Origin: a virus
Taxonomy: Duplodnaviria; Caudoviricetes
Strand: one strand, 5' to 3'
Length of the DNA stretch: 54,978 bases
IMG/VR virus record: IMGVR_UViG_3300023242_000561
Coordinates: 1-54,978 of that record
The notes under the pieces were generated by a model that had not been told where the DNA came from, did not search any database, and worked only from the letters and a program-made list of their open reading frames with translations. Positions within the stretch are counted from its first letter, which is position 1; each line of letters begins with the position of its first letter. Positions 1 through 54,978 of this stretch are shown here, one piece after another. Made by a program: the position numbers and the translations under genes.

Positions 1-78
1 CGTTTCTTTTATACCAAACGTGTGCCAAATTGAAACCCAAGATTGCTTTTTGCATCGACGCGATGGTAAATGAATGCC

Positions 79-148
79 AACGTATGTAGAACATACACCC
101 TCTTAAAGTCATAAGCTTTAAAATACAAATTTTAAAGTCACAAGAATT
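79..148 (+). repeat. 70-bp direct repeat, copy 1 (identical to 504-573), with internal GTATGT-AGA-ACATAC hairpin
   Basis: AACGTATGTAGAACATACACCCTC...CACAAGAATT reads identically at both positions. Confidence 0.97.
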
Positions 149-180
149 AAGAAATAATAATAACTTTTAAAATTAAGATT

Positions 181-252
181 ATGCCTAATCACGTAAAAAA
201 AAGATTGAAAAAATTTAGGAAAGAGATAATGTTGAATGGTGCGCTTTCTTAA
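181..252 (+). CDS. Possible 23-aa basic micro-ORF (MPNHVKKRLKKFRKEIMLNGALS)
   Basis: Hand-translated; AT-rich leader; sits between repeat copy 1 and an attC-like site, in the same position as ORF 588-710. Confidence 0.35.
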   Translation: MPNHVKKRLKKFRKEIMLNGALS

Positions 253-256
253 TTGT

Positions 257-350
257 GCCTAACGTTAAGGCTATGTTTCGTTGCCTTAAAACGAAGCTAA
301 TTATTAACTACAAATGATTATGAGCAATGAAAATATAGCCAGTGTTAGCA
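257..350 (+). other. attC-like imperfect inverted repeat 1
   Basis: GCCTAAC (257-263), arm GGCTATGTTTCGTTGC (269-284), arm GCAATGAAAATATAGCC (324-340), then AGT-GTTAGCA (341-350). The hairpin is seen; the attC reading is inference. Confidence 0.6.
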
Positions 351-505
351 AACGTTTTATTATCGAGGTATTCTTAAACGATAGAAGACTAGAATATAGA
401 GCTTCTAATAATGAAATGGATATTGATAAAGAACTGATAGAGTTAAAGAGGACTTACAAAAGTAATAACTGTGTTTTCTATAAAGGTAAACTAAATGTTT
501 GCTAA
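314..505 (+). CDS. Small hypothetical protein (cassette-like)
   Basis: 63-aa ORF; its stop TAA lies inside GCTAAC at the start of repeat copy 2. Confidence 0.65.
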   Translation: MIMSNENIASVSKRFIIEVFLNDRRLEYRASNNEMDIDKELIELKRTYKSNNCVFYKGKLNVC

Positions 506-573
506 CGTATGTAGAACATACACCCTCTTAAAGTCATAAGCTTTAAAATACAAATTTTAAAGTCACAAGAATT
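504..573 (+). repeat. 70-bp direct repeat, copy 2
   Basis: Identical to 79-148. Confidence 0.97.
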
Positions 574-587
574 TAAAAATAAATATT

Positions 588-710
588 ATGACAGAACTAG
601 AAAAACATAGAGAAACTTGGCAAGATAAAACTGAAAGCCAAACGGATAAAACACCGTATGAAGTATTAGAGCAAATTACAAAGTTGAAAGACGAAATGTA
701 TTGTGCCTAA
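588..710 (+). CDS. 40-aa hypothetical protein (MTELEKHRETWQDK...DEMYCA)
   Basis: Hand-translated; AT-rich leader (AAATATT-ATG); stop lies inside GCCTAAC. Confidence 0.55.
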   Translation: MTELEKHRETWQDKTESQTDKTPYEVLEQITKLKDEMYCA

Positions 711-901
711 CGTTAAAATGTATGGTTAGTGCCGACTAAATAAAACATAAATTATGAAAATAGAAGAACAAATTTTACAAATATTACACGACTTTGAAAC
801 ATTTAAGTTAACAAACGATGAACAAGGTGTTTACGCAAAAACAACAAGCTATATACCATTTATTGACCGAATTAAGGCATTAACTATACATAGTGTTGTT
901 G
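705..901 (+). other. attC-like imperfect inverted repeat 2, with a long loop containing the start of ORF 754-993
   Basis: GCCTAAC (705-711), arm ATGTATGGTTAGTGCC (718-733) pairing with GGCATTAACTATACAT (876-891; 14/16 Watson-Crick plus 2 G:T), then AGT-GTT (892-897). Confidence 0.65.
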
Positions 902-993
902 TGCCGAAGGGTACGTTGTGCGATTGCGGAAGTAGTGATTTTGATAAGCTAGGATTCTGCCCTTGGTGTGATACTGATGCTTATTCACATTAA
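754..993 (+). CDS. Small hypothetical protein with C-terminal CxC...CxxC zinc-ribbon-like motif
   Basis: 79 aa; LCDCGS...FCPWC; good AT-rich leader. Confidence 0.75.
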   Translation: MKIEEQILQILHDFETFKLTNDEQGVYAKTTSYIPFIDRIKALTIHSVVVPKGTLCDCGSSDFDKLGFCPWCDTDAYSH

Positions 994-1163
994 TTATAAC
1001 GGTTTAAATATGAGTAGTGGCGTGAAAAAGGGTTAACAGTAGCGTACATAAACCAGTAACCCTGCTAGTTATACAGACTAAATACACCAAGCCTTTACTG
1101 TATATGGTAGGTGAGAAAGCTGTTAGATGTACTTAGCCATTACTTATATTTATTGTTTGTTAG
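994..1163 (+). other. attC-like imperfect inverted repeat 3 (no evident ORF)
   Basis: TTATAAC (994-1000), arm AAATATGAGTAGTGGC (1006-1021) pairing with GCCATTACTTATATTT (1136-1151; 14/16 plus 2 G:T), then ATT-GTT. Confidence 0.6.
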
Positions 1164-1165
1164 CG

Positions 1166-1208
1166 TAAAAAGAGAAACCCCATCCTAATAAGAATGGGGT
1201 TATCTCTC
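1166..1208 (-). terminator. Putative intrinsic terminator
   Basis: AACCCCAT...ATGGGGTT stem; on the minus strand it is followed by TCTCTTTTT. Confidence 0.55.
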
Positions 1209-1637
1209 CAAAAGAAAAGAAAACAACCGTAAGGAATGTTTAGTCTTTAATTTCTTACAATGAGAACCAACCTCTGAATGTGCAGCAGCTATAAGCGATC
1301 CGAGCGACCAGTATATGAAAGGTATGGAAATGAAGGAAAAGTACAATGAAATAAAGAGTGTTCTAAATACCCTCTAACAGTTAAGATAAAAATAGTACGA
1401 AATGGCAAGAGTAAAAAATATATGTATAAACTCTTTAAAGATTGGTAGTATGGTTAATACTTGTAAACTTTGTGAAATGATTGATGTTAGAATAGGATTG
1501 GAATATTTCTGTATAGTGTATGCTAATTTGCTTTATAAAGCCCCTGAGATTTCAATATTTGAAACTCCTGAAGCCTTAGATACGGAATAGTTCTGGAAAT
1601 GGCTTTAAAATCAAAACTTATTATGAATAACTCCCTT

Positions 1638-1673
1638 ACCTCTAGGCTGTTTGACATATGCCTAGAGGTTTTT
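1638..1673 (+). terminator. Intrinsic terminator at the convergence of plus- and minus-strand units
   Basis: Perfect 10-bp stem ACCTCTAGGC/GCCTAGAGGT followed by a T run, just beyond the stop of the 1801-aa gene. Confidence 0.7.
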
Positions 1674-1682
1674 AAGTCATTA

Positions 1683-4600
1683 CTACTTAGAGAATATTTT
1701 TAACCATTTTCTTTTCTCTTCAGGATATTGTGCTTCAAACACATTCTTAAGAAATGATCTTTGTATAACAAACTTCTCAAATGGGTTCTTACCTTTATAA
1801 GGTCCACTTTGTAGCTCATCTGTGAATACAAAACTCTTATAGAAACCTACAACACTATCTAACTGATTAGCTATTGCGGTAGGCGACTTGATTAGATTTA
1901 CAGCTTCTATTGGTGATACCAAAGCAGTAAGTTCTAGTACTGTTTTATGTGCTTGGAACAAAACAAACTGTGATAACCAATCATCATCATCATCATCGTC
2001 AAATTGAGATAAAAGAATCTGAAAAATAGCATACATTAGTGCCATAGCTGCTAATTCTAAAGCAGTTCTTAATAAGTTTCTTTTTTCCATTGGAGATAAC
2101 TTATTCCAATATTCAACAGCTTTTTTACTACCTTCACCACTAAGACGAATACTCATTAATTTACTAACAGCTTTTTGGTTTTCTTTATCTTTAGTTACTA
2201 CATTAAAATAACCTCCTACTAGGTCTTTAAGAACTCTACCAGATGTTCTTAAGTAACCTTCATCTTCCATACCTGTTCTAGGGTTAATACCCTTAGCTTT
2301 CATTCTTGTTGAAATACCGTTAACTAAGAAGTTACGGTGTAGTAAAAGTGTTTGTCCCAAAGCATCTCTACTAACAGCAGACCTGTCTAAACCTGACACT
2401 CTTCCGTCAATCCTATCCCCTATTAAATTCACTTTACCTTTCAATAAAGAAAGTTGTTCTTCAAGTTTTGGAACTTCTTTATATTCCTCTTTAAGTTGAC
2501 GAGTACCTTTTTCATCAATACTGAACATACTCCTAACTGTAGGATAACTCTCCCACTTAGTCATATCTCCACCATTGTTCTTATATTCCTTCTTGCTTAT
2601 AAACTTACCGTCTATCAGTCTATGATAGTTGAGTTGACTTATTACAAGTTGACCTTTAGTAGCATGATCAAATATCTTATACCCACCGAAGAACATATTT
2701 CCCTCATTGATAAAACCCCTTTTTAATTTGTTTATTGAACTATTACTAAATTGTGATACCGCAGTTTCAGTAACTTCAAAGTAATCCATCCACATTTGAA
2801 CTTCAGAAGTCTGTACTTTTGACTCCATATCTGGAATAATCTTAGTAATTAACTCTTTATAATACTCCTGTTTAGATTCTAACTTAGTTCTAGTATCACT
2901 ATATTCTCCAACTATATCTTCAATAGCTCCATATATAGATGAAGTTATTGCTGAAGTAACTATAGTAAATGGATTATTACCTAAGTTGTTTCTTCTAACA
3001 TAAGCTGAGAAAGAAGCTAATATTTTTGATATGTTAATCTGCTTACCAAAGAAAGGTAAGTCTACAGTCATTTCACTTAACTCTTCACCATATACATAAC
3101 CGTCTAAGAATGATGCAAACATCTTTGTTGCATTTTCTGTGTTAGTAGCTTTTTTATTCTTATTTAAGTTAATTCTAGATTCTAATCGGTTTAAAACTAT
3201 ATTAAGATCAGGAGCTATACTAGCCATTCTCTTAAAGTTATGTGCCATGTTTACATGTTTGGCTAATAAGAACGCTATATCCTGAGACATATCACCATCA
3301 ACGTCACTTAGTTTCTTTCTATAATAGACAGGAATCATTCTGTTTAGTTTCTGATTATCTAAATCTATAGAATCATCTCCTTTAAGACCAAACATATCAT
3401 CGTCTTCTCTTGAAAAGATAACGTCTTTAATTGGTTCTTTAATACCCTCCCAACCTTCAGACCAAACTAAGAAACGCTCTAATGGTTGTTTTCTAATTTG
3501 AGGTAATAGAAATAGGTTTCTGCCTGATATTTTATTTTCAGGTAAGGCTCTATCACCTAAAGCTTTAACAGATAGAGTTGTAATATACAACTTCTTCTGA
3601 GCTTCAGTCATACTACTATATTTTTTATTAACCCATTTTTGAGAAGGTAATATCCTTTCATTAGCAAAAATACTACTAGCTTCTTCAAATTCGTCATTCT
3701 TGACAGAGTTTTCTCTCATCCAAGCACCCCATCTTTTAGTGTACATTAAAAGTCTGTTCTGTTTATCTACTTCTGCTGAAGTAACATTAAGTGGAGAAGT
3801 ACTTTCATATTTTTGAAAGAACAAGGCTCTAGTTTCAGATATTTCTTCTTCAACTTCACTATAGCTTTCATAACCAAAAGATTTAGCTAATTCGTTCATT
3901 ACTTCATCTTTACTCTGAAACCAAGCTTCCCAAAGATAGGGTGATAACATATTACCTGTTCTTTTATCATCATCAGAATTTCTTTCATACATGTAGTCCA
4001 GACTATTAACTCCTTCAGCTTTAGCTTCTTTAATTGCATTCGCTAGAGTCTTACTAGCTTCTATAGTAACATCAGAAGCTTCATCTTTTTTAAGTTTAAC
4101 CGCAGCATACATATTACGTAGAATCTTATCATCTACATCAGCCATAGAAGCGAAATTCTTAGATAGTGACCAGATGTCACCTCTTTTTTGTTTCAATTCT
4201 GTACGTATATCTTCTTTATTCTTATACCCACCTCTATCATTCTCCCAAATAAAATTCACAGCACGATCTTCCATCTTATCTATAAGGTGCTGCTTAATTG
4301 TATTAGCCAAACCATTAGCTTGACTTAATGAGTTTGCTGAGTAAGCAGTCAGATCAAATCCATACTTTTTAAATTCTTCTACAGTAACTTCATCATCTTT
4401 TAAATGATGTAGTTTATTAGTAATGTTACTAAAACTAACTACAACATCATGCATATCTACTAGTTCTTTAGCAGTAAAGTCTACATTTTGACCTAGTTCT
4501 TGAAACCTATCTAAGAACTGACTCATATCCTGTATTGCTTTTTCTGCGAATAGAGTAATACTATAAACTTCATTACTCTCACGTATTGCAAACTTCATTC

Positions 4601-7088
4601 TATTTTTAATATCTCTTAACTCACTTGTAGAACCACCTGAGTTTCTAAGATTAATAATAATTGAATTTAGTTCTTCAATGGCCTTTTGAGCAATATTACG
4701 AACCTTTTCTACGTTAGGGTTCTCAAAATCCATATGATCACTAGGGTCTTCTACAGTATTATAGATGTTATCGTCGTTACCATAATCATCTACATCTCTA
4801 TTTGGACTTACTTGAGATACTGAGGTAGCCCCTTGACTAGGGGAAATGCTCGCAACTATTCTTTCTTTCTGAGTTCTAGAAGAATTGTCTGTACCTGTAT
4901 AAACCATTTTACCTGTAGCTACGGAATATACATTTCCTTTATTGGAAACTATATATCGAGTACCATTATATTCAGTAGTGGGATAACTACCTAATACTTC
5001 TAGATTAGAGGGATCAGGTGTTCCTGAAAATTTAGTTCCGTCAGGTCTGACTAACTGTGCTTTACCTGAATCATTAATGTTCCACAATAGATATAACTTT
5101 CCATTATGTCTTACAACACTACCAGATTTGACTTTTTTGTCTTGATCATCAAATAACTTAACTTCATCTTCATTTTTAACTTGATCTCCTAAAGATACAG
5201 TTCTTTCTTCTTGAACTGCTGAAGCCATAGGAGAAGTCTTGTTACTATCTAAGTGACTTGATTGAACAGGATTATCTATTAATTGATCTTTACCTGTATC
5301 AGGATTATTAGAAGAATGAATTACAGTCTTATTACTTCCTCTAGTTACAGCCACATATAAAGCTTGACTTCTTTCTCTATTAGTTCTTCTATCTTTTTGA
5401 TTTAGGAGATTGTCTTCTAATACATATACATTACGATACGTAGAACCTTGAGACTTATGTGCAGTAACTACATATCCATAATCTAGTCTAGGAAAAGCTT
5501 CGGTAGTTAAGAAAGCATGATACTTGTTATACTTATTGTAAAAGTTATCAATAATATTCTGTATTTTTTTTCTACTGGGTCTATCGAGAAACATTATCTG
5601 TTGGCTAACATCACCAGTTAGATTGTTTCTAACATCAATATAAGAACCTGAAAGTCCTTTTATAAAAGCTACTAGATTTCCTTTTTTATCTTTAATTTCT
5701 TTACTAAAATCTTGTACTGGAACAGGTTCACTTATTACAGTATAATCTACTGAGTTTTCAATAATAGGTTCTTTCTTGTTATCTAAGTTTGTAGTATAAG
5801 CAGTTAATTGCTCACCTTTAACAACTAGAGCTTTATCATTAAGACCTAACTTCTGTCTAGCAAACTGATTCATATGGAATACAGACTGCTTTGACTTTTC
5901 ATTAGTTTCATTATTATAAGTAACAATCTTTGTATTCTTAGAATTATTGAGAAAATCTCTTTTCCACATCTCTAATATAACAGTAGCGTTGTTACTAAAT
6001 ATAATTCCTGTGTTTGTATCTTTATCAAATTCAGTAACTCTATCTGAGTCTTTTAAAGGTGAAGCTTTCGCATTATCTCTTAAATCAATATTGGCTACTA
6101 TTCTATCACTAACTTTAACAATAGGTGATTCTTCACCTTGTCTCATTCTTTCAGTAAGCTCAACTAAAGTATGATCAAAAGAAACGCTATCAGAACCATT
6201 TTCACCAATAGGAGGTAGTTGAGCATTATCTCCCATGAATATAACTTTAGCTGAAGGATTCATCCAAGTCTTCATTTCTTTAAACAAGTCTTTTGTTAGC
6301 ATAGAAGCTTCATCCATTACTACAACTCCTGCTTTAGATATAGGAACTCCACCATTTTTTCTAGCCCATAGATCAGGCATAAAACTAAATGTCTTTTCAT
6401 TTAGCTTTATAGATAAGGCAGATTGTATAGTAGACACATCATCACCAGCTTCACCTACATCTTGTAAAACATATTTGGCTTTATGGGTAGGTGCTACATA
6501 CATTAGATTCTTACGGTTGTTCTGTTCCATAAGAACCTTTTTAATAATAGTAGTTTTACCTGTACCAGCTCTACCTTTAAGTGTTGCAAATTGAGCATCA
6601 CTATTATTTAAAAAGTCAGTAAGTTTATCTATGGCTACTTTTTGTTGTTCGTTAGCTTCAACTCCTGGAAAAAGTTCATACTTTGGCTCTATGGTTGTGT
6701 CTTCAACTGTGTAATAAGTAGTAGGACTATCACCTTTTAACTCTTTATTATTTAGATTACGAGTAAATTTAATATGAGGTTCACCATTCGCATCTAGTTC
6801 TTGTAGTTGTGATTGATTCTCACTTACCATAGGGTATAACCACTCACCTATTTTTCTACGAAAACTATTGGAATATACTTCAGCTTTACGTCGTAAAGCT
6901 AAATTTCTATCTCCTGTCTCATTTAATAGTTGTTGGAATAGAATAGATTGCTCCCCATTAGAAGTCATCTCTAGACTATAACCGTTGTTTAATGACCATA
7001 ACGCATAGGCTTTTTCTTTACCTACAGCATTAGTTAGTTCATCAAACTGAGACTTAACAACTTGATCATTTAGATTTGGACAAACCAT
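1683..7088 (-). CDS. Large virion cargo/ejection protein with inserted Dda/RecD-like SF1B helicase domain and C-terminal hydrophobic segment
   Basis: Motifs GRAGTGKTT, APTHKA, DEASM, GDNAQLPP, RMRQ, TAHKSQGSTY, YVAVTRG; N-terminal MVCPN; hydrophobic helix then poly-Asp near the C-terminus; directly downstream of the vRNAP gene. Confidence 0.85.
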   Translation of the reverse strand: MVCPNLNDQVVKSQFDELTNAVGKEKAYALWSLNNGYSLEMTSNGEQSILFQQLLNETGDRNLALRRKAEVYSNSFRRKIGEWLYPMVSENQSQLQELDANGEPHIKFTRNLNNKELKGDSPTTYYTVEDTTIEPKYELFPGVEANEQQKVAIDKLTDFLNNSDAQFATLKGRAGTGKTTIIKKVLMEQNNRKNLMYVAPTHKAKYVLQDVGEAGDDVSTIQSALSIKLNEKTFSFMPDLWARKNGGVPISKAGVVVMDEASMLTKDLFKEMKTWMNPSAKVIFMGDNAQLPPIGENGSDSVSFDHTLVELTERMRQGEESPIVKVSDRIVANIDLRDNAKASPLKDSDRVTEFDKDTNTGIIFSNNATVILEMWKRDFLNNSKNTKIVTYNNETNEKSKQSVFHMNQFARQKLGLNDKALVVKGEQLTAYTTNLDNKKEPIIENSVDYTVISEPVPVQDFSKEIKDKKGNLVAFIKGLSGSYIDVRNNLTGDVSQQIMFLDRPSRKKIQNIIDNFYNKYNKYHAFLTTEAFPRLDYGYVVTAHKSQGSTYRNVYVLEDNLLNQKDRRTNRERSQALYVAVTRGSNKTVIHSSNNPDTGKDQLIDNPVQSSHLDSNKTSPMASAVQEERTVSLGDQVKNEDEVKLFDDQDKKVKSGSVVRHNGKLYLLWNINDSGKAQLVRPDGTKFSGTPDPSNLEVLGSYPTTEYNGTRYIVSNKGNVYSVATGKMVYTGTDNSSRTQKERIVASISPSQGATSVSQVSPNRDVDDYGNDDNIYNTVEDPSDHMDFENPNVEKVRNIAQKAIEELNSIIINLRNSGGSTSELRDIKNRMKFAIRESNEVYSITLFAEKAIQDMSQFLDRFQELGQNVDFTAKELVDMHDVVVSFSNITNKLHHLKDDEVTVEEFKKYGFDLTAYSANSLSQANGLANTIKQHLIDKMEDRAVNFIWENDRGGYKNKEDIRTELKQKRGDIWSLSKNFASMADVDDKILRNMYAAVKLKKDEASDVTIEASKTLANAIKEAKAEGVNSLDYMYERNSDDDKRTGNMLSPYLWEAWFQSKDEVMNELAKSFGYESYSEVEEEISETRALFFQKYESTSPLNVTSAEVDKQNRLLMYTKRWGAWMRENSVKNDEFEEASSIFANERILPSQKWVNKKYSSMTEAQKKLYITTLSVKALGDRALPENKISGRNLFLLPQIRKQPLERFLVWSEGWEGIKEPIKDVIFSREDDDMFGLKGDDSIDLDNQKLNRMIPVYYRKKLSDVDGDMSQDIAFLLAKHVNMAHNFKRMASIAPDLNIVLNRLESRINLNKNKKATNTENATKMFASFLDGYVYGEELSEMTVDLPFFGKQINISKILASFSAYVRRNNLGNNPFTIVTSAITSSIYGAIEDIVGEYSDTRTKLESKQEYYKELITKIIPDMESKVQTSEVQMWMDYFEVTETAVSQFSNSSINKLKRGFINEGNMFFGGYKIFDHATKGQLVISQLNYHRLIDGKFISKKEYKNNGGDMTKWESYPTVRSMFSIDEKGTRQLKEEYKEVPKLEEQLSLLKGKVNLIGDRIDGRVSGLDRSAVSRDALGQTLLLHRNFLVNGISTRMKAKGINPRTGMEDEGYLRTSGRVLKDLVGGYFNVVTKDKENQKAVSKLMSIRLSGEGSKKAVEYWNKLSPMEKRNLLRTALELAAMALMYAIFQILLSQFDDDDDDDWLSQFVLFQAHKTVLELTALVSPIEAVNLIKSPTAIANQLDSVVGFYKSFVFTDELQSGPYKGKNPFEKFVIQRSFLKNVFEAQYPEEKRKWLKIFSK

Positions 7089-10000
7089 CAGTTACATATC
7101 TTTTCGTTAAACTTACCTTGTAATAAGAGGTCGTCTGATTGCGTGTCCTCTATATTGTAATTAACATCACCTTCCAAACTTCTATAAGTTATTCCAACAA
7201 TGTTTTTCCTATCCTCAAAACTTATTTCTATTTCTTGTTCTGTTTGAGAATCAAAAGCAATAAACACATTATCATTTTTAACACTTGTTAATCTTAAGTT
7301 CTTTTTGACATCGTTGTGCATGTAACTAATACTTTTAAATGTTTCAACAAAGTCATGAGCATTAAGTGTATTAATGTCATTAAGAGCCTTAACTTCTTGT
7401 GCTTCAGTATATGTGTTCTCTAAAACTCTACCTTCCTGTAATGCTTCTACAGCTAACCTAAACCCTTTAGCTAGTGCTGTGTTTTGAGAAAGATCGACTC
7501 CTAATTTTTTAGCGATAGAAGCTAGGAAATCTAAAACATCTTGAAAGAAACTTCCTAAAAACGTATTACCTTGCAAAGATATAGTTTTTGTGAAACTTCT
7601 GAAGTTTTCATTAGTAAACATATGAGCTACAAACTCAGCTCTATTATCTAGAGCATGAAAATATCTAGAGTTTTCTATTCTTATAGGTCTAGTATCTCCT
7701 TTTTTTCTAGCTTGTTTCGCTTGTTCATACTCCATTAAGTATTTCTCATAAGCTCTCTTACTAGTAGGGCCACCTGTTTTATCATTATTAATATGATCTT
7801 TAATTTTATTCATTAAAGAATCAATCTTATTAACTAACTCTCTAGCTTCTTTAGTAGTAGGATTATTTAATGCTTCTACTGTAATTGAATGAATTATCTC
7901 TTCTAATACCTTCTTATCGAAAGAATCTTCATTATTGAGTTGATTTACATTAATGTATATCTTACCTTCTTTACTATTGTAATTTGATGAATATTGATTA
8001 GTAAACTCAACTTTAGTTTTATTAGTGTTGATATAACCTTTTATAAATCTAGCTAGTTCTTTAAATCCTTCATTCTTACTACCCATTTCTATCTTAGAAA
8101 GTAAGGCACTAACAGAAGCATCTTTATTTAGATCAAGATTATAAGTAGGTTCTGGCATTAACAGACCTTTAGTCAATTCTAATTGACTACGCATCTCTGT
8201 AGGTAAGGCTGTTGAACTATACGTAGAATAGAACTTGTCGTTTCTAGGATTATAAAAAGTATAGTTACCTTTATCATCTAAGAAACCTATCTTAACTACA
8301 CCATTTTCTAATTCTCTTTTAACAAACTTACTTCTAGAATCTAAACTCTTAGTAACTTCATCTTCAAAATTAGGTAAGTATTGTGAATTATGAAATGCGA
8401 ATAAGCCTACAAAATTTTTAACAAAATCACTTTCACTATCTATAGAAGTATTAAAGTTTATACCTCTTAGATATTCATACATCCCTAACTCTCTAAATAA
8501 TTGAGGTGGTATAAACCTAGCGTAACTCTTAGTATATGATAGCGGATTTAATACATACGCCTTAATCAAATCTTTAGCTAACTCTTTAGTATCAGGATTA
8601 GTATATAAAGCCACAAAAGAAATAGAGATACGATCACTATCAACAAGATTACTCTTATCATTAGGATATATCATAACTGAACCACCATTCTTTAGATTTG
8701 ATCTGGATAACATATTTAGAAATAAGTTGTCTGGATATTTCTCTAAAGCTGCACTAACATCTTTGAATAATCCTGATTTATTAAATAACCTACTTCTTAA
8801 ACTATCTACATCTTCTCCTTCAAATATAGGATTGTCATTACTACCGTAGATATAAGCTCTAAAAGCATTCCACATCTGCTTTTCAGCAGAACCTTTATTA
8901 GGTAAATCCTGTAGATACTTTTTCAACATTGTTTTAACTGTAACAAAAAGTGTTGATCTATAAGGGTAGATACTCTTAAACATACCTACACCTTCTTCTA
9001 AAGTAACTCTAGCGACAGAACCTTGAATGTTAGGTTGCTCACCATTAAATAAGTCTTGTAGATTTTGAAGATGTTTAGTATCTTTAACATTCTCCATAGC
9101 TTCAGCTTTAGCTACAGCAGCAAATAGATCAGTACCTATACCAGAAGTATCTGAATATGTTTGAAGAACTGATTGTACTTTACGTAACTCTTCTGATACT
9201 TCAATTAAGTAAGATAATCTTTTCATAATCTCTGAATCAGAAGCTTCCAAGTTATTAAAAGACTTATCATCTATCGGATTAAATACAAACTTACCTTCAC
9301 TATTTCTAAGATTTCCTATGTTTCTATCTTTAATAGTTTTAGCTAATGCTAAACTTTTAATCTTACTAGAATCTAAACTACTATTCTGTAGTTGTAATTC
9401 TTTGAGATTTCTATTATAAGCTAGAACTACAGGTTGATTAAAGAAGTTCTTGATGTCATCTAAGTAAAATCCCATGTGAGCTAGTAGTGAAGCTTCACCT
9501 GAGTTATCGTAACTTAAATTAAGTGCTCCTAATAACGGATCATTTTCATTATCTACAGCAGCATTAAGTAATGCTATAAGTACTGACTTTTTAGGTACTT
9601 CTTTTTTACTAGACCTTCTTGATGCTAAAGACTTAGCTTTAACATTACCTAAACTAAAATTATTTCTAGTTAGTTTAATGTTACTATCTTCTAATAAAGC
9701 ACTAAAAGTTAAGTTTACAGCATATACGCCAATAGCCTGAGATGCATCAGAACCATCTAAAAATCTATCAAATAAAATATCAGGATTGATTAACCAAGAA
9801 TCTCTTTGTCCTTCTCTTCTTCTTTTTAATATTTCATCTCTATACTTAGGTAACTCTCTAGTAGAAGTAGGTCTTATACTTTCTAAGAAACCTTCTTTCG
9901 ATAACATAAGATTTCTTCTTATATCTAACATCTTGTTTCTAGACAACATGTTTTGATAATCTTTATATAGATTATTACCTTTGTCTTGTTGAGTTTCACC

Positions 10001-13000
10001 TAATACATTAGTACCACTTTTCTGGAATAGTTCTTCAAATACTACAGTAGAATCACTAACGGCCTTTAATCTACCGTTATGTTCATACATATATCTGTGA
10101 TATAAGAATAACTTATCCACATCAAAGTCAGAACCCATTTGAGCAACTAAATCTCTAGATGCAATTACCATATTAGAATTAGGTAAGAAACCTGCTATCT
10201 CCACATAAGTCATAGATGAATGTGCAGAAGTCGGAACCCTAAAACCAAAAGCTTCTAATACTGACTGATCTATTCTCGATAAGTCTAACATCATCCTACC
10301 ATCTTTCATGACGGTATATTCAGACATGTCTATCTTAGTAGACTCTCCTGTATCTATGTTAGGCATAGAGAAGTCTTTAGGTACAAGCACCTGACCAGGA
10401 GCTACTTTATATTCACCATTTCTTGCTTTCTCAGCACTAAACTGATCAGCAGGTATCTCACTACCATCATTGTTAACAAAACGCATAGGTTTTAAACCTG
10501 TAGTTCTGTCAAACTTGTCTGTAAATATTATACGAGACTTACCTGAAGATTTTTCGTTATTACCGATAAAACCTTGTTCAGAAACTAATATAAGTTGTGA
10601 ACCAAATGTTTCCTGCTTGATAACATTATTACGTATCATACCTACTATAACTGATTCATATATATCAGCTCTAGGGTGTAATGCTAAATCTACTTCAAAT
10701 ACTTCACCATTAATATCATCATCAATAACATTTAACGCTTCTTCTTCTGCTGAAGTTAATCTACCATCTCTAGCTTGTTTAAGTAATTGTTTACGAAGTT
10801 TACGTACATCAATAGATTCTGAATTAGGAACCATTATGTCATTCTTAAATCTATCTAAACCTTGTAAACTAAACTCAAGAATACCTTTCATAAAGTCTTC
10901 TTTCATCTTATTTACTTCAGGAGTATTAGGCATACCTTGAAAGATTTGTACTTTCTCCTGAGCAGCTATCTTAGTTTTCTGAGTCTTTTTGCTAGGGTTA
11001 TCTTGTTGTATTCCTAAGTATTTTCTAGGAAGTACATAAGCATCTCCAAACTCTCCATCAACGAACTTTCCATCAGACCAACCTTCAAATACTTTAACGG
11101 CTGAAGATTTAATTGCTGTTTTATATGCAGCTCTTACTGATCTAACTCTACCTAATTTTTTAAACGATTCAGCTTCTCGTTTCTCCATCTTAATACGTAA
11201 CTTATCAATTTCAAAGTCAGCAGTAAGTTCAGGATTAAGCATATAACTTGAAGACTTAATATATTCTTTAACTTCAAATCCTTGATCTGTTATACTAAAT
11301 CCTGAGTAAACAGGTTTAATAGGAGATGATTTTTCTAAGAACAACTCTAAATAGTTTTCATTTTCAGTACCTTCAGCTCTAAGAACTGAAAACAGTTCAT
11401 CCATATAATAGTGATCACCTCTAGTTATAGCATCTGTATATACTCTATCTATAGCTTCCCACATTCTAGTAGGAATTTGACCATCATAGTAAAGAGTTCT
11501 GAAGTGTTCTCTAACAGTAGTCATTTCCTGAGCATCAGCAGATTCAATATTTCTATATTGATCAGCTTCTTCTTTAGATAATAGTGCATCATATTGATAC
11601 TGTATCTGAGAAGGTCTAGGATCATCATTAAGTGCTAGTAACTCGAAATCATAATCATTATCTGGAACAACATTACTTTTAGAAGGAGTACTTAACGATG
11701 TTAATCTTTTGAAGAAGTTATCAGCACTTTTATCTATAGATGAAACACTGTCACCACCTTTAGAATAAGAAGCAGGATCACCTAAGAATGTAGATTGCAT
11801 ATTTATTTGAAACAAAATATCGTTAACCACATACTGTGCAACAAACTCATTAAAATTAGTTTTCTCAGAAACACCTTTAGCTAAGTTAGCTTTAGTTATT
11901 CCTAATTCCTTAAACTGTTTAATCTTATCATTTATAAGATTATTAACCTCTTCTTGTATCTTGTCAGCAATTAAATTTCTTACTGTCTTACCGTCTTCAG
12001 ATACTTGTTCATCTAATGATTTTAAAGTAAGATCGTCATTCCATATTTCATCAGTATTACCACCATATTTACTATGATTAAGTCCTGTGAACTTATAGAA
12101 TTTATTAGCTTTCTTATATTGATCAGGTATTAGGTTTTTATCTTTAGCATTTTGAATACCTAATATTCTATTTATTTCTCCCATAGCAGCTTCAAACATA
12201 AGTCTTCTACCTCCTGCTGATAAACTAACTTGAGTATTATCAGGATTGTCAGCATAAATTACATTTAGTCCTACATCATAAGTAGGTGCAGTAACTACTA
12301 AAGCTCTAATTTTACCTACAATAGGAAATAAGAATCTAGCTACTCTACCATTAGCTTTCTGTTTAGAGAACAACATTAACTTTGTCTTCTCTATAGATTT
12401 TTTATCTTGTTGTCCAACACCTAATCCATACTTACCTGTTTCATCAAACTTAGATGAATCAAAAGGTACTATTTCAAAGTTATCTCTCATGATAGCTTGA
12501 TCTATAGCCCTAACTCTAATACCTTTTTCATCTAAATACTCTTTAGAAGCTAACTTCAATAACCAGTTTTGATAAACAGGACTAACCCCTTCCTCATAGA
12601 AGTAACCTGAAAATAAACTCTTTCTAAGTTTATCCTCAATACCTACTTCATTCATAAGGTCTTTCATCATTCTTGAATAGAACTTATGATGCTCAATAGT
12701 ATGTTGAAGACTACCTCTACCATTACGTACACTAAGGGTATAGTAGTTATTACTATTCTCAGATTCCATAAAAGCGATTTTCTCTACTATACTAGAGTCT
12801 AGAAATTCAGGATTATTATTCTGTAGCTTATCATAAACTTCTTTTAATCCAAACTGACTAGCAGTAAAAACTAACTTAGGATTAAGAATACTTTTTTTAC
12901 TTATAGTAATACCATTTTGAGATATTTGAAAAGCAGTACTGTCAGAAATATTAATTCCAATATAACCCAATAATGTTTTTATTTGTTGAGGAGTATATTC

Positions 13001-16000
13001 AGTTTGATTAGACATAGCGTTGAAAGAATCCATGAATTTTTTCTTCATGTTTTTATAATTCTCACTATTTACATCACCTACTATTAGTCCATCTTTAATT
13101 ATACCTGTACCATTAAGTAAGATGTTGCTATTCCAAATTTCAACAATTTGTCTTGTTAATCCAAATTGATCTGAACGTAATACTTGACTTCTAGCATTCT
13201 CAATAACTGAAATTAAATTAGACTTAGTTTTATTAAAAAAGTTAGCTAATTCTATCTGAAGTCTAGGTTTATCAGGAGTAGGGTATTGATCTATATGTTT
13301 TAGAAATGCTCTTAAATGAGTCTTCTTTTCAGAACTAGCTTTATCAGCTATCAGTCTTATTAACTCGTCATAGTTTTCTACTTTATCCGCAGTTAAATCC
13401 ATAAGGTCGTTAAGAAGAACATCAGCTTGAACAAAACTTCTTAAACCGAAAGCTCCTTTACCAGCAGGAACATAAAACAATAAATGTTTTAGTCTTGTAG
13501 ACATAGTAGCCCTTTGATCTATTGAACCATCTTGATCATAGTAGTTACTTACCGTATAACCATCTAGTTCATTTATATCAAATTCTTCTGATTCAGTTTC
13601 ATCAAAATCCTGATCTCTTCTACTTATTAGTTGTTGTGCTTCTAATTGTCTTTTAATAAGAATACTAACGTCAAAACTGTTAAGTAATATTTTACTTAAT
13701 ACTTCTTCTTGATATGAACCTAAAGGTAATGTTTTTCTCAATTGTGTTAACTTTCTAAAATAGGTATTTAACAATGAAGTTAAATCATTGTCACCTCTAG
13801 TAGCTCTATTTACAATAAAGAAAATACCTTGATTTACAACATCTTGTAGAGAACGATTATCTATAAAATCTAAAAGACCAGCAGCTTTAATGAGACTAGC
13901 TCTTTCTTCATAAGGGTCTTCTATAGTATTAAAAGTAGAATCATCATCTTCTAAATCTTCACCTAATAAATCATCAAAACTTTCATCAGAAGCATTACCT
14001 TCTAAACCAAACATTTTGTTTAGTAAATCACCTGTAGGGTCTTTGGATGTTGTTTGTTCATTATATAGTTCAATACTGAGTTCATTAATTCTTTCAGCTT
14101 TATTTGAAGCAATACTCTGTTCTCTTGAAGTTAATGTTTGACCTTTTATATTTTTATTAATAATAGATAATAAAAAGGAATCATCTATTTCACCAGAATC
14201 AACATATTTATTATATACTTCATCGGAGATATCTTGATTTTCACCTTCAACACTGTTAGGTACAGGTACAGCTCTAGCTACATTAGTCATAGAAGCAGGA
14301 GGTACAGCACCTTCAAAGTTTAATAATAATCTTTCTGCTCTAGTGTAATGAAAGAAGTTACCACTAGGACTTCTTTGTTCTATTACATTAGTCTTAGTAT
14401 TATTAAGTACAAATGATTTATAACTATCAATTGGCCTACCGTCAGCACCTAAGTCTTTAGATACTTCATAAGTACCATCTTCATTTTTACTTATGATTAC
14501 CGTATTACCATAACCTTCAAAGTTTTCTTTAACTATGTTGATATTGGTTTTTTGTAACAGACTATTTAAAAAACCCTTTCTAGAGTTGAAATCTCCTATA
14601 TTTCTCAACTGAATAATCTGATTACCAGCAGGACTTTTATAACCTATGTTAATTACAGGTCTACCTTCTTCTTGAGTTAGTGAAAAGAACACATCTCTAT
14701 TAGATACTTTAGCTAGTGCTGCAAATTCTGATTCATTTTGAAATTTATCAACATGAACAAAATACTTTAAGAACTTTTCAAACTTTTCTATTTGTGAAGT
14801 AAGATTAGATACTTCAGAAACAGCATCTAAATCCGCAGCAGCGTTGAGAATATTGTTGATACTATTCTTGTCTTCAGGGGAGGTATTAGGATCACCTAAC
14901 TTAAAGAACATTTCCATACCATTACTAACAGTATTTGCATATTCCGCTTTCAAAGTCATTGTCTCTATGGGTACAGGTCTAATACCAGCAGGAGTAGGTA
15001 ATAAAACTACAGTACTTCCTACAGCAATACTATCTACCTTAGCGATAGTTTCAATAACCTCACCTCTATTATTCTTAAAACCTTGATGTGTCTTTACAGC
15101 AAACTCTATATTAGGATTGAGAAAAGCTATAGCACTAAGTACGTTACCTTCAGGTACATCAGGAAAGAATTTTCTATCTTCCTTTACCGCAATCCAACCT
15201 TTAGTAAAACCTAATACTGGAACAATAAGCCTGTCATTGTTATTAGGCATTAAGCTCATAAGTGAAGCAAACTGTTCTCTTATTTCTTTACCGTAATGTT
15301 CTTCTATGTTTTTTAATAAAGTTCCGTTCTTAACAGTACCTATCTTTCGTCTATCTCTAGTCCAGACAATTATCTGAATACTACCATCACTTTTCGTTTC
15401 TCTTTGAAGTTCAACGGTATCACCATACTTTAATGCGAATACTGTTTCAGCTAGAGAAGGATCATTGAGAGTTCCATCTTTTGCAGTATTTAAAGAAGAT
15501 ACAGGTATTATACTATTTACAGCATACGATCTTCTACCTTCACTACCTACTTCAGATTCTTCTGAAATATTTTCTTTATTATTAATAGGTTTACTATTAC
15601 CATCAGTACCTTTAGGTATAGTATTACCTGTTATTGTAACTTCAAGTTTTATATCTTGAGTTTTACTAGGTGGAGTAGGTTTGTCAGTTTTCCTTCTAGT
15701 TTTCCTTCTAGTTTTCCTTTTAGGTTTACTAGGTGGAGTAGGTTTGTCAGTTTTCCTTTTAGGTTTACTAGGTGGAGTAGGTTTGTCAGTTTTCTCTTTA
15801 GGTGATGAAGTGAGTGTTAGAAGTCTGTCAAAATCTTCCTCAGTAGCTAATTGTTTACCTTCGCTTCTAAGTTGTTCTACCGCTTTTATAAATTCTTCAT
15901 CTGCTTCATTATTAACAATACCCTGCTCTTTAGCCATTAACACAGCCTCAGCATTTCTTTCAGCCGTCTTAGCGAATGCTTCAAGTGTGTTAATAGTATC

Positions 16001-18337
16001 TTCATCAGCGTTCTTAATATTCTGACTGATAATCGCAAATATGTTTTTAATTTCTTTTTCTTCTTCTCTAATGTTTTTGTCTAACTGTTCTTGACGATTG
16101 ATAGCATCTTCATCACCTTCAACATCATTAGGAAAAAAATTATCAAAATCTTCATCAGATTCTTCTGAAGCGTTAGGAGAACCAATAGGAGAAGCTTCAT
16201 CAGGTTTTACTATTTTTGTATTAGTTATAACACCTACTTTCTTATTCTTCTGTGCTGCTTTCTGTGCTTCCTCTTCTTGCTTTACCTTCTCAACTTTATT
16301 AAGAACTTTATCAATGTCTTTTATTATTGCTTCTTTATATACCTCATGTATATTAGAATTACGAACTTTATTCTTTACACTTTTAGCAGCCTTCTCTACA
16401 CTTTCCGTATCTTTGTCTTTACGAATAGTATCAAAATCACCTATAATATCAGCAAAAGTTTGTTGAGTTTCCTTACTTTTAAGATTGTCAATTACTTCTT
16501 GATGTTGTTGTATTGACTTATTAACTGAAGCTCTTTTATTCTTGATTTGTCTTCTTTTAGCATATTGTTCAGAAGATATAACTCCTATTAGATAGGCTTC
16601 TACGGTTTGTCTAGTACCTGCATTTTCAGTACGTTCTAATCTAGCACTAAGTCCTTCAATGTAAGCATCTAGATTTCCTGAATCTTCAAGAACTCTATCA
16701 ATGTCTGATAGATTAATATCTTTTAATATCTCAAATGCAGTACTCTCTTCTTTAATTCCTGAAAGGTCTAAAACATTACTCTTTATATCAGTTAATGTTT
16801 CACTAAGCTCTTTATTTAAATCATTCTTATGTTCATTTAAAGATTCAATTACAGCAGTAAATCTAGTTATATCAGAAGCTACTGCTCCGTATTTAAGATT
16901 GTCTTCATATTGTCTAGCATAATTAGAAAGTTTCTGACTAGCCTTTGCAGCTTTTAGTCTAGAAGCTTGAGGTAACTTCTCATCAGCAGCTACTTTATCA
17001 TAAGCTTCTTGTAAGAAAGGTAGAGTACCATCATCAAAAGAATTAATTGCTTGAGAAGCTAATAGCCTATTCTCATACAAAGCTATCTTATTTTTATCAC
17101 CTGATTGTGTAGCTTTCTCTAAGTTTTCTATATCAGCTACATGATCAAATAAAGCTTCTGAAAATTCTTTAGGACTAATAGCATTACTATCATAAATAGA
17201 CTCTATGGCAGTTTGTATTTTATTGTATTCTTCGTTTCTCTTTTTACCACCTATAACATATCTAAGACCTTTACTTATTCCTGTTTGTAAACCACCACCT
17301 AAAGCACCTGATACACCTACAGCAAGACCTTCTTTAGTAAATATAGAACCTATAGCACTACCTCCTAAACTATTTTCTTGTTGACCTATTTTACTTTTAC
17401 CTAAAGCTATTCCATAAGAAGACGAATATAAATTAACTTCTTCTTCAAAAAACTCTTGCCCCATTTCAAAAGGAACAGATAAAGCACCCTGACGTACTAG
17501 ATTCTTTCTAGCTTGTACGGTAGCTACTTTAGCAGCTACACCTAATGTAGTTAGTCTTTTAACTTCTCTAGCGTAAGCACTACGTAATCCAGAACTACCC
17601 GTCTTAAGTAATGCACCAGCTGAAGTCAAGTTAAGTAATATATTAGCACGGTTTTTAGCAATTACTCCTGATGCTGCTTCAGCAGCATAAGCTCTAGCAG
17701 TATCCTTATCTAATCCTTCTTCTGCATATAAGTCCATCATTTGATCATAAACTTGAGATGCTTCAGAAGCTCCTTCTGCTTGATTAAGCGTAATAGCATT
17801 TAATCCAACACCTAATATAGTAGCCATAATACCTGATATACCTGAGGAAGCTATAGCTGTACCAATAATAAAACCACTTACCGCACCAGCACCTACGAAA
17901 CCTATAGCTGATTCACCTATATTAGCTACAGTTTTAGACCAGAACTTAGGATCAGCAGGATCCCATACTTCATTAGGATTCTTATTATATATAGGATAAT
18001 CTTCTCTAATATCTTGTTTTATTTCTTGAGCTTTCCTAGCTATAGGATTACCTACTTCATCATCTTGATTAATATAGTCCTCAAAGTCAGCCATGTTTGA
18101 GAGATATTCAACAACAGATATAGCCCCATTGATACTCATCTGAGCACCTACGTTCATAGTAGTATCCCAAAAACCTTGATTACGAGATTGGTGACTATAT
18201 ATATCACCTTCACTAGGAAGCCAATTCCCAGCATATCTAGCATCTATGTTTTCACCTATATACGCACTACCACTCTTAAACAGTGGGTTTACTGCATGTT
18301 GAGAAGCTCTAACTTCACTTAGAGGTTTTTTAATCAT
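7088..18337 (-). CDS. Giant single-chain virion RNA polymerase (crAss/phi14:2 gp66-like) with hydrophobic N-terminal region and C-terminal zincin-like domain
   Basis: Catalytic GSDFDVDKL (DFDVD at 10115-10129) preceded by FRVPT; FFKRL and NAAVDN motifs; EEIIH...EFVA zincin-like region; synteny. Confidence 0.9.
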   Translation of the reverse strand: MIKKPLSEVRASQHAVNPLFKSGSAYIGENIDARYAGNWLPSEGDIYSHQSRNQGFWDTTMNVGAQMSINGAISVVEYLSNMADFEDYINQDDEVGNPIARKAQEIKQDIREDYPIYNKNPNEVWDPADPKFWSKTVANIGESAIGFVGAGAVSGFIIGTAIASSGISGIMATILGVGLNAITLNQAEGASEASQVYDQMMDLYAEEGLDKDTARAYAAEAASGVIAKNRANILLNLTSAGALLKTGSSGLRSAYAREVKRLTTLGVAAKVATVQARKNLVRQGALSVPFEMGQEFFEEEVNLYSSSYGIALGKSKIGQQENSLGGSAIGSIFTKEGLAVGVSGALGGGLQTGISKGLRYVIGGKKRNEEYNKIQTAIESIYDSNAISPKEFSEALFDHVADIENLEKATQSGDKNKIALYENRLLASQAINSFDDGTLPFLQEAYDKVAADEKLPQASRLKAAKASQKLSNYARQYEDNLKYGAVASDITRFTAVIESLNEHKNDLNKELSETLTDIKSNVLDLSGIKEESTAFEILKDINLSDIDRVLEDSGNLDAYIEGLSARLERTENAGTRQTVEAYLIGVISSEQYAKRRQIKNKRASVNKSIQQHQEVIDNLKSKETQQTFADIIGDFDTIRKDKDTESVEKAAKSVKNKVRNSNIHEVYKEAIIKDIDKVLNKVEKVKQEEEAQKAAQKNKKVGVITNTKIVKPDEASPIGSPNASEESDEDFDNFFPNDVEGDEDAINRQEQLDKNIREEEKEIKNIFAIISQNIKNADEDTINTLEAFAKTAERNAEAVLMAKEQGIVNNEADEEFIKAVEQLRSEGKQLATEEDFDRLLTLTSSPKEKTDKPTPPSKPKRKTDKPTPPSKPKRKTRRKTRRKTDKPTPPSKTQDIKLEVTITGNTIPKGTDGNSKPINNKENISEESEVGSEGRRSYAVNSIIPVSSLNTAKDGTLNDPSLAETVFALKYGDTVELQRETKSDGSIQIIVWTRDRRKIGTVKNGTLLKNIEEHYGKEIREQFASLMSLMPNNNDRLIVPVLGFTKGWIAVKEDRKFFPDVPEGNVLSAIAFLNPNIEFAVKTHQGFKNNRGEVIETIAKVDSIAVGSTVVLLPTPAGIRPVPIETMTLKAEYANTVSNGMEMFFKLGDPNTSPEDKNSINNILNAAADLDAVSEVSNLTSQIEKFEKFLKYFVHVDKFQNESEFAALAKVSNRDVFFSLTQEEGRPVINIGYKSPAGNQIIQLRNIGDFNSRKGFLNSLLQKTNINIVKENFEGYGNTVIISKNEDGTYEVSKDLGADGRPIDSYKSFVLNNTKTNVIEQRSPSGNFFHYTRAERLLLNFEGAVPPASMTNVARAVPVPNSVEGENQDISDEVYNKYVDSGEIDDSFLLSIINKNIKGQTLTSREQSIASNKAERINELSIELYNEQTTSKDPTGDLLNKMFGLEGNASDESFDDLLGEDLEDDDSTFNTIEDPYEERASLIKAAGLLDFIDNRSLQDVVNQGIFFIVNRATRGDNDLTSLLNTYFRKLTQLRKTLPLGSYQEEVLSKILLNSFDVSILIKRQLEAQQLISRRDQDFDETESEEFDINELDGYTVSNYYDQDGSIDQRATMSTRLKHLLFYVPAGKGAFGLRSFVQADVLLNDLMDLTADKVENYDELIRLIADKASSEKKTHLRAFLKHIDQYPTPDKPRLQIELANFFNKTKSNLISVIENARSQVLRSDQFGLTRQIVEIWNSNILLNGTGIIKDGLIVGDVNSENYKNMKKKFMDSFNAMSNQTEYTPQQIKTLLGYIGINISDSTAFQISQNGITISKKSILNPKLVFTASQFGLKEVYDKLQNNNPEFLDSSIVEKIAFMESENSNNYYTLSVRNGRGSLQHTIEHHKFYSRMMKDLMNEVGIEDKLRKSLFSGYFYEEGVSPVYQNWLLKLASKEYLDEKGIRVRAIDQAIMRDNFEIVPFDSSKFDETGKYGLGVGQQDKKSIEKTKLMLFSKQKANGRVARFLFPIVGKIRALVVTAPTYDVGLNVIYADNPDNTQVSLSAGGRRLMFEAAMGEINRILGIQNAKDKNLIPDQYKKANKFYKFTGLNHSKYGGNTDEIWNDDLTLKSLDEQVSEDGKTVRNLIADKIQEEVNNLINDKIKQFKELGITKANLAKGVSEKTNFNEFVAQYVVNDILFQINMQSTFLGDPASYSKGGDSVSSIDKSADNFFKRLTSLSTPSKSNVVPDNDYDFELLALNDDPRPSQIQYQYDALLSKEEADQYRNIESADAQEMTTVREHFRTLYYDGQIPTRMWEAIDRVYTDAITRGDHYYMDELFSVLRAEGTENENYLELFLEKSSPIKPVYSGFSITDQGFEVKEYIKSSSYMLNPELTADFEIDKLRIKMEKREAESFKKLGRVRSVRAAYKTAIKSSAVKVFEGWSDGKFVDGEFGDAYVLPRKYLGIQQDNPSKKTQKTKIAAQEKVQIFQGMPNTPEVNKMKEDFMKGILEFSLQGLDRFKNDIMVPNSESIDVRKLRKQLLKQARDGRLTSAEEEALNVIDDDINGEVFEVDLALHPRADIYESVIVGMIRNNVIKQETFGSQLILVSEQGFIGNNEKSSGKSRIIFTDKFDRTTGLKPMRFVNNDGSEIPADQFSAEKARNGEYKVAPGQVLVPKDFSMPNIDTGESTKIDMSEYTVMKDGRMMLDLSRIDQSVLEAFGFRVPTSAHSSMTYVEIAGFLPNSNMVIASRDLVAQMGSDFDVDKLFLYHRYMYEHNGRLKAVSDSTVVFEELFQKSGTNVLGETQQDKGNNLYKDYQNMLSRNKMLDIRRNLMLSKEGFLESIRPTSTRELPKYRDEILKRRREGQRDSWLINPDILFDRFLDGSDASQAIGVYAVNLTFSALLEDSNIKLTRNNFSLGNVKAKSLASRRSSKKEVPKKSVLIALLNAAVDNENDPLLGALNLSYDNSGEASLLAHMGFYLDDIKNFFNQPVVLAYNRNLKELQLQNSSLDSSKIKSLALAKTIKDRNIGNLRNSEGKFVFNPIDDKSFNNLEASDSEIMKRLSYLIEVSEELRKVQSVLQTYSDTSGIGTDLFAAVAKAEAMENVKDTKHLQNLQDLFNGEQPNIQGSVARVTLEEGVGMFKSIYPYRSTLFVTVKTMLKKYLQDLPNKGSAEKQMWNAFRAYIYGSNDNPIFEGEDVDSLRSRLFNKSGLFKDVSAALEKYPDNLFLNMLSRSNLKNGGSVMIYPNDKSNLVDSDRISISFVALYTNPDTKELAKDLIKAYVLNPLSYTKSYARFIPPQLFRELGMYEYLRGINFNTSIDSESDFVKNFVGLFAFHNSQYLPNFEDEVTKSLDSRSKFVKRELENGVVKIGFLDDKGNYTFYNPRNDKFYSTYSSTALPTEMRSQLELTKGLLMPEPTYNLDLNKDASVSALLSKIEMGSKNEGFKELARFIKGYINTNKTKVEFTNQYSSNYNSKEGKIYINVNQLNNEDSFDKKVLEEIIHSITVEALNNPTTKEARELVNKIDSLMNKIKDHINNDKTGGPTSKRAYEKYLMEYEQAKQARKKGDTRPIRIENSRYFHALDNRAEFVAHMFTNENFRSFTKTISLQGNTFLGSFFQDVLDFLASIAKKLGVDLSQNTALAKGFRLAVEALQEGRVLENTYTEAQEVKALNDINTLNAHDFVETFKSISYMHNDVKKNLRLTSVKNDNVFIAFDSQTEQEIEISFEDRKNIVGITYRSLEGDVNYNIEDTQSDDLLLQGKFNEKICN
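15662..15794 (-). repeat. In-frame tandem repeats in a vRNAP linker (KTDKPTPPSK x3, KTRR x2)
   Basis: TTTACTAGGTGGAGTAGGTTTGTCAGTTTT occurs 3 times; 39-bp and 12-bp units. Confidence 0.95.
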
Positions 18338-18357
18338 GTTACTATGTATTTAAACTA

Positions 18358-20562
18358 TTACTGAGGTAAAGTTAACCCCATATAAACACTAACTTTATCA
18401 CCTTCACTACCTACTTCTTGAAGGCTTTTTCTTATTACGGTTTCTTTATTACGTTCTACACCTGTAAGATTAGGTAAAAGTTCTTTGAAATAAACTTTTT
18501 TATCTGACCCTATTTTAGGAGATACTTTAACTTTAGTTTCTGTAAGTGAGTTTGAACTTATATCAGCTAAAGGTACAGTTATTTCTAAATATATATCATC
18601 TTCATTCTCGTTTGTAGCATTAGAAATGAGTTCTTGATAAGATGTTGCAAAAGACCTAGTTAGTCTCGCAGAAGAATTATCTAAGATACCTTCAGGTCTT
18701 CCTATAAGATAATCTTTACCATTGAAATTAAATACTTCAGGATAGTAAGCGAAATCTTCTGCTATATTGGTATAGAAGTTTTGAGGAGATTGAGTTCTAG
18801 AATAACGGACATTGGTAAGATCGGCTGTCATTGATTTTCTTAACTTTTCTTTATCATCAGCATTCATAACTTCATCACTACCTGAGTTCATCTCATATAC
18901 ACTTCTACTAGTTAGATTAACTACAGTATTTTCTTCATGGTCATTCTTCTTAGCAGTAGGAACAATCTGTCCGTTATCTAATACATTAAGAACTAATATA
19001 TTACCTTTTCCATCTTTAGATACTGTACCATAATCAATAAACAAAGCTTTATTATCGTTACTATTACGTTTCATAATATCTTTACGATAATTAAGATGTT
19101 TTTTCATTGCTGAAACGAAATTAGCATCAGATTCTTCAGTAAAATCAGTAGTATGTTTAGTATAAGCTCTTCTTACAGACTTATCAGTAGTAATTGCTAA
19201 ATCCATAAACTGTTTAGTAGTAGGGTCTTCCATCATACTACTCATTGTTATCTCTTCACCACTACCGAATAGTAATCCTGTAATTACATTAAAAGCTCCT
19301 GCTACAACTTTATTAAAATCATCATCATACTCAGCTTCTTCAAATTCTTTAACACCCTCATCATACAACTTTGCAGGATTACGCTTATCTATAATCTTAG
19401 CAAGCTCTTGTACTTGTTTTTTTAATAGTATATCAGGTACTTTTTGTCCAGCAAGATCAGCTTCATATAAGTTTATTAAACTATTAGGAGTATCTGTACC
19501 ACTACCTGAACCAGTCATATACGGACTAAATGTAGAACTCTTATTTAGTTCTTCTGTTACTTTAAAAGCTGTTCTTTCTGAAGCAGCATTTATCAAAGGT
19601 GTTACTGCATAGTTCTTGTACAGTTCTTTCAAATATGTATCTTCAAGATTCTTCCTAACTCTAGGATTTTCAACTTGATCAATTTTAGACAACTCTTGTG
19701 CTATTATTTGAGCATCTTGATTACTTACGTTATATTCACTAACAAGTTGTTGGAAAGGACTATCCATACCTCTTTGAGAAGCATCAAACTTTAGTAGAGT
19801 AAGTTCACTATCAATAGCTTTACGTACATCAGGATTGTTTTCCATAAACGCACTATAAACTCTAGTAGCTTCTTCTCTACTAATATATTTAGTACTGGTG
19901 ATGTCTTGAGACTCTACTCCAATATATTGTTTAAATCCAGCAGCAATTTGTTCTTCAGTAACTCCAGGTATGCTCTTTAAACCTATAAATAAATTTTCAG
20001 TAGTTGTCTTACCGTTTACATTAAAACCTACTCCTAATTTATTAAGTTGATCTTGCCAATCTATAGTGAAAGGTACAAAATTACTAGTGTAACCTTTGAA
20101 GCTACCATCTGGAGCTTTACCACCAAGAGGTTCGTTAGATTGAGCTACCATATCGTTATAGCCAATGGCCTTACGTTTATCTTGCTCATTAACATTAGAT
20201 TCCATAATAGACTTAACTACCATGTTTCTATCATCAGTTTGCTTTTTAACTCCACCAATAAGAGTTCTAGGGTCATTATAATCTTTAGAAAACTTTCTAG
20301 CTTTATCTCTTACTTGTATATGACCATAAGGACTATTAGCTTCTTCATCAGTTATCTCATATTGATGCATGGCCTTTTGGTAGGCATCATTATCAAAATG
20401 TTCAATTTTACTTTTGAAGTTTTCAAACAAGTCAAAAACCTGATCAGTTTTAGCTTGTTCTTGAGAAAAAATAGCCAAAGGGTCTTTGTTACTAACAAGA
20501 CCTTGATTATCTGCATATGTAGTATTAGGTCTAAACTTAGAACTGGATTGCCTTATAGCCAT
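18358..20562 (-). CDS. Putative virion cargo/ejection protein
   Basis: 734 aa, helical-looking; lies between cargo protein 1 and the vRNAP as in crAss-like phages. Confidence 0.6.
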   Translation of the reverse strand: MAIRQSSSKFRPNTTYADNQGLVSNKDPLAIFSQEQAKTDQVFDLFENFKSKIEHFDNDAYQKAMHQYEITDEEANSPYGHIQVRDKARKFSKDYNDPRTLIGGVKKQTDDRNMVVKSIMESNVNEQDKRKAIGYNDMVAQSNEPLGGKAPDGSFKGYTSNFVPFTIDWQDQLNKLGVGFNVNGKTTTENLFIGLKSIPGVTEEQIAAGFKQYIGVESQDITSTKYISREEATRVYSAFMENNPDVRKAIDSELTLLKFDASQRGMDSPFQQLVSEYNVSNQDAQIIAQELSKIDQVENPRVRKNLEDTYLKELYKNYAVTPLINAASERTAFKVTEELNKSSTFSPYMTGSGSGTDTPNSLINLYEADLAGQKVPDILLKKQVQELAKIIDKRNPAKLYDEGVKEFEEAEYDDDFNKVVAGAFNVITGLLFGSGEEITMSSMMEDPTTKQFMDLAITTDKSVRRAYTKHTTDFTEESDANFVSAMKKHLNYRKDIMKRNSNDNKALFIDYGTVSKDGKGNILVLNVLDNGQIVPTAKKNDHEENTVVNLTSRSVYEMNSGSDEVMNADDKEKLRKSMTADLTNVRYSRTQSPQNFYTNIAEDFAYYPEVFNFNGKDYLIGRPEGILDNSSARLTRSFATSYQELISNATNENEDDIYLEITVPLADISSNSLTETKVKVSPKIGSDKKVYFKELLPNLTGVERNKETVIRKSLQEVGSEGDKVSVYMGLTLPQ

Positions 20563-20568
20563 ATATTT

Positions 20569-22242
20569 TTATTGATTTAGCTTATTTAATCTTTTTACTA
20601 TTTCTTTCTTGGTCATACCCATTCTTCTCAATTGAGAAGGAGATAAATCTAACATTCTTTCTAATTCTGCTTGCTGAACTCTAGGGTCAGAAGAACCTAA
20701 GAGAGCAGAATTGTTTGTAGCGTTCTGTTGTTGCTCATTATATCTTTGAGTACCAACAGTAATATCAGTCATCATTCCAGCAATATCATCATTCTGAGCC
20801 ATTACTGATTCATCTAGAAACATTTGTTCATTTCTACGATTCATCTCATTAATCTGAGTATTCATCTGATCAGCTCTAGCTTCTTGTCCAGCATTAAAAG
20901 TTAGATTTCTACCAACAACTTGATTCTTTGCATCAAAACCTTGATTAGCTAAAGCTATCTTACTAGCGTTAGCACCTATTGAAGAACTAGAGTTTTCATC
21001 TATTGAGTTGTTAGTATTTACTATATCTTGTTCAATACTCGCAACACCTAAATTATTATCTATAGTATTAGCATCAACATTTGATAAAGGTTGTGCTATC
21101 TTAGGATTTTGCATTCTTCTTCTTAATAGAGAGTTACTTATAATATCCGCATTAGATAATCCTAAGTCTAAGACTTGTCCAAAAGCATTACCTAAAGGAT
21201 CACCAGCATCATAAGGACTAGAGTTATTAAGAGGAATATCAGCAGAAGGTTTAGCCAAAGTATCTGGCCTTGATGGTAATTCCATAGGACTAGCTTGACG
21301 AGTACCTAAAGGTTGTATAGTACTATTACCATTATTTCTTTCATTCAAATATATCTGAGGATCACTAGTCATATTAAACAAAGGATCAGTATCTAGATTT
21401 AAACTAGGGTCAGATTCTAAAGTTTTCATAAACTGTTCTAATGAATTAGCATCTGAAGTGTCCATAAACCCTTCATCATCTTTTGAAGGAAACATATATT
21501 CACTTGTCGTTTCCATGTCAAATGGAAATGGAGTGTTAGGTTTTCCAGACAACGCTAATTGAGAAAACATATCGTTATTACCTAAATTAAACTTTCTTCT
21601 TTTCCTCATCATACTCTCTGCTTTATTTCCTTGAATGTCATATAACTTCATATGCTCTTCATCATAATGTTGAGCATTGAGTGAGTTTGTTATCTTACTA
21701 GGATAGTCTTCAATATGTTCTTCAGAACGATGTCTTTGTTCATGTTTTGCTATCTTTTCACTAGCCATAGCGAAAGTGTCTTCAGGTTTTAAACCGAATT
21801 TAGAATCAAACATAGAAGCTTCATCACCTAAAGGCATTTGATCTTCATTACTCATTATAAATTGATCTCTATATATAGTCTCTCCTGATTCAACTTCACC
21901 AGAACCAATAGGTATTCCAGACATACCTTCATCACCATATCCTTCATGAGTCTGGTTATTAGCGCCTTTATATCTTTTTAAATCTCTACCTATTATTTCA
22001 GAAACATCACCTTCTTGTAGAGGTGTACCATACCTACTTATTTCACCACCGAGTCTAAACATTCTACTATTAGTAACACCTTCAAACTCATAATTCTCAT
22101 TAAGATATTGTTGATGTGCCTTAGTCTTAGCTTGACTTATTAGTTGTTCAGGACTAGGACTATTATCTTCTTGCAACATATTAATAAGTGCAGGGATGCC
22201 CATCTGCATTCCAGCTAGTAATAATTGAGGAGGTATTGGCAT
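20569..22242 (-). CDS. Cargo protein 1-like virion protein
   Basis: THE...GIPIG..EVESGE motif, TFAMAS, N/Q-rich helical C-terminus; follows the muzzle gene. Confidence 0.65.
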   Translation of the reverse strand: MPIPPQLLLAGMQMGIPALINMLQEDNSPSPEQLISQAKTKAHQQYLNENYEFEGVTNSRMFRLGGEISRYGTPLQEGDVSEIIGRDLKRYKGANNQTHEGYGDEGMSGIPIGSGEVESGETIYRDQFIMSNEDQMPLGDEASMFDSKFGLKPEDTFAMASEKIAKHEQRHRSEEHIEDYPSKITNSLNAQHYDEEHMKLYDIQGNKAESMMRKRRKFNLGNNDMFSQLALSGKPNTPFPFDMETTSEYMFPSKDDEGFMDTSDANSLEQFMKTLESDPSLNLDTDPLFNMTSDPQIYLNERNNGNSTIQPLGTRQASPMELPSRPDTLAKPSADIPLNNSSPYDAGDPLGNAFGQVLDLGLSNADIISNSLLRRRMQNPKIAQPLSNVDANTIDNNLGVASIEQDIVNTNNSIDENSSSSIGANASKIALANQGFDAKNQVVGRNLTFNAGQEARADQMNTQINEMNRRNEQMFLDESVMAQNDDIAGMMTDITVGTQRYNEQQQNATNNSALLGSSDPRVQQAELERMLDLSPSQLRRMGMTKKEIVKRLNKLNQ

Positions 22243-22248
22243 ATTATC

Positions 22249-25200
22249 TTACTTTGTTACTTGTAGTTTAACACTTACTTCAGAAATAGATAAATTTTTG
22301 TTTGCTTTCCAGACTAGTCGCAACACTATAAAATTACCAATAAATCGCTTTTTATCAAAGTCTGTCAGGAAATTATCTAGGTCATTTACGTTTATGTTAA
22401 ATCCTGTTTCAATGTTGATAGAAAAGTTTCTATTGGCTATAATATCTCTTATCCCATTAAGATACCAATAATCTTTTCTTTTTCTAAGATTAGCATCAAT
22501 ACCTTCAATAGTTTCTTTTATTATCACATCAACTATACCTGTGTGTTGAGTTCTATTTCTTACAGAAAACTTATCTATAGATACCTCATGATTACCTTCT
22601 ACATAAGCATCAAACATGAAAGCTTTAAAGAAACCTTCAGTACCCTGAGTTAACTTAAAAGGTATATCTAAAACACATTCCTGATCAACAGTATCAATGT
22701 AGTTACCTGTATATCCTGTATTAAGTAGATATATAGTATTTTCTTTTATTCCGTATAATTGACGATCTGTAGCAAAGAGGTAATCGGTATTGTAAGAGTG
22801 AAAAGACATCCATTCTTGTCTGTCAAGGGAATATGATAATGTGAACTTAATTTGATCACCACCTGAAAGTAATATTCGATTATACTTTTCATCATATGCT
22901 ACAGTAACACCATCACCATTAAATACAGAACCTTCAGTATTAGTAAAGTATTTCGCAAAGAAGAATCTAAATCCATCATTACTAATTTCTTTTAAAGTAT
23001 CAGCATATAGAAACACTTTACCTAAATTAGTATCAATAAATATATAACCACCTTTGAAAGACCAACAATACATACGGTTAGTAAGTCCTGCATAATTAAC
23101 AGGTATAGGTTCAGCAGGATCATATTGTAATATATCTCCAACACCTATCGTTACTAAAGTAGAACTAGCATCTAACCTACCAACACCTCTAGTTACAGAA
23201 AGTCCTCTCTCCTGATGTATAATTAATTCATCTCCTTTAGAAGAAAAGTTAGTAACAGCACCCCAATCTCTACGTTTTAATTCTGTGTAAGCTCCAGGAT
23301 TAAATGATTTCCATGATATTCTTTGCGCTTCTTGTTGATTTGAATTAGAACGAATAACTCTAAAAGGAAACTCATTTACAAAATCTATATTAGGTTTAGC
23401 TACAGTTATTACTTCTAACTCATTAAGTTTAGAATACTGCACATTATATAAACCTTTACCCCAACCTTCAACACCAACACTAGCGTTAATGTTAGTTACA
23501 TCAGGATTATCACCAGCACTTTTAGGATAAAACTTAGTTTTAACATCTTCTCCTTCATAGTTTAACATACTTATATCAGTATCATAGACTAAATTAGACA
23601 TCAATGTTCTAACATGTCTTGTATACTCTAAAGGTTCTGTATACTCAGCATCAACAAGCATCTGATCTAAATTACAACCTATCGCTAAGTGACTATTTAT
23701 TGTTATGAAGTTATCACCATCATAATTAATAACATTGTCGTTTACTTTAAATAAAGGTAAGCTTATTAGTTTTTGATTAAAAAAACTAGTATAAACATTT
23801 GTCTTAATTGCTCTTATAGTATATAATCCTGAACCATAACTTGCCATTGGGAAATAAGGTTGTACCCCGTTTTTATATTGGTAATTAATATTTATACCTG
23901 AACCTGAACCCCAATAGTATCTTCCAAAAGGACTAACTAACAACAAGAACTCTTCTGAAAATCTACCTGTGAGTCTAATTGGTAGATTCTTATTTTGCAT
24001 AGAGTAATCATTAGGAAAATCATAATCTTCATCTTTTTGTACATTAGGATTAGAATTAATCGTAAGGAACCTACCTGTGTACCTTATACTATCTAAGAAC
24101 ATCGGTATGAACTTAGTTAATACTATAGGTAAATTACGATGCATAGTACCTAACATGCTATTTCCAAAATTCTTAGTATATATTAAAGAACCTGACTCAT
24201 TAACATTATCAACAACTCTACGTATTATATTAGCGTTAGATTCTAGAAAAGAACCTGTTCTTTTTTGTTCATCGTATGTTAAGTTAATACCATTTCTCTG
24301 ATATGTATATTCTAATTGAACGTGTGTGATATTGTTTATTTCAGAAGGTTTGTTTCTAAGTAGACTACTCGTTTTACATTGTAGAAAGTTATGATTCAAT
24401 GGTTGGTAATAAGTATCTCCTGAATTTGTAACTCCAGCAGTACCCCAATTACCACCTGCTGAAAAAACCGTTAGTAGACCTATGCTATGTAATGTAGTTT
24501 CTGTCATGGCTCTAACATGATCAGTACCAAACACAGTAGCATTTGTATAATCTCTTTTAGCGTAACAAATTCGATAACCTATTATCTTACTATCTAATCC
24601 AAACTGAACTAGCTTTTGTTCAAAGTTTTCAATACTTAAAGAAATCTTAGGTAGTTTCTCAGCAGGATTTTTAAGTCTAATACCCCCTAGAAGTTGAGCA
24701 AGACTAGGCATTACATGATGTCTAACATTACCTGAAAGACCCATACCATTAGGATAGATTTCGTCTTTGTTTTCCCAATAACCTAATTTACCTTTTAGAC
24801 CATTACTATCACTTTGAGTTATAGTAGAAGTGTCTCTAGTATGAAATATCTGTAGATAATTTTCTTCATTTAAATTATTTGCTATTTCTAAATCTAATTC
24901 AAAAGTACTAGGATTGTAACTACTAGGATTATTTCTCAAATCAATTATCCTGTCTTTTACATTAAATGTACTTAGAACATCTCCTGTATCATCACTGTTT
25001 CTTGTTATTATTTCAAAATCATAAGCTTGCCTACCGGGAATATGATAACCTCTAGTATAACTACCGTCAGTCTTTAATCCCTGAAGGTATAAGGCATAAA
25101 CCTCACTAGGAGCTAATGTTTTTTCAAAACTAATTTTATTAGTACCTTCTATAGTCTTGTATGAAGCACTATCTTCAGATGTGAATAGAATTTCTATATC

Positions 25201-26178
25201 GTTAGCCAAAGGTTGTAAATCAACCTCTTCTGATTTTAAATCACCTAACCATAACTCACCTGTATGGTTACCTATAGCTGCGGCACTAGTGTAACTACCT
25301 GCTGTCAGATTTAAAATTGAAGGTGTTATTGACTCTCCACCTGTATATACGATTCTTGTAGTACTACCTAAAGGAACTCTTTCTAACTTATTTACTATTT
25401 GTTCACCTTCAGTAAATTTTATAATATATGGAACAATACTATCATAATTTAAGTCACATTCGGTAGCTATGAAAATAAATCCATTACCACTACTTTCATC
25501 TTCTTTACCACCAAAGTAATCATTCATATCTCCTGTATTACCAGTACCTATCCAATAAGGGCCTGTAACTGAAAATATATTAGTTTCATCATTATCATTA
25601 AGATAAGCTAAACCTAAAAAATAGCAACCGTTATTAACACTACCACCTGTGTAGACTTCCCCTGTTACTTTAGGAACTACTATTTTAGGAAATACTAAAG
25701 TGTCTTCTAGCTGTTCCATATCAGTAATAACTAGAGTTTCTTTAGTTCCTATATTAAGAACTCTAGGTGCATTATTAGCATCTATCCAAGCAAGTATAAC
25801 TTCTCTTTTAAAGTTATAATCAAAAACTCCTTTAATAGGAAAACCTACTGATAAATTAAAGTTAAAAACATTGTCTATGTTTTTTTCAAAAACACTAGTG
25901 TTGTTATTTGATATTGATATTTTCAAATAAACTAACTCACTAGTATCTTTGAATATAACAAAATCATTTTCATCAAGAGGTATAATACCACAAATATTAC
26001 CTGAAGTAGAAGTATATACAGGTGTAGTACTTTCTTCAGTATTACGACTATCGTACTTCTTACTATATACAGTATTCAAGGAATAAACTAGTTTAGGATT
26101 ATTCTTATCCTCAACATCATTTAACATTCCCTGATTAAGTAACTTGGGAATTATAACGTCAGCATTGCTACTTTTCAT
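22249..26178 (-). CDS. Tail muzzle / tail stabilization protein (P22 gp10-like)
   Basis: 1309 aa; GMLND start, DANNAPRVLNI, LGYWENKDEIYP, VRHHVMP, TLSYS...WMSFHSY; synteny. Confidence 0.85.
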   Translation of the reverse strand: MKSSNADVIIPKLLNQGMLNDVEDKNNPKLVYSLNTVYSKKYDSRNTEESTTPVYTSTSGNICGIIPLDENDFVIFKDTSELVYLKISISNNNTSVFEKNIDNVFNFNLSVGFPIKGVFDYNFKREVILAWIDANNAPRVLNIGTKETLVITDMEQLEDTLVFPKIVVPKVTGEVYTGGSVNNGCYFLGLAYLNDNDETNIFSVTGPYWIGTGNTGDMNDYFGGKEDESSGNGFIFIATECDLNYDSIVPYIIKFTEGEQIVNKLERVPLGSTTRIVYTGGESITPSILNLTAGSYTSAAAIGNHTGELWLGDLKSEEVDLQPLANDIEILFTSEDSASYKTIEGTNKISFEKTLAPSEVYALYLQGLKTDGSYTRGYHIPGRQAYDFEIITRNSDDTGDVLSTFNVKDRIIDLRNNPSSYNPSTFELDLEIANNLNEENYLQIFHTRDTSTITQSDSNGLKGKLGYWENKDEIYPNGMGLSGNVRHHVMPSLAQLLGGIRLKNPAEKLPKISLSIENFEQKLVQFGLDSKIIGYRICYAKRDYTNATVFGTDHVRAMTETTLHSIGLLTVFSAGGNWGTAGVTNSGDTYYQPLNHNFLQCKTSSLLRNKPSEINNITHVQLEYTYQRNGINLTYDEQKRTGSFLESNANIIRRVVDNVNESGSLIYTKNFGNSMLGTMHRNLPIVLTKFIPMFLDSIRYTGRFLTINSNPNVQKDEDYDFPNDYSMQNKNLPIRLTGRFSEEFLLLVSPFGRYYWGSGSGININYQYKNGVQPYFPMASYGSGLYTIRAIKTNVYTSFFNQKLISLPLFKVNDNVINYDGDNFITINSHLAIGCNLDQMLVDAEYTEPLEYTRHVRTLMSNLVYDTDISMLNYEGEDVKTKFYPKSAGDNPDVTNINASVGVEGWGKGLYNVQYSKLNELEVITVAKPNIDFVNEFPFRVIRSNSNQQEAQRISWKSFNPGAYTELKRRDWGAVTNFSSKGDELIIHQERGLSVTRGVGRLDASSTLVTIGVGDILQYDPAEPIPVNYAGLTNRMYCWSFKGGYIFIDTNLGKVFLYADTLKEISNDGFRFFFAKYFTNTEGSVFNGDGVTVAYDEKYNRILLSGGDQIKFTLSYSLDRQEWMSFHSYNTDYLFATDRQLYGIKENTIYLLNTGYTGNYIDTVDQECVLDIPFKLTQGTEGFFKAFMFDAYVEGNHEVSIDKFSVRNRTQHTGIVDVIIKETIEGIDANLRKRKDYWYLNGIRDIIANRNFSINIETGFNINVNDLDNFLTDFDKKRFIGNFIVLRLVWKANKNLSISEVSVKLQVTK

Positions 26179-26891
26179 TATGTTATATTTGTGTTAGGTA
26201 ATATCCTACTTATATTCTTATCTCTACTACTGTATTGTGTAGTATAAGCATTTAACATAGTTAACCATTCAGCATCAAAAGTTCTAAGCTCTTGACGACC
26301 TGGTGATTTAAGTTCTACTTGAGCTGCTCTTAACTCTTGTCTTTTTGCTTCAATTAATTCAAAAGGATTTTTATAAGTAGGATGCTTATATCCTCTACTT
26401 AATAATCTGAACATTATGTGCCATTCCGCAGCCATTAAGAAATGTTCATTATCAGGTAACATAGGAAGTCCACAAGAACCTAAAGGAAGCTTCTTATAAT
26501 ATAAGTCAACTATACCTGTCTCAAAAGAAAAATGTAGATATTGAGGTGTAAGATAGAAGTATCTTATTCTAGGTATATTCCTATTAGAAGTTCTAGTAGG
26601 TCTGTTGTTAGTCATATCCAGATTTACAGGTTTTAATGAAGTATCTGCATTAGGATAATAATCTACATTCATATCTGCACGATAGGCACAAGGTAACTTA
26701 AGTTTATAGGCTACTACATTTTCTAGTCGTGTTTCAGCATATAGATTAGGAAAACGTATTCTAGCTACACGTAGTAATTCACCTAACCATGAAAACACAT
26801 TACCTTCAAGTCCAGATTGATCAACACCAAAGTTGTTAAACATTCTAGCAACAAGGTCTTCTGATTCTATAAAATTAGTTGAATTGTTCAT
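26178..26891 (-). CDS. Tail ring / tubular protein (R1-like)
   Basis: FSFETGIVDLYY..LP...GLPMLPDN motif; directly upstream of the muzzle gene. Confidence 0.75.
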   Translation of the reverse strand: MNNSTNFIESEDLVARMFNNFGVDQSGLEGNVFSWLGELLRVARIRFPNLYAETRLENVVAYKLKLPCAYRADMNVDYYPNADTSLKPVNLDMTNNRPTRTSNRNIPRIRYFYLTPQYLHFSFETGIVDLYYKKLPLGSCGLPMLPDNEHFLMAAEWHIMFRLLSRGYKHPTYKNPFELIEAKRQELRAAQVELKSPGRQELRTFDAEWLTMLNAYTTQYSSRDKNISRILPNTNIT

Positions 26892-27414
26892 CGTATTGTA
26901 ATATTCGTTTACGTTTTACTTCACCTTTACCTAAGTAAGATTTAATATTTCTTTTAAAAGGAACACCTACTTGAATACTATAATAAGCAAATAAAGAACA
27001 TACTTCTTTTACCCAACGGTGAGTTCTAAAAGAGGTTCTTACATAAAAAGGTTCATCACTATTATCATACTTAATCTTCCAAGGTTCACCTTCATTACTT
27101 ATAGGTTCACCTTTTTCATTCTTAGTAAAAGCTAAAGGAGTACCCCCTCTCTCTGTTATCTCCTTCTTTAACTTATTGGACAACCCCCAATTAATATTAT
27201 GAGCATTGTTAGAATCTTCAGGTCTAGCAACTCTAATTATTTTGATTGTTCCAATACCAAAGAAGTCTACTTGCTCTGCATTAACTACTAGTCTATGAGT
27301 AAGTAATGTTAAATAAGAACGTAGAATCGAGTTAACTTCAGTAATAGTTAACTTCTTACTATGATTCTTATTATAAAATCCTTTAATATGTCTTCCGTTA
27401 AGCCTGACCATCAT
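26875..27414 (-). CDS. HU/IHF-like protein of the crAss tail module
   Basis: Basic; helix pair then FFGIGTIKI, INWGLS; lies between two ring genes. Confidence 0.65.
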   Translation of the reverse strand: MMVRLNGRHIKGFYNKNHSKKLTITEVNSILRSYLTLLTHRLVVNAEQVDFFGIGTIKIIRVARPEDSNNAHNINWGLSNKLKKEITERGGTPLAFTKNEKGEPISNEGEPWKIKYDNSDEPFYVRTSFRTHRWVKEVCSLFAYYSIQVGVPFKRNIKSYLGKGEVKRKRILQYDEQFN

Positions 27415-28057
27415 CTACATTTACTTCTCTATCTTCACTAGGTATAGCAAGGATATTAAATTCATTATAAAAATCTTTACGTATAATCTCAAGTATGTCT
27501 TCTGAACAAGGATATTCTTGATCATGACTGTAACAGTTACTACTATTACTACATCTAAACTCAAGTATCTTGTCAGGATCACCTAATAGACCTTGAACTG
27601 TTATCTTTGTTAAGTCTTTAGATACAGGATTAAATAAAACTAGATAATCATTTACCAATGCGTATAAAGGAACTTTACCTATTATCCTTTGTCTCAAAAC
27701 AGACTTGATTTGAGGGGCTTTGGTGAAAGTATAAGGTTTTGAATAATCATCTGGCCCAACGTAAGAAAATGGCAACAGACCATACATCATCGTCTTGGGT
27801 AGCTTTTTAGTTGACCGCAATACATAATCACATTCATCGACTGAAAACCCACAACATTCAATCATTGGTTTTTCTTCGATGTCAACACAAAAAGCTTGCA
27901 TGAAAGCATCAGTATTGATTGCGTTTCTAGCAAGTTCTTGTTTAAGAAAGTAAGCTCTTTTACTGTTTGTATCTTTCTTTAAAGATTCAACAAACTCAAA
28001 GTTTTCTTCTTTCTTAGCCTTTATAGCAATACTATATACAAACTCATTTAACGTCAT
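27398..28057 (-). CDS. Tail ring protein (R2-like)
   Basis: MTLNEFVYSI, RAYFLKQ, Cys cluster, STKKLP, EYP motif; synteny. Confidence 0.7.
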   Translation of the reverse strand: MTLNEFVYSIAIKAKKEENFEFVESLKKDTNSKRAYFLKQELARNAINTDAFMQAFCVDIEEKPMIECCGFSVDECDYVLRSTKKLPKTMMYGLLPFSYVGPDDYSKPYTFTKAPQIKSVLRQRIIGKVPLYALVNDYLVLFNPVSKDLTKITVQGLLGDPDKILEFRCSNSSNCYSHDQEYPCSEDILEIIRKDFYNEFNILAIPSEDREVNVDDGQA

Positions 28058-28554
28058 TCTTTTCTAGTTAAGTAATTAACAGTAAGAGCTACAGCCGTAC
28101 CAGCACCAACAACAAAAGTCCATTTTCTAAAGGTAGTATATCTACGTTTAGTTTTGTTGTGATTAGATATTTCATATACTAAAGCATGTCTTAATTCTTT
28201 AGAAACTTGTTTATAAGAAGTTGTTACTGAATCACTAAGTAATCTAGCATTCTCTACTGTTTTTACAGCTTCTCTATGCATAGCATAAGCACTATCTTTC
28301 TCACGTTTAGAAGCCTTCATTAAAGAATCTATATTAGGATATTTCTCAGTAAATTCTTTGACTCTTTTTTCATAGTCATATCTTTCAGCAGCAGTACGTA
28401 TATCTAAAAACACTCCTGTTCTTTTAATAGTAACTACAGTATCTTTTTTAAATACAACCTCAAACCTACTCTGAGCATTAACAGTAGATGTTAAAAATGA
28501 AATTACTGCTAATAGAGTAACTAGTACTACGATTACTTTTTTAATTGTTACCAT
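28054..28554 (-). CDS. Secreted coiled-coil protein with C-terminal hydrophobic anchor (spanin-like candidate)
   Basis: Signal peptide ending VNA|Q; coiled coil; C-terminal WTFVVGAGTAVALTV; overlaps the preceding lysis gene. Confidence 0.5.
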   Translation of the reverse strand: MVTIKKVIVVLVTLLAVISFLTSTVNAQSRFEVVFKKDTVVTIKRTGVFLDIRTAAERYDYEKRVKEFTEKYPNIDSLMKASKREKDSAYAMHREAVKTVENARLLSDSVTTSYKQVSKELRHALVYEISNHNKTKRRYTTFRKWTFVVGAGTAVALTVNYLTRKE

Positions 28555-28909
28555 TTCTTCTTTGGTTTTCTAAGTATCTTAGGTAATCTTGTTCTATAGA
28601 ATCAAGTTCTTGATCTGTTCTTTGTCTAACTACATTATTAGCAGCTTCACTTAGTAGACTGTCAGCATGATCTAAAGTTTTACTTTGGTAATATTTTTCC
28701 AATTTAAAAAATAAAATATCAGTTAACAACCTTAAAGAGTCTCTTTGTTGTTCAACTTTGTTCATTCTAATTACCATAGAATCATATTTGGCTATCACAG
28801 CATTGTCATTAGGATTTGATATACCCCCTAGACGAGGGGAAATAATCGAAATACCACCTAACACTCCTGCCACTATCAATATTGTCATTAAGATTTTTTC
28901 TGTAAACAT
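28541..28909 (-). CDS. i-spanin-like protein
   Basis: N-terminal TM segment plus coiled coil; follows holin and endolysin. Confidence 0.5.
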   Translation of the reverse strand: MFTEKILMTILIVAGVLGGISIISPRLGGISNPNDNAVIAKYDSMVIRMNKVEQQRDSLRLLTDILFFKLEKYYQSKTLDHADSLLSEAANNVVRQRTDQELDSIEQDYLRYLENQRRNGNN

Positions 28910-28913
28910 AATA

Positions 28914-29174
28914 TCAATTTAAAGGTTTATTCTCTACTATTTCAACACCTTCTATAGTAAAAAAGTTAACTATAAATTCAGCAATCGCTTGTAACAAAAC
29001 AGAAGTCAACGCAATCCATAAGAACATCTTATTAGGTGAATCAGATGATAGTGCACCACCTAAACTAGAACCACTAATTACAGTACAAAAACTACGAATA
29101 GCGATACCTAGCTGTTTCATTCTAGGTGGCGTAGGCTTGAAGTAATTATTCCACAACTCTTTGTTTGTTTTCAT
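28914..29174 (-). CDS. Putative holin
   Basis: 86 aa, two hydrophobic segments, next to the endolysin. Confidence 0.6.
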   Translation of the reverse strand: MKTNKELWNNYFKPTPPRMKQLGIAIRSFCTVISGSSLGGALSSDSPNKMFLWIALTSVLLQAIAEFIVNFFTIEGVEIVENKPLN

Positions 29175-29176
29175 TC

Positions 29177-29740
29177 TTAAGCATTAGGATAAATAAAACC
29201 TATTAATACCAAACCATTTTCCTTAACTGTAAAATCAATAGGTCTGTCTTTAATAAGAACGTGAGTACCTTCTCTAGCACCTTCTTTATTGGTATTACCT
29301 TCAACTGTTTGCATAACAGTTCTGTCCATATTAATATCTACTACCGCAGGAGATATATGACCCATCCAAGTACCTTTACCTTCTTTATATCTTTGCCAAA
29401 CAGCCATAGCTCCTATTGAAGGTTCAACACCTGTTTCAAATTTAGAATGTTTTTTAAACTTACTAAACGTACTTACTGCCACTTGTGTAAACAGTAAATC
29501 GAGTAGACCATAATAGTTAGCATCATATTGCTGATATGCTTCTTTCCAAACCAACTCTGCAAATAGATCACACCAAGCTTCACCAGCATCAAAGCCTACA
29601 ACTTCCATTTTCCTTTCAAATTCAGGGTCTTTAAATCCCTGATTACCTTTTATTTCTTCTTGACCTACATACTTAAGAGCCGTCTTAACTATTATGTCAT
29701 TTATATTAAACCTATTATTAGTCTTAGCGTTATTATTCAC
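29177..29740 (-). CDS. CHAP-domain endolysin
   Basis: A..YVG.EEI.GN, AWC, GH, VEGNTN motifs. Confidence 0.85.
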   Translation of the reverse strand: MNNNAKTNNRFNINDIIVKTALKYVGQEEIKGNQGFKDPEFERKMEVVGFDAGEAWCDLFAELVWKEAYQQYDANYYGLLDLLFTQVAVSTFSKFKKHSKFETGVEPSIGAMAVWQRYKEGKGTWMGHISPAVVDINMDRTVMQTVEGNTNKEGAREGTHVLIKDRPIDFTVKENGLVLIGFIYPNA

Positions 29741-29750
29741 AATCTATATA

Positions 29751-30236
29751 TTATTTTATATTTGATATTATCTCTAGTAGAGTATCACTACCTGCTAAAC
29801 CTTTTATTACTGCTATTAATGCAAGCATAATAAGTACTGCTTGCCATACCACTTTTAATGTATAACGACCAAACCTTAATAGATTATCTTTAAGTTTATC
29901 AGTCGCATCTATAGCAGCTTCTTTATTAGATTTATCTACATCAATTTTAGAAAAGATTTCATCTATTATTTTTAATTTTTCTTGAACTCTTTCTTCAACT
30001 TGATTTACATGTTTATCAGCATTTTCAGTAAGTAATTTAACTTTCTCTTGTAGGTCTTTCTGTCTTCTAATAACACCAGATTGATCATTATCAGGACTAC
30101 CATATAGACCTGTATTCATCTTTTCTAATCGCCCATTGATAATCTCTAAGTTATTAGTTATAGAATTAAGAGTATTATTAAATCTATGAAATTCTTCATT
30201 AAGTTGATTTACTGTTTTTTGTTCTCTAGCAGTCAT
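29751..30236 (-). CDS. Coiled-coil membrane protein (possibly lysis-associated)
   Basis: Long coiled coil, LYG motif, C-terminal TM segment. Confidence 0.55.
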   Translation of the reverse strand: MTAREQKTVNQLNEEFHRFNNTLNSITNNLEIINGRLEKMNTGLYGSPDNDQSGVIRRQKDLQEKVKLLTENADKHVNQVEERVQEKLKIIDEIFSKIDVDKSNKEAAIDATDKLKDNLLRFGRYTLKVVWQAVLIMLALIAVIKGLAGSDTLLEIISNIK

Positions 30237-30245
30237 TATTTTATT

Positions 30246-30656
30246 TTAAATTTCAACGTATGCTATTCTTACTCTAACAGTAGAACCCCCCGTTACTGCA
30301 ATAGATGTTTGTACTTGAACACCTCTACCATCTAAGTTAATATTAGTTTGAGATATTGCTGCTCCTTCAGTATATTGAAATAAACTAGTAGATGCTAAAC
30401 TAGTTTTTATAGTTAGTGTAGTAGAAACGTCTTCCCATTTTAGTCTTAATATTGCAGCACCTACAAATACTGAATTAACATCTACTTTAATACTTAAAGG
30501 TCTTATGGTTTTACCTGTTACTGAAGAAACTAAATCAGCAAAAGTAACGTGCATATTAGTATCGTTGGGCTTGAAAAATTGCATTAACTCGTTATGAGTT
30601 ACAAATTCCAATATAACATCACCTATCTCACTTACTGTATTTCCAACTATTGCCAT
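30246..30656 (-). CDS. Hypothetical beta-rich (tail-associated) protein
   Basis: 136-aa ORF packed in the operon after the tailspike. Confidence 0.6.
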   Translation of the reverse strand: MAIVGNTVSEIGDVILEFVTHNELMQFFKPNDTNMHVTFADLVSSVTGKTIRPLSIKVDVNSVFVGAAILRLKWEDVSTTLTIKTSLASTSLFQYTEGAAISQTNINLDGRGVQVQTSIAVTGGSTVRVRIAYVEI

Positions 30657-30688
30657 TTTATTGACTTAATTTTCTTGTAGTTTTCATA

Positions 30689-32755
30689 TTAATAAAAATC
30701 TGGGTTTTGTCTTACTGTTTGAAGTTGTGGCGTTTCTGCTATTATAGTAGTGTTTCCACTTATAACTGAATTAGCTCCATTAGTGTAATCCAATGGTGCA
30801 GAAGTAATATAATTATCTTTAAATATAATACCATTACCATCATTTGCAGCATTAGGCACTGATCTCCCTAATCTTGCTGAATTAGGAAATCCTACTATTC
30901 TATTTCGTGTTATTATCGGCCCTTGTATTGCTGTGGCATTAGCCGCATTAACTCCAAAGGAAAATATCCCATAATCATAAGAGGAACTTCCATATATTTT
31001 ATTTCTATCACAATCAAACCCTGGAAACATTTTAACGGCACAAGTCACACCTGACTCATCATCACTTGGAGTTCCTTGTCTACAAATAATGATATTGTCC
31101 ATAAACTCACAACCCTGAAAAGTCCATCCAATACCTTGTGCGCCACCTCTTTGACAGTTGAAAGCACTTGAGAAGCCTAATATGGTATTATCGTTGTATT
31201 TACAGTTTCTATGATAATGATAAATTGTTTCAGTCGAAGCATCACTTTTAACAGGGTATGTTATTGCATTATCTACATCAAAGAACATTCCATATTTCCA
31301 ATATGTACCCTCTGTTACTCTTCGATTATCTAATGTATTTCCTGAAACGTTTATGTTCATTCCATTTACAGAAAGTAAGTATTCATTAGCTGTAAATTGT
31401 GAATCAACAGGAAATGTATATCCATCAGTTAAAATAAAGTCGTTATCTTTTACTTGAATATTAGAGCCAAGCAAGCCTGTGATTTGTGTATTAGTAAATT
31501 CAGTGTTTTTTATCTGAACTCCATCAAATAAGCCATTTTGTGCAAGTGTTGATCCTATTACAGTAAAATGTACTGCTCTGCAATCAGTTATAAAACTACT
31601 CTCTATTTTAAGATTCTTTAAAAACCCATCATTGTCTGAAGCAGAGCAAGAAATAACACCATCTAAATTTCCAAGTTGATCTCCTGTCATGCTTATATCA
31701 GCATCACGTGTTGAATTAAGATCGCCAATAAAACGACCGCCACAATCATTGATGTGATTTCCCATAGAAGATATACGCATAGTGTTAGCCGATGCAACTA
31801 TTACTGCCTCACTATGGGAAGAGGCTACTGTGTTAGACTCACAAACATTGTTTATTATGTTTCCTAAAAAAGTAATTCCGTCTGTACTTAATGGATCATC
31901 ATCTGATACATGAATAACAGAGCCATTACTATTATAAGCCCTGTTTCCTGTAAATATTATGTTAATATTACTGAATATATTTTCATTAGGAATATTATAA
32001 AAATGACATTGATGAATAATGCTTTTTTTGTCAATTTGTGTAATATTCTTATTTAGATACCAACTTACTGTCCCTGTATTATTATCTCTATTTCCATCAA
32101 ATCTCAATCCATAAATTTCTGTAGGGGTTGTGGTAGAGCCTTTAAATAAAGTCCAGTCTCTAATAACAGAAGCCCCAATAGGGTATTCTCCTGCAATATC
32201 TAAATTTCCTGATGTAGGAAGATCAACAGGATCAGTTAGGGTTATTGTATTGTCTACTATTAAAAGTATAACATTGCTTGACAAAGTAGCATCAGCACTA
32301 TTTTCATTAGTTCCTGTACCACTATAAGTTCCTGATGAATCAGTTATAAATACCTTATCACCTTCATTAAAGACAGACGCATCTGCAACCTGTATAGTAG
32401 TTGTTTGATTGATAGCAGCAGAAGAAAGTGTTGTTTTTATTTCATCTGCTCTTTTTATTATTGCTCCGTAACCAAGTGTTATGGCAGTTGGATGTATAAA
32501 ATTTAACGCAATAGTATCTCTTACGAGATAAGTTTTTCCTGATGTAAATTCAACAATTCGTTCCCCCGCAGCAGCACAAGCAGTGTAAGCTGCTATAATA
32601 GCATCTGTATCATCTGTTACACCATCTCCAACAGCCCCATATTGATCTACATTTATCACGGTTACACTACTGTCTATGAAATCACTAAATTGTAATTGAG
32701 TCGGTCTTTTACCTGTTGTAAAGTTACTCTTTATAGATGCTCTATCTCTTGCCAT
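30689..32755 (-). CDS. Tailspike / polysaccharide depolymerase, right-handed beta-helix (pectate lyase 3-like)
   Basis: INVDQYGAVGDGVTDDTDAI and repeated I.GN.I / N.I rungs. Confidence 0.85.
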   Translation of the reverse strand: MARDRASIKSNFTTGKRPTQLQFSDFIDSSVTVINVDQYGAVGDGVTDDTDAIIAAYTACAAAGERIVEFTSGKTYLVRDTIALNFIHPTAITLGYGAIIKRADEIKTTLSSAAINQTTTIQVADASVFNEGDKVFITDSSGTYSGTGTNENSADATLSSNVILLIVDNTITLTDPVDLPTSGNLDIAGEYPIGASVIRDWTLFKGSTTTPTEIYGLRFDGNRDNNTGTVSWYLNKNITQIDKKSIIHQCHFYNIPNENIFSNINIIFTGNRAYNSNGSVIHVSDDDPLSTDGITFLGNIINNVCESNTVASSHSEAVIVASANTMRISSMGNHINDCGGRFIGDLNSTRDADISMTGDQLGNLDGVISCSASDNDGFLKNLKIESSFITDCRAVHFTVIGSTLAQNGLFDGVQIKNTEFTNTQITGLLGSNIQVKDNDFILTDGYTFPVDSQFTANEYLLSVNGMNINVSGNTLDNRRVTEGTYWKYGMFFDVDNAITYPVKSDASTETIYHYHRNCKYNDNTILGFSSAFNCQRGGAQGIGWTFQGCEFMDNIIICRQGTPSDDESGVTCAVKMFPGFDCDRNKIYGSSSYDYGIFSFGVNAANATAIQGPIITRNRIVGFPNSARLGRSVPNAANDGNGIIFKDNYITSAPLDYTNGANSVISGNTTIIAETPQLQTVRQNPDFY

Positions 32756-32759
32756 GTTT

Positions 32760-35700
32760 TTAACTAATTATAAATGTTGAACCTATCTGTAAATAACCAA
32801 TTCCTAATAAAGCAAAAAAGTTTAATCCTATTTTTGTAATAAGATAATTTCTTATCTTCAATCTTTCATCGGCATCTAATATATTATCATACTTATAAGC
32901 TCCTGCTATATACCCATTGAATGGTAATGAGTCATCTCCTAAAACCCCTATTTTATCAAATGTAGTAGCCCCTCCAATTAAACCTATATTCGCTTCTGTA
33001 ACATCACTGGTTAAGAGATCAATTAAATCACCTAAATAAATATTGGCAGTTCCATCATTTTCTACTTGTATTGAAAAAACATACCATTCATCATTTAATA
33101 AAGTAGTATCTCCAATTAATGATGTAGCTACAGCCCCTATTTCGTTTGTTACCCTCAATTTACTACTTGATAAATCAATAGTAAATCCATCCCCTGCTGT
33201 TCGGTTAGACCATATTACTTGATTTGCAATAACATCATTAGACTTGAACATACCTATAATAGAGAATTGAGCTGTATTTAAATCTCCAATAGAACCGCCC
33301 AAAACCACTCCCTCATGACTGTATTCATTTTTATTTAACAAGCCCTCTCCCCAACTATATTGAACAGGATTATTAAATACATCAATAATAGCAGTTGGTG
33401 AATTAGACAAGACTAAGCTCGAATTTGAAAAAGTACCAAAGTATTCCGACGCTACTGAATTTGTTAAATCTTCAAAATCATGTCCTGAATAAGAATGTTC
33501 TAAAACACCCTCTATGCTATGTGTGTATGATAATATTAATCCATGAAAATAGAAATCTGCCGTTGCTCTTCTAAAGCCAAGATTGTATTGAGTAGAAACC
33601 CAATCAACAGGTGCTGAAAGTGCAATTACATCAGGAACACCATTGATTGTAGCGGTTACCTCTTGATCTGCTTGACTCCATGACAAAGTAATATCATATC
33701 TATTTCCAACAACCATTGTCGTATTATTGAATATGGCTTGATTAACATTATTAGCAGAACCTCCCCATCTGAATTGTAGTCTTCCCCCTGAATTAATGTA
33801 TAAAACATATACAGAAGTCGCACCTGAAAGTAGTGCACTGTTAGAGCCTAATGTAAATGGAACTATATTAAATGTTAATTCCCAATCTTCTGCGGTTAAT
33901 AAGTCTGCTAAATCTCCTAAATAAACAGCGTTAGAACTTCCATTGAATTGCTTATAATTAGATAATCCATGTAAATCTGACTGGATTCCGTAATTAGTTA
34001 CTATAGATGCAATACTACTTCCTGTCGTTGGGGCGTTATTGTCATTTCCTGAATAGTCAAATACTATTTTTCCTGCTCCTGAAATATTTCCCTCACACAT
34101 AGGTGCTATTAAAACCGCCGTCTGATTTATTAAATCGTTCGGGGTCAAATAAGTCGATGTTTCTAAAACAGAAGAAAATAAGCTATTCATAACAAAATCA
34201 CCATAGGCAGCCGCTATTCTACCAATTTCTAAATCATTGGCATCTATATTTGCAATAATCTCTACAAATGATGGGTCTGTTGTAATAGTTGTTGTTTCAA
34301 CACCATTGACTTTTATGGTTCCTGAAACTCCTGTTAGAGTTAAAACTCCTGACATTGCTTCTAAGTTAATACTGCCACTCCATTGTAATATTTTTTCAGT
34401 TGTAGTGTCTAAGTTTAGCCAAAAAGATGTGTATCCAATCGTTCCTATATTACCAAATAGTATAGCATCTGAATTAGTACTTTGAAAATCTATCCCACCG
34501 CCACTTAATATCTGTGCATCTGGTAATGCAGTACCTACAAATGCTGGTATAGTGTTACCGAATAAATCAGTAGAACCTACTTTCAATACATTGATAATGT
34601 TAGGCCCGTTAATAAATGTTATAAATTGATCTCCAACTAAACCAGTAACGGTTCTTTGGTTATTAAAATCTACATATCTAATCTTTCCTTTATAATAACC
34701 TACTCCACTTCTACCACCTATAGTAAGGATAGAACCTAGCATAGCTGCGTTAATTAAATCCTTTTCTTCTATTAAAACACCATCTATTGTAAGAGATGTT
34801 TTAGTTCCTCCTTCTACATCAAATCTAATAGTGTGGAAATTATCATCAAAATAAGATAAATCAATAGAACTAAATATTAAATCATCATCTAATAAAGTGT
34901 TGTATTTAATAGTTCCATTTCCTCTTACTGATACGTTGTCTAAAGATGAACTTCCAGATAAAAAAACTTCATCACCATTATCTAAACTTGGAAGCGTTAA
35001 CCTAATTTCTACATATCCATTATTAACATCAGTCGGAGCTACGTCATTAAAAGAAATAGAGTCATTTATTCCATCAAAATCATAATATTGATTCCTTTCA
35101 TCTTCATTAACTAGATAACCTACAATAGGTGCAAATACTGTAAGATCACTAGTACATGATACTGTTGCATTCAATCTATCTGGTGAGTAGTCTAATACTA
35201 AATTACCATCTTCTGCAATACCCTCTTGCATAAAGAAAGCTCCTTTAACAGCAGAAGTTTGTACATAGGTTCTTAGTTGAGAAGTGGTTAGCTCTTTAGT
35301 TGATAACCCATCATTAGACATGATAAAGTCTTTGATAGATACATCTCCATAAATACCACCAGTAGCATAGTAAGCTAAGTCAACGCCTAATAGAACACCT
35401 ATTGAATTAACTATTCTTACGTGATGCCATACGCCTTCTGACATAGTAGTTGTTTCTACATCATCTACATAGATAGTAGTAACACCTGATCCACCAACTC
35501 TAGTTATTGTATTAGTAGTTAGATTGAAGTTGGAAGCAATACCTTTAAAACCAAATAGCATCTCTGTAGCTGTATCTGCTTTAACCCAAAAGTTTATAGT
35601 GGTATAGCTAGTAGCTCTGTTATGTATAGATAATGTATCAGAATTAGCTGCTGTAAAGTCTAAAGCGTAAGCAACTTGCTTAGGAGGTGATGTATTAACT

Positions 35701-35849
35701 ATATTATTTAATTGAAAACCTGATGTTTCCCAATCCCCTCTAGCCTCATTCTTTATTTCTGAAACAAATAAAGCACCTGCTTCAACAGGTACAGGAAAAC
35801 TATCTAGTACTTTTGCATTAACTACACATATCGCATTGCCTATAAACAT
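32760..35849 (-). CDS. Tail fibre / adhesin with multiple LamG (ConA-like) domains
   Basis: TINFWVK, WHHV, FDGIND, DYSGNDN, FNGYI...YDNIL motifs. Confidence 0.8.
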   Translation of the reverse strand: MFIGNAICVVNAKVLDSFPVPVEAGALFVSEIKNEARGDWETSGFQLNNIVNTSPPKQVAYALDFTAANSDTLSIHNRATSYTTINFWVKADTATEMLFGFKGIASNFNLTTNTITRVGGSGVTTIYVDDVETTTMSEGVWHHVRIVNSIGVLLGVDLAYYATGGIYGDVSIKDFIMSNDGLSTKELTTSQLRTYVQTSAVKGAFFMQEGIAEDGNLVLDYSPDRLNATVSCTSDLTVFAPIVGYLVNEDERNQYYDFDGINDSISFNDVAPTDVNNGYVEIRLTLPSLDNGDEVFLSGSSSLDNVSVRGNGTIKYNTLLDDDLIFSSIDLSYFDDNFHTIRFDVEGGTKTSLTIDGVLIEEKDLINAAMLGSILTIGGRSGVGYYKGKIRYVDFNNQRTVTGLVGDQFITFINGPNIINVLKVGSTDLFGNTIPAFVGTALPDAQILSGGGIDFQSTNSDAILFGNIGTIGYTSFWLNLDTTTEKILQWSGSINLEAMSGVLTLTGVSGTIKVNGVETTTITTDPSFVEIIANIDANDLEIGRIAAAYGDFVMNSLFSSVLETSTYLTPNDLINQTAVLIAPMCEGNISGAGKIVFDYSGNDNNAPTTGSSIASIVTNYGIQSDLHGLSNYKQFNGSSNAVYLGDLADLLTAEDWELTFNIVPFTLGSNSALLSGATSVYVLYINSGGRLQFRWGGSANNVNQAIFNNTTMVVGNRYDITLSWSQADQEVTATINGVPDVIALSAPVDWVSTQYNLGFRRATADFYFHGLILSYTHSIEGVLEHSYSGHDFEDLTNSVASEYFGTFSNSSLVLSNSPTAIIDVFNNPVQYSWGEGLLNKNEYSHEGVVLGGSIGDLNTAQFSIIGMFKSNDVIANQVIWSNRTAGDGFTIDLSSSKLRVTNEIGAVATSLIGDTTLLNDEWYVFSIQVENDGTANIYLGDLIDLLTSDVTEANIGLIGGATTFDKIGVLGDDSLPFNGYIAGAYKYDNILDADERLKIRNYLITKIGLNFFALLGIGYLQIGSTFIIS

Positions 35850-35858
35850 ATTATATAT

Positions 35859-36143
35859 TTAATCTTTACCTATATAAACTGTTCCGCTAGATAGTTGAAT
35901 ATCTTTAATTGGTATTCCTAAATAGAAACCAGGCTTCCATGATTCACTAGCACTAGGTCCTGTAAAAGAAGTATTACCTGTATCTAGTGAGGTGAATGTT
36001 GCTTCTTCAGCAACTAGAATACCATAACCATTAACATTTTCATGTAATGTGGTATCACCTATTCTTATAGTACCTTTATCAAAAGACACTCTTATTAAAA
36101 GCTTTTGTAGAAACTTAACTATTTCTCCTGTCAGTGTGTTCAT
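35859..36143 (-). CDS. Small tail-associated protein
   Basis: 94 aa, C-terminal IQLSSGTVY; in operon. Confidence 0.6.
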   Translation of the reverse strand: MNTLTGEIVKFLQKLLIRVSFDKGTIRIGDTTLHENVNGYGILVAEEATFTSLDTGNTSFTGPSASESWKPGFYLGIPIKDIQLSSGTVYIGKD

Positions 36144-36148
36144 AATTA

Positions 36149-36394
36149 TTAAATTAAAGTTCCATCAAGTTCATCAACTCCTCTATCATACATTTCAGAT
36201 ATTATATTATCTAAGTCAGTAGTATAGAAGTTTATTAATTCCACACCTGTAAATAAAACATAAATATCATCTTGTTCAGACTTACTTCTCTTACCTCTTA
36301 TAGACTTGTTCATTACTTTATCACCAAGTATATCTACTCTAGTTTTACTAGCAGTTGTTACAGCAGCGATATTTGTATTAAGATTAGCAGCCAC
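36149..36394 (-). CDS. Small hypothetical protein (likely GTG start at 36394)
   Basis: GTGGCTGCTAA overlaps the CGC-stop end of the upstream gene, a coupling-type overlap, which fits better than the track's TTG at 36439. Confidence 0.55.
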   Translation of the reverse strand: MAANLNTNIAAVTTASKTRVDILGDKVMNKSIRGKRSKSEQDDIYVLFTGVELINFYTTDLDNIISEMYDRGVDELDGTLI

Positions 36395-37526
36395 AATTTG
36401 ATTGTTTACATTCTCTACAATAGCGTTTGATTCTATCAAATTTACTGTTTATATCTGTATAATTTGATAGTCCGAAGGAATATTTTGCAGCAATCCATAA
36501 TGTGAAGATAATTTCCCAATCGGGATTCTGTTCACAACCATCATCTTCAAGGAAAGCTAATACATCTTCTTCAGATATTCTGTTAAGGCATTTGACTGTT
36601 CTACAGTCTATCATATATGCCCTTCTGGCAAAAAGACCTGTACTTATATACAACTCAACAAAGTATAAACCGTCTTGAGTAGTAGGAAAAGTATATACGG
36701 TAGTTCCTGCAACATAATCAGTATCACTAACTATATTATCATCAGTACCTCTATAGACTACTACAGTTTGAGGTTCAGTAGATATCTCATCAATTACATC
36801 TTCAAGATTTATTGTAACTGTACCACAATCATCACTAACTACTATCTCTTCTTGTAATCTTTCTATGAGATATTCTTCAGGTGTTACGGTAAACTCTAAA
36901 TAAAGGTCTGTAGTGTTAACATCAAATTCAACATATATATCTGAGTAAGGTTCTATTGTAGCTTCTACATATATATCAGGAGTATTTACAGTAAACTCTG
37001 TATAAATATCTAAATAAGATTCAGATAAGAACTCTACATATATATCAGGAGTGTTGACTGTAAATTCTAAGTAGTTGTCATAAGTTACCATAAAATCAGA
37101 GGTAACTACAACAGTAGCGTTAGAACCAGTATTAACTACGGTATCTGTAGTAGTATCTACTCTGATTTCCATAACATAGGCTTTCCCATATGCAGGAACA
37201 CCTACTAGATTTAAAATCAGATTGGTTAAACCTTGCCAAGCTGTTAAAATAGCATCTTTGTCAGCAGCAGAATTTAATGCGTTGTAAGTAACCGTATCTA
37301 TACTATCAAAAGTAATCGAAAGAGCGTTACCTTGTAAATCTCTAACAAGTACAAACTCTTCATACTTGAAACCTGAGGTTGACATAGTTTCACTAGCTAC
37401 ATCTAATAAGTTTGTATAAGTAGGGGTTAAATCTGCAAGATTATCTACTTCAAAACTTAAAAATGCAGGTACGTCTGCTATATCATCATAAACGGTACTT
37501 AGTACTGGGTCTGTTGTTAAAGCCAT
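36384..37526 (-). CDS. Tail hub-like protein with internal repeats and Cys-rich C-terminus
   Basis: DGLY motif, C-terminal CRECKQSNCGC; EFTVNTPDIY repeats; synteny. Confidence 0.55.
   Translation of the reverse strand: MALTTDPVLSTVYDDIADVPAFLSFEVDNLADLTPTYTNLLDVASETMSTSGFKYEEFVLVRDLQGNALSITFDSIDTVTYNALNSAADKDAILTAWQGLTNLILNLVGVPAYGKAYVMEIRVDTTTDTVVNTGSNATVVVTSDFMVTYDNYLEFTVNTPDIYVEFLSESYLDIYTEFTVNTPDIYVEATIEPYSDIYVEFDVNTTDLYLEFTVTPEEYLIERLQEEIVVSDDCGTVTINLEDVIDEISTEPQTVVVYRGTDDNIVSDTDYVAGTTVYTFPTTQDGLYFVELYISTGLFARRAYMIDCRTVKCLNRISEEDVLAFLEDDGCEQNPDWEIIFTLWIAAKYSFGLSNYTDINSKFDRIKRYCRECKQSNCGC
36885..37073 (-). repeat. Degenerate in-frame repeats with a 69-bp (23-aa) period
   Basis: TCTACATATATATCAGGAGT at 36964-36983 and 37033-37052. 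Confidence 0.85.
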
Positions 37527-37646
37527 TCTTTAAAATTAAAAGTACTTAATACAGTTTTAAGCTACTACTTTTGGTAGTACACTAACTGCAACTTTATTAA
37601 ATTCATAAACAAAATAGGCAATACAGTTTCTTTATATTTCTTTTAA

Positions 37647-38300
37647 TTAAATATCGCTATTGACAACATCAACACTAGTGGTTAAATATCGGGTAGGCAT
37701 AGAAGAAGTGATCTTCAGACGATATTTATAACTACTATCTCTATCTAATTCACCTTCTAATCCTGAATTAGGTTTAGGGTTAATAGTAATATCAACATAA
37801 TCAGAAACTTGTCCTGCAATAGTAATTTGAAAAGATGCTGTTAAAGTTATAGGAACATGTTCTACTATCGCATTAGTCGTTTTGTTGATTTTGATAATGG
37901 TAATATACTGAGTATCTGATAAGCGTGATATATCAGTAACTACAGTACTTCCATCATTAGCTCCTGTGTTATTGGAACCTGTATAACGCATAGCTCTAAC
38001 ATCAGGAAGCCACCCTGCGCCTGAAGTATTATCAGGGTCTTTCTTTCTTCTAAGCCTAATCTTAACGTCAGTAAGTGCATCAATATCTGTTATAACAGGA
38101 TTATTTGTTGCAATTACTTGACCAGCAGGAATGTTACCACCAGGAGCAGTTTCAGGATCAACATAACCTACTGAACTTGTATCACCTTGATATACTCCTA
38201 TTGCAATACTACCTGTGAAATCATCAGGTGTTATAAAACTAAATCCTCTAGGATTAGTACTAACGTCATAAGGACTTGTATTTATTGTTTTTATAGACAT
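37647..38300 (-). CDS. Hypothetical beta-rich virion protein
   Basis: 217-aa ORF in the structural operon. Confidence 0.6.
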   Translation of the reverse strand: MSIKTINTSPYDVSTNPRGFSFITPDDFTGSIAIGVYQGDTSSVGYVDPETAPGGNIPAGQVIATNNPVITDIDALTDVKIRLRRKKDPDNTSGAGWLPDVRAMRYTGSNNTGANDGSTVVTDISRLSDTQYITIIKINKTTNAIVEHVPITLTASFQITIAGQVSDYVDITINPKPNSGLEGELDRDSSYKYRLKITSSMPTRYLTTSVDVVNSDI

Positions 38301-38302
38301 GA

Positions 38303-38857
38303 CTAGCTATTTAAAATTTCAGACATATAATATTCAGCTCTATTGAAATCTCCAATTTCAAATCTACCTCTAGTAGCAACAAGAGCCTTGTGATGTAAAA
38401 GTAAAGTATCTTTAGAAGCGTTATTTTTAGCTCCGCTTTCTATCCAAGCTTTTCTAAGAACCATCAGTTGAGTGTATAGAAGAAAATCTCCTAATATGTT
38501 AACATCTACTTTATCAGTAGCATCAGCATAAACAGGAACCATTATTTCTTCATCATCACCTGACGCATTGTACGTTTTAAAAACTCCTTCTGTGGTAGCA
38601 TAATAGGTTGCTCCATCAGTTACACCGTCACTTGCGGGATCATCAGTATTAGTATATTGACACAAAGAAACTTTAAATACTTCAGAAGCCTGTAAAGGAA
38701 CTTCCCAAGTACTATCTGTAACAGGATCAGCATTAGTAACTAATGTTAATTCGTCAACTAGAATAACAACCGCAACAGCACTTCTATCTGCATAGGTAGA
38801 AGTGTCTGTTACGTTTATTAATTGGTTGACATAATCTTTAGTGAAAGTATATGTCAT
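38303..38857 (-). CDS. Putative tail hub / structural protein
   Basis: N-terminal INVTDTS.Y, helical C-terminus; follows the auxiliary capsid gene. Confidence 0.5.
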   Translation of the reverse strand: MTYTFTKDYVNQLINVTDTSTYADRSAVAVVILVDELTLVTNADPVTDSTWEVPLQASEVFKVSLCQYTNTDDPASDGVTDGATYYATTEGVFKTYNASGDDEEIMVPVYADATDKVDVNILGDFLLYTQLMVLRKAWIESGAKNNASKDTLLLHHKALVATRGRFEIGDFNRAEYYMSEILNS

Positions 38858-38873
38858 GGTTAACTATTAAGAA

Positions 38874-39953
38874 TTAGGCTGTTGTAGCAGCTTCATCATC
38901 AACAATAGCTTCATCAGCACCAGCAAGTCCAAGCAAGTTGTTCAACACTTTCATGAAGTCAGCTTGGTTTTGACCAGCAGCATCGTTGTCACCATCTGCG
39001 AAAGCAACAACAATTTCAATAGACTTGTCACCTTGAACCGCAACTCCAGGAGTCGCAGTAGGAGCACCTACTACAGGAGAGAATGACAAAGTAACTAAGT
39101 CATAAGTACCTCCACTAACTACACGGTTTGCAGGTTTAGGGAATAAACCATCAACTTCCTGATGATAACCTTTGTACTGCTGAACTCTATCTTCAACAGC
39201 TTTCACATTAGCATAAGTTCCAACAGGATATATTGACGCAGTATCAACTGTGATAACTACTCCAAAAGAATCTTCCCATCCAGCTACACTAATCTCAAAT
39301 GATTCTCCTGCATTGTTAGCAAGAAAGTCAATATGTTCATCAGTAGAAGTAGTATCCGCAGTAGCAGTAATAGCTAAACCGCTATCATCGTTAACTCTGG
39401 CTGCAACTTCAGTAATGACTTGAGCAATAGTGGGAGTAGTATAACTAATACCACTAACCTTACCTGTGAAAGCCTCCATTGATACAGAGTAAGAATAAGT
39501 CTCACGGTTGTTGTTAAGTTCACGAATATGAACGGTGAATGTATCACCACCAACAACTGTCACAGGTTTAGCAAGAGGAGTAGTAGGATTACCTACAGAA
39601 ATAGACTGAGCTGTACCAGCTAAGTATTCTTCTGAAGTCATACTAATCGCACTTCTAATAGGAATAGGTAGAGAAACTCTACATCCTGTAGCTAAACCTT
39701 CAGCAATAAAGATTTCTTGAATCTTACTCTTAATAGCTCCTGTTGCAGCAACCGCAGAAAGCTTACTTCCTGTCGGTGTAGTTGGAGCAGCATCATCTTC
39801 AATTAAAAGAACTAATCCTCCATCTACCATAGCATAAACTCCTAATGAACCTTCATTAAGATCATACGGATCAATTGCACCTTCTGTTGTAGTAGATGCT
39901 GCCTTTGTACCAGCATATACTACTCGTTTGGCAATAAATAAATCTTTTCTCAT
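38874..39953 (-). CDS. Auxiliary capsid (decoration) protein-like
   Basis: Ala/Thr-rich, 359 aa, G.YDLVTL motif; position after the ring gene as in crAss-like phages. Confidence 0.6.
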   Translation of the reverse strand: MRKDLFIAKRVVYAGTKAASTTTEGAIDPYDLNEGSLGVYAMVDGGLVLLIEDDAAPTTPTGSKLSAVAATGAIKSKIQEIFIAEGLATGCRVSLPIPIRSAISMTSEEYLAGTAQSISVGNPTTPLAKPVTVVGGDTFTVHIRELNNNRETYSYSVSMEAFTGKVSGISYTTPTIAQVITEVAARVNDDSGLAITATADTTSTDEHIDFLANNAGESFEISVAGWEDSFGVVITVDTASIYPVGTYANVKAVEDRVQQYKGYHQEVDGLFPKPANRVVSGGTYDLVTLSFSPVVGAPTATPGVAVQGDKSIEIVVAFADGDNDAAGQNQADFMKVLNNLLGLAGADEAIVDDEAATTA

Positions 39954-39994
39954 TGTTTTGTGGGTTAAAGATTTTTAAAAATATAATTAAAATT

Positions 39995-40678
39995 TTACTT
40001 TGTCAAATTCTGTTCTGCAACCTGAATTTGGTAGTCGTTAGTGCCACGTTTTCTCATTCTACGTACAACACCGTTAACTATTTCTCCTTGAAACAGATTA
40101 GGAATATCAGTGTACTCATACTCAGAGTCAGAATACACAAGTTTTCTGAACATCCTAATATAGTCAAGTTGAATTTTGTTAATTACAAAGTCACCTATTC
40201 TTTCAAACTCAATTCTAGTATTAATACGTCTACCTCTCATTGAATAAACCTTACTTTTACTATAAGGATTATTACTTCTTTGATAGTTAGTATTAGAACT
40301 AATTCTAAGAGGAGCGTCGTGGCTATTGCCACAATACTCTCCTTTGAATTTAACAGATAACGGTATAATACAACGACTTATTAGTGTTCCATTTGAATTA
40401 AGTGTAGTTGTACCATCAGGTAAAAGAAAGTGAGTTGCTCCGTTTATAATATTGAGTTCTTCACTCGCAATTAGATTTGCTAATCTCTCACTATCTTCAC
40501 TATACTTATCAACTAGTTTACCATTTTGAACATCGTGAGGCAACTGCATCTTTATGAAGTTCATGATCTCAGCATTAATGGCTAGATCAATTTCTTCTCT
40601 AAGATAGTCTTCGTTTACAGTTAGCCCTGTGTCTTGAAGTTCTTGATCAATGTTTATATGGAACTCTTTGTTTGTCAT
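39995..40678 (-). CDS. Tail ring protein (R3/R4-like)
   Basis: EEIDLAIN, NPYSK, LDYIR, EIV motifs; synteny. Confidence 0.7.
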   Translation of the reverse strand: MTNKEFHINIDQELQDTGLTVNEDYLREEIDLAINAEIMNFIKMQLPHDVQNGKLVDKYSEDSERLANLIASEELNIINGATHFLLPDGTTTLNSNGTLISRCIIPLSVKFKGEYCGNSHDAPLRISSNTNYQRSNNPYSKSKVYSMRGRRINTRIEFERIGDFVINKIQLDYIRMFRKLVYSDSEYEYTDIPNLFQGEIVNGVVRRMRKRGTNDYQIQVAEQNLTK

Positions 40679-41568
40679 TATACTAAAGCTGTGCTTTTAT
40701 CTCTTTTGAGTCTGTCTTTAAGCTGCTCTTTATAACCATGATTCTTTTCGTCTAATAAGAAATCAATGACCGCTTCTTTATCTTCGCCTATCTTTCTGTC
40801 TCTATCCCAATAGGCATTGCCTGATGTTCTTAGAGTACCGTGAGTAACAAGCATATCAATAAAGTATCTCAACATGATATGTGGATCACTAGCAATTTGA
40901 TTAAAATCAATTACTGTGTCCATGTTAGAAGCTACTTCACGAAGAAGTAATATCCTATCATCATGTGTAAGATTTTCTACATCATCTCTCTTATGAACGA
41001 ATTGAGTCTGTTGCAATAGAACCAAAGTTCTCTTTTCATCATTAGAAGCTTCTTGATAGAACCGCATAGCTTTATCAAGTTCTGTATTAAGCTCCATCTT
41101 ATGACTTCTTGCAACGTCTGGATCAACTAGAACAAACGCTTCAATAGATTCAGGAACAGAATCTAGTATTCCCTGCTTGACTTGTTCTAACGTAAAAATG
41201 TTCTTCTTACGTCTTAACCATTCAAACTGAACCCAATGTCTAAGGTTCATAGGTGTACCGTCTTCTTTTACTGAAACATTTAACTCATAACCATCAGTGG
41301 GAGAACTACCAGCAGGAACGCTGATAGCCATATCCCTCCAAAAGTCATCTATTTTTTGCCTAAGTTCAGGATCATCTTTACTTATGTTCTGAATTTTCAT
41401 TACATAAGCTTCACCTTTAGTGTCTGGCTCAAATGGATTGAGTGACTTCCCTGTAAGGTCGTCAGTTTCAGAACCACAGATTTTGATAGACTCCTCTCTT
41501 ATTTCTTTAGGAATCCTATCAAACTCTATGGGTCTTCTTTGCAAATACTTCTTTTCAACTTTTGTCAT
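40678..41568 (-). CDS. Conserved crAss capsid-module protein (portal-vertex auxiliary-like)
   Basis: FW motif, C-terminal IG...EAVIDFL.D.KN; directly after the major capsid gene. Confidence 0.65.
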   Translation of the reverse strand: MTKVEKKYLQRRPIEFDRIPKEIREESIKICGSETDDLTGKSLNPFEPDTKGEAYVMKIQNISKDDPELRQKIDDFWRDMAISVPAGSSPTDGYELNVSVKEDGTPMNLRHWVQFEWLRRKKNIFTLEQVKQGILDSVPESIEAFVLVDPDVARSHKMELNTELDKAMRFYQEASNDEKRTLVLLQQTQFVHKRDDVENLTHDDRILLLREVASNMDTVIDFNQIASDPHIMLRYFIDMLVTHGTLRTSGNAYWDRDRKIGEDKEAVIDFLLDEKNHGYKEQLKDRLKRDKSTALV

Positions 41569-41581
41569 TACAACAATTTAA

Positions 41582-43060
41582 TTACGCTAACAACATTTTA
41601 AAACTGTTGGTAGGTCTAGGGTGATGTAATCCAGCAGTTCTACCGAACTCAATGCTAGAAGCATCAATATCGTTAGACACTACATTACTATTGTAACCAG
41701 CGAAGTTCATGTCATTAACACCAAGTACCGCTTTCTCCCAAGCAACATTACCTTCTTCAGCTAAGAAGATTAGGTTAGGCTTTGAAGAATAAGTACTCTT
41801 GTCAATGAAATACATATCACCTGATGCTTTAGGAAGGTTAGTTCCAGGATAGTTAGCTGACTTAAGTGCTCTCGGCCCTTTATCAAGTACAGCATTATAA
41901 ACAATCTTAATGGTATGACCATCAACATGCTTATACTGTACAAAGTAACCTCCGTACTCTAAACCACCATCAACATTCCTTACGAAACTTCCATCATTAA
42001 CAGTAATAGTCATGTTCAGACTATTCATCTTAGTATGTAAAGCTTCAGAAAATAACCTTCTACCTAAAGTACCTGTATGTAATTCGATAGTCACTTTACC
42101 ACCATCAGCGTTTTGTGATGCATTGTAGAACACCTCATCAATCATACTAGAAAGCATACTTTCAGTAATGGTTGATACACTTCGGCTGTTCATAATCTGC
42201 TCGTCAATACCTGACATGTGAGGAGTAGGTTCGCCTGAATTAATATCATAATCCATGATGTTACCTTCAGTATCTCTATTGTAACGTGACCACCACATAG
42301 AGTATTCAACAGAAGACATCATTTGTAATTCAAACAAATATTTCTCAAAGTCAACGTAAGTAGTGAATACTTCATCGTCAATTTGAGCTTCCATAACAAG
42401 AACCTTGTTACCTACGTTTCCTTCATAATTCAAAGTATCACGTACAAATTCAGCAGAGTTTCTCACTTTGCTCCAAGCTTGTCCTTTAAAGCTGTTACCT
42501 CTTGAACCTTTAAGACCAACTCTCGTAGGCATTTTAGTCCAAAGTTTACCACCAGCAAAGTCACTCAAAGGAACATAAGCGTTAACATTCTTACCAAGAA
42601 CTTTCATGGTATAGACTGTCTTATTACCTCTAGGCTCTACCTTATAGATTTTACAATGTTGACCTGAAGGTGATTCAACTTCATGATCTCTTTCGTAGTA
42701 TCTCTCAGTTGACCAAAACTCAAAGAAAGTCTTGTTCTTACCTGGAGTACCTGAACTATAAGGACTACCAGCACTATAAACGCCTTTTCTAGGTCTACCT
42801 AATACTCTGTCCTGTGAAGATAAGTCTGTTGAATCCAACAGCTTAACATTACCCTCTCCTAATGTGGAAAGGTAAAGCGGAAACTCAGCACTACCATCAC
42901 CAGATGCTCCCCATCTAGCAAATAGTTGAGTTATCGCAGGGTGCAACAACGTAGCTTCTGGAGCTACTTTAAGCTCTGTAAGACTGTCTATGCTAGTAAA
43001 CTTCTCAGCACTATACACATCAGGGTACACAGCAAATTGTGGGTTAATACCTCTTGCCAT
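41582..43060 (-). CDS. Major capsid protein
   Basis: 492 aa; MWWSRYN, SGIDEQI, TGTLG..LF, YGGYFVQY..VDGHTI motifs of the crAss MCP. Confidence 0.92.
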   Translation of the reverse strand: MARGINPQFAVYPDVYSAEKFTSIDSLTELKVAPEATLLHPAITQLFARWGASGDGSAEFPLYLSTLGEGNVKLLDSTDLSSQDRVLGRPRKGVYSAGSPYSSGTPGKNKTFFEFWSTERYYERDHEVESPSGQHCKIYKVEPRGNKTVYTMKVLGKNVNAYVPLSDFAGGKLWTKMPTRVGLKGSRGNSFKGQAWSKVRNSAEFVRDTLNYEGNVGNKVLVMEAQIDDEVFTTYVDFEKYLFELQMMSSVEYSMWWSRYNRDTEGNIMDYDINSGEPTPHMSGIDEQIMNSRSVSTITESMLSSMIDEVFYNASQNADGGKVTIELHTGTLGRRLFSEALHTKMNSLNMTITVNDGSFVRNVDGGLEYGGYFVQYKHVDGHTIKIVYNAVLDKGPRALKSANYPGTNLPKASGDMYFIDKSTYSSKPNLIFLAEEGNVAWEKAVLGVNDMNFAGYNSNVVSNDIDASSIEFGRTAGLHHPRPTNSFKMLLA

Positions 43061-43099
43061 AATAAATCAATTAAATTTACTTTTTTGTTTACAATTTTA

Positions 43100-44368
43100 C
43101 TATCTTCCTAGGTCTTGCAATTTCAAAGCAAGCTTCTTCATACTACTAGGTTTCTTAATAGCAGCATTCTTACCACCACCATTTAATCTAGAAGTAATAT
43201 CAAGACCTTCAAAGTCTTTCATACCAAACCCACCTTTATTAGAGCTACCTGAAGTCTGTACATTAAAGTCTTTCCAAACAAGATACTTGAACAACAAGTC
43301 TTGTTTAACATTAAGTGCATCTTCTTTCTTTTCTATTTCAGTAAGTCCTGTATCGTCTCTCTTAGTCAAGGCTTCAACAAACTTAGTGAGTTCATTGTCA
43401 GCTATCTTAAGCATACCTAAGTCTTTCGACTTAAGAACATTTACCATCTCAACTCTCTCCGCTTCTCTATTTCTATTAACAGCATCCATCCTGTTCTGAT
43501 AGTTCTGCTTTATTGTTTTTAGAGTTTGTGAACGAGCATTGTTTATCTTATCCGCTATTTCTTTAGCACTCTTGACAAGTTGATCATTCTCAGCTAAATT
43601 CTCAATAACTCTATCTGCAACTTCTTTAGAAGTTCCTGTCATAGAATTACGTACAATAGACTTCAAAGTTTCTTCAGGAGTATTTTCATCAATCTTAATT
43701 GAATCAGTACCACCTGTTGTAACAAACTGAGCAAAGTCTTTTGAATTATAACCAGCTTTAATAAACTCGTCATGTAAAGCTAAAGTAGGATTGTTCTTAA
43801 ACTCTCTTTGGATGATAGAAGCTTTGTTTTTCTCAATCAGATCATTTGCATAATCTGTAGCTAACTGCTTTAACCCATCATAAGATTCAGGATATTCAGC
43901 TTGAGTTTCAAAACCTAAAGATTCTCTAAATGAAGAAACTACTTTCTTCTTAGGTTCATCATCATCACCTTCTTCTCCAACAGCAGCTTGAGCAGCCTTA
44001 GCAGCTTTTTCTTCTTCACTATCACCACCCTCTTCACCAGAAGAACCTGATTGTTCTTTAGCTTTATCTAAGACCTGTTGAGCCATTTTCAACTTCTCCT
44101 TTGGATCCTTAATGGCACTAAAATGTACCTTAAGTCCATCATCCATATGTTCAGTAGCTTCATTAAATAACTTGTCGTTATTATCACCACCTGAACCATC
44201 TGATCCTGCATTTAAAGGATCACCACCTAAACCACCCTCATTACCAGCACCCTTGTTATCATTATTGAGTTTACTAGTATTTAAGGGCCTACCCACACTA
44301 AAAGTGCCACTTAACGGTTTTATAGTTTCCGCTAATTGAATGCCATCATTTTGACCACTTTGTTTCAT
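43100..44368 (-). CDS. Putative scaffold / head assembly protein
   Basis: Acidic, low-complexity N-terminus and coiled coil; between portal and MCP. Confidence 0.65.
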   Translation of the reverse strand: MKQSGQNDGIQLAETIKPLSGTFSVGRPLNTSKLNNDNKGAGNEGGLGGDPLNAGSDGSGGDNNDKLFNEATEHMDDGLKVHFSAIKDPKEKLKMAQQVLDKAKEQSGSSGEEGGDSEEEKAAKAAQAAVGEEGDDDEPKKKVVSSFRESLGFETQAEYPESYDGLKQLATDYANDLIEKNKASIIQREFKNNPTLALHDEFIKAGYNSKDFAQFVTTGGTDSIKIDENTPEETLKSIVRNSMTGTSKEVADRVIENLAENDQLVKSAKEIADKINNARSQTLKTIKQNYQNRMDAVNRNREAERVEMVNVLKSKDLGMLKIADNELTKFVEALTKRDDTGLTEIEKKEDALNVKQDLLFKYLVWKDFNVQTSGSSNKGGFGMKDFEGLDITSRLNGGGKNAAIKKPSSMKKLALKLQDLGR

Positions 44369-44432
44369 AGACTACAATTATATTAAAATTAACAACATAT
44401 TCACAACTACTATTATAAGGGGAAGTATCTAA

Positions 44433-46796
44433 TTATTTTTCACCAACCACTTTATTCTTGAGTTGGGTTTCCTGATTGATTCTAGCAATCTTTTCTGAGG
44501 ATTTAATTTTCTCTCTATCAACATTGATTTTTTCAGAACCAATTTTGAAATCCATAACTGTTTTCATTCTCTCATTAAGAAGCTTCGTCATTCCTTCCCT
44601 ATCCTTAACATTACCATTATCATCAAGTTTTTCTGCCATGTCAGCATAAAGCTTACGCATTTCAATACGTTCTTTAGTCTGATCAGTATTAAGGCTTGCT
44701 TGATACCTTGTCATTATATCTTTATCTTTTAAAGAATTTTCTAATTGGCTTTTACCTTGTTCTACTTCAACCATAGCCTGTTGTGCTCTCTGTTGCGATT
44801 CTTGGAGTTGTTGTGACATTCTTTCAAGCTTGTCGAGAGCTTTACTCATTTCACCCATATTGTCAGCTCCAACGATCTCTTTTATCAATGCAGGAGAAGC
44901 TGAATTTTGAGCAAATGTGAAAGCCAGTTCTCGCATCTGTCTTAGTTTAACTTCTTCTCTAGGGTCAAATCTAAAATAGAATCCCATTTCTTCTTGTGTA
45001 TGATTAGGATCAATCTCATAGTAAGTTTGCTGACCAGCATTATTCTTATACATACCTTGCTTACCGTTCTGCCAAGCAGACTGTCCATAATCAATAAGAC
45101 CTTGGCCTTCTTTCTCTAAGAACTTCATATAACGTAATATGAAATCTTCCATAGAAGTAGAAGAATTTTCTTGTGCCATACTAGCAACACCTTTACCTGT
45201 AGATGGAGATATGTCTCCTATTCTAGCATCACTAAAACCTACCTTACGCATAGCCATCATTATGATCTTATCTACATAGTCCATCAGGAACTTAAGATAC
45301 TCATGGAAACTAAGATCAATACTTTTTATATACTGTAGTGCTCTAAGTACATTATCATCAACATCTTCTATGAAACCTATACCTTCAGTTTCTAAGAAGT
45401 GTAAGAAGTCAAACATATCTAAGTCTTCTTTCTCTGGAATAATACTTAGTGGTAAGAAAGTAAGTCTACCTTTTGATCTTCCTAAAGTCATCATTCCTTT
45501 GTACAAAGCGAAGTTAATATTATGTTCAAATGGCATAAGTCCTTCTACAAAAGACTGACCTCTAAATAACATACCGTTATATCTCTTCTTAATATTTGTA
45601 GGGTCATTAACTTTTCTTCTTTGTTTACCTAATATTCCCACACCTATACTTATATCATCAATTCTAGTACCTTCAAAGTTTACAGGTAAATATCTCCAAT
45701 TAGATACTTTACTGTGATCAAAATAATCTCTAGTAACTAGAACTTGATTTTGAGCACCTGTTACTGGATCAGGAACTATTATGTCACCCATCTCCATATA
45801 ACCAGTAAACTCTATATGAAAAACAAAGTGTTCTTCTTCACCACTACTTATGGTAGTCTCACCTAACGGTTGTCCTATTTTTATTTTAGATAAAGGCCCG
45901 TAAGGACTATTCTGCATACTTACCGTCTTTGCAGATAGACCCTGTAATATCATATTGTTACGAAACTTACTACTAGATACCCCATTCTGTAGTTTCTCAA
46001 TTTGTTTTTCACTAAGTATGTCTCCAAAGTTTGATATAATCTCAGAGACTTTCATTAGTTTACGTCTTACTACAGCTTCAGAATCTTCAAGATACTTTAT
46101 ATTCCTAGAAGCATAGAAGCCTATTTCATTAGGGTGAATAATCTCATGTACAGCTCGGTTATCATATACATACTTGTAAGTAAATATACTATTAGTACAT
46201 AGTATATAATATAAACCTTCTGCAAATTGTTCATCTAAATCTAATTCAGCACGTAACAACTCATAGATAGTCTTATTACTTTCAATATAATCATCAGCCC
46301 AAGCTTCCTCAAACTTCTTCATGTCGTTAGGATAATCTACAGGAAACCTATCTGTTTCAACAGGAAAACCTAGATCATTTAATGTAGTTAGGAATAATTG
46401 ATTAAGTTTCTCTCTAGAGTACTTAACCATTGCAATCTTCTTACGATTAAATGATTCAGGAGACTTTGATAGAATGTGACCTTGCTTATCACGTTTCCTA
46501 AACTCCCCTAGAATGGTATTAACCAAAGTAGGTATAATAATACCATAGTTAAATAATCTTGCAGGAACTTTCCTATCAGGTTGATCATCTCCATGAGGTT
46601 TGAGTACATAGTTATAATCATCCTCAATAAGCATACCTTCCGCAGCAGCAAAGTTCTTTTCAAAATCATTTTCATTAAACGTACTGTTTGCTATGTAAAA
46701 GTCCATAGCTTGTGTTAACAGATTCTTAGGATTTTCCTTAGTACCTATGTTTTCTGTTAACTTATTAAACGGAACTCTTAAGTTGGGCTTTGTCAT
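44433..46796 (-). CDS. Portal protein
   Basis: 787 aa; Y.YVL.P, NYGII.P..NTILGE..KR, G.SDARIG.I motifs; follows terminase. Confidence 0.9.
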   Translation of the reverse strand: MTKPNLRVPFNKLTENIGTKENPKNLLTQAMDFYIANSTFNENDFEKNFAAAEGMLIEDDYNYVLKPHGDDQPDRKVPARLFNYGIIIPTLVNTILGEFRKRDKQGHILSKSPESFNRKKIAMVKYSREKLNQLFLTTLNDLGFPVETDRFPVDYPNDMKKFEEAWADDYIESNKTIYELLRAELDLDEQFAEGLYYILCTNSIFTYKYVYDNRAVHEIIHPNEIGFYASRNIKYLEDSEAVVRRKLMKVSEIISNFGDILSEKQIEKLQNGVSSSKFRNNMILQGLSAKTVSMQNSPYGPLSKIKIGQPLGETTISSGEEEHFVFHIEFTGYMEMGDIIVPDPVTGAQNQVLVTRDYFDHSKVSNWRYLPVNFEGTRIDDISIGVGILGKQRRKVNDPTNIKKRYNGMLFRGQSFVEGLMPFEHNINFALYKGMMTLGRSKGRLTFLPLSIIPEKEDLDMFDFLHFLETEGIGFIEDVDDNVLRALQYIKSIDLSFHEYLKFLMDYVDKIIMMAMRKVGFSDARIGDISPSTGKGVASMAQENSSTSMEDFILRYMKFLEKEGQGLIDYGQSAWQNGKQGMYKNNAGQQTYYEIDPNHTQEEMGFYFRFDPREEVKLRQMRELAFTFAQNSASPALIKEIVGADNMGEMSKALDKLERMSQQLQESQQRAQQAMVEVEQGKSQLENSLKDKDIMTRYQASLNTDQTKERIEMRKLYADMAEKLDDNGNVKDREGMTKLLNERMKTVMDFKIGSEKINVDREKIKSSEKIARINQETQLKNKVVGEK

Positions 46797-46798
46797 AA

Positions 46799-48967
46799 TT
46801 AATTTCTTCTTTCTATACGATCTGACCTTAATACTCCATTAGGTAATCCCGAATCAGAATTTTTCCCCAAAATACGAGAAAAATATTTACTTTTTGAATC
46901 ATTTGTCACACTTGATATTTTAGCTATCTTCTTTTTCCAAGCCATTTCTTTTCTAAAGAACATACCTACTCTTAATGCAGCTATTCTATCAAAGTTACCT
47001 TCATCGTCATAAACTTCTAATTCTTTATGAAGTCCAGGATCAGGAATACGATCTATGGTATAAATCTTTCTACCTGTATCACCATCAGTACTTCTTTCAT
47101 TAAATAACCAATCTCTTAGGTATTCATCTCCAATCTTTTTTCTTGTGTTATCTCTACCTGAAGATATTTTAACACCAAAACCACTACGCATAGAAGTACT
47201 AGCAATATTCTCATTAAAGTCAAGAGTTAGTTCAGGAAATAACCATCTCACCTTATTGTTAGCTTTCGCAAAACCTACTATGTCACTACCTTCATCTTCA
47301 AAACAAATCTTAGCATTATAGTATTCAGCCAAATCAAATAGTATCTCATTAAACTGACTAGTACTACTAGGTCTACCTATATAAGAAGCTATAATCGTAT
47401 CATCAGGTTTAGCGAAGTTATTAATATTTCTTATAACATATATCGCACCTACAGAAACAGAAGTAGGAGCTTCATCAAAGTTAAAAGGGTCAACACATAT
47501 ATAATGTAACCATTCAGGTATTTCACCTGTTTCAGGGTGTCTCCAAGGTGGATCATATACTATAACACAACCAGGTCTTTTAGATTTAGGTTTAACAGGA
47601 TAATCATAGAAAGGAGCTATGTCCATAGTACGTACAAAAGTCAAGTCTTGTCCTACTCTCTCAAGCTTACCACAGATAGACATATTATCTATATATCCTG
47701 TCTGCTTCATATCTATAGCTAATTGACTTATGTAGTCAGGTCTAAAGATATTAACCCCTGTATTAAGCATAGCTTCTTTAGGTTCAAAGGGGTGTTCCGC
47801 AGCGTGTTGTAAAAAGTCATTAGGATCATCAGAGTCTCTCATTATAGCACGTTTCTTTTCAAGTCGTGCTTTCATAGTAGCCTTATCTGAGTTACCGTTT
47901 TCATCTTTACAGTTAATGTTCATATAGGCAGGAGTAAACAAACAGAAAGGTCTTCCGTGTCTTCCTTTATCCCATATGTTATTTAATGGTAATATATTAT
48001 GTGGTCTAGGGTTGTAAGCCATTTGTTTCATTGAACTAAAGTTAGAGCCTTCAGTACCACCTGTACCCCAACCTAATCTTAATCCCCATGATATATCACC
48101 TTGTCTTACAGAGTCATCTGTTATACGCCATGCACGAATGTAGTTAGCAAAGTTACCTATCTCTTCATAACTAATTAACTTACCCCTCTTACCTCTAATC
48201 TTTTCTACATCATCTTTAAGTGATATACCTATAACCTCACTCATAAAGCTATCCGCACTTTCCATCTCAGTAACAGGGTCTTTAAAAGAAGCTCTAAAGT
48301 GCATCTCACTAGCTGACTTCTTTACATCACTAGCTTTAGTAAATCCAGTATTCTCATTTATAAATGAAAGATAACTAGTAAACTTATTATAAAGACCGTC
48401 ACGTTGTAAGTATTCTTTGTTATCTGCTACAATGAAACTCTTAGAACCTGGTATAGTAAAGTAGTTTCTGGCTGGCATACTTCCACCCATATAAGAAGCA
48501 CCTACACCCCTTGGCTTGAGATACATAGCATCAAATCCACCAGAAGCAATATCATCTTCAGAAAAGAACGGTAGTTCCTCAGCATGATCTGTACCTATGT
48601 AATCTAACTTCTCTAAGTTTCTTAATCCATTCTCTGCAACTTCACAATAAATAAAGAAGTCATAATTGACATCCCACATAGCAGGAAAGTCTTTCTTTCT
48701 TTCTCCAACTCTTCTAGCATTAGTTGACTTAGTACCATGTGTCTCACCGTAAGTTTCTTCTGTTATATCTATAGGACAGAAATTTAACCAGAAATAATGA
48801 TAACCACTTATGTAAACATCACCAACACGATAACCGTATATACTACGTTTAGCACGTTCTCTCCAAAACTGGTTATATTCATCTGTACCAGGTTCACCAC
48901 AGTCATACTTACCATGACGTTTGAAGTAATTGGCATCTTCACTAAAATAGGCTGAGTTTGTTAACAT
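46799..48967 (-). CDS. terL: Terminase large subunit
   Basis: ISGYHYFWLNF, Walker A KPRGVGAS, RGKRG..ISYEE, GTGG, nuclease VDP and GNFDRI. Confidence 0.95.
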   Translation of the reverse strand: MLTNSAYFSEDANYFKRHGKYDCGEPGTDEYNQFWRERAKRSIYGYRVGDVYISGYHYFWLNFCPIDITEETYGETHGTKSTNARRVGERKKDFPAMWDVNYDFFIYCEVAENGLRNLEKLDYIGTDHAEELPFFSEDDIASGGFDAMYLKPRGVGASYMGGSMPARNYFTIPGSKSFIVADNKEYLQRDGLYNKFTSYLSFINENTGFTKASDVKKSASEMHFRASFKDPVTEMESADSFMSEVIGISLKDDVEKIRGKRGKLISYEEIGNFANYIRAWRITDDSVRQGDISWGLRLGWGTGGTEGSNFSSMKQMAYNPRPHNILPLNNIWDKGRHGRPFCLFTPAYMNINCKDENGNSDKATMKARLEKKRAIMRDSDDPNDFLQHAAEHPFEPKEAMLNTGVNIFRPDYISQLAIDMKQTGYIDNMSICGKLERVGQDLTFVRTMDIAPFYDYPVKPKSKRPGCVIVYDPPWRHPETGEIPEWLHYICVDPFNFDEAPTSVSVGAIYVIRNINNFAKPDDTIIASYIGRPSSTSQFNEILFDLAEYYNAKICFEDEGSDIVGFAKANNKVRWLFPELTLDFNENIASTSMRSGFGVKISSGRDNTRKKIGDEYLRDWLFNERSTDGDTGRKIYTIDRIPDPGLHKELEVYDDEGNFDRIAALRVGMFFRKEMAWKKKIAKISSVTNDSKSKYFSRILGKNSDSGLPNGVLRSDRIERRN

Positions 48968-49656
48968 TAATCTATCTTTCTAACTGATACACCACCATTA
49001 TGACCATTGACAATATCATCTACATTTTTCTTCTGTTCTAAGTAGTTGATATTCTTACCACCTTTTCTACCTTTACTTTTACTAGATAGTTCAATAGTAT
49101 GTTGCTTCTCTAACTTATCTAAAGAGTTAATCTTATCAGGAAGTTCCTTAGAGAACTTAAATATTTCATCTAACTGATTCAACAAGAAAGAAGTATTATC
49201 GTCCTTCTTACCACCACTAGTTTCGTGAGGTTCATTCATTTTCATTTCAGCATACTCAAGACCTTCTTTCACTTTAGCTTTTAGTAGCTTAATAACACTA
49301 TTAGTTAACCTTAAAGCATCTTGAGTTTCCCATATAGTATCTAACGTAAGTGTTCTTTGTTGATACTTATATTCAGCAATACAACTATTAACTTCATCAG
49401 GAAGTTCATAATCTTTATCCATACCTAATGATCTACGAACCCTTGACTCTGCTTCATCAAGTTCATAGTTATTTAAGTATGTACTACGATAATCTGCCAT
49501 ATAGTAGATATACGTAAGAAGCCTAAGTTTTTCTTCCTTATCCTTACTTTTATCTTCACTATATATCTTCTTCAGTAGGTTCTTGAACGGAACTACTGAA
49601 AACAGAATCGGATTGTACTTCACCATCCCACTCTCTATTACTACGAGGTCTACCAT
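48967..49656 (-). CDS. Conserved protein upstream of terL (terminase small subunit candidate)
   Basis: DKSKDK...YIYYMADYRS.Y motif; coupled to terL. Confidence 0.6.
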   Translation of the reverse strand: MVDLVVIESGMVKYNPILFSVVPFKNLLKKIYSEDKSKDKEEKLRLLTYIYYMADYRSTYLNNYELDEAESRVRRSLGMDKDYELPDEVNSCIAEYKYQQRTLTLDTIWETQDALRLTNSVIKLLKAKVKEGLEYAEMKMNEPHETSGGKKDDNTSFLLNQLDEIFKFSKELPDKINSLDKLEKQHTIELSSKSKGRKGGKNINYLEQKKNVDDIVNGHNGGVSVRKID

Positions 49657-49885
49657 TTCTTTTTAAGGTTAATCTATCTAAAAATCTAGGAACAAACTTA
49701 TACTGACCAAATGCTTTAAAGCTAAATACAACTTGTTTATCTTTGTTATCTTCTATATGAAACCTAAAGAACTCAGGAACAATATTAATAACATCTCTAA
49801 CAACTTCTTCACTCATTCCTGTTTCACTACTAATTACTTTCACATCAGCATCAGTAATGATAGGTTTTATTCTTCTATTTCCCAT
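49559..49885 (-). CDS. HU/IHF-like DNA-binding protein
   Basis: ISSETGMSEEVVRDVI...FGQYK pattern. Confidence 0.65.
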   Translation of the reverse strand: MGNRRIKPIITDADVKVISSETGMSEEVVRDVINIVPEFFRFHIEDNKDKQVVFSFKAFGQYKFVPRFLDRLTLKRNGRPRSNREWDGEVQSDSVFSSSVQEPTEEDI

Positions 49886-50199
49886 ACAAATATTATTCCT
49901 TTATGACTACTACTCAATAACAAAAGTTCATTAATGACGAGTTCGTTATTAGCTTTCAAAATTACTGACTTATCTTTCAGACTTTTTATATATACATTAA
50001 TATTACTAATGTTTAAATCAGAAGCTAATTGTCTTCTGACTTCAGTAGTAATACACTTTTCATTAAGTCTTGTCATACACTTTAAACACTTCACTAATAC
50101 TTCACTCTCTTTAGGAGATAGATTAAACACACCTTGTAACAACTGAAGGTAGTCTTCGTAATTTCTTATACGTATCTTGAATACTTTAAAGTCTTTCAT
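49867..50199 (-). CDS. Winged-helix DNA-binding protein (RepL/MarR-like)
   Basis: LSPKE.EVL, RQLASDLNI, YIKSLKDK.VI, IN motif. Confidence 0.65.
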   Translation of the reverse strand: MKDFKVFKIRIRNYEDYLQLLQGVFNLSPKESEVLVKCLKCMTRLNEKCITTEVRRQLASDLNISNINVYIKSLKDKSVILKANNELVINELLLLSSSHKGIIFVWEIEE

Positions 50200-51071
50200 T
50201 TCTTTTTATAATACTTCTTACCGTAAGCTCTCAATATCTTTTCTACTAAGTCAGGTCTATATTCAATAACGTAAGGTTTAAATTGATCAGTTAGCCTACC
50301 CTTCTTATCTCTTATAATATGTTCTATAACTAAACCACATATCTTATAACCAACTTGCTCTAGCATCCAAGCATATATACATAACTGTAAGGTATAATGA
50401 CTAAAGTTACAATCAAGTAACTCATGTACAGGCATTCTCATATGCCTCATATTAAAAGAAGTCTTGTTTAGTTTTTTGTTAGTCTTATAGTCATACAGAT
50501 AAACATTAATACCGTGTTTCTCAATTCTGTCAATAGTACCAGCTAAAGGAAAGTACTTCTTGTTATATATAACGGCTTCTGTGAATATACCATTGAACTC
50601 AAGGGGCGCATGAATAATATCTGAATCTCTACCTGAAGTTACATTAAGAACTTTACCTGAATGAACATTACTATCTTTAATAGTACTACGTATAACTCTA
50701 GCGTTATTGGCATCATTTTCCATATCATCATGAAAAGCAGTACCTTCAGCAGTAGCATCTTTCCATTGATCTAACCAATACTGTTTACGTTCTAACACCG
50801 CTTTAATAAGGAAGGGATTGTTATTATAAACACCTTGTCTTCGTTTATCTCTAAACGTGTTTACTACTTTAGTCCAATCCCTTCCTGAGGCATTATATAA
50901 CTGTTCCCATATACCACTTTGTTGAAAAACATCTTTGATAGCTTTATAAGAAGACATCTTATGTGCATCAAAAGGATCAGACTTAAACTTACTGATTACT
51001 CTAGATACCGACTCATACTCAAGTCTAGCATCATCGAAATACTGATGTTTCTCTAACTCTAACTTAACCAT
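50196..51071 (-). CDS. PD-(D/E)XK (Cas4/RecB-like) nuclease
   Basis: SVS, GTAFH, AGTID, DYKT, YTLQLCIY motifs. Confidence 0.88.
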   Translation of the reverse strand: MVKLELEKHQYFDDARLEYESVSRVISKFKSDPFDAHKMSSYKAIKDVFQQSGIWEQLYNASGRDWTKVVNTFRDKRRQGVYNNNPFLIKAVLERKQYWLDQWKDATAEGTAFHDDMENDANNARVIRSTIKDSNVHSGKVLNVTSGRDSDIIHAPLEFNGIFTEAVIYNKKYFPLAGTIDRIEKHGINVYLYDYKTNKKLNKTSFNMRHMRMPVHELLDCNFSHYTLQLCIYAWMLEQVGYKICGLVIEHIIRDKKGRLTDQFKPYVIEYRPDLVEKILRAYGKKYYKKK

Positions 51072-51076
51072 ACTAA

Positions 51077-51913
51077 CTAGTTTTTCTTATCTTTAGTGGG
51101 TTCAGATGATTGTTTCTTATCCCCTTGAGGAGAGGGATTATGCTTATCCTTAATGCTACTATTCACCAAAGCTCTAAACTTCTCATATCGTATGTTGTAC
51201 AAATCAGAAGTTTTAAACTCAGGAGAAGGTTCAAACATGGTTAAAGCTTTGATCTGTTTTATAGTTCTGGCCGAATTAACTTTCTTTTCTAAGTTATCAA
51301 AGAACTCATTGATATTAGCTTCCAATTCAGCATCTACTTTCTTACCTTTAACTGCCTCATTATTAGCTTCAATATCTTTCTTAACTCGATTAATATCTTC
51401 TTGTTTTTCAGCAATAGTTTTCTCAACTACCTCTAATGGTCTTTCCTCCTCACTATGATCTCTAATAGAATCTTGTTCCATCTGTAAAAATATCACAGAT
51501 TCACTAAGTAGTGTCCAGATTCTTGTTCTGACTATGTTAGCCATATGACTACCTGTTCGATTGAAACTACCTACAATTTCAATTATGTTCTTCAGGTGTA
51601 TCTCAAGAATGTCAAGTTGTTCCAGATAAACTATAGCTTTAGGTCCATTACTTGTAGGAAAGTGTATTGGTGTACGATCTTGTTTCTTTTCAGAATCTCC
51701 CAACTTCAAAGTGTTATTAAACTTAGTTAGCCACCGATTAGCCAAGTCAATTCTCTCAGTAGCATAAATCACATTTATACTAGCTTCTTCTCTCCATAGG
51801 GGGTCATTAAGTTTTAACACTTCTGTAGGACTTAACTTTAAACTCTTAAGAAGTGAAGACATTATTGTTAAATGATTCTTAATCTGTGCTATTATCTCTT
51901 TCTCTATATGCAT
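51077..51913 (-). CDS. Hypothetical helical protein with two helical-hairpin repeats
   Basis: 278 aa; IDLANRWL and LSESVIFL segments; coiled-coil C-terminus. Confidence 0.6.
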   Translation of the reverse strand: MHIEKEIIAQIKNHLTIMSSLLKSLKLSPTEVLKLNDPLWREEASINVIYATERIDLANRWLTKFNNTLKLGDSEKKQDRTPIHFPTSNGPKAIVYLEQLDILEIHLKNIIEIVGSFNRTGSHMANIVRTRIWTLLSESVIFLQMEQDSIRDHSEEERPLEVVEKTIAEKQEDINRVKKDIEANNEAVKGKKVDAELEANINEFFDNLEKKVNSARTIKQIKALTMFEPSPEFKTSDLYNIRYEKFRALVNSSIKDKHNPSPQGDKKQSSEPTKDKKN

Positions 51914-51924
51914 AATCTTACTAT

Positions 51925-52074
51925 TTAAAGTTTCAAATCGTCTGCTGTAGGTGCAATCTTAGTATTATTAGGATTGTAACTTTCAGGATATGGATTAGGC
52001 TCATTCAATCTTTTTAAATTCATACCTAACCACATTATACTTTCCTGTAGTTTATTTGATTCTTGTCCATTCAT
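51925..52074 (-). CDS. 49-aa ORF resembling the C-terminal half of Acb2/Tad1-like hairpin proteins
   Basis: Hand-translated: MNGQESNKLQESIMWLGMNLKRLNEPNPYPESYNPNNTKIAPTADDLKL; below the ORF track cutoff. Confidence 0.7.
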   Translation of the reverse strand: MNGQESNKLQESIMWLGMNLKRLNEPNPYPESYNPNNTKIAPTADDLKL

Positions 52075-52086
52075 AATGTTTAATTT

Positions 52087-52120
52087 AAAATAAAAAAGGG
52101 TAGGCTAATACCTACCCTTT
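52087..52120 (-). terminator. Intrinsic terminator
   Basis: AAAGGGTAGG/CCTACCCTTT perfect stem with a T tract on the minus strand, downstream of the GroES-like gene. Confidence 0.75.
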
Positions 52121-52162
52121 AAGTGCTTTATTTATTACAGCACGTTAACCCACAAAACAAAC

Positions 52163-52756
52163 CTATTCTTCTACTTTAGGAGCAGTACTAGGTACTGAAA
52201 CATTCTCAACAGGAGCAGGCTTAATCATTTCAACTCTTGTCTTTTCAGGTGGAAGTTCGGCTTTGTTTACCTTATTAAGTGTCTCATTTAAAGACGCTTC
52301 ATATTCTTTATATGCAGGAACATCACCTTCAGTAAATGCAATTACTTGTTCACTAAGTAACCAGAAGATGTGTCCTCTTACATTATATCTTATAGGTCGT
52401 GTTTCGCTTAAGTCTACATAAGCATACTCACCTACGTTAAACATAGAACCTTCAGCAACACTAATGATCTTATAAGCTCTCATTCCATTCTTGAAAGTCT
52501 CTGCTTGCCATTGTGCTCTCTGTTGATCACTAACTATAAAGCTTAATTTAGGCATAGGTGGTATAGCAACGGCTATATAACCAGGAACTAGTTTAATGTT
52601 AAACTCACCTCTTTTCTGATCAGGTTGATATTCATCAAACGTACTAAAGGTTTGTTTACCACCAAGGGGTTTACCGTTATGGTCAAAAACAGGAGATGAT
52701 TGTGAACCGTTGCTCTTTCCAATCACATCTCGCAAATCTCTTCTTTTGTCATTCAT
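52163..52756 (-). CDS. GroES/Cpn10-like co-chaperonin (start reassigned to ATG 52756)
   Basis: IKLVPGYIAV...IISVAEG...VGEY.YV...LLSEQVI pattern; the promoter lies within the track's 5' extension. Confidence 0.55.
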   Translation of the reverse strand: MNDKRRDLRDVIGKSNGSQSSPVFDHNGKPLGGKQTFSTFDEYQPDQKRGEFNIKLVPGYIAVAIPPMPKLSFIVSDQQRAQWQAETFKNGMRAYKIISVAEGSMFNVGEYAYVDLSETRPIRYNVRGHIFWLLSEQVIAFTEGDVPAYKEYEASLNETLNKVNKAELPPEKTRVEMIKPAPVENVSVPSTAPKVEE

Positions 52757-52779
52757 AATAACTCTATTAATATCTGCAT

Positions 52780-52812
52780 CAAAGATAGTACAAAAAAGTT
52801 TGTACTTCCAAA
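52780..52812 (-). promoter_or_regulatory. Bacteroidetes primary-sigma promoter (-33 TTTG / -7 TAnnTTTG)
   Basis: Minus strand reads TTTG-N21-TATCTTTG, about 24 nt upstream of ATG 52756. Confidence 0.8.
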
Positions 52813-52864
52813 CGAATAGTATAAGAATTTTTATACTTTTTATTTCGTAGATATATAAAAAGCT

Positions 52865-52959
52865 CATATGTAGAAAAGTGTATTTAAATTTTTATTAGGA
52901 ATTTTTTATGGAACATATATAGAAAAATGAATTTGAAAAAATTATAGGAATTTTTTGTG
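52865..52959. repeat. Imperfect tandem repeat, 2 x 46 bp, period 49
   Basis: CATATGTAGAAAAGTG...TAGGAATTTTTTATG versus CATATATAGAAAAATG...TAGGAATTTTTTGTG. Confidence 0.75.
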
Positions 52960-53198
52960 TGAGGGAATCCACATAAAGAATCGACCCCCACTTACTAAAC
53001 AGATGGAAGTACCCCCATCGAATCACAAGATTCCAGACGAATACTATAGATAAGTATAAATTAATTCAACTCTATAAGGTTAATTCAACCACATAAGGTT
53101 GAGTTAATCACTTAATGGTCAACAAGAGTTCAGACGACTCTTAAAGATAAGGATTGCAACGAAGCAATCTGTTTTTTAACTCAATAACCAATTTAATT

Positions 53199-53546
53199 AT
53201 GGACACTTTGAATCCTAATGCCCAAGGTAGTGCAGATCAATCATTTGATCTTGATAGTTTCGTTAGTGAAGCTAAGGTTTATGGTCGTAAGATTTATGAA
53301 GACGTTAAGACTTCACCACCTATTGCTGTAACTGAACAGTTTAAGGTGGAGCAGCAGACTTATGAAGACGGTACTGTTGGTCATGCAATCAGACATGAGT
53401 TACCTAAAGGAACGGTTTATCATCCGTTACGTAAGGGTGTTCCTACTGATTTACCAGCTTATCGTTTAGTTATGTTGAGAGCCATTACAGCATGGCCTGA
53501 GCGTAATATCGAAGTTGGTAAGATTGCTTATGCAGCTATTCAATAA
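53199..53546 (+). CDS. Hypothetical (probably early) protein, paralog of 54527-54892
   Basis: ATG at 53199 with an AT-rich leader; shares motifs with the paralog. Confidence 0.8.
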   Translation: MDTLNPNAQGSADQSFDLDSFVSEAKVYGRKIYEDVKTSPPIAVTEQFKVEQQTYEDGTVGHAIRHELPKGTVYHPLRKGVPTDLPAYRLVMLRAITAWPERNIEVGKIAYAAIQ

Positions 53547-53734
53547 TGTTTAGTTCTTCACTAAGAATAACAGGGCTATTTATAGCTCTGTTATTTACTC
53601 TAACTATTGCTGCTGTAATACTTAGAGGTTACATAGCTGAAGCACTCGCAGGTGTTGAGTTATTATTCAGCTTTAGTATTGTTCCTTTATCTTTAGTTTC
53701 ATTAGTTGTGTTATCAGCAATGAAGAGAAGATAA
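53546..53734 (+). CDS. Possible small two-TM membrane protein
   Basis: TAATG overlap and hydrophobic sequence, but it overlaps a terminator-like hairpin (53566-53595). Confidence 0.4.
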   Translation: MFSSSLRITGLFIALLFTLTIAAVILRGYIAEALAGVELLFSFSIVPLSLVSLVVLSAMKRR

Positions 53735-53743
53735 TGATGTCAT

Positions 53744-53780
53744 TAATGATAGTAGTCACAGAACTGCTATCATTATTTCT
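53744..53780 (+). terminator. Terminator-like hairpin
   Basis: TAATGATAGTAGT/ACTGCTATCATTA stem then TTTCT. Confidence 0.5.
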
Positions 53781-53982
53781 CCAAGCGGCAACAGTTGATA
53801 AAACTCAAGATGAATTAACTTTACTTCCTGAAGGACTAAGTAAATTTCTATATAAAATAGTTGTGAAATCTAAATAAAAGCGTAAGAATCTTATATAGTT
53901 TCTTATATATAAGTACTACAATGCTATAATAATATAATATACTATTTTTAAAATTCTATGCAAGAGGATGCTGAAAAAAAAT

Positions 53983-54042
53983 ATATTAATATAATGAATT
54001 TATTTCCTCGCTTCGCTCGTCATAAATTCATTATATTAATAT
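53983..54042. repeat. Perfect 21-bp inverted repeat with 18-nt GC-rich loop
   Basis: ATATTAATATAATGAATTTAT (53983-54003) and its reverse complement (54022-54042). Confidence 0.95.
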
Positions 54043-54286
54043 GTCTTTTTCTTCGTAGCTAAGCTTCGCTTTGCACCTTTGTGAGCTGAGTGATTGCTAG
54101 TCTTATCATTGAGCTTAACTCATCTGGAGTTGTATGATGTGTACCAGCAACAGTAACTAAAACTCATGTCAAATAACTCAACTCATTTTACAAATTAATT
54201 TTTAAATTAGTTTCTATATTAAATCTAAATGAGATTCTGCTTAGACCAGATGAAATGTGATTCAGCATTTCAAAAACAATTTTCAT

Positions 54287-54369
54287 ACACCTTATATATA
54301 GGTATAAATAAACCTCTCAAAATTTCAGACGAAATGAGAGAAGAGACACACCTTATATATAGGTATAAA
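54287..54369. repeat. 22-bp near-palindromic direct repeat x2 flanking a hairpin
   Basis: ACACCTTATATATAGGTATAAA at 54287-54308 and 54348-54369. Confidence 0.95.
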
Positions 54370-54526
54370 ATTGGCTCTCTCTCTCTTCTCTTCTCTTCTG
54401 AAAACTAGAACCCACAAGATTCCAGACTATTGTCAATTACCACTAAAGTATGAACCCACAAGAGTCCAAACTCTTTCTATATTAAACGTAGTTTATATTT
54501 ATTTTTAATTTTTAAATTTTATTATT

Positions 54527-54892
54527 ATGGACACAGTTAATGTTAATGCCCCAGTAGCAAATGTATCAGCTACACCTCAAGTTGCACCACAAGTTGCAGG
54601 TTTCTTTGATGATCTGCAAGAGTATGGTGAAGCAGTTTATGGACTTCATAAGGAACATACGACAGTAAATGTCAATGATGATCCTTCATTGGAGATTGTA
54701 CAAAATGACAAAGGTTATTCTATTAAGTTAAGAACACCTCAAAACACCGCTAAGTACATACCTATCAAAGGAAATAGGTTGTCTGATAGTGGTATTTACG
54801 GTTTGAGTGAGTTTATTGCATTGAGAGACTGGCAATCAGACACAGCATCAGTCTCCAAAGGCAACATCAGCAAATTTGCTGTAGCCAAATAG
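54527..54892 (+). CDS. Hypothetical (probably early) protein, paralog of 53199-53546
   Basis: 121 aa, AT-rich leader, followed by a terminator. Confidence 0.85.
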   Translation: MDTVNVNAPVANVSATPQVAPQVAGFFDDLQEYGEAVYGLHKEHTTVNVNDDPSLEIVQNDKGYSIKLRTPQNTAKYIPIKGNRLSDSGIYGLSEFIALRDWQSDTASVSKGNISKFAVAK

Positions 54893-54917
54893 CACTCATT
54901 TAACACAATTATTTATT

Positions 54918-54954
54918 ATAACCACTAGTACTTGTTTACTAGTGGTTATGTTTT
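54918..54954 (+). terminator. Intrinsic terminator
   Basis: 13-bp perfect stem ATAACCACTAGTA/TACTAGTGGTTAT followed by GTTTT. Confidence 0.8.
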
Positions 54955-54978
54955 CTAACGCAGTTAAATTTATTAGTT

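Follow-up and report, generated by a model that had tools for sequence, protein, structure and literature searches.

Hairpin-bounded small genes at one end of a crAss-like phage fragment resemble cassettes of an integron-like system

Small genes and AAC cores at the left end of the fragment

The DNA analyzed here, a stretch of 54,978 bases that we call the window, is related to crAss-like phages, as an earlier note on this DNA had assigned it, and represents ≈31% of the genome according to CheckV. Positions 1–1168 form the distal end of a plus-strand block of small accessory genes, in a left-end region with a G+C content of 28–34% and 49 inverted-repeat pairs within 1700 nt, many of them weak. 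Five YAAC-G cores lie here on the plus strand (GCCAAC at 76–81, GCCTAAC at 257–263, GCTAAC at 501–506, GCCTAAC at 705–711, and TTATAAC at 994–1000), and the earlier note's observation that five ORFs end in or near them proved correct. The leftmost ORF, which runs off the left end of the contig, stops at TGA 71–73 or TAG 87–89, and the other four stop at TAA 250–252, 503–505, 708–710, and 991–993. Between 76 and 712, the motif GC[CT]?T?AACGT is present four times; the remaining 54 kb, with both strands counted, contain one further instance, the looser GCAACGT at 41111.

The units between successive AAC cores (82–263, 264–506, 507–711, and 712–1000) each hold one complete small ORF, all on the plus strand. 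ORF1 (181–252; 23 aa) stops 9 nt ahead of the AAC at 261–263, and the stop codons of ORF2 (314–505; 63 aa) and ORF3 (588–710; 40 aa) overlap the AACs at 504–506 and 709–711. ORF4 (754–993; 79 aa) has a Cys-rich C terminus and ends 5 nt before the AAC at 998–1000. None of the small ORFs has a significant match to a PHROG or Pfam family. Beyond the array lies an intrinsic terminator on the minus strand (1176–1201; an 11-bp stem followed by TCTCTTTTTA) that serves the converging minus-strand operon; it marks the array boundary and is not itself part of the array. A GibS match in Rfam over this terminator (1168–1270 on the minus strand; 25.5 bits, with the cut-off at 115) was rejected as noise. 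A scan for sigma-70 promoters, whose model leaves out Bacteroidota promoters, was uninformative because it found five where 8.6 were expected. The neighboring 1801-aa protein has no relative among the viral or metagenome contigs, and a DNA search of the phage collection gave no close relative of this phage.

Three full sites with AAC and GTT ends

We searched both strands of the window, with filters off, using a covariance model, R1, that was derived from 71 elements in other genomes and from none in the window. Only three matches in the 55 kb are significant, all on the plus strand, and the fourth best has an E value of 1.1. Site 1 (250–357; 63.5 bits, E 2.8e-10, model positions 1–147) consists of an R″ box, AAC 261–263, a 5′ arm at 269–284, a 39-nt loop (285–323), a 3′ arm at 324–340, and an AGT preceding GTT 344–346, with which the R′ box (344–357) begins. 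It is the only site of the window with a bulge, a single A. Its loop contains the ATG of ORF2, whose reading frame passes through the 3′ arm (..NIASVS..). Site 2 (708–899; 36.7 bits, E 3.9e-5), which the element finder recovered as well, has AAC 709–711, arms at 718–733 and 876–891 that form a 16-bp stem including two G·T pairs, and again an AGT before GTT 895–897. The ATG and first 40 codons of ORF4 lie in its 142-nt loop (734–875), and the 3′ arm, the GTT, and a small hairpin at 901–914 encode the ALTIHSVVVPKGTLCD segment of that protein. When ORF4 was compared with three unrelated viral contigs, the match was limited to this stretch of 13–18 aa, over which the DNA is nearly identical. The two sites also share a 17-nt box, identical at 252–268 and 700–716. 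Site 3 (987–1168; 50.4 bits, E 9e-8) is an inverted repeat and forms the last unit of the array, with AAC 998–1000, arms at 1005–1021 and 1136–1152, a TT, and GTT 1155–1157; its loop of 114 nt is structured and without an ORF. The fold of 994–1210 has a z-score of −5.1 and is equaled by 0 of 200 shuffled sequences.

The window sites are thus 108, 192, and 182 nt long, and no run of T follows their stems. A chance origin of the three hairpins is excluded. The common geometry of AAC, stem, loop, stem, and GTT that the earlier note had described is confirmed by the R1 matches, and shuffled sequence does not reproduce the fold of 994–1210. Its statement that the stem sequences are unrelated was wrong, as the stems have NTATGNNNNGT.../...ATNNNNTATAN in common. 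A candidate two-box promoter (AACGGT..TATGGTTAG) was dropped once the 3′ partner arm and the co-variation emerged.

The two remaining cores, at 79–81 and 504–506, lie in a 91-nt direct repeat, D1, whose plus-strand copies (67–157 and 492–582) are 95% identical. Each copy has an R″-type box (TAAATGAATGCC in copy 1), an AAC, and a 6-bp mini-hairpin, located at 82–96 from G82 onward in copy 1 and at 507–521 in copy 2; in copy 1, an A/T-rich stretch of ≈60 nt separates the mini-hairpin from ORF1. Neither core has a GTT partner, and R1 finds no full site at either, so that three of the five cores open full sites and two do not. A 33-mer of D1 occurs in two exact copies in the window against none in 100 shuffles, and a D1 30-mer is absent from the viral contigs searched.

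A site family with a co-varying stem

Homologous copies of these sites number in the hundreds elsewhere. Members of the family share a unit-specific box ending in YAAC, 6–9 unpaired nucleotides, a stem of ≈18 bp closing a loop of 3 to 361 nt, 2–5 unpaired nucleotides, and GTTR with a second unit-specific box; typical bacterial copies measure ≈140–150 nt. AAC and GTT are invariant in all 71 elements of the model, and the fourth core pair has its standard Y/R form in 54. Sequence conservation extends to roughly half of the stem positions (TATG..GT / AT..TATA). There are no conserved bulged bases; instead, the stem contains two fixed G·T (G·U) wobbles, present in 65 and 70 of the 71 elements and almost never replaced by Watson–Crick pairs.

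Of 16 inner pairs of the stem, 13 vary at both positions. Covariation scores 0.538, compared with 0.141 in shuffles (0 of 500 reach the observed value), and sliding the partners gives no more than 0.12. These comparisons carry the caveat that the 71 elements came from a finder that demanded pairing. A compensatory change also separates two related arrays, L052 and L099, which carry GTTAGCTGCTGGG / CCTTGCAGCTAAC and GTTATATGCTGAG / CCTTGCATATAAC, respectively. From these patterns of substitution, the structure of the site appears to be under selection. Rfam 15 contains no relevant family for the elements, either in window positions 1–2000 or in five viral and five bacterial array loci. The Flavo-1 motif, which the earlier note had suggested including in such a search, gave no match at E values up to 10 in window positions 1–2000 and up to 1 in the ten loci.

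Bacterial arrays follow an Xer-like recombinase gene

Of the 61 genomes sampled from one bacterial family, 57 have R1 matches. Further units, which the earlier note had proposed to look for, are plentiful outside the window, both there and in viral records. In a separate motif scan, the named members of that family are, among the matches listed, almost all Flavobacteriaceae; as such scans of viral and bacterial contigs give many chance matches in coding sequence, we kept solely those with a pairing partner. The bacterial sites separate co-directional cassettes immediately 3′ of the gene for an Xer-like tyrosine recombinase. In three of the five bacterial genomes searched, a tyrosine recombinase gene of 376–401 codons precedes same-strand ORFs spaced ≈150 nt apart, and the arrays cover at least 36 kb (genome G006) and at least 59 kb (G009). 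Among the cassette proteins tested, 3 of 10 have a Pfam match (RDD, DUF2199, and Coq4).

The best family for the array recombinases is NF040815, "tyrosine recombinase/integron integrase." On the TIGR02249 model, they score 192–211 bits against a cut-off of 265, in two separate stretches. Compared with the solved structure of IntI4 (2a3v), the array enzyme has 22 residues where IntI4 has 64, leaving it ≈42 residues short at the IntI-specific insertion, and its best solved relative is an XerA/XerC-like protein (4a8e).

Phage copies have the opposite polarity

Three viral records contain 16, 7, and 11 R1 matches. One phage contig, L003, has nine (4811–9173) followed by a homologue of the recombinase with 294 residues. 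No tyrosine recombinase is present in five viral records with arrays, one of which is 100% complete with terminal repeats and holds 16 sites. The window likewise has no PF00589 match and no tyrosine recombinase anywhere in its 55 kb, in agreement with the earlier note, so the enzyme would have to come from outside the window. Cellulophaga phage phi4:1 has one R1 match, and Tenacibaculum phage Gundel_1 and Polaribacter phage P12002L have none.

Relative to the site, the longest ORF of an interval between sites is encoded on the opposite strand in 75 of 79 bacterial cases, whereas 39 of 40 viral intervals have it on the strand of the site itself. The strand that pairs well, with G·T wobbles rather than A·C mismatches, thus coincides with the coding strand in 39 of the 40 viral intervals. 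Where viral sites have large loops, a gene starts 17–35 nt into the loop and its ORF continues through the 3′ arm in 19 of 22 cases. Given this difference in polarity, the phage units are not simply captured host cassettes.

Pairing between boxes of successive sites

In 57 of 81 cases from the bacterial arrays, the 13-mer beginning with GTT pairs at 11 or more of its 13 positions with the box that precedes the following AAC. At the same threshold, the controls give 10 of 136 for the element's own box, 1 of 86 for the previous box, and 5 of 138 for a random box. At the viral loci, a downstream partner of this quality is found in 37 of 84 cases, an upstream one in 11, and the element's own box qualifies in three. 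The rule extends to the window, where the R′ box of site 1 (344–357) is complementary to 493–506, the box before the next AAC, over 14 nt (93%). Among the 2289 AAC-ended 13-mers of the window, the one at plus-strand position 506 is the best partner (12.5/13) after the box's own reverse complement, and one other reaches 11. No partner for the post-GTT box of site 2 or of site 3 occurs in the window, so pairing is seen at one site of three.

Sequence junctions at and away from the cores

One version of the hairpin is 87–95% identical in six viral contigs over only 87–119 nt, with unrelated genes on either side, and in every pair that shares it the identity begins within ≈12 nt of the AAC. Contigs from four metagenome runs depart from the window at 82 (after AACG), at 260 (before TAAC), at 350 (after GTTAGCA), and at 894 (one base before GTT); those of runs X1 and X3 match positions 1–82 and then diverge. 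Further branch points lie away from the cores, at 146, 160, 590, 885, 923–925, and 1044. When shared cassettes were sought by all-against-all megablast, long matches were too few, and a relaxed search returned a handful; in the latter, shared bacterial cassettes end at AAC +2 (comparisons involving L141, L159, and L235/L243).

The sole joint across the array connects 166 to 570 (runs X1 and X2). We considered it as an excision and do not count it as one because one of its sides is only 21 letters long and the joint is located between the D1 copies. The picture of branch points would be the same under general homologous recombination among conserved modules.

Comparison with integrons and other modular gene arrays

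In integrons, attC sites have inverse cores, R″ (RYYYAAC) and R′ (GTTRRRY), flanking an unpaired central spacer, and keep structure over sequence; extrahelical bases in the L box mark the bottom strand, which recombines. Such sites are ≈57–141 nt long. A complete integron has an adjacent IntI with a specific insertion in its catalytic domain, a cassette starts, after GTT, with sequence complementary to that with which it ends ahead of the following AAC, and at least two attC sites close together with no integrase nearby are termed a CALIN. The sites described here resemble attC and CALIN elements in their AAC...GTT inverse cores, asymmetric unpaired spacer, variable loop, and stop codon in or beside the first core, and their arrays resemble those of integrons in the box pairing from GTT to the next AAC and in the co-oriented small genes. 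Phage CALINs, too, have no integrase; the three attC-like window sites lie within 920 nt, with no tyrosine recombinase in the 55 kb, or ≈31% of the genome, that the window covers. Unlike attC, the family has conserved letters and two fixed G·T wobbles in its stem and no conserved extrahelical bases, and the window sites, at 108–192 nt, extend past the attC range. Unlike in integrons, the linked recombinase is Xer-like and lacks the IntI insertion, and the phage gene is on the folding strand, often starting inside the loop.

The repeats of Vibrio cholerae belong to a sedentary chromosomal integron with homogeneous attC sites. Near-identical sites beside unrelated genes (the six viral contigs) and long arrays (G006 and G009) recall that type of element, although the recombinase type, the site sequence, and the phylum all differ. 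PeSL cassettes of T4-type phages combine promoters with stem-loops and have been proposed to act via homologous recombination. Our elements share with PeSL the repeated intergenic stem-loops around small, variable early genes, and D1 in particular, with its mini-hairpin and A/T-rich leader, resembles one; AAC/GTT cores, box pairing across a gene, and the dedicated recombinase of the bacterial arrays set the family apart.

CALINs have been reported in virulent phages, and a predicted attC of Polaribacter phage P12002L was recombined by IntI1 (Qi et al. 2023, PMC9892861). As R1 has no match in P12002L, that experiment does not transfer to the family in the window. The rAID-1 arrays of gut Bacteroidales carry immunity genes and, from the portion of the text that we consulted, are recognized by a 5′ XerD-like recombinase, at least two co-directional genes, repetitive intergenic sequence, at least 44% identity to the Bacteroides fragilis recombinase, and GC content (Ross et al., bioRxiv 10.1101/471110). 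Three bacterial arrays (L243, L244, and L245) have a 5′ recombinase gene, at least two co-directional genes downstream, and repetitive intergenic sequence; they fit this gene layout, the identity and GC criteria aside, and the window itself does not. The same portion of that text describes no hairpin, core, or phage copies, and its supplement may show a repeat motif.

Discussion

The small left-end genes look like swappable cassettes of an integron-like system, as they are separated by the same site family that occurs in the recombinase-linked arrays of Flavobacteriaceae. Sequence comparison supports the assignment of the window's hairpins to an attC-like family with integron-type logic, and we give rather better than an even chance to the reading of positions 1–1168 as consecutive gene cassettes linked through folded recombination sites of the family found in the recombinase-headed bacterial arrays. 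The integron-like interpretation of the earlier note thus holds for the AAC/GTT ends, the asymmetric spacer, the co-varying stem, the box pairing, the recombinase-headed bacterial arrays, and the branch points at or next to cores. It does not hold in the sense of a canonical integron, given an Xer-like enzyme that is ≈42 residues short, two cores without a site, and a reversed polarity in phages.

By analogy with integrons, one DNA strand would fold into the site hairpin, and a recombinase would then cut and exchange strands at the AAC/GTT cores, so that units between successive AAC cores could leave as circles and reinsert. Which strand folds, and that recombination takes place on folded single-stranded DNA, are likewise suggested by the integron precedent. 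The recombinase might be supplied by the remaining two thirds of the genome, by a co-infecting phage, or by the host. We also put forward, as a tentative proposal that is possible without being probable, that phages of Flavobacteriaceae, including crAss-like ones, run "inverted-polarity" cassettes. On the coding strand, the site would lie ahead of its gene, whose start codon would often fall in the loop, such that a single element serves both as a recombination site for an Xer-like enzyme encoded by host or phage and as an expression signal.

Several features of the phage copies could also be explained if the elements act mainly as RNA, with hairpins and box pairings that control processing, stability, or translation and a mosaic that arises by homologous recombination, as has been proposed for the intergenic modules of T4-type promoter–stem-loop cassettes. 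Coding strand and well-pairing strand coincide in 39 of the 40 viral intervals, the two wobble pairs are hardly ever Watson–Crick, a start codon lies in the loop of 19 of the 22 viral sites with large loops, and the boxes close tightly around the ORFs. The complete phage genome with 16 sites and no tyrosine recombinase would fit as well, as would the branch points at module ends rather than cores. However, the genes run antisense to the element in 75 of the 79 bacterial intervals, so that its general function cannot be that of a sense RNA; the arrays start right after a recombinase gene in bacteria, one such gene adjoins the array in phage contig L003, and no Rfam family matches. We regard this explanation as rather unlikely. 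It is very unlikely, in our estimate, that the sites are other signals on single-stranded phage DNA, such as hairpin promoters or priming sites. That idea would account for a hairpin preceding each phage ORF on the coding strand, for a conserved structure with fixed, mismatch-like wobbles, and for the clustering of sites in early or accessory gene blocks, but it leaves unexplained why the post-GTT box pairs with the box preceding the following AAC, why a recombinase heads the bacterial arrays, and why polarity is opposite in bacteria.

Sites that are inactive relics of once-mobile cassettes would be consistent with the window's having no recombinase, with D1 units that have no GTT half, and with sites 2 and 3 having no partner box. 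We nevertheless consider decay improbable, as the three sites score well on a model from other genomes with all stem pairs kept, the L052 and L099 arrays differ by a compensatory change, and population branch points fall at cores. The A/T-rich composition (G+C 28–34%) and the many weak inverted repeats are what chance hairpins or ordinary terminators in intergenic DNA would need, yet the R1 E values between 2.8e-10 and 3.9e-5, compared with 1.1 for the match that ranks next, the z-score of −5.1, the hundreds of copies elsewhere, and the missing T-run leave that explanation a negligible probability.

The reading of the locus as a cassette row joined by recombination sites bears on both hosts and phages. 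If the sites are active, they would represent a large and barely described gene-exchange system with an Xer-like enzyme, one that connects host chromosomes with virulent phages in marine and salt-lake habitats and that could account for the shuffling of small, fast-changing accessory genes in crAss-like and other phages. In Bacteroidetes, IntegronFinder 2.0 is reported to have found only In0 elements and one complete integron (PMC9024848), so that integron surveys report almost nothing in a phylum where R1 matches 57 of 61 genomes of one family. The reversed polarity in phages and the genes that start inside a site are concrete differences from integrons and bear on the origin of both cassettes and sites. 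Inverted-polarity cassettes, if that proposal is true, would let lytic phages trade complete small accessory genes via a system that is nearly universal in the family of their hosts.

The array and its phage

The window record is a single contig of 54,978 bases with a completeness of 31% (CheckV). Between 1683 and 52867 every large gene lies on the minus strand, ORFs of 1801 and 3749 aa among them. At its C-terminus (1000 aa), the 1801-aa protein has matches only among 'RNA-polymerase subunit' genes from crAss-like phages of Bacteroides and Cellulophaga; these come from 71 records, and identity is ~24% in the 30 that were listed. The window therefore belongs to a distant crAss-like phage. Bases 1–1168 form the end of a plus-strand block converging on the minus-strand operon, whose terminator is at 1201–1176 (minus strand). 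The block contains four complete tiny plus-strand ORFs (ORF1 to ORF4; 181–252, 314–505, 588–710 and 754–993) and the end of a fifth, the rest of which lies beyond the contig edge; we found no protein family for any of the five.

The five YAAC-G cores and three hairpins described in the earlier note lie where it placed them, to within a few bases. The three complete AAC-hairpin-GTT sites, all on the plus strand, have arms at 269–284/324–340 with GTT at 344–346 (site 1), 718–733/876–891 with GTT at 895–897 (site 2) and 1005–1021/1136–1152 with GTT at 1155–1157 (site 3). The cores at 79–81 and 504–506 fall inside a 91-nt direct repeat, D1 (67–157 and 492–582, copies 95% identical), which forms only a 6-bp mini-hairpin and has no GTT. 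Summed contig depth in metagenome run X1 is 94 over 1–134 and 49 over 537–670, the D1 regions, against 15.8 in flanking single-copy DNA; further D1-like copies must therefore exist, either elsewhere in the X1 community or in the portion of the phage genome that lies outside this record.

At the right contig end, the motif CAAGA[GT]T[CT]CA[GA]AC occurs four times on the plus strand (53026, 53123, 54415 and 54459), upstream of small plus-strand ORFs at 53154–53546 and 54527–54892, and these copies are candidate early promoters of the crAss-like phage. Its core, CACAAGA, also terminates both copies of D1 (139 and 564). Non-coding DNA ahead of the ORF at 54527–54892 holds two plus-strand copies of a 22-nt direct repeat, acaccttatatataggtataaa, at about 54289 and 54347 (58 nt apart).

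A family of covarying hairpin sites

A search with ORF4 returned three unrelated viral contigs in which the match is confined to 13–18 residues, ALTIHSVVVPKGTLCD, and the underlying DNA is nearly identical, a pattern that pointed to constraint at the nucleic-acid level and not at that of the protein. We scanned viral contigs (at least 119 stretches) and bacterial and archaeal genomes (at least 120 stretches) for the motif AACGGT-N4-6-TATGGTTAG; many of these stretches are chance matches within genes, and our element finder additionally required a partner arm able to pair, followed by GTT. It recovered 85 elements on 41 locus-strands from the listed viral stretches and the window, and 138 in the genome set among the stretches listed, nearly all of the latter in Flavobacteriaceae (Winogradskyella, Dokdonia, Psychroserpens, Tenacibaculum, Cellulophaga, Aquimarina, Polaribacter, Aequorivita and others). 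Each site consists of a box ending in YAAC, 6–9 free nucleotides of which the last 2–4 often lengthen the stem, the arm NTATGNNNNGTNNNN, a loop of 3–361 nt, the arm NNNNATNNNNTATAN, 2–5 free nucleotides, GTTR and a second box.

In an alignment of 71 compact elements that excluded the window's own, 96.8% of cells pair. The finder's demand for pairing accounts for part of this high share, though not for the variety of pair types; among the 16 inner pairs, 13 change on both sides. The alignment has a covariation score of 0.538, whereas shuffles give 0.141 and sliding the partners gives no more than 0.12, and G.U occurs at two positions in 65 and 70 of the 71 elements. The covariance model R1, built from these elements, finds the three window sites and no others, so the array reported in the earlier note is real and non-random. 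In three viral records the same model finds 16, 7 and 11 sites, and in the viral contig L003 nine. Of 61 genomes sampled from the bacterial family to which genome G006 belongs, 57 have matches, with up to at least 51 matches per genome. No Rfam family, Flavo-1 included, matches the sites. In the assembly of bacterial genome G010, dozens of short contigs (small contigs C6–C32) are packed with sites, indicating that arrays broke up during assembly; site arrays are probably under-counted in draft genomes.

Box pairing and signs of exchange

Pairing was scored between the 13-mer that starts at GTT and the 13-mer that ends in AAC, with a threshold of at least 11 of 13. In bacterial arrays the box after GTT pairs with that of the next AAC in 57 of 81 cases, as against 10/136 for the site's own box, 1/86 for the previous box and 5/138 for a random box. 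Viral loci pair with the downstream partner in 37 of 84 cases, the upstream one in 11 and the site's own box in three. The window box at 344–357 pairs with 493–506, the best of 2289 AAC-ended candidates, its own reverse complement aside; no partner box was found in the window for sites 2 and 3. Cutting at successive AAC cores would yield units of 82–263, 264–506, 507–711 and 712–1000, each with one whole ORF, and three ORF stops overlap or abut the next core.

One version of the hairpin is common to six viral contigs, with 87–95% identity over only 87–119 nt. The similarity begins within ~12 nt of AAC in every pair, and at AAC in most; at its other end it mostly extends a few bases beyond the second box, and in a few pairs it stops inside or ahead of that box. 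The genes on both sides are unrelated, and a matching box still closes each downstream gene. Between the related arrays L052 and L099, a two-base change in the box after GTT is mirrored by a complementary change in the box before the next AAC. A few cassettes found in more than one bacterial species have their ends at AAC +2.

Contigs of four metagenome runs, compared with window bases 1–4000, branch at 82 (after AACG, with at least two continuations beyond the window's own), at other cores (260, before TAAC; 350, after GTTAGCA; 894, one base before GTT), near arms (885 and 1007) and at module ends that are not cores (146, 160, 590, 923–925 and 1044). These contigs come from mixed communities; they place the modules in other contexts and do not show rearrangement of the window phage itself. 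Immediately 3' of the site 2 GTT lies a further small hairpin, GTGCC-GAAG-GGTAC (901–914), whose DNA is kept in three other loci (L001, L002 and L003) and in part in L047, L086 and L090; contigs of runs X2 and X4 match the window over 894–925 and diverge afterwards.

Recombinases of the arrays

In three of five bacterial genomes searched (G006, G009 and G010), a gene for a tyrosine recombinase of 376–401 aa heads the array, with same-strand ORFs directly after it at ~150 nt spacing; no recombinase was found near the arrays of the other two. The strict 5' motif marks sites across at least 36 kb in G006 and 59 kb in G009. The best family for these proteins is NF040815, 'tyrosine recombinase/integron integrase' (218–241 bits, cut-off 220), and on the IntI model they score under the cut-off, split into two pieces. 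Compared with solved IntI4, they have 22 residues in place of 64, and the solved protein most closely related to them is XerA/XerC-like. They are therefore Xer-like and lack the IntI insertion.

A PF00589 search of five phage records with arrays, one a complete 56-kb genome, gave no match. That complete genome (G001) has terminal repeats and lacks a tyrosine recombinase; its 16 sites form two oppositely oriented clusters, one at 5.5–11 kb on the minus strand and the other at 19.4–21.8 kb on the plus strand. In L003, which carries portal and capsid-type genes, the sites and recombinase region spans 4811–10439, and a 294-aa Xer-like recombinase homologue (9555–10439; 33–40% identical) directly follows the nine sites. 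Just ahead of this gene, a 150-aa ORF (9109–9561) has its start within the last site's loop. The bacterial recombinases have an N-terminal extension of ~110 aa, and the two L003 ORFs together may be their counterpart.

Gene polarity and relation to integrons

We measured polarity as the strand of the longest ORF between sites relative to the strand on which the site pairs well. In 75 of 79 bacterial intervals the ORF lies opposite the well-pairing strand, as in classical integrons, where this is the arrangement in which the bottom strand folds. Viral units differ from integrons in that the gene is on the site's own well-pairing strand (39 of 40 intervals). Among viral sites with 125–165 nt loops, 19 of 22 have an ATG 17–35 nt into the loop, opening ORFs of 62–108 aa that read through the 3' arm to give a recurrent LTIPVV or LTIHSVVV peptide; loop-starting ORFs occur in none of 15 bacterial sites of that loop size. 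The phage units thus form a separate pool, in which the site precedes the gene. With this polarity a role for the phage sites at the RNA level is also possible, since the phage transcript would hold the hairpin in its G.U form.

Qi et al. 2023 (PMC9892861) reports 17 CALINs (attC clusters without an integrase) in phages, some virulent, and recombination by IntI1 of five of six phage attC sites tested. R1 gave no match on the Polaribacter phage of that study. For Bacteroidetes, the available part of the IntegronFinder 2.0 survey (PMC9024848) gives only In0 elements and one complete integron. Our literature search found no description of the site family or its phage copies; the supplement on rAID-1, recombinase-associated gene arrays of Bacteroidales, may hold the repeat motif of those rAID-1 arrays. 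By calling the array integron-like, the earlier note named its nearest relative correctly; recombination at the sites, and its mechanism, is something that we infer rather than show. The window array is best classed as an orphan one, belonging to an integron-like cassette system of the Xer type that Flavobacteriaceae and their phages carry.

Follow-up and report, generated by a model that had tools for sequence, protein, structure and literature searches.

Integron-type recombination sites are known for reordering whole promoterless genes. At the start of the viral DNA analyzed here (54,978 nucleotides, hereafter the window), the site includes the beginning of a gene and has one foot that is read as a codon, and therefore the same machinery or hot spots could build proteins from halves. 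The locus thus raises the question of whether small phage proteins are assembled from exchangeable N- and C-terminal pieces at the feet of these hairpins. The source phage comes from a salt lake, and its contig is estimated to be ~31% complete. We read positions 1-1170 of the window as the end of an integrase-free integron-like cassette array (CALIN) in a crAss-like phage, a reading that the evidence favors by a narrow margin (probability of roughly 0.55).

In this reading, each site would be a single-strand hairpin composed of a YAAC box, a short spacer, an imperfect stem with its loop, a second spacer and a GTT foot. Our scanner looked for this pattern (YAAC, 1-9 nt, stem, loop, 1-5 nt, GTT), and the YAAC and the GTT are thus imposed by the scanner. 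It located three sites, all within 1.2 kb; the rest of the window has none with a comparable score. Sites 2 and 3 scored 24.5 and 25.5, respectively, and the best of 20 whole-window shuffles scored 20.0. The ungapped score of hairpin 1 (15.5) is inside the shuffle range, and the case for its reality rests on compensatory changes in its relatives, not on the scanner score. Sites 1, 2 and 3 are 95 nt (256-350), 198 nt (704-901) and 172 nt long, respectively. Across the window and its relatives, the stems have 10-22 bp and differ in sequence from site to site, the loops span 9-305 nt, the spacer before the GTT foot has 1-4 nt, and the two spacers are asymmetric (4-6 nt vs 1-3 nt). The stop codon of the upstream gene lies within the AAC box in at least seven sites. 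At about half of the sites, translation of the next gene starts within the loop, so that the 3' arm and the foot are coding, and in most of these coding sites the start codon is 19-39 nt past the 5' arm. At some 12 sites no gene begins in the loop; these include site 3 here and one in the Polaribacter phage P12002L whose loop is 9 nt long. A 17-nt repeat, ATTGTGCCTAACGTTAA, precedes the 5' arms of both site 1 and site 2 (252-268 and 700-716); an exact scan of IMG/VR for it returned eight contigs with one match each, which we regard as chance level. By blastn, positions 1-1400 matched none of 50,697 phage records, an Rfam search of 1-1700 gave three matches, all far under the gathering scores, and the only match of five small ORFs to PHROGs and Pfam was one weak PHROG of unknown function.

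The features described below are on the + strand unless stated otherwise. In site 1, the AAC box (TGCCTAAC, 256-263) lies inside the first copy of the 17-nt repeat and is followed by a non-coding 5' arm (269-284), which forms 16 pairs with a 3' arm (324-340) that encodes SNENIA and has one bulged A. The loop (285-323) contains ATGs at 314 and 320, and ORF1 (314-505, 63 aa, from the ORF list and the homologue alignment) starts at one or the other; its stop TAA sits within the next AAC box. The GTT at 344-346 is codon 11 counted from 314 and codon 9 counted from 320, and the preceding AGT makes the junction a Ser-Val. All 19 ORF1 homologues in alignment A1 are conserved from Val11 onward and carry about ten unrelated N-termini of differing lengths, and the dN/dS of ORF1 is 0.03-0.09 in divergent pairs. 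We considered a translation start at Val11 and rejected it because the conserved part has no in-frame start codon. At the DNA level, the conserved piece, body A (344-506), begins at the GTT foot (Val11), is 163 nt long and is bracketed exactly by a 14-nt terminal inverted repeat (344-357 / 493-506), in which L019 has a compensatory GCAAGC/GCTTGC change. The relatives align to the window solely over 341-507/511, at 96-99% identity (max 98.8%) amid unrelated flanks. Body A occurs in nine contexts, with six upstream hairpin types and nine different downstream sequences; an IMG/VR search returned no relative of it.

Site 2 begins with the same AAC box, TGCCTAAC (704-711), inside the second repeat copy, and this box holds the stop TAA of a small ORF (588-710, 40 aa, from the ORF list). 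Its 5' arm (718-733) forms 16 pairs with a 3' arm (876-891) that encodes KALTIH, and its loop contains the start (ATG at 754) of ORF2 (754-993, 79 aa, from the ORF list and homologues). ORF2 is built of an N-module (residues 1-47), the GTT foot at 895-897 as codon 48, again preceded by AGT to give Ser-Val, and a zinc-ribbon body. Eight of its 12 small homologues retain residues 1-48 and continue into unrelated C-termini, with the divergence right after residues 48-50. The remaining four comprise two that are colinear beyond the junction, one fragment, and one in which the same zinc ribbon follows a different N-terminus. This tally left out P0029, P0030, P0033 and P0034 (800-2139 aa, among 15 matches) because their match to ORF2 is limited to repeated short Cys-rich stretches. 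The N-module is fused to a DUF551 domain in P0025, and the homology of ORF2 with L020 stops at 897. A candidate additional junction, GTTAACAAACG at 807, was rejected because the ORF2 homologues are colinear across it.

The original prediction had proposed that the right arms of hairpins 1 and 2 are coding, with the start codon in the loop and an in-frame Ser-Val, which holds as read from the sequence. It had also proposed that homologue similarity breaks at the Ser-Val junction, and this held for 19/19 ORF1 homologues and 8/12 small ORF2 homologues; colinearity across the junction, which would have refuted it, was met by just 2/12 small ORF2 homologues. Two corrections are needed: pairing between the R' (GTTGTTG) and R'' boxes of hairpin 2 is only weak, and there is an additional third site at 994-1165.

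Site 3 (994-1165) is non-coding, with the box TTATAAC at 994-1000, arms at 1005-1021 / 1136-1152 and the foot GTTAGCG at 1159-1165. The sole ORF in its loop has 13 codons and runs through the GTT, which is not in its frame. In run X2, one contig retains both ends of this site and carries different letters between 1034 and 1132. It is the final site ahead of a convergent gene block, and a terminator-like hairpin on the - strand (1176-1201, terminator scan) marks the boundary between the small-ORF cluster and a convergent 1801-aa gene; the C-terminal 399 aa of this neighboring protein had no relative in the IMG/VR search. At the other end, the window opens with the 3' end of an upstream small ORF (1-89, ending in VNECQRM and a stop, open at the contig start), which has an AAC box, GCCAAC, at its end (76-81). 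Contigs of runs X1 and X3 match positions 1-82 and then diverge from the window. A 91-nt repeat, D1, occurs at 67-157, ahead of a 23-codon ORF (181-251), and with 95% identity at 492-582, ahead of the 40-aa ORF. The first copy contains an AAC box, a hairpin of 6 bp with a 3-nt loop (GTATGT-AGA-ACATAC) and an AT-rich palindrome; its DNA fold has a z of -4.29, and the summed contig depth over it in run X1 is ~10x that of its flanks.

Comparison of the relatives shows that both feet serve as points of module exchange between phages. The commoner form is at the AAC foot, where the hairpin and its gene move as one cassette: L013 and L015 share 983 nt at 100% identity and split directly after CAAC, and L010 and L011 share 613 nt at 100% identity and split after TAACGGTTAG, their replaced segment ending at AAC in both. 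At the GTT foot exchange is rarer; it joins N-terminal leaders in frame to other C-terminal bodies and thereby yields chimeric small proteins. One leader type, ending in GNDFIAD, is on body A in L014, on a different body in L012 and on the zinc ribbon in L020/L021. A chimera of a hairpin-1-type leader and the zinc ribbon had been predicted, and it is found in L020/L021 and in a contig of run X2 joining at window position 894. The junction classes have only T-GTT (~4 nt) in common and the joints are exact and in frame; T-GTT is too short to support homology-driven exchange. Fifteen ORFs begin in a loop and continue for at least 15 codons beyond the foot, and in every one of them GTT or ATT is a codon; this tally covers at least ten different bodies and several phages. 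The expectation that the GTT frame is non-random, which had stood on n = 2, thus held. The proposal that recombination occurs at G/TT held in part: the in-frame re-pairing is seen, the action of an integron-type enzyme is inferred, and the AAC foot is the commoner exchange point, with hairpin and gene moving together. We conclude that, on the level of DNA, the hairpin feet likely act as exon borders do.

Metagenome data bear on the same junctions. In four runs, contigs branch at 82, 267, 358, 879-894 and 917-923; none of the 24 runs listed is recorded as RNA. When homology ends were clustered, 42 of 58 lay near an AAC or TGTT motif, vs 39% of random positions; the motif windows were loose, the signal is modest at most, and several ends scored as near neither motif are just upstream of a box. 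L014 closes in the assembly as a 934-bp circle of three cassettes, possibly a free circle. The metagenome contigs are short and mis-joins across the 167-bp body are possible, and the linkage of leaders to downstream sequences is therefore less sure than the diversity at each end.

The stems were further examined by folding and by counting paired changes. As RNA, both hairpins fold better than most shuffles (hairpin 1, z -3.04, 2/200 as good; hairpin 2, z -2.33, 4/200). With DNA parameters, the fold of hairpin 1 is marginal (z -1.95) and that of hairpin 2 is no better than shuffles (z +1.18), the latter because its two mismatches are G.T. In 24 distinct elements, the sense-strand stems comprise 348 Watson-Crick, 56 G.T/T.G, 5 A.C/C.A and 10 other pairs; G.T makes up 14% of the stem pairs and is conserved at pairs 7 and 12 in the hairpin-1 family. 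Changes on both sides occur at pairs 8-10 in the hairpin-1 family and at pairs 7-9 in hairpin 2 (against L020), and the bulged A is conserved in 5/5 members of the hairpin-1 family. This covariation, together with the tolerance of sense-strand G.T without A.C, makes it likely that the structure of the stem rather than its sequence is under selection. A strand-biased C-to-T mutation as the source of the G.T excess was rejected because 56 vs 5 is far over usual skews and the positions are conserved.

How far do these sites resemble integron attC sites? A CALIN has been published for the virulent Polaribacter phage P12002L (Qi et al. 2023, PMC9892861), and in the same work IntI1 recombined 5/6 sites from virulent phages, including P12002L_attC2. 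In the complete isolate genome of P12002L (NC_028924), our scanner found eight like-built sites on the gene-sense strand, whose identity with the published attC sites is unconfirmed. P12002L had no match to PF00589 and the window had none to PF00589 or PF00239; with ~31% of the genome in the contig, an integrase elsewhere is not excluded. The published CALIN criterion (at least two close sites with no integron integrase nearby; PMC9892861) is met by the scanner sites and the lack of a PF00589 match. Against the attC core consensus (R'' RYYYAAC, R' GTTRRRY; PMC9892861), AAC and GTT are present at 3/3 window sites and the GCCTAAC of sites 1 and 2 fits RYYYAAC; the feet GTTAGCA, GTTGTTG and GTTAGCG depart from GTTRRRY at its last positions, and the fourth foot base is A or G in the listed elements. 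An imperfect inner inverted repeat of attC type, with structure conserved over sequence, is likewise indicated by the stem lengths, the covariation and the bulged A, which may or may not stand in for the canonical extrahelical G/T. The likeness further includes AAC/GTT feet as an inverted pair, a very variable loop, co-oriented arrays among small accessory genes, the upstream stop in the AAC box, the absence of a nearby integrase, a DNA methyltransferase cargo (L011, L012) and better folding of one strand.

There are also differences. The usual length of attC sites is roughly 57-141 nt, a range that site 1 (95 nt) fits and sites 2 and 3 of the window exceed (2/3 sites are 172-198 nt long), and the spacers are asymmetric. 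The canonical cassette rule, an ORF with a downstream attC and exchange only at the G/TT of R', is not met, as the window-type hairpin precedes its gene and travels along with it and exchange occurs at both feet. For the pattern to agree with canonical cassettes, the genes would have to lie in inverted orientation to the site, which would make the sense strand the recombining one. Moreover, about half of the window-type sites start a gene in the loop, and translation then passes through the 3' arm and the GTT, always in the same frame. The main text of PMC9892861 contains neither "start codon" nor "in-frame". In class 1 integrons, a review (PMC8876359) describes short ORFs within attI/attC (ORF-11) and an accidental cassette fusion, gcuF1-blaOXA-28; there too a translation start inside a recombination site affects the next cassette and an insertion can fuse frames, but the reported examples are single cases or assist translational coupling, whereas here at least 15 sites in several phages are involved and re-pairings are common. 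What appears to be new, in all likelihood, is the site with a start in its loop and an in-frame GTT foot; integrase-less attC clusters in phages have already been published.

A second precedent is the PeSL (early promoter plus stem-loop) cassettes of T4-type phages, the shuffling of which is documented (Arbiol et al. 2010, PMC2839356; Comeau et al. 2014, PMC4122927). The systems share short conserved structured motifs among small non-essential genes, a hyperplastic region and points at which related phages swap unrelated sequence; mini-circles are reported for PeSLs, and L014 assembles as a circle here. PeSLs, however, are intergenic promoter-terminator units that exchange by homology and move whole genes, whereas here one exchange point lies within genes in a fixed frame and the shared junction sequence is minimal. 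The PeSL criterion of a strong sigma-70-like early promoter and a terminator stem-loop in an intergenic position is not met, with 2/3 sites overlapping coding sequence. Positions 1-1700 contain five sigma-70-like promoter matches vs 7.7 expected, a signal no higher than chance; no T run was seen after the stems, and the only terminator-like match in a site (275-297) is an inner loop hairpin. The D1 repeat could conceivably be a PeSL-like element.

In the CALIN reading, exchange would be a site-specific recombination guided by structure, acting on the folded sense strand and, for the rarer events, on the opposite one, and the enzyme would be IntI-type or an unidentified recombinase that these phage pieces do not encode; both steps are inferred. 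Against it stand the lack of a PF00589 or PF00239 match in the window, the incomplete fit to GTTRRRY, the length of sites 2 and 3, the travel of the hairpin with the downstream gene and the DNA fold of hairpin 2. A G.T tolerance of 14% with fixed, conserved G.T pairs is also the usual signature of an RNA helix, and an RNA role is not excluded. The strongest rival accordingly has the stem-loops act in the mRNA (translational coupling, start control, processing or stability), with the flanks TGCCTAACGTTAA, TGTTAGCAAAC and GTTTGCTAACG serving as microhomology for homologous or template-switch exchange as with PeSLs, and in-frame chimeras as a selected by-product. This is a possible but less favored explanation. 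It is supported by the confinement of G.U-type pairs to the sense strand (56 vs 5) with G.T kept at pairs 7 and 12, by RNA folds that beat shuffles where the DNA fold of hairpin 2 does not, by the position of most starts 19-39 nt past the 5' arm and of upstream stops in the AAC box, and by the PeSL precedent. It is opposed by the roughly 12 sites without a gene start in the loop, by joints that are exact and in frame with only ~4 nt shared, by boxes and spacing that are the same in unrelated phages (crAss-like vs one with a different head-gene set), and by the recombination of a member of the P12002L set by IntI1 (PMC9892861). Retron-like or RNase III-type sites were also considered and rejected, the long helix being the sole supporting feature.

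We regard it as very unlikely that body A and similar pieces are miniature transposable elements with the terminal inverted repeats GTTAGCAAACGTTT / AAATGTTTGCTAAC, moved into TAAC/GTTA targets by a transposase encoded elsewhere, for example of the single-strand IS200/IS605 type. Such an origin would account for the 14-nt repeat exactly around the 163-nt body, the compensatory change in L019 and the high identity of the body amid unrelated flanks. Runs of 21 studies contain about a tenth of the words of 1-1400, the share expected from the body, but the sole such run examined, X7, covers 267-358, 879-917 and 1009-1157, not the whole body. L016 carries an ORF that may resemble the C-terminus of TnpB, which would also count for a transposon. 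However, the body is a constrained, open coding piece without its own start that is always inserted in frame, a transposon of the body alone leaves unexplained why leaders and whole cassettes swap at these feet too, and no consistent target-site duplication is seen in the site sequences of the window and its relatives. A 4-bp duplication (GTTA) around the hairpin was rejected as inconsistent across sites, and IS200/IS605-type ends were rejected because the stem links both ends and there are no separate end hairpins. Chance hairpins combined with assembly chimeras, with no biology joining the pieces, can be all but excluded. Only two sites were originally in hand, ungapped hairpin 1 is within the shuffle range and the contigs are short, but sites 2 and 3 beat 20/20 shuffles, 24 distinct elements covary, the same design is in a complete isolate genome, and independent collections agree. 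In addition, the conserved boxes (10-17 nt) are below assembly k-mers and therefore cannot cause mis-joins.

Returning to the CALIN reading, a bolder form of it is possible, in which virulent phages of Flavobacteriia-like hosts run a hairpin-guided system, integrase-free or with a new recombinase, that would perform exon shuffling at the DNA level: AA/C events on the sense strand would trade hairpin and gene as whole cassettes, and G/TT events on the opposite strand would swap N-terminal leaders among C-terminal bodies, with the frame kept. The published view is that phage attC clusters mainly move bacterial cassettes; here they look native to the organization of the accessory region. The design is common to unrelated phage lineages from marine and saline waters, and the cultured phage P12002L has it too, and therefore the question is testable at the bench. 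If the reading is true, these sites would be a prokaryotic-virus counterpart of exon shuffling and a source of diversity for small phage accessory proteins of unknown function, for which an anti-defense role is a guess. In the bolder form, the phage pool would explore combinations of small, probably host-directed, two-module proteins.

The original prediction placed two hairpins with start codons in their loops and an in-frame Ser-Val at their 3' feet in window 314-993, and this layout held. Site 1 (256-350) has 16-bp stem arms with one bulged A (269-284/324-340) and site 2 (704-901) has 16-bp arms (718-733/876-891); the start codons of ORF1 (314-505, plus strand) and ORF2 (754-993, plus strand) lie in the respective loops, AGT-GTT follows the 3' arm at both sites, and the GTT is codon 11 of ORF1 (at 344) and codon 48 of ORF2 (at 895). 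Site 3 (994-1165) has the same build, with the box TTATAAC, arms at 1005-1021/1136-1152 and the foot GTTAGCG; the sole ORF in its loop is 13 codons long and passes the GTT out of frame. When the window was scanned for YAAC, 1-9 nt, stem, loop, 1-5 nt and GTT, with 20 shuffles as the control, sites 2 and 3 scored 24.5 and 25.5 against a shuffle maximum of 20.0 (n=20), and the scan found no further sites of this quality in the window. The ungapped score of site 1 (15.5) is within the reach of chance, and therefore its support rests on its relatives. Under RNA folding parameters, hairpins 1 and 2 beat shuffles (z -3.04 and z -2.33, respectively) because the plus-strand stem mismatches at both sites are G.T; DNA parameters give only a marginal result for hairpin 1 and no gain over shuffles for hairpin 2.

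Around these sites, a 91-nt repeat, D1 (67-157 and 492-582), is followed in each copy by a very short ORF (181-251 and 588-710) and then by the 17-nt repeat ATTGTGCCTAACGTTAA (252-268 and 700-716). The two D1 copies, 95% identical to each other, begin at an AAC box; within them lie an AT-rich palindrome and a hairpin of 6 bp with a 3-nt loop. In the metagenome run X1, the summed contig depth of D1 reaches 167 vs about 15 in the flanks, about tenfold, and contigs exit D1 at 146, 160 and 590 to continue in a variety of other sequences. D1 appears to be a widely shared regulatory cassette, and by analogy it could resemble the promoter-stem-loop cassettes (PeSLs) of T4-type phages. We also noticed that a 38-nt piece (1364-1401) of the non-coding gap after site 3 matches three related loci (L013, L015 and L016) at 84%, where its counterpart sits just upstream of the AAC box.

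The window spans the entire database record: 54,978 bases of a linear viral contig, estimated to be 31% complete. Among its products are a giant protein of 3749 aa and a major capsid protein of crAss type (Pfam Crass_capsid, E 2.4e-33), which shares only about 26% identity with any capsid of the phage collection. Almost every gene lies on the minus strand; the hairpin sites are in a short plus-strand cluster of small ORFs (1-1170), which converges on a helicase-domain gene of 1801 aa. The first bases of the contig belong to the tail of another cassette body, and its end (54925-54978) comes right behind an AAC-type box, TTTTCTAACG (about 54951-54960), and a terminator-like hairpin, so these repeated elements likely broke the assembly at the contig ends. 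Also at the far end, four copies of a motif like CACAAGAKTYCAGAC (53015-53140 and 54405-54475) upstream of plus-strand ORFs and a 22-nt direct repeat, ACACCTTATATATAGGTATAAA (about 54288 and 54349), were found by eye and might be promoters or operator sites.

Homologues were expected to break at the Ser-Val junction, which was borne out fully for ORF1 and largely for ORF2. A protein search returned 19 ORF1 homologues, and in all 19 the alignment shows conservation that begins at Val11 and lasts to the C-terminus (70-95% identity), with the preceding part varying in length and sequence among about ten unrelated types. We compared the DNA of eleven metagenome loci for this module, body A. Six of them (L010-L013, L015, L016) match the window only at 341-507/511 (167-171 nt, 95.9-98.8% identity), with unrelated flanks on both sides; the matches of the others span 253-507 (L009), 324-508 (L014), 321-507 (L017 and L018) and 343-508 (L019). 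Body A was seen in nine distinct contexts, which comprise six types of hairpin upstream and, downstream, a different sequence each time (nine in all). It is real coding sequence, as its divergent pairs have a dS of about 1, a dN of 0.03-0.09 and a dN/dS of 0.03-0.09. A 14-nt inverted repeat brackets it (344-357/493-506), and L019 bears a compensatory change there.

For ORF2, we tallied 12 homologues (11 small matches and one from a further search), leaving out four large proteins with repeated short matches. Eight of the 12 (P0021-P0025, P0027, P0028, P0035) keep residues 1-48 and then have unrelated C-termini, one of which, in P0025, is a DUF551 domain fused to the ORF2 N-module; two (P0020, P0026) are colinear for about ten residues past the junction, one (P0031) is a fragment, and one (P0032) has the same zinc ribbon under another N-terminus. 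At the DNA level, similarity between the window and the viral contig L020 stops at 897, the final base of the GTT. Just past this foot, window 899-925 contains a degenerate version of the 17-nt box (TTGTGCCGAAGGGTA, 80%) and then GGTACGTTGTGCGAT; contigs of runs X1 and X2 part from the window after 923, and P0020, P0022 and the viral contig L021 have only the GTL-CD stretch here in common. This stretch could be a second exchange point within the ORF2 body.

Reciprocal pairings of leaders and bodies were seen as well. The leader ..GNDFIAD, coded by a site-1-family hairpin, is attached to three different bodies: body A in L014, VSKSLPIGD... in L012, and the zinc-ribbon body IVGTLCDVCGS... in the viral contigs L020/L021, whose neighbouring genes, as we read the ORF translations, encode a portal, prohead protease and capsid protein that differ from those of the window. 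The chimera foreseen in the original prediction, a hairpin-1-type leader on the zinc ribbon, was found in a run X2 contig, where a site-1-like 3' arm is joined at window 894 to the ORF2 body. Branch points of contigs in runs X1, X2, X3 and X7 lie at 82, 267, 358, 590, 879-894 and 917-923; in addition, one record keeps the ends of body A (363 to 492) and one the stems of site 3 (1034 to 1132), with non-window sequence between. As these data are contigs, they show presence, not frequency.

The usual exchange unit is the hairpin plus the gene it begins, swapped at the AAC foot, because leader-sharing pairs (window/L009, L010/L011, L012/L013) differ downstream in every case and identical pairs part at AAC. 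L013 and L015 are identical through 983 nt and split right after CAAC; L010 and L011 are identical through 613 nt and split after TAACGGTTAG, and the replaced segment, a 70-aa ORF in L010 and a methyltransferase ORF in L011 (843-1610), which its motifs suggest is Dam-like, ends right after AAC in both. Re-pairing at the GTT foot is rarer, yet recent, since bodies 98-99% identical bear three different leaders. Other ORFs in these loci include what we take to be a TnpB C-terminal-like ORF in the cassette region of L016 (2849-3223, minus strand) and, in L012 (205-798), another ORF whose DPPY motif suggests a second methyltransferase. The ends of L014:1-1033 overlap directly by 99 nt, so that the contig closes into a circle; its 934 bp comprise exactly three cassettes, each a hairpin plus ORF, with AAC boxes at 5/939, 276 and 657. 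Possible sources are a tandem array, an assembly-graph loop or the excision of several cassettes as one circle.

The predicted non-random frame of the GTT also held among 29 sites gathered from the window, related loci and the Polaribacter phage P12002L. At 15 of the 29, an ORF has its start within the element and continues beyond the foot for 15 codons or more, and the foot GTT (once ATT) is a codon in all 15, over at least ten different bodies; in P12002L gp60, the in-frame GTT is the first of two adjacent ones (reverse-strand position 7926). Some twelve sites lie between genes, where the next ORF begins past the foot or is absent. The TAA of the AAC box terminates an upstream ORF of at least 23 codons at seven sites or more.

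In the site-1 family (window, L009, L014, L012, L020), stem pairs 8-10 vary as TA/TA/TA, AT/AT/GT and AT/GC/GC, and all five retain the bulged A and the G.T of pairs 7 and 12; pairs 7-9 are changed on both sides between site 2 and its L020 homologue. Over 24 distinct elements, with transitions scored symmetrically on the gene-sense strand, we counted 348 Watson-Crick pairs, 56 G.T or T.G, 5 A.C or C.A, and 10 others. The covariation and this bias show that selection acts on the structure, and on one strand; G.T and A.C would be equally frequent in a double-stranded palindrome, so what folds is the sense strand, as ssDNA, or the mRNA.

The architecture, the covariation with its strand bias, the fixed frame and natural exchange at both feet are shown; site-specific recombination guided by the folded strand is inferred. 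This process is favored because the junction classes share only about four bases and the joints are exact beside 100% identical flanks, although searches for PF00589 and PF00239 in the incomplete window, and for PF00589 in P12002L, found no recombinase, which counts against its certainty. Alternatively, the elements might be mRNA stem-loops whose conserved flanks serve as recombination hot spots. The G.T tolerance of 14%, typical of RNA helices, speaks for this explanation, which we consider the weaker of the two without dismissing it. The data leave open the identity of the enzyme and of the folding nucleic acid. Under the site-specific reading, an integron-like reaction would fit if the phage genes stand the other way round from those of canonical cassettes: recombination would then use the sense strand, cut between AA and C, and the site would move with the downstream gene, whereas less efficient use of the opposite strand, cut at the sense-strand position between G and TT, would swap leaders.

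Seventeen integrase-free attC clusters have been described in phages, one of them in the virulent P12002L (Qi et al. 2023, PMC9892861); IntI1 recombined 5/6 of the phage attC sites tested, and recombination was better with bottom than with top strands (PMC9892861). In the accessory region of P12002L (NC_028924), our own scanner picked out eight gene-sense-strand sites built like those described here. Their match to the published attC sites is unconfirmed, and their loops hold the starts of three annotated genes, gp37, gp41 and gp60. The complete P12002L genome has no match to PF00589. The terms 'start codon' and 'in-frame' are absent from the main text of PMC9892861, and a recurrent start-in-loop, in-frame design was not found in the literature searched, including passages of the review PMC8876359; the nearest cases are short ORFs in attI/attC and accidental cassette fusions (including those in PMC8876359). 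Of the homology-driven systems, PeSLs come closest, but they consist of a promoter and a terminator and lie between genes. Overall, in-frame combinatorial shuffling is supported as a pattern, with the recombination mechanism inferred, and the window sites are likely a variant of the phage attC clusters.
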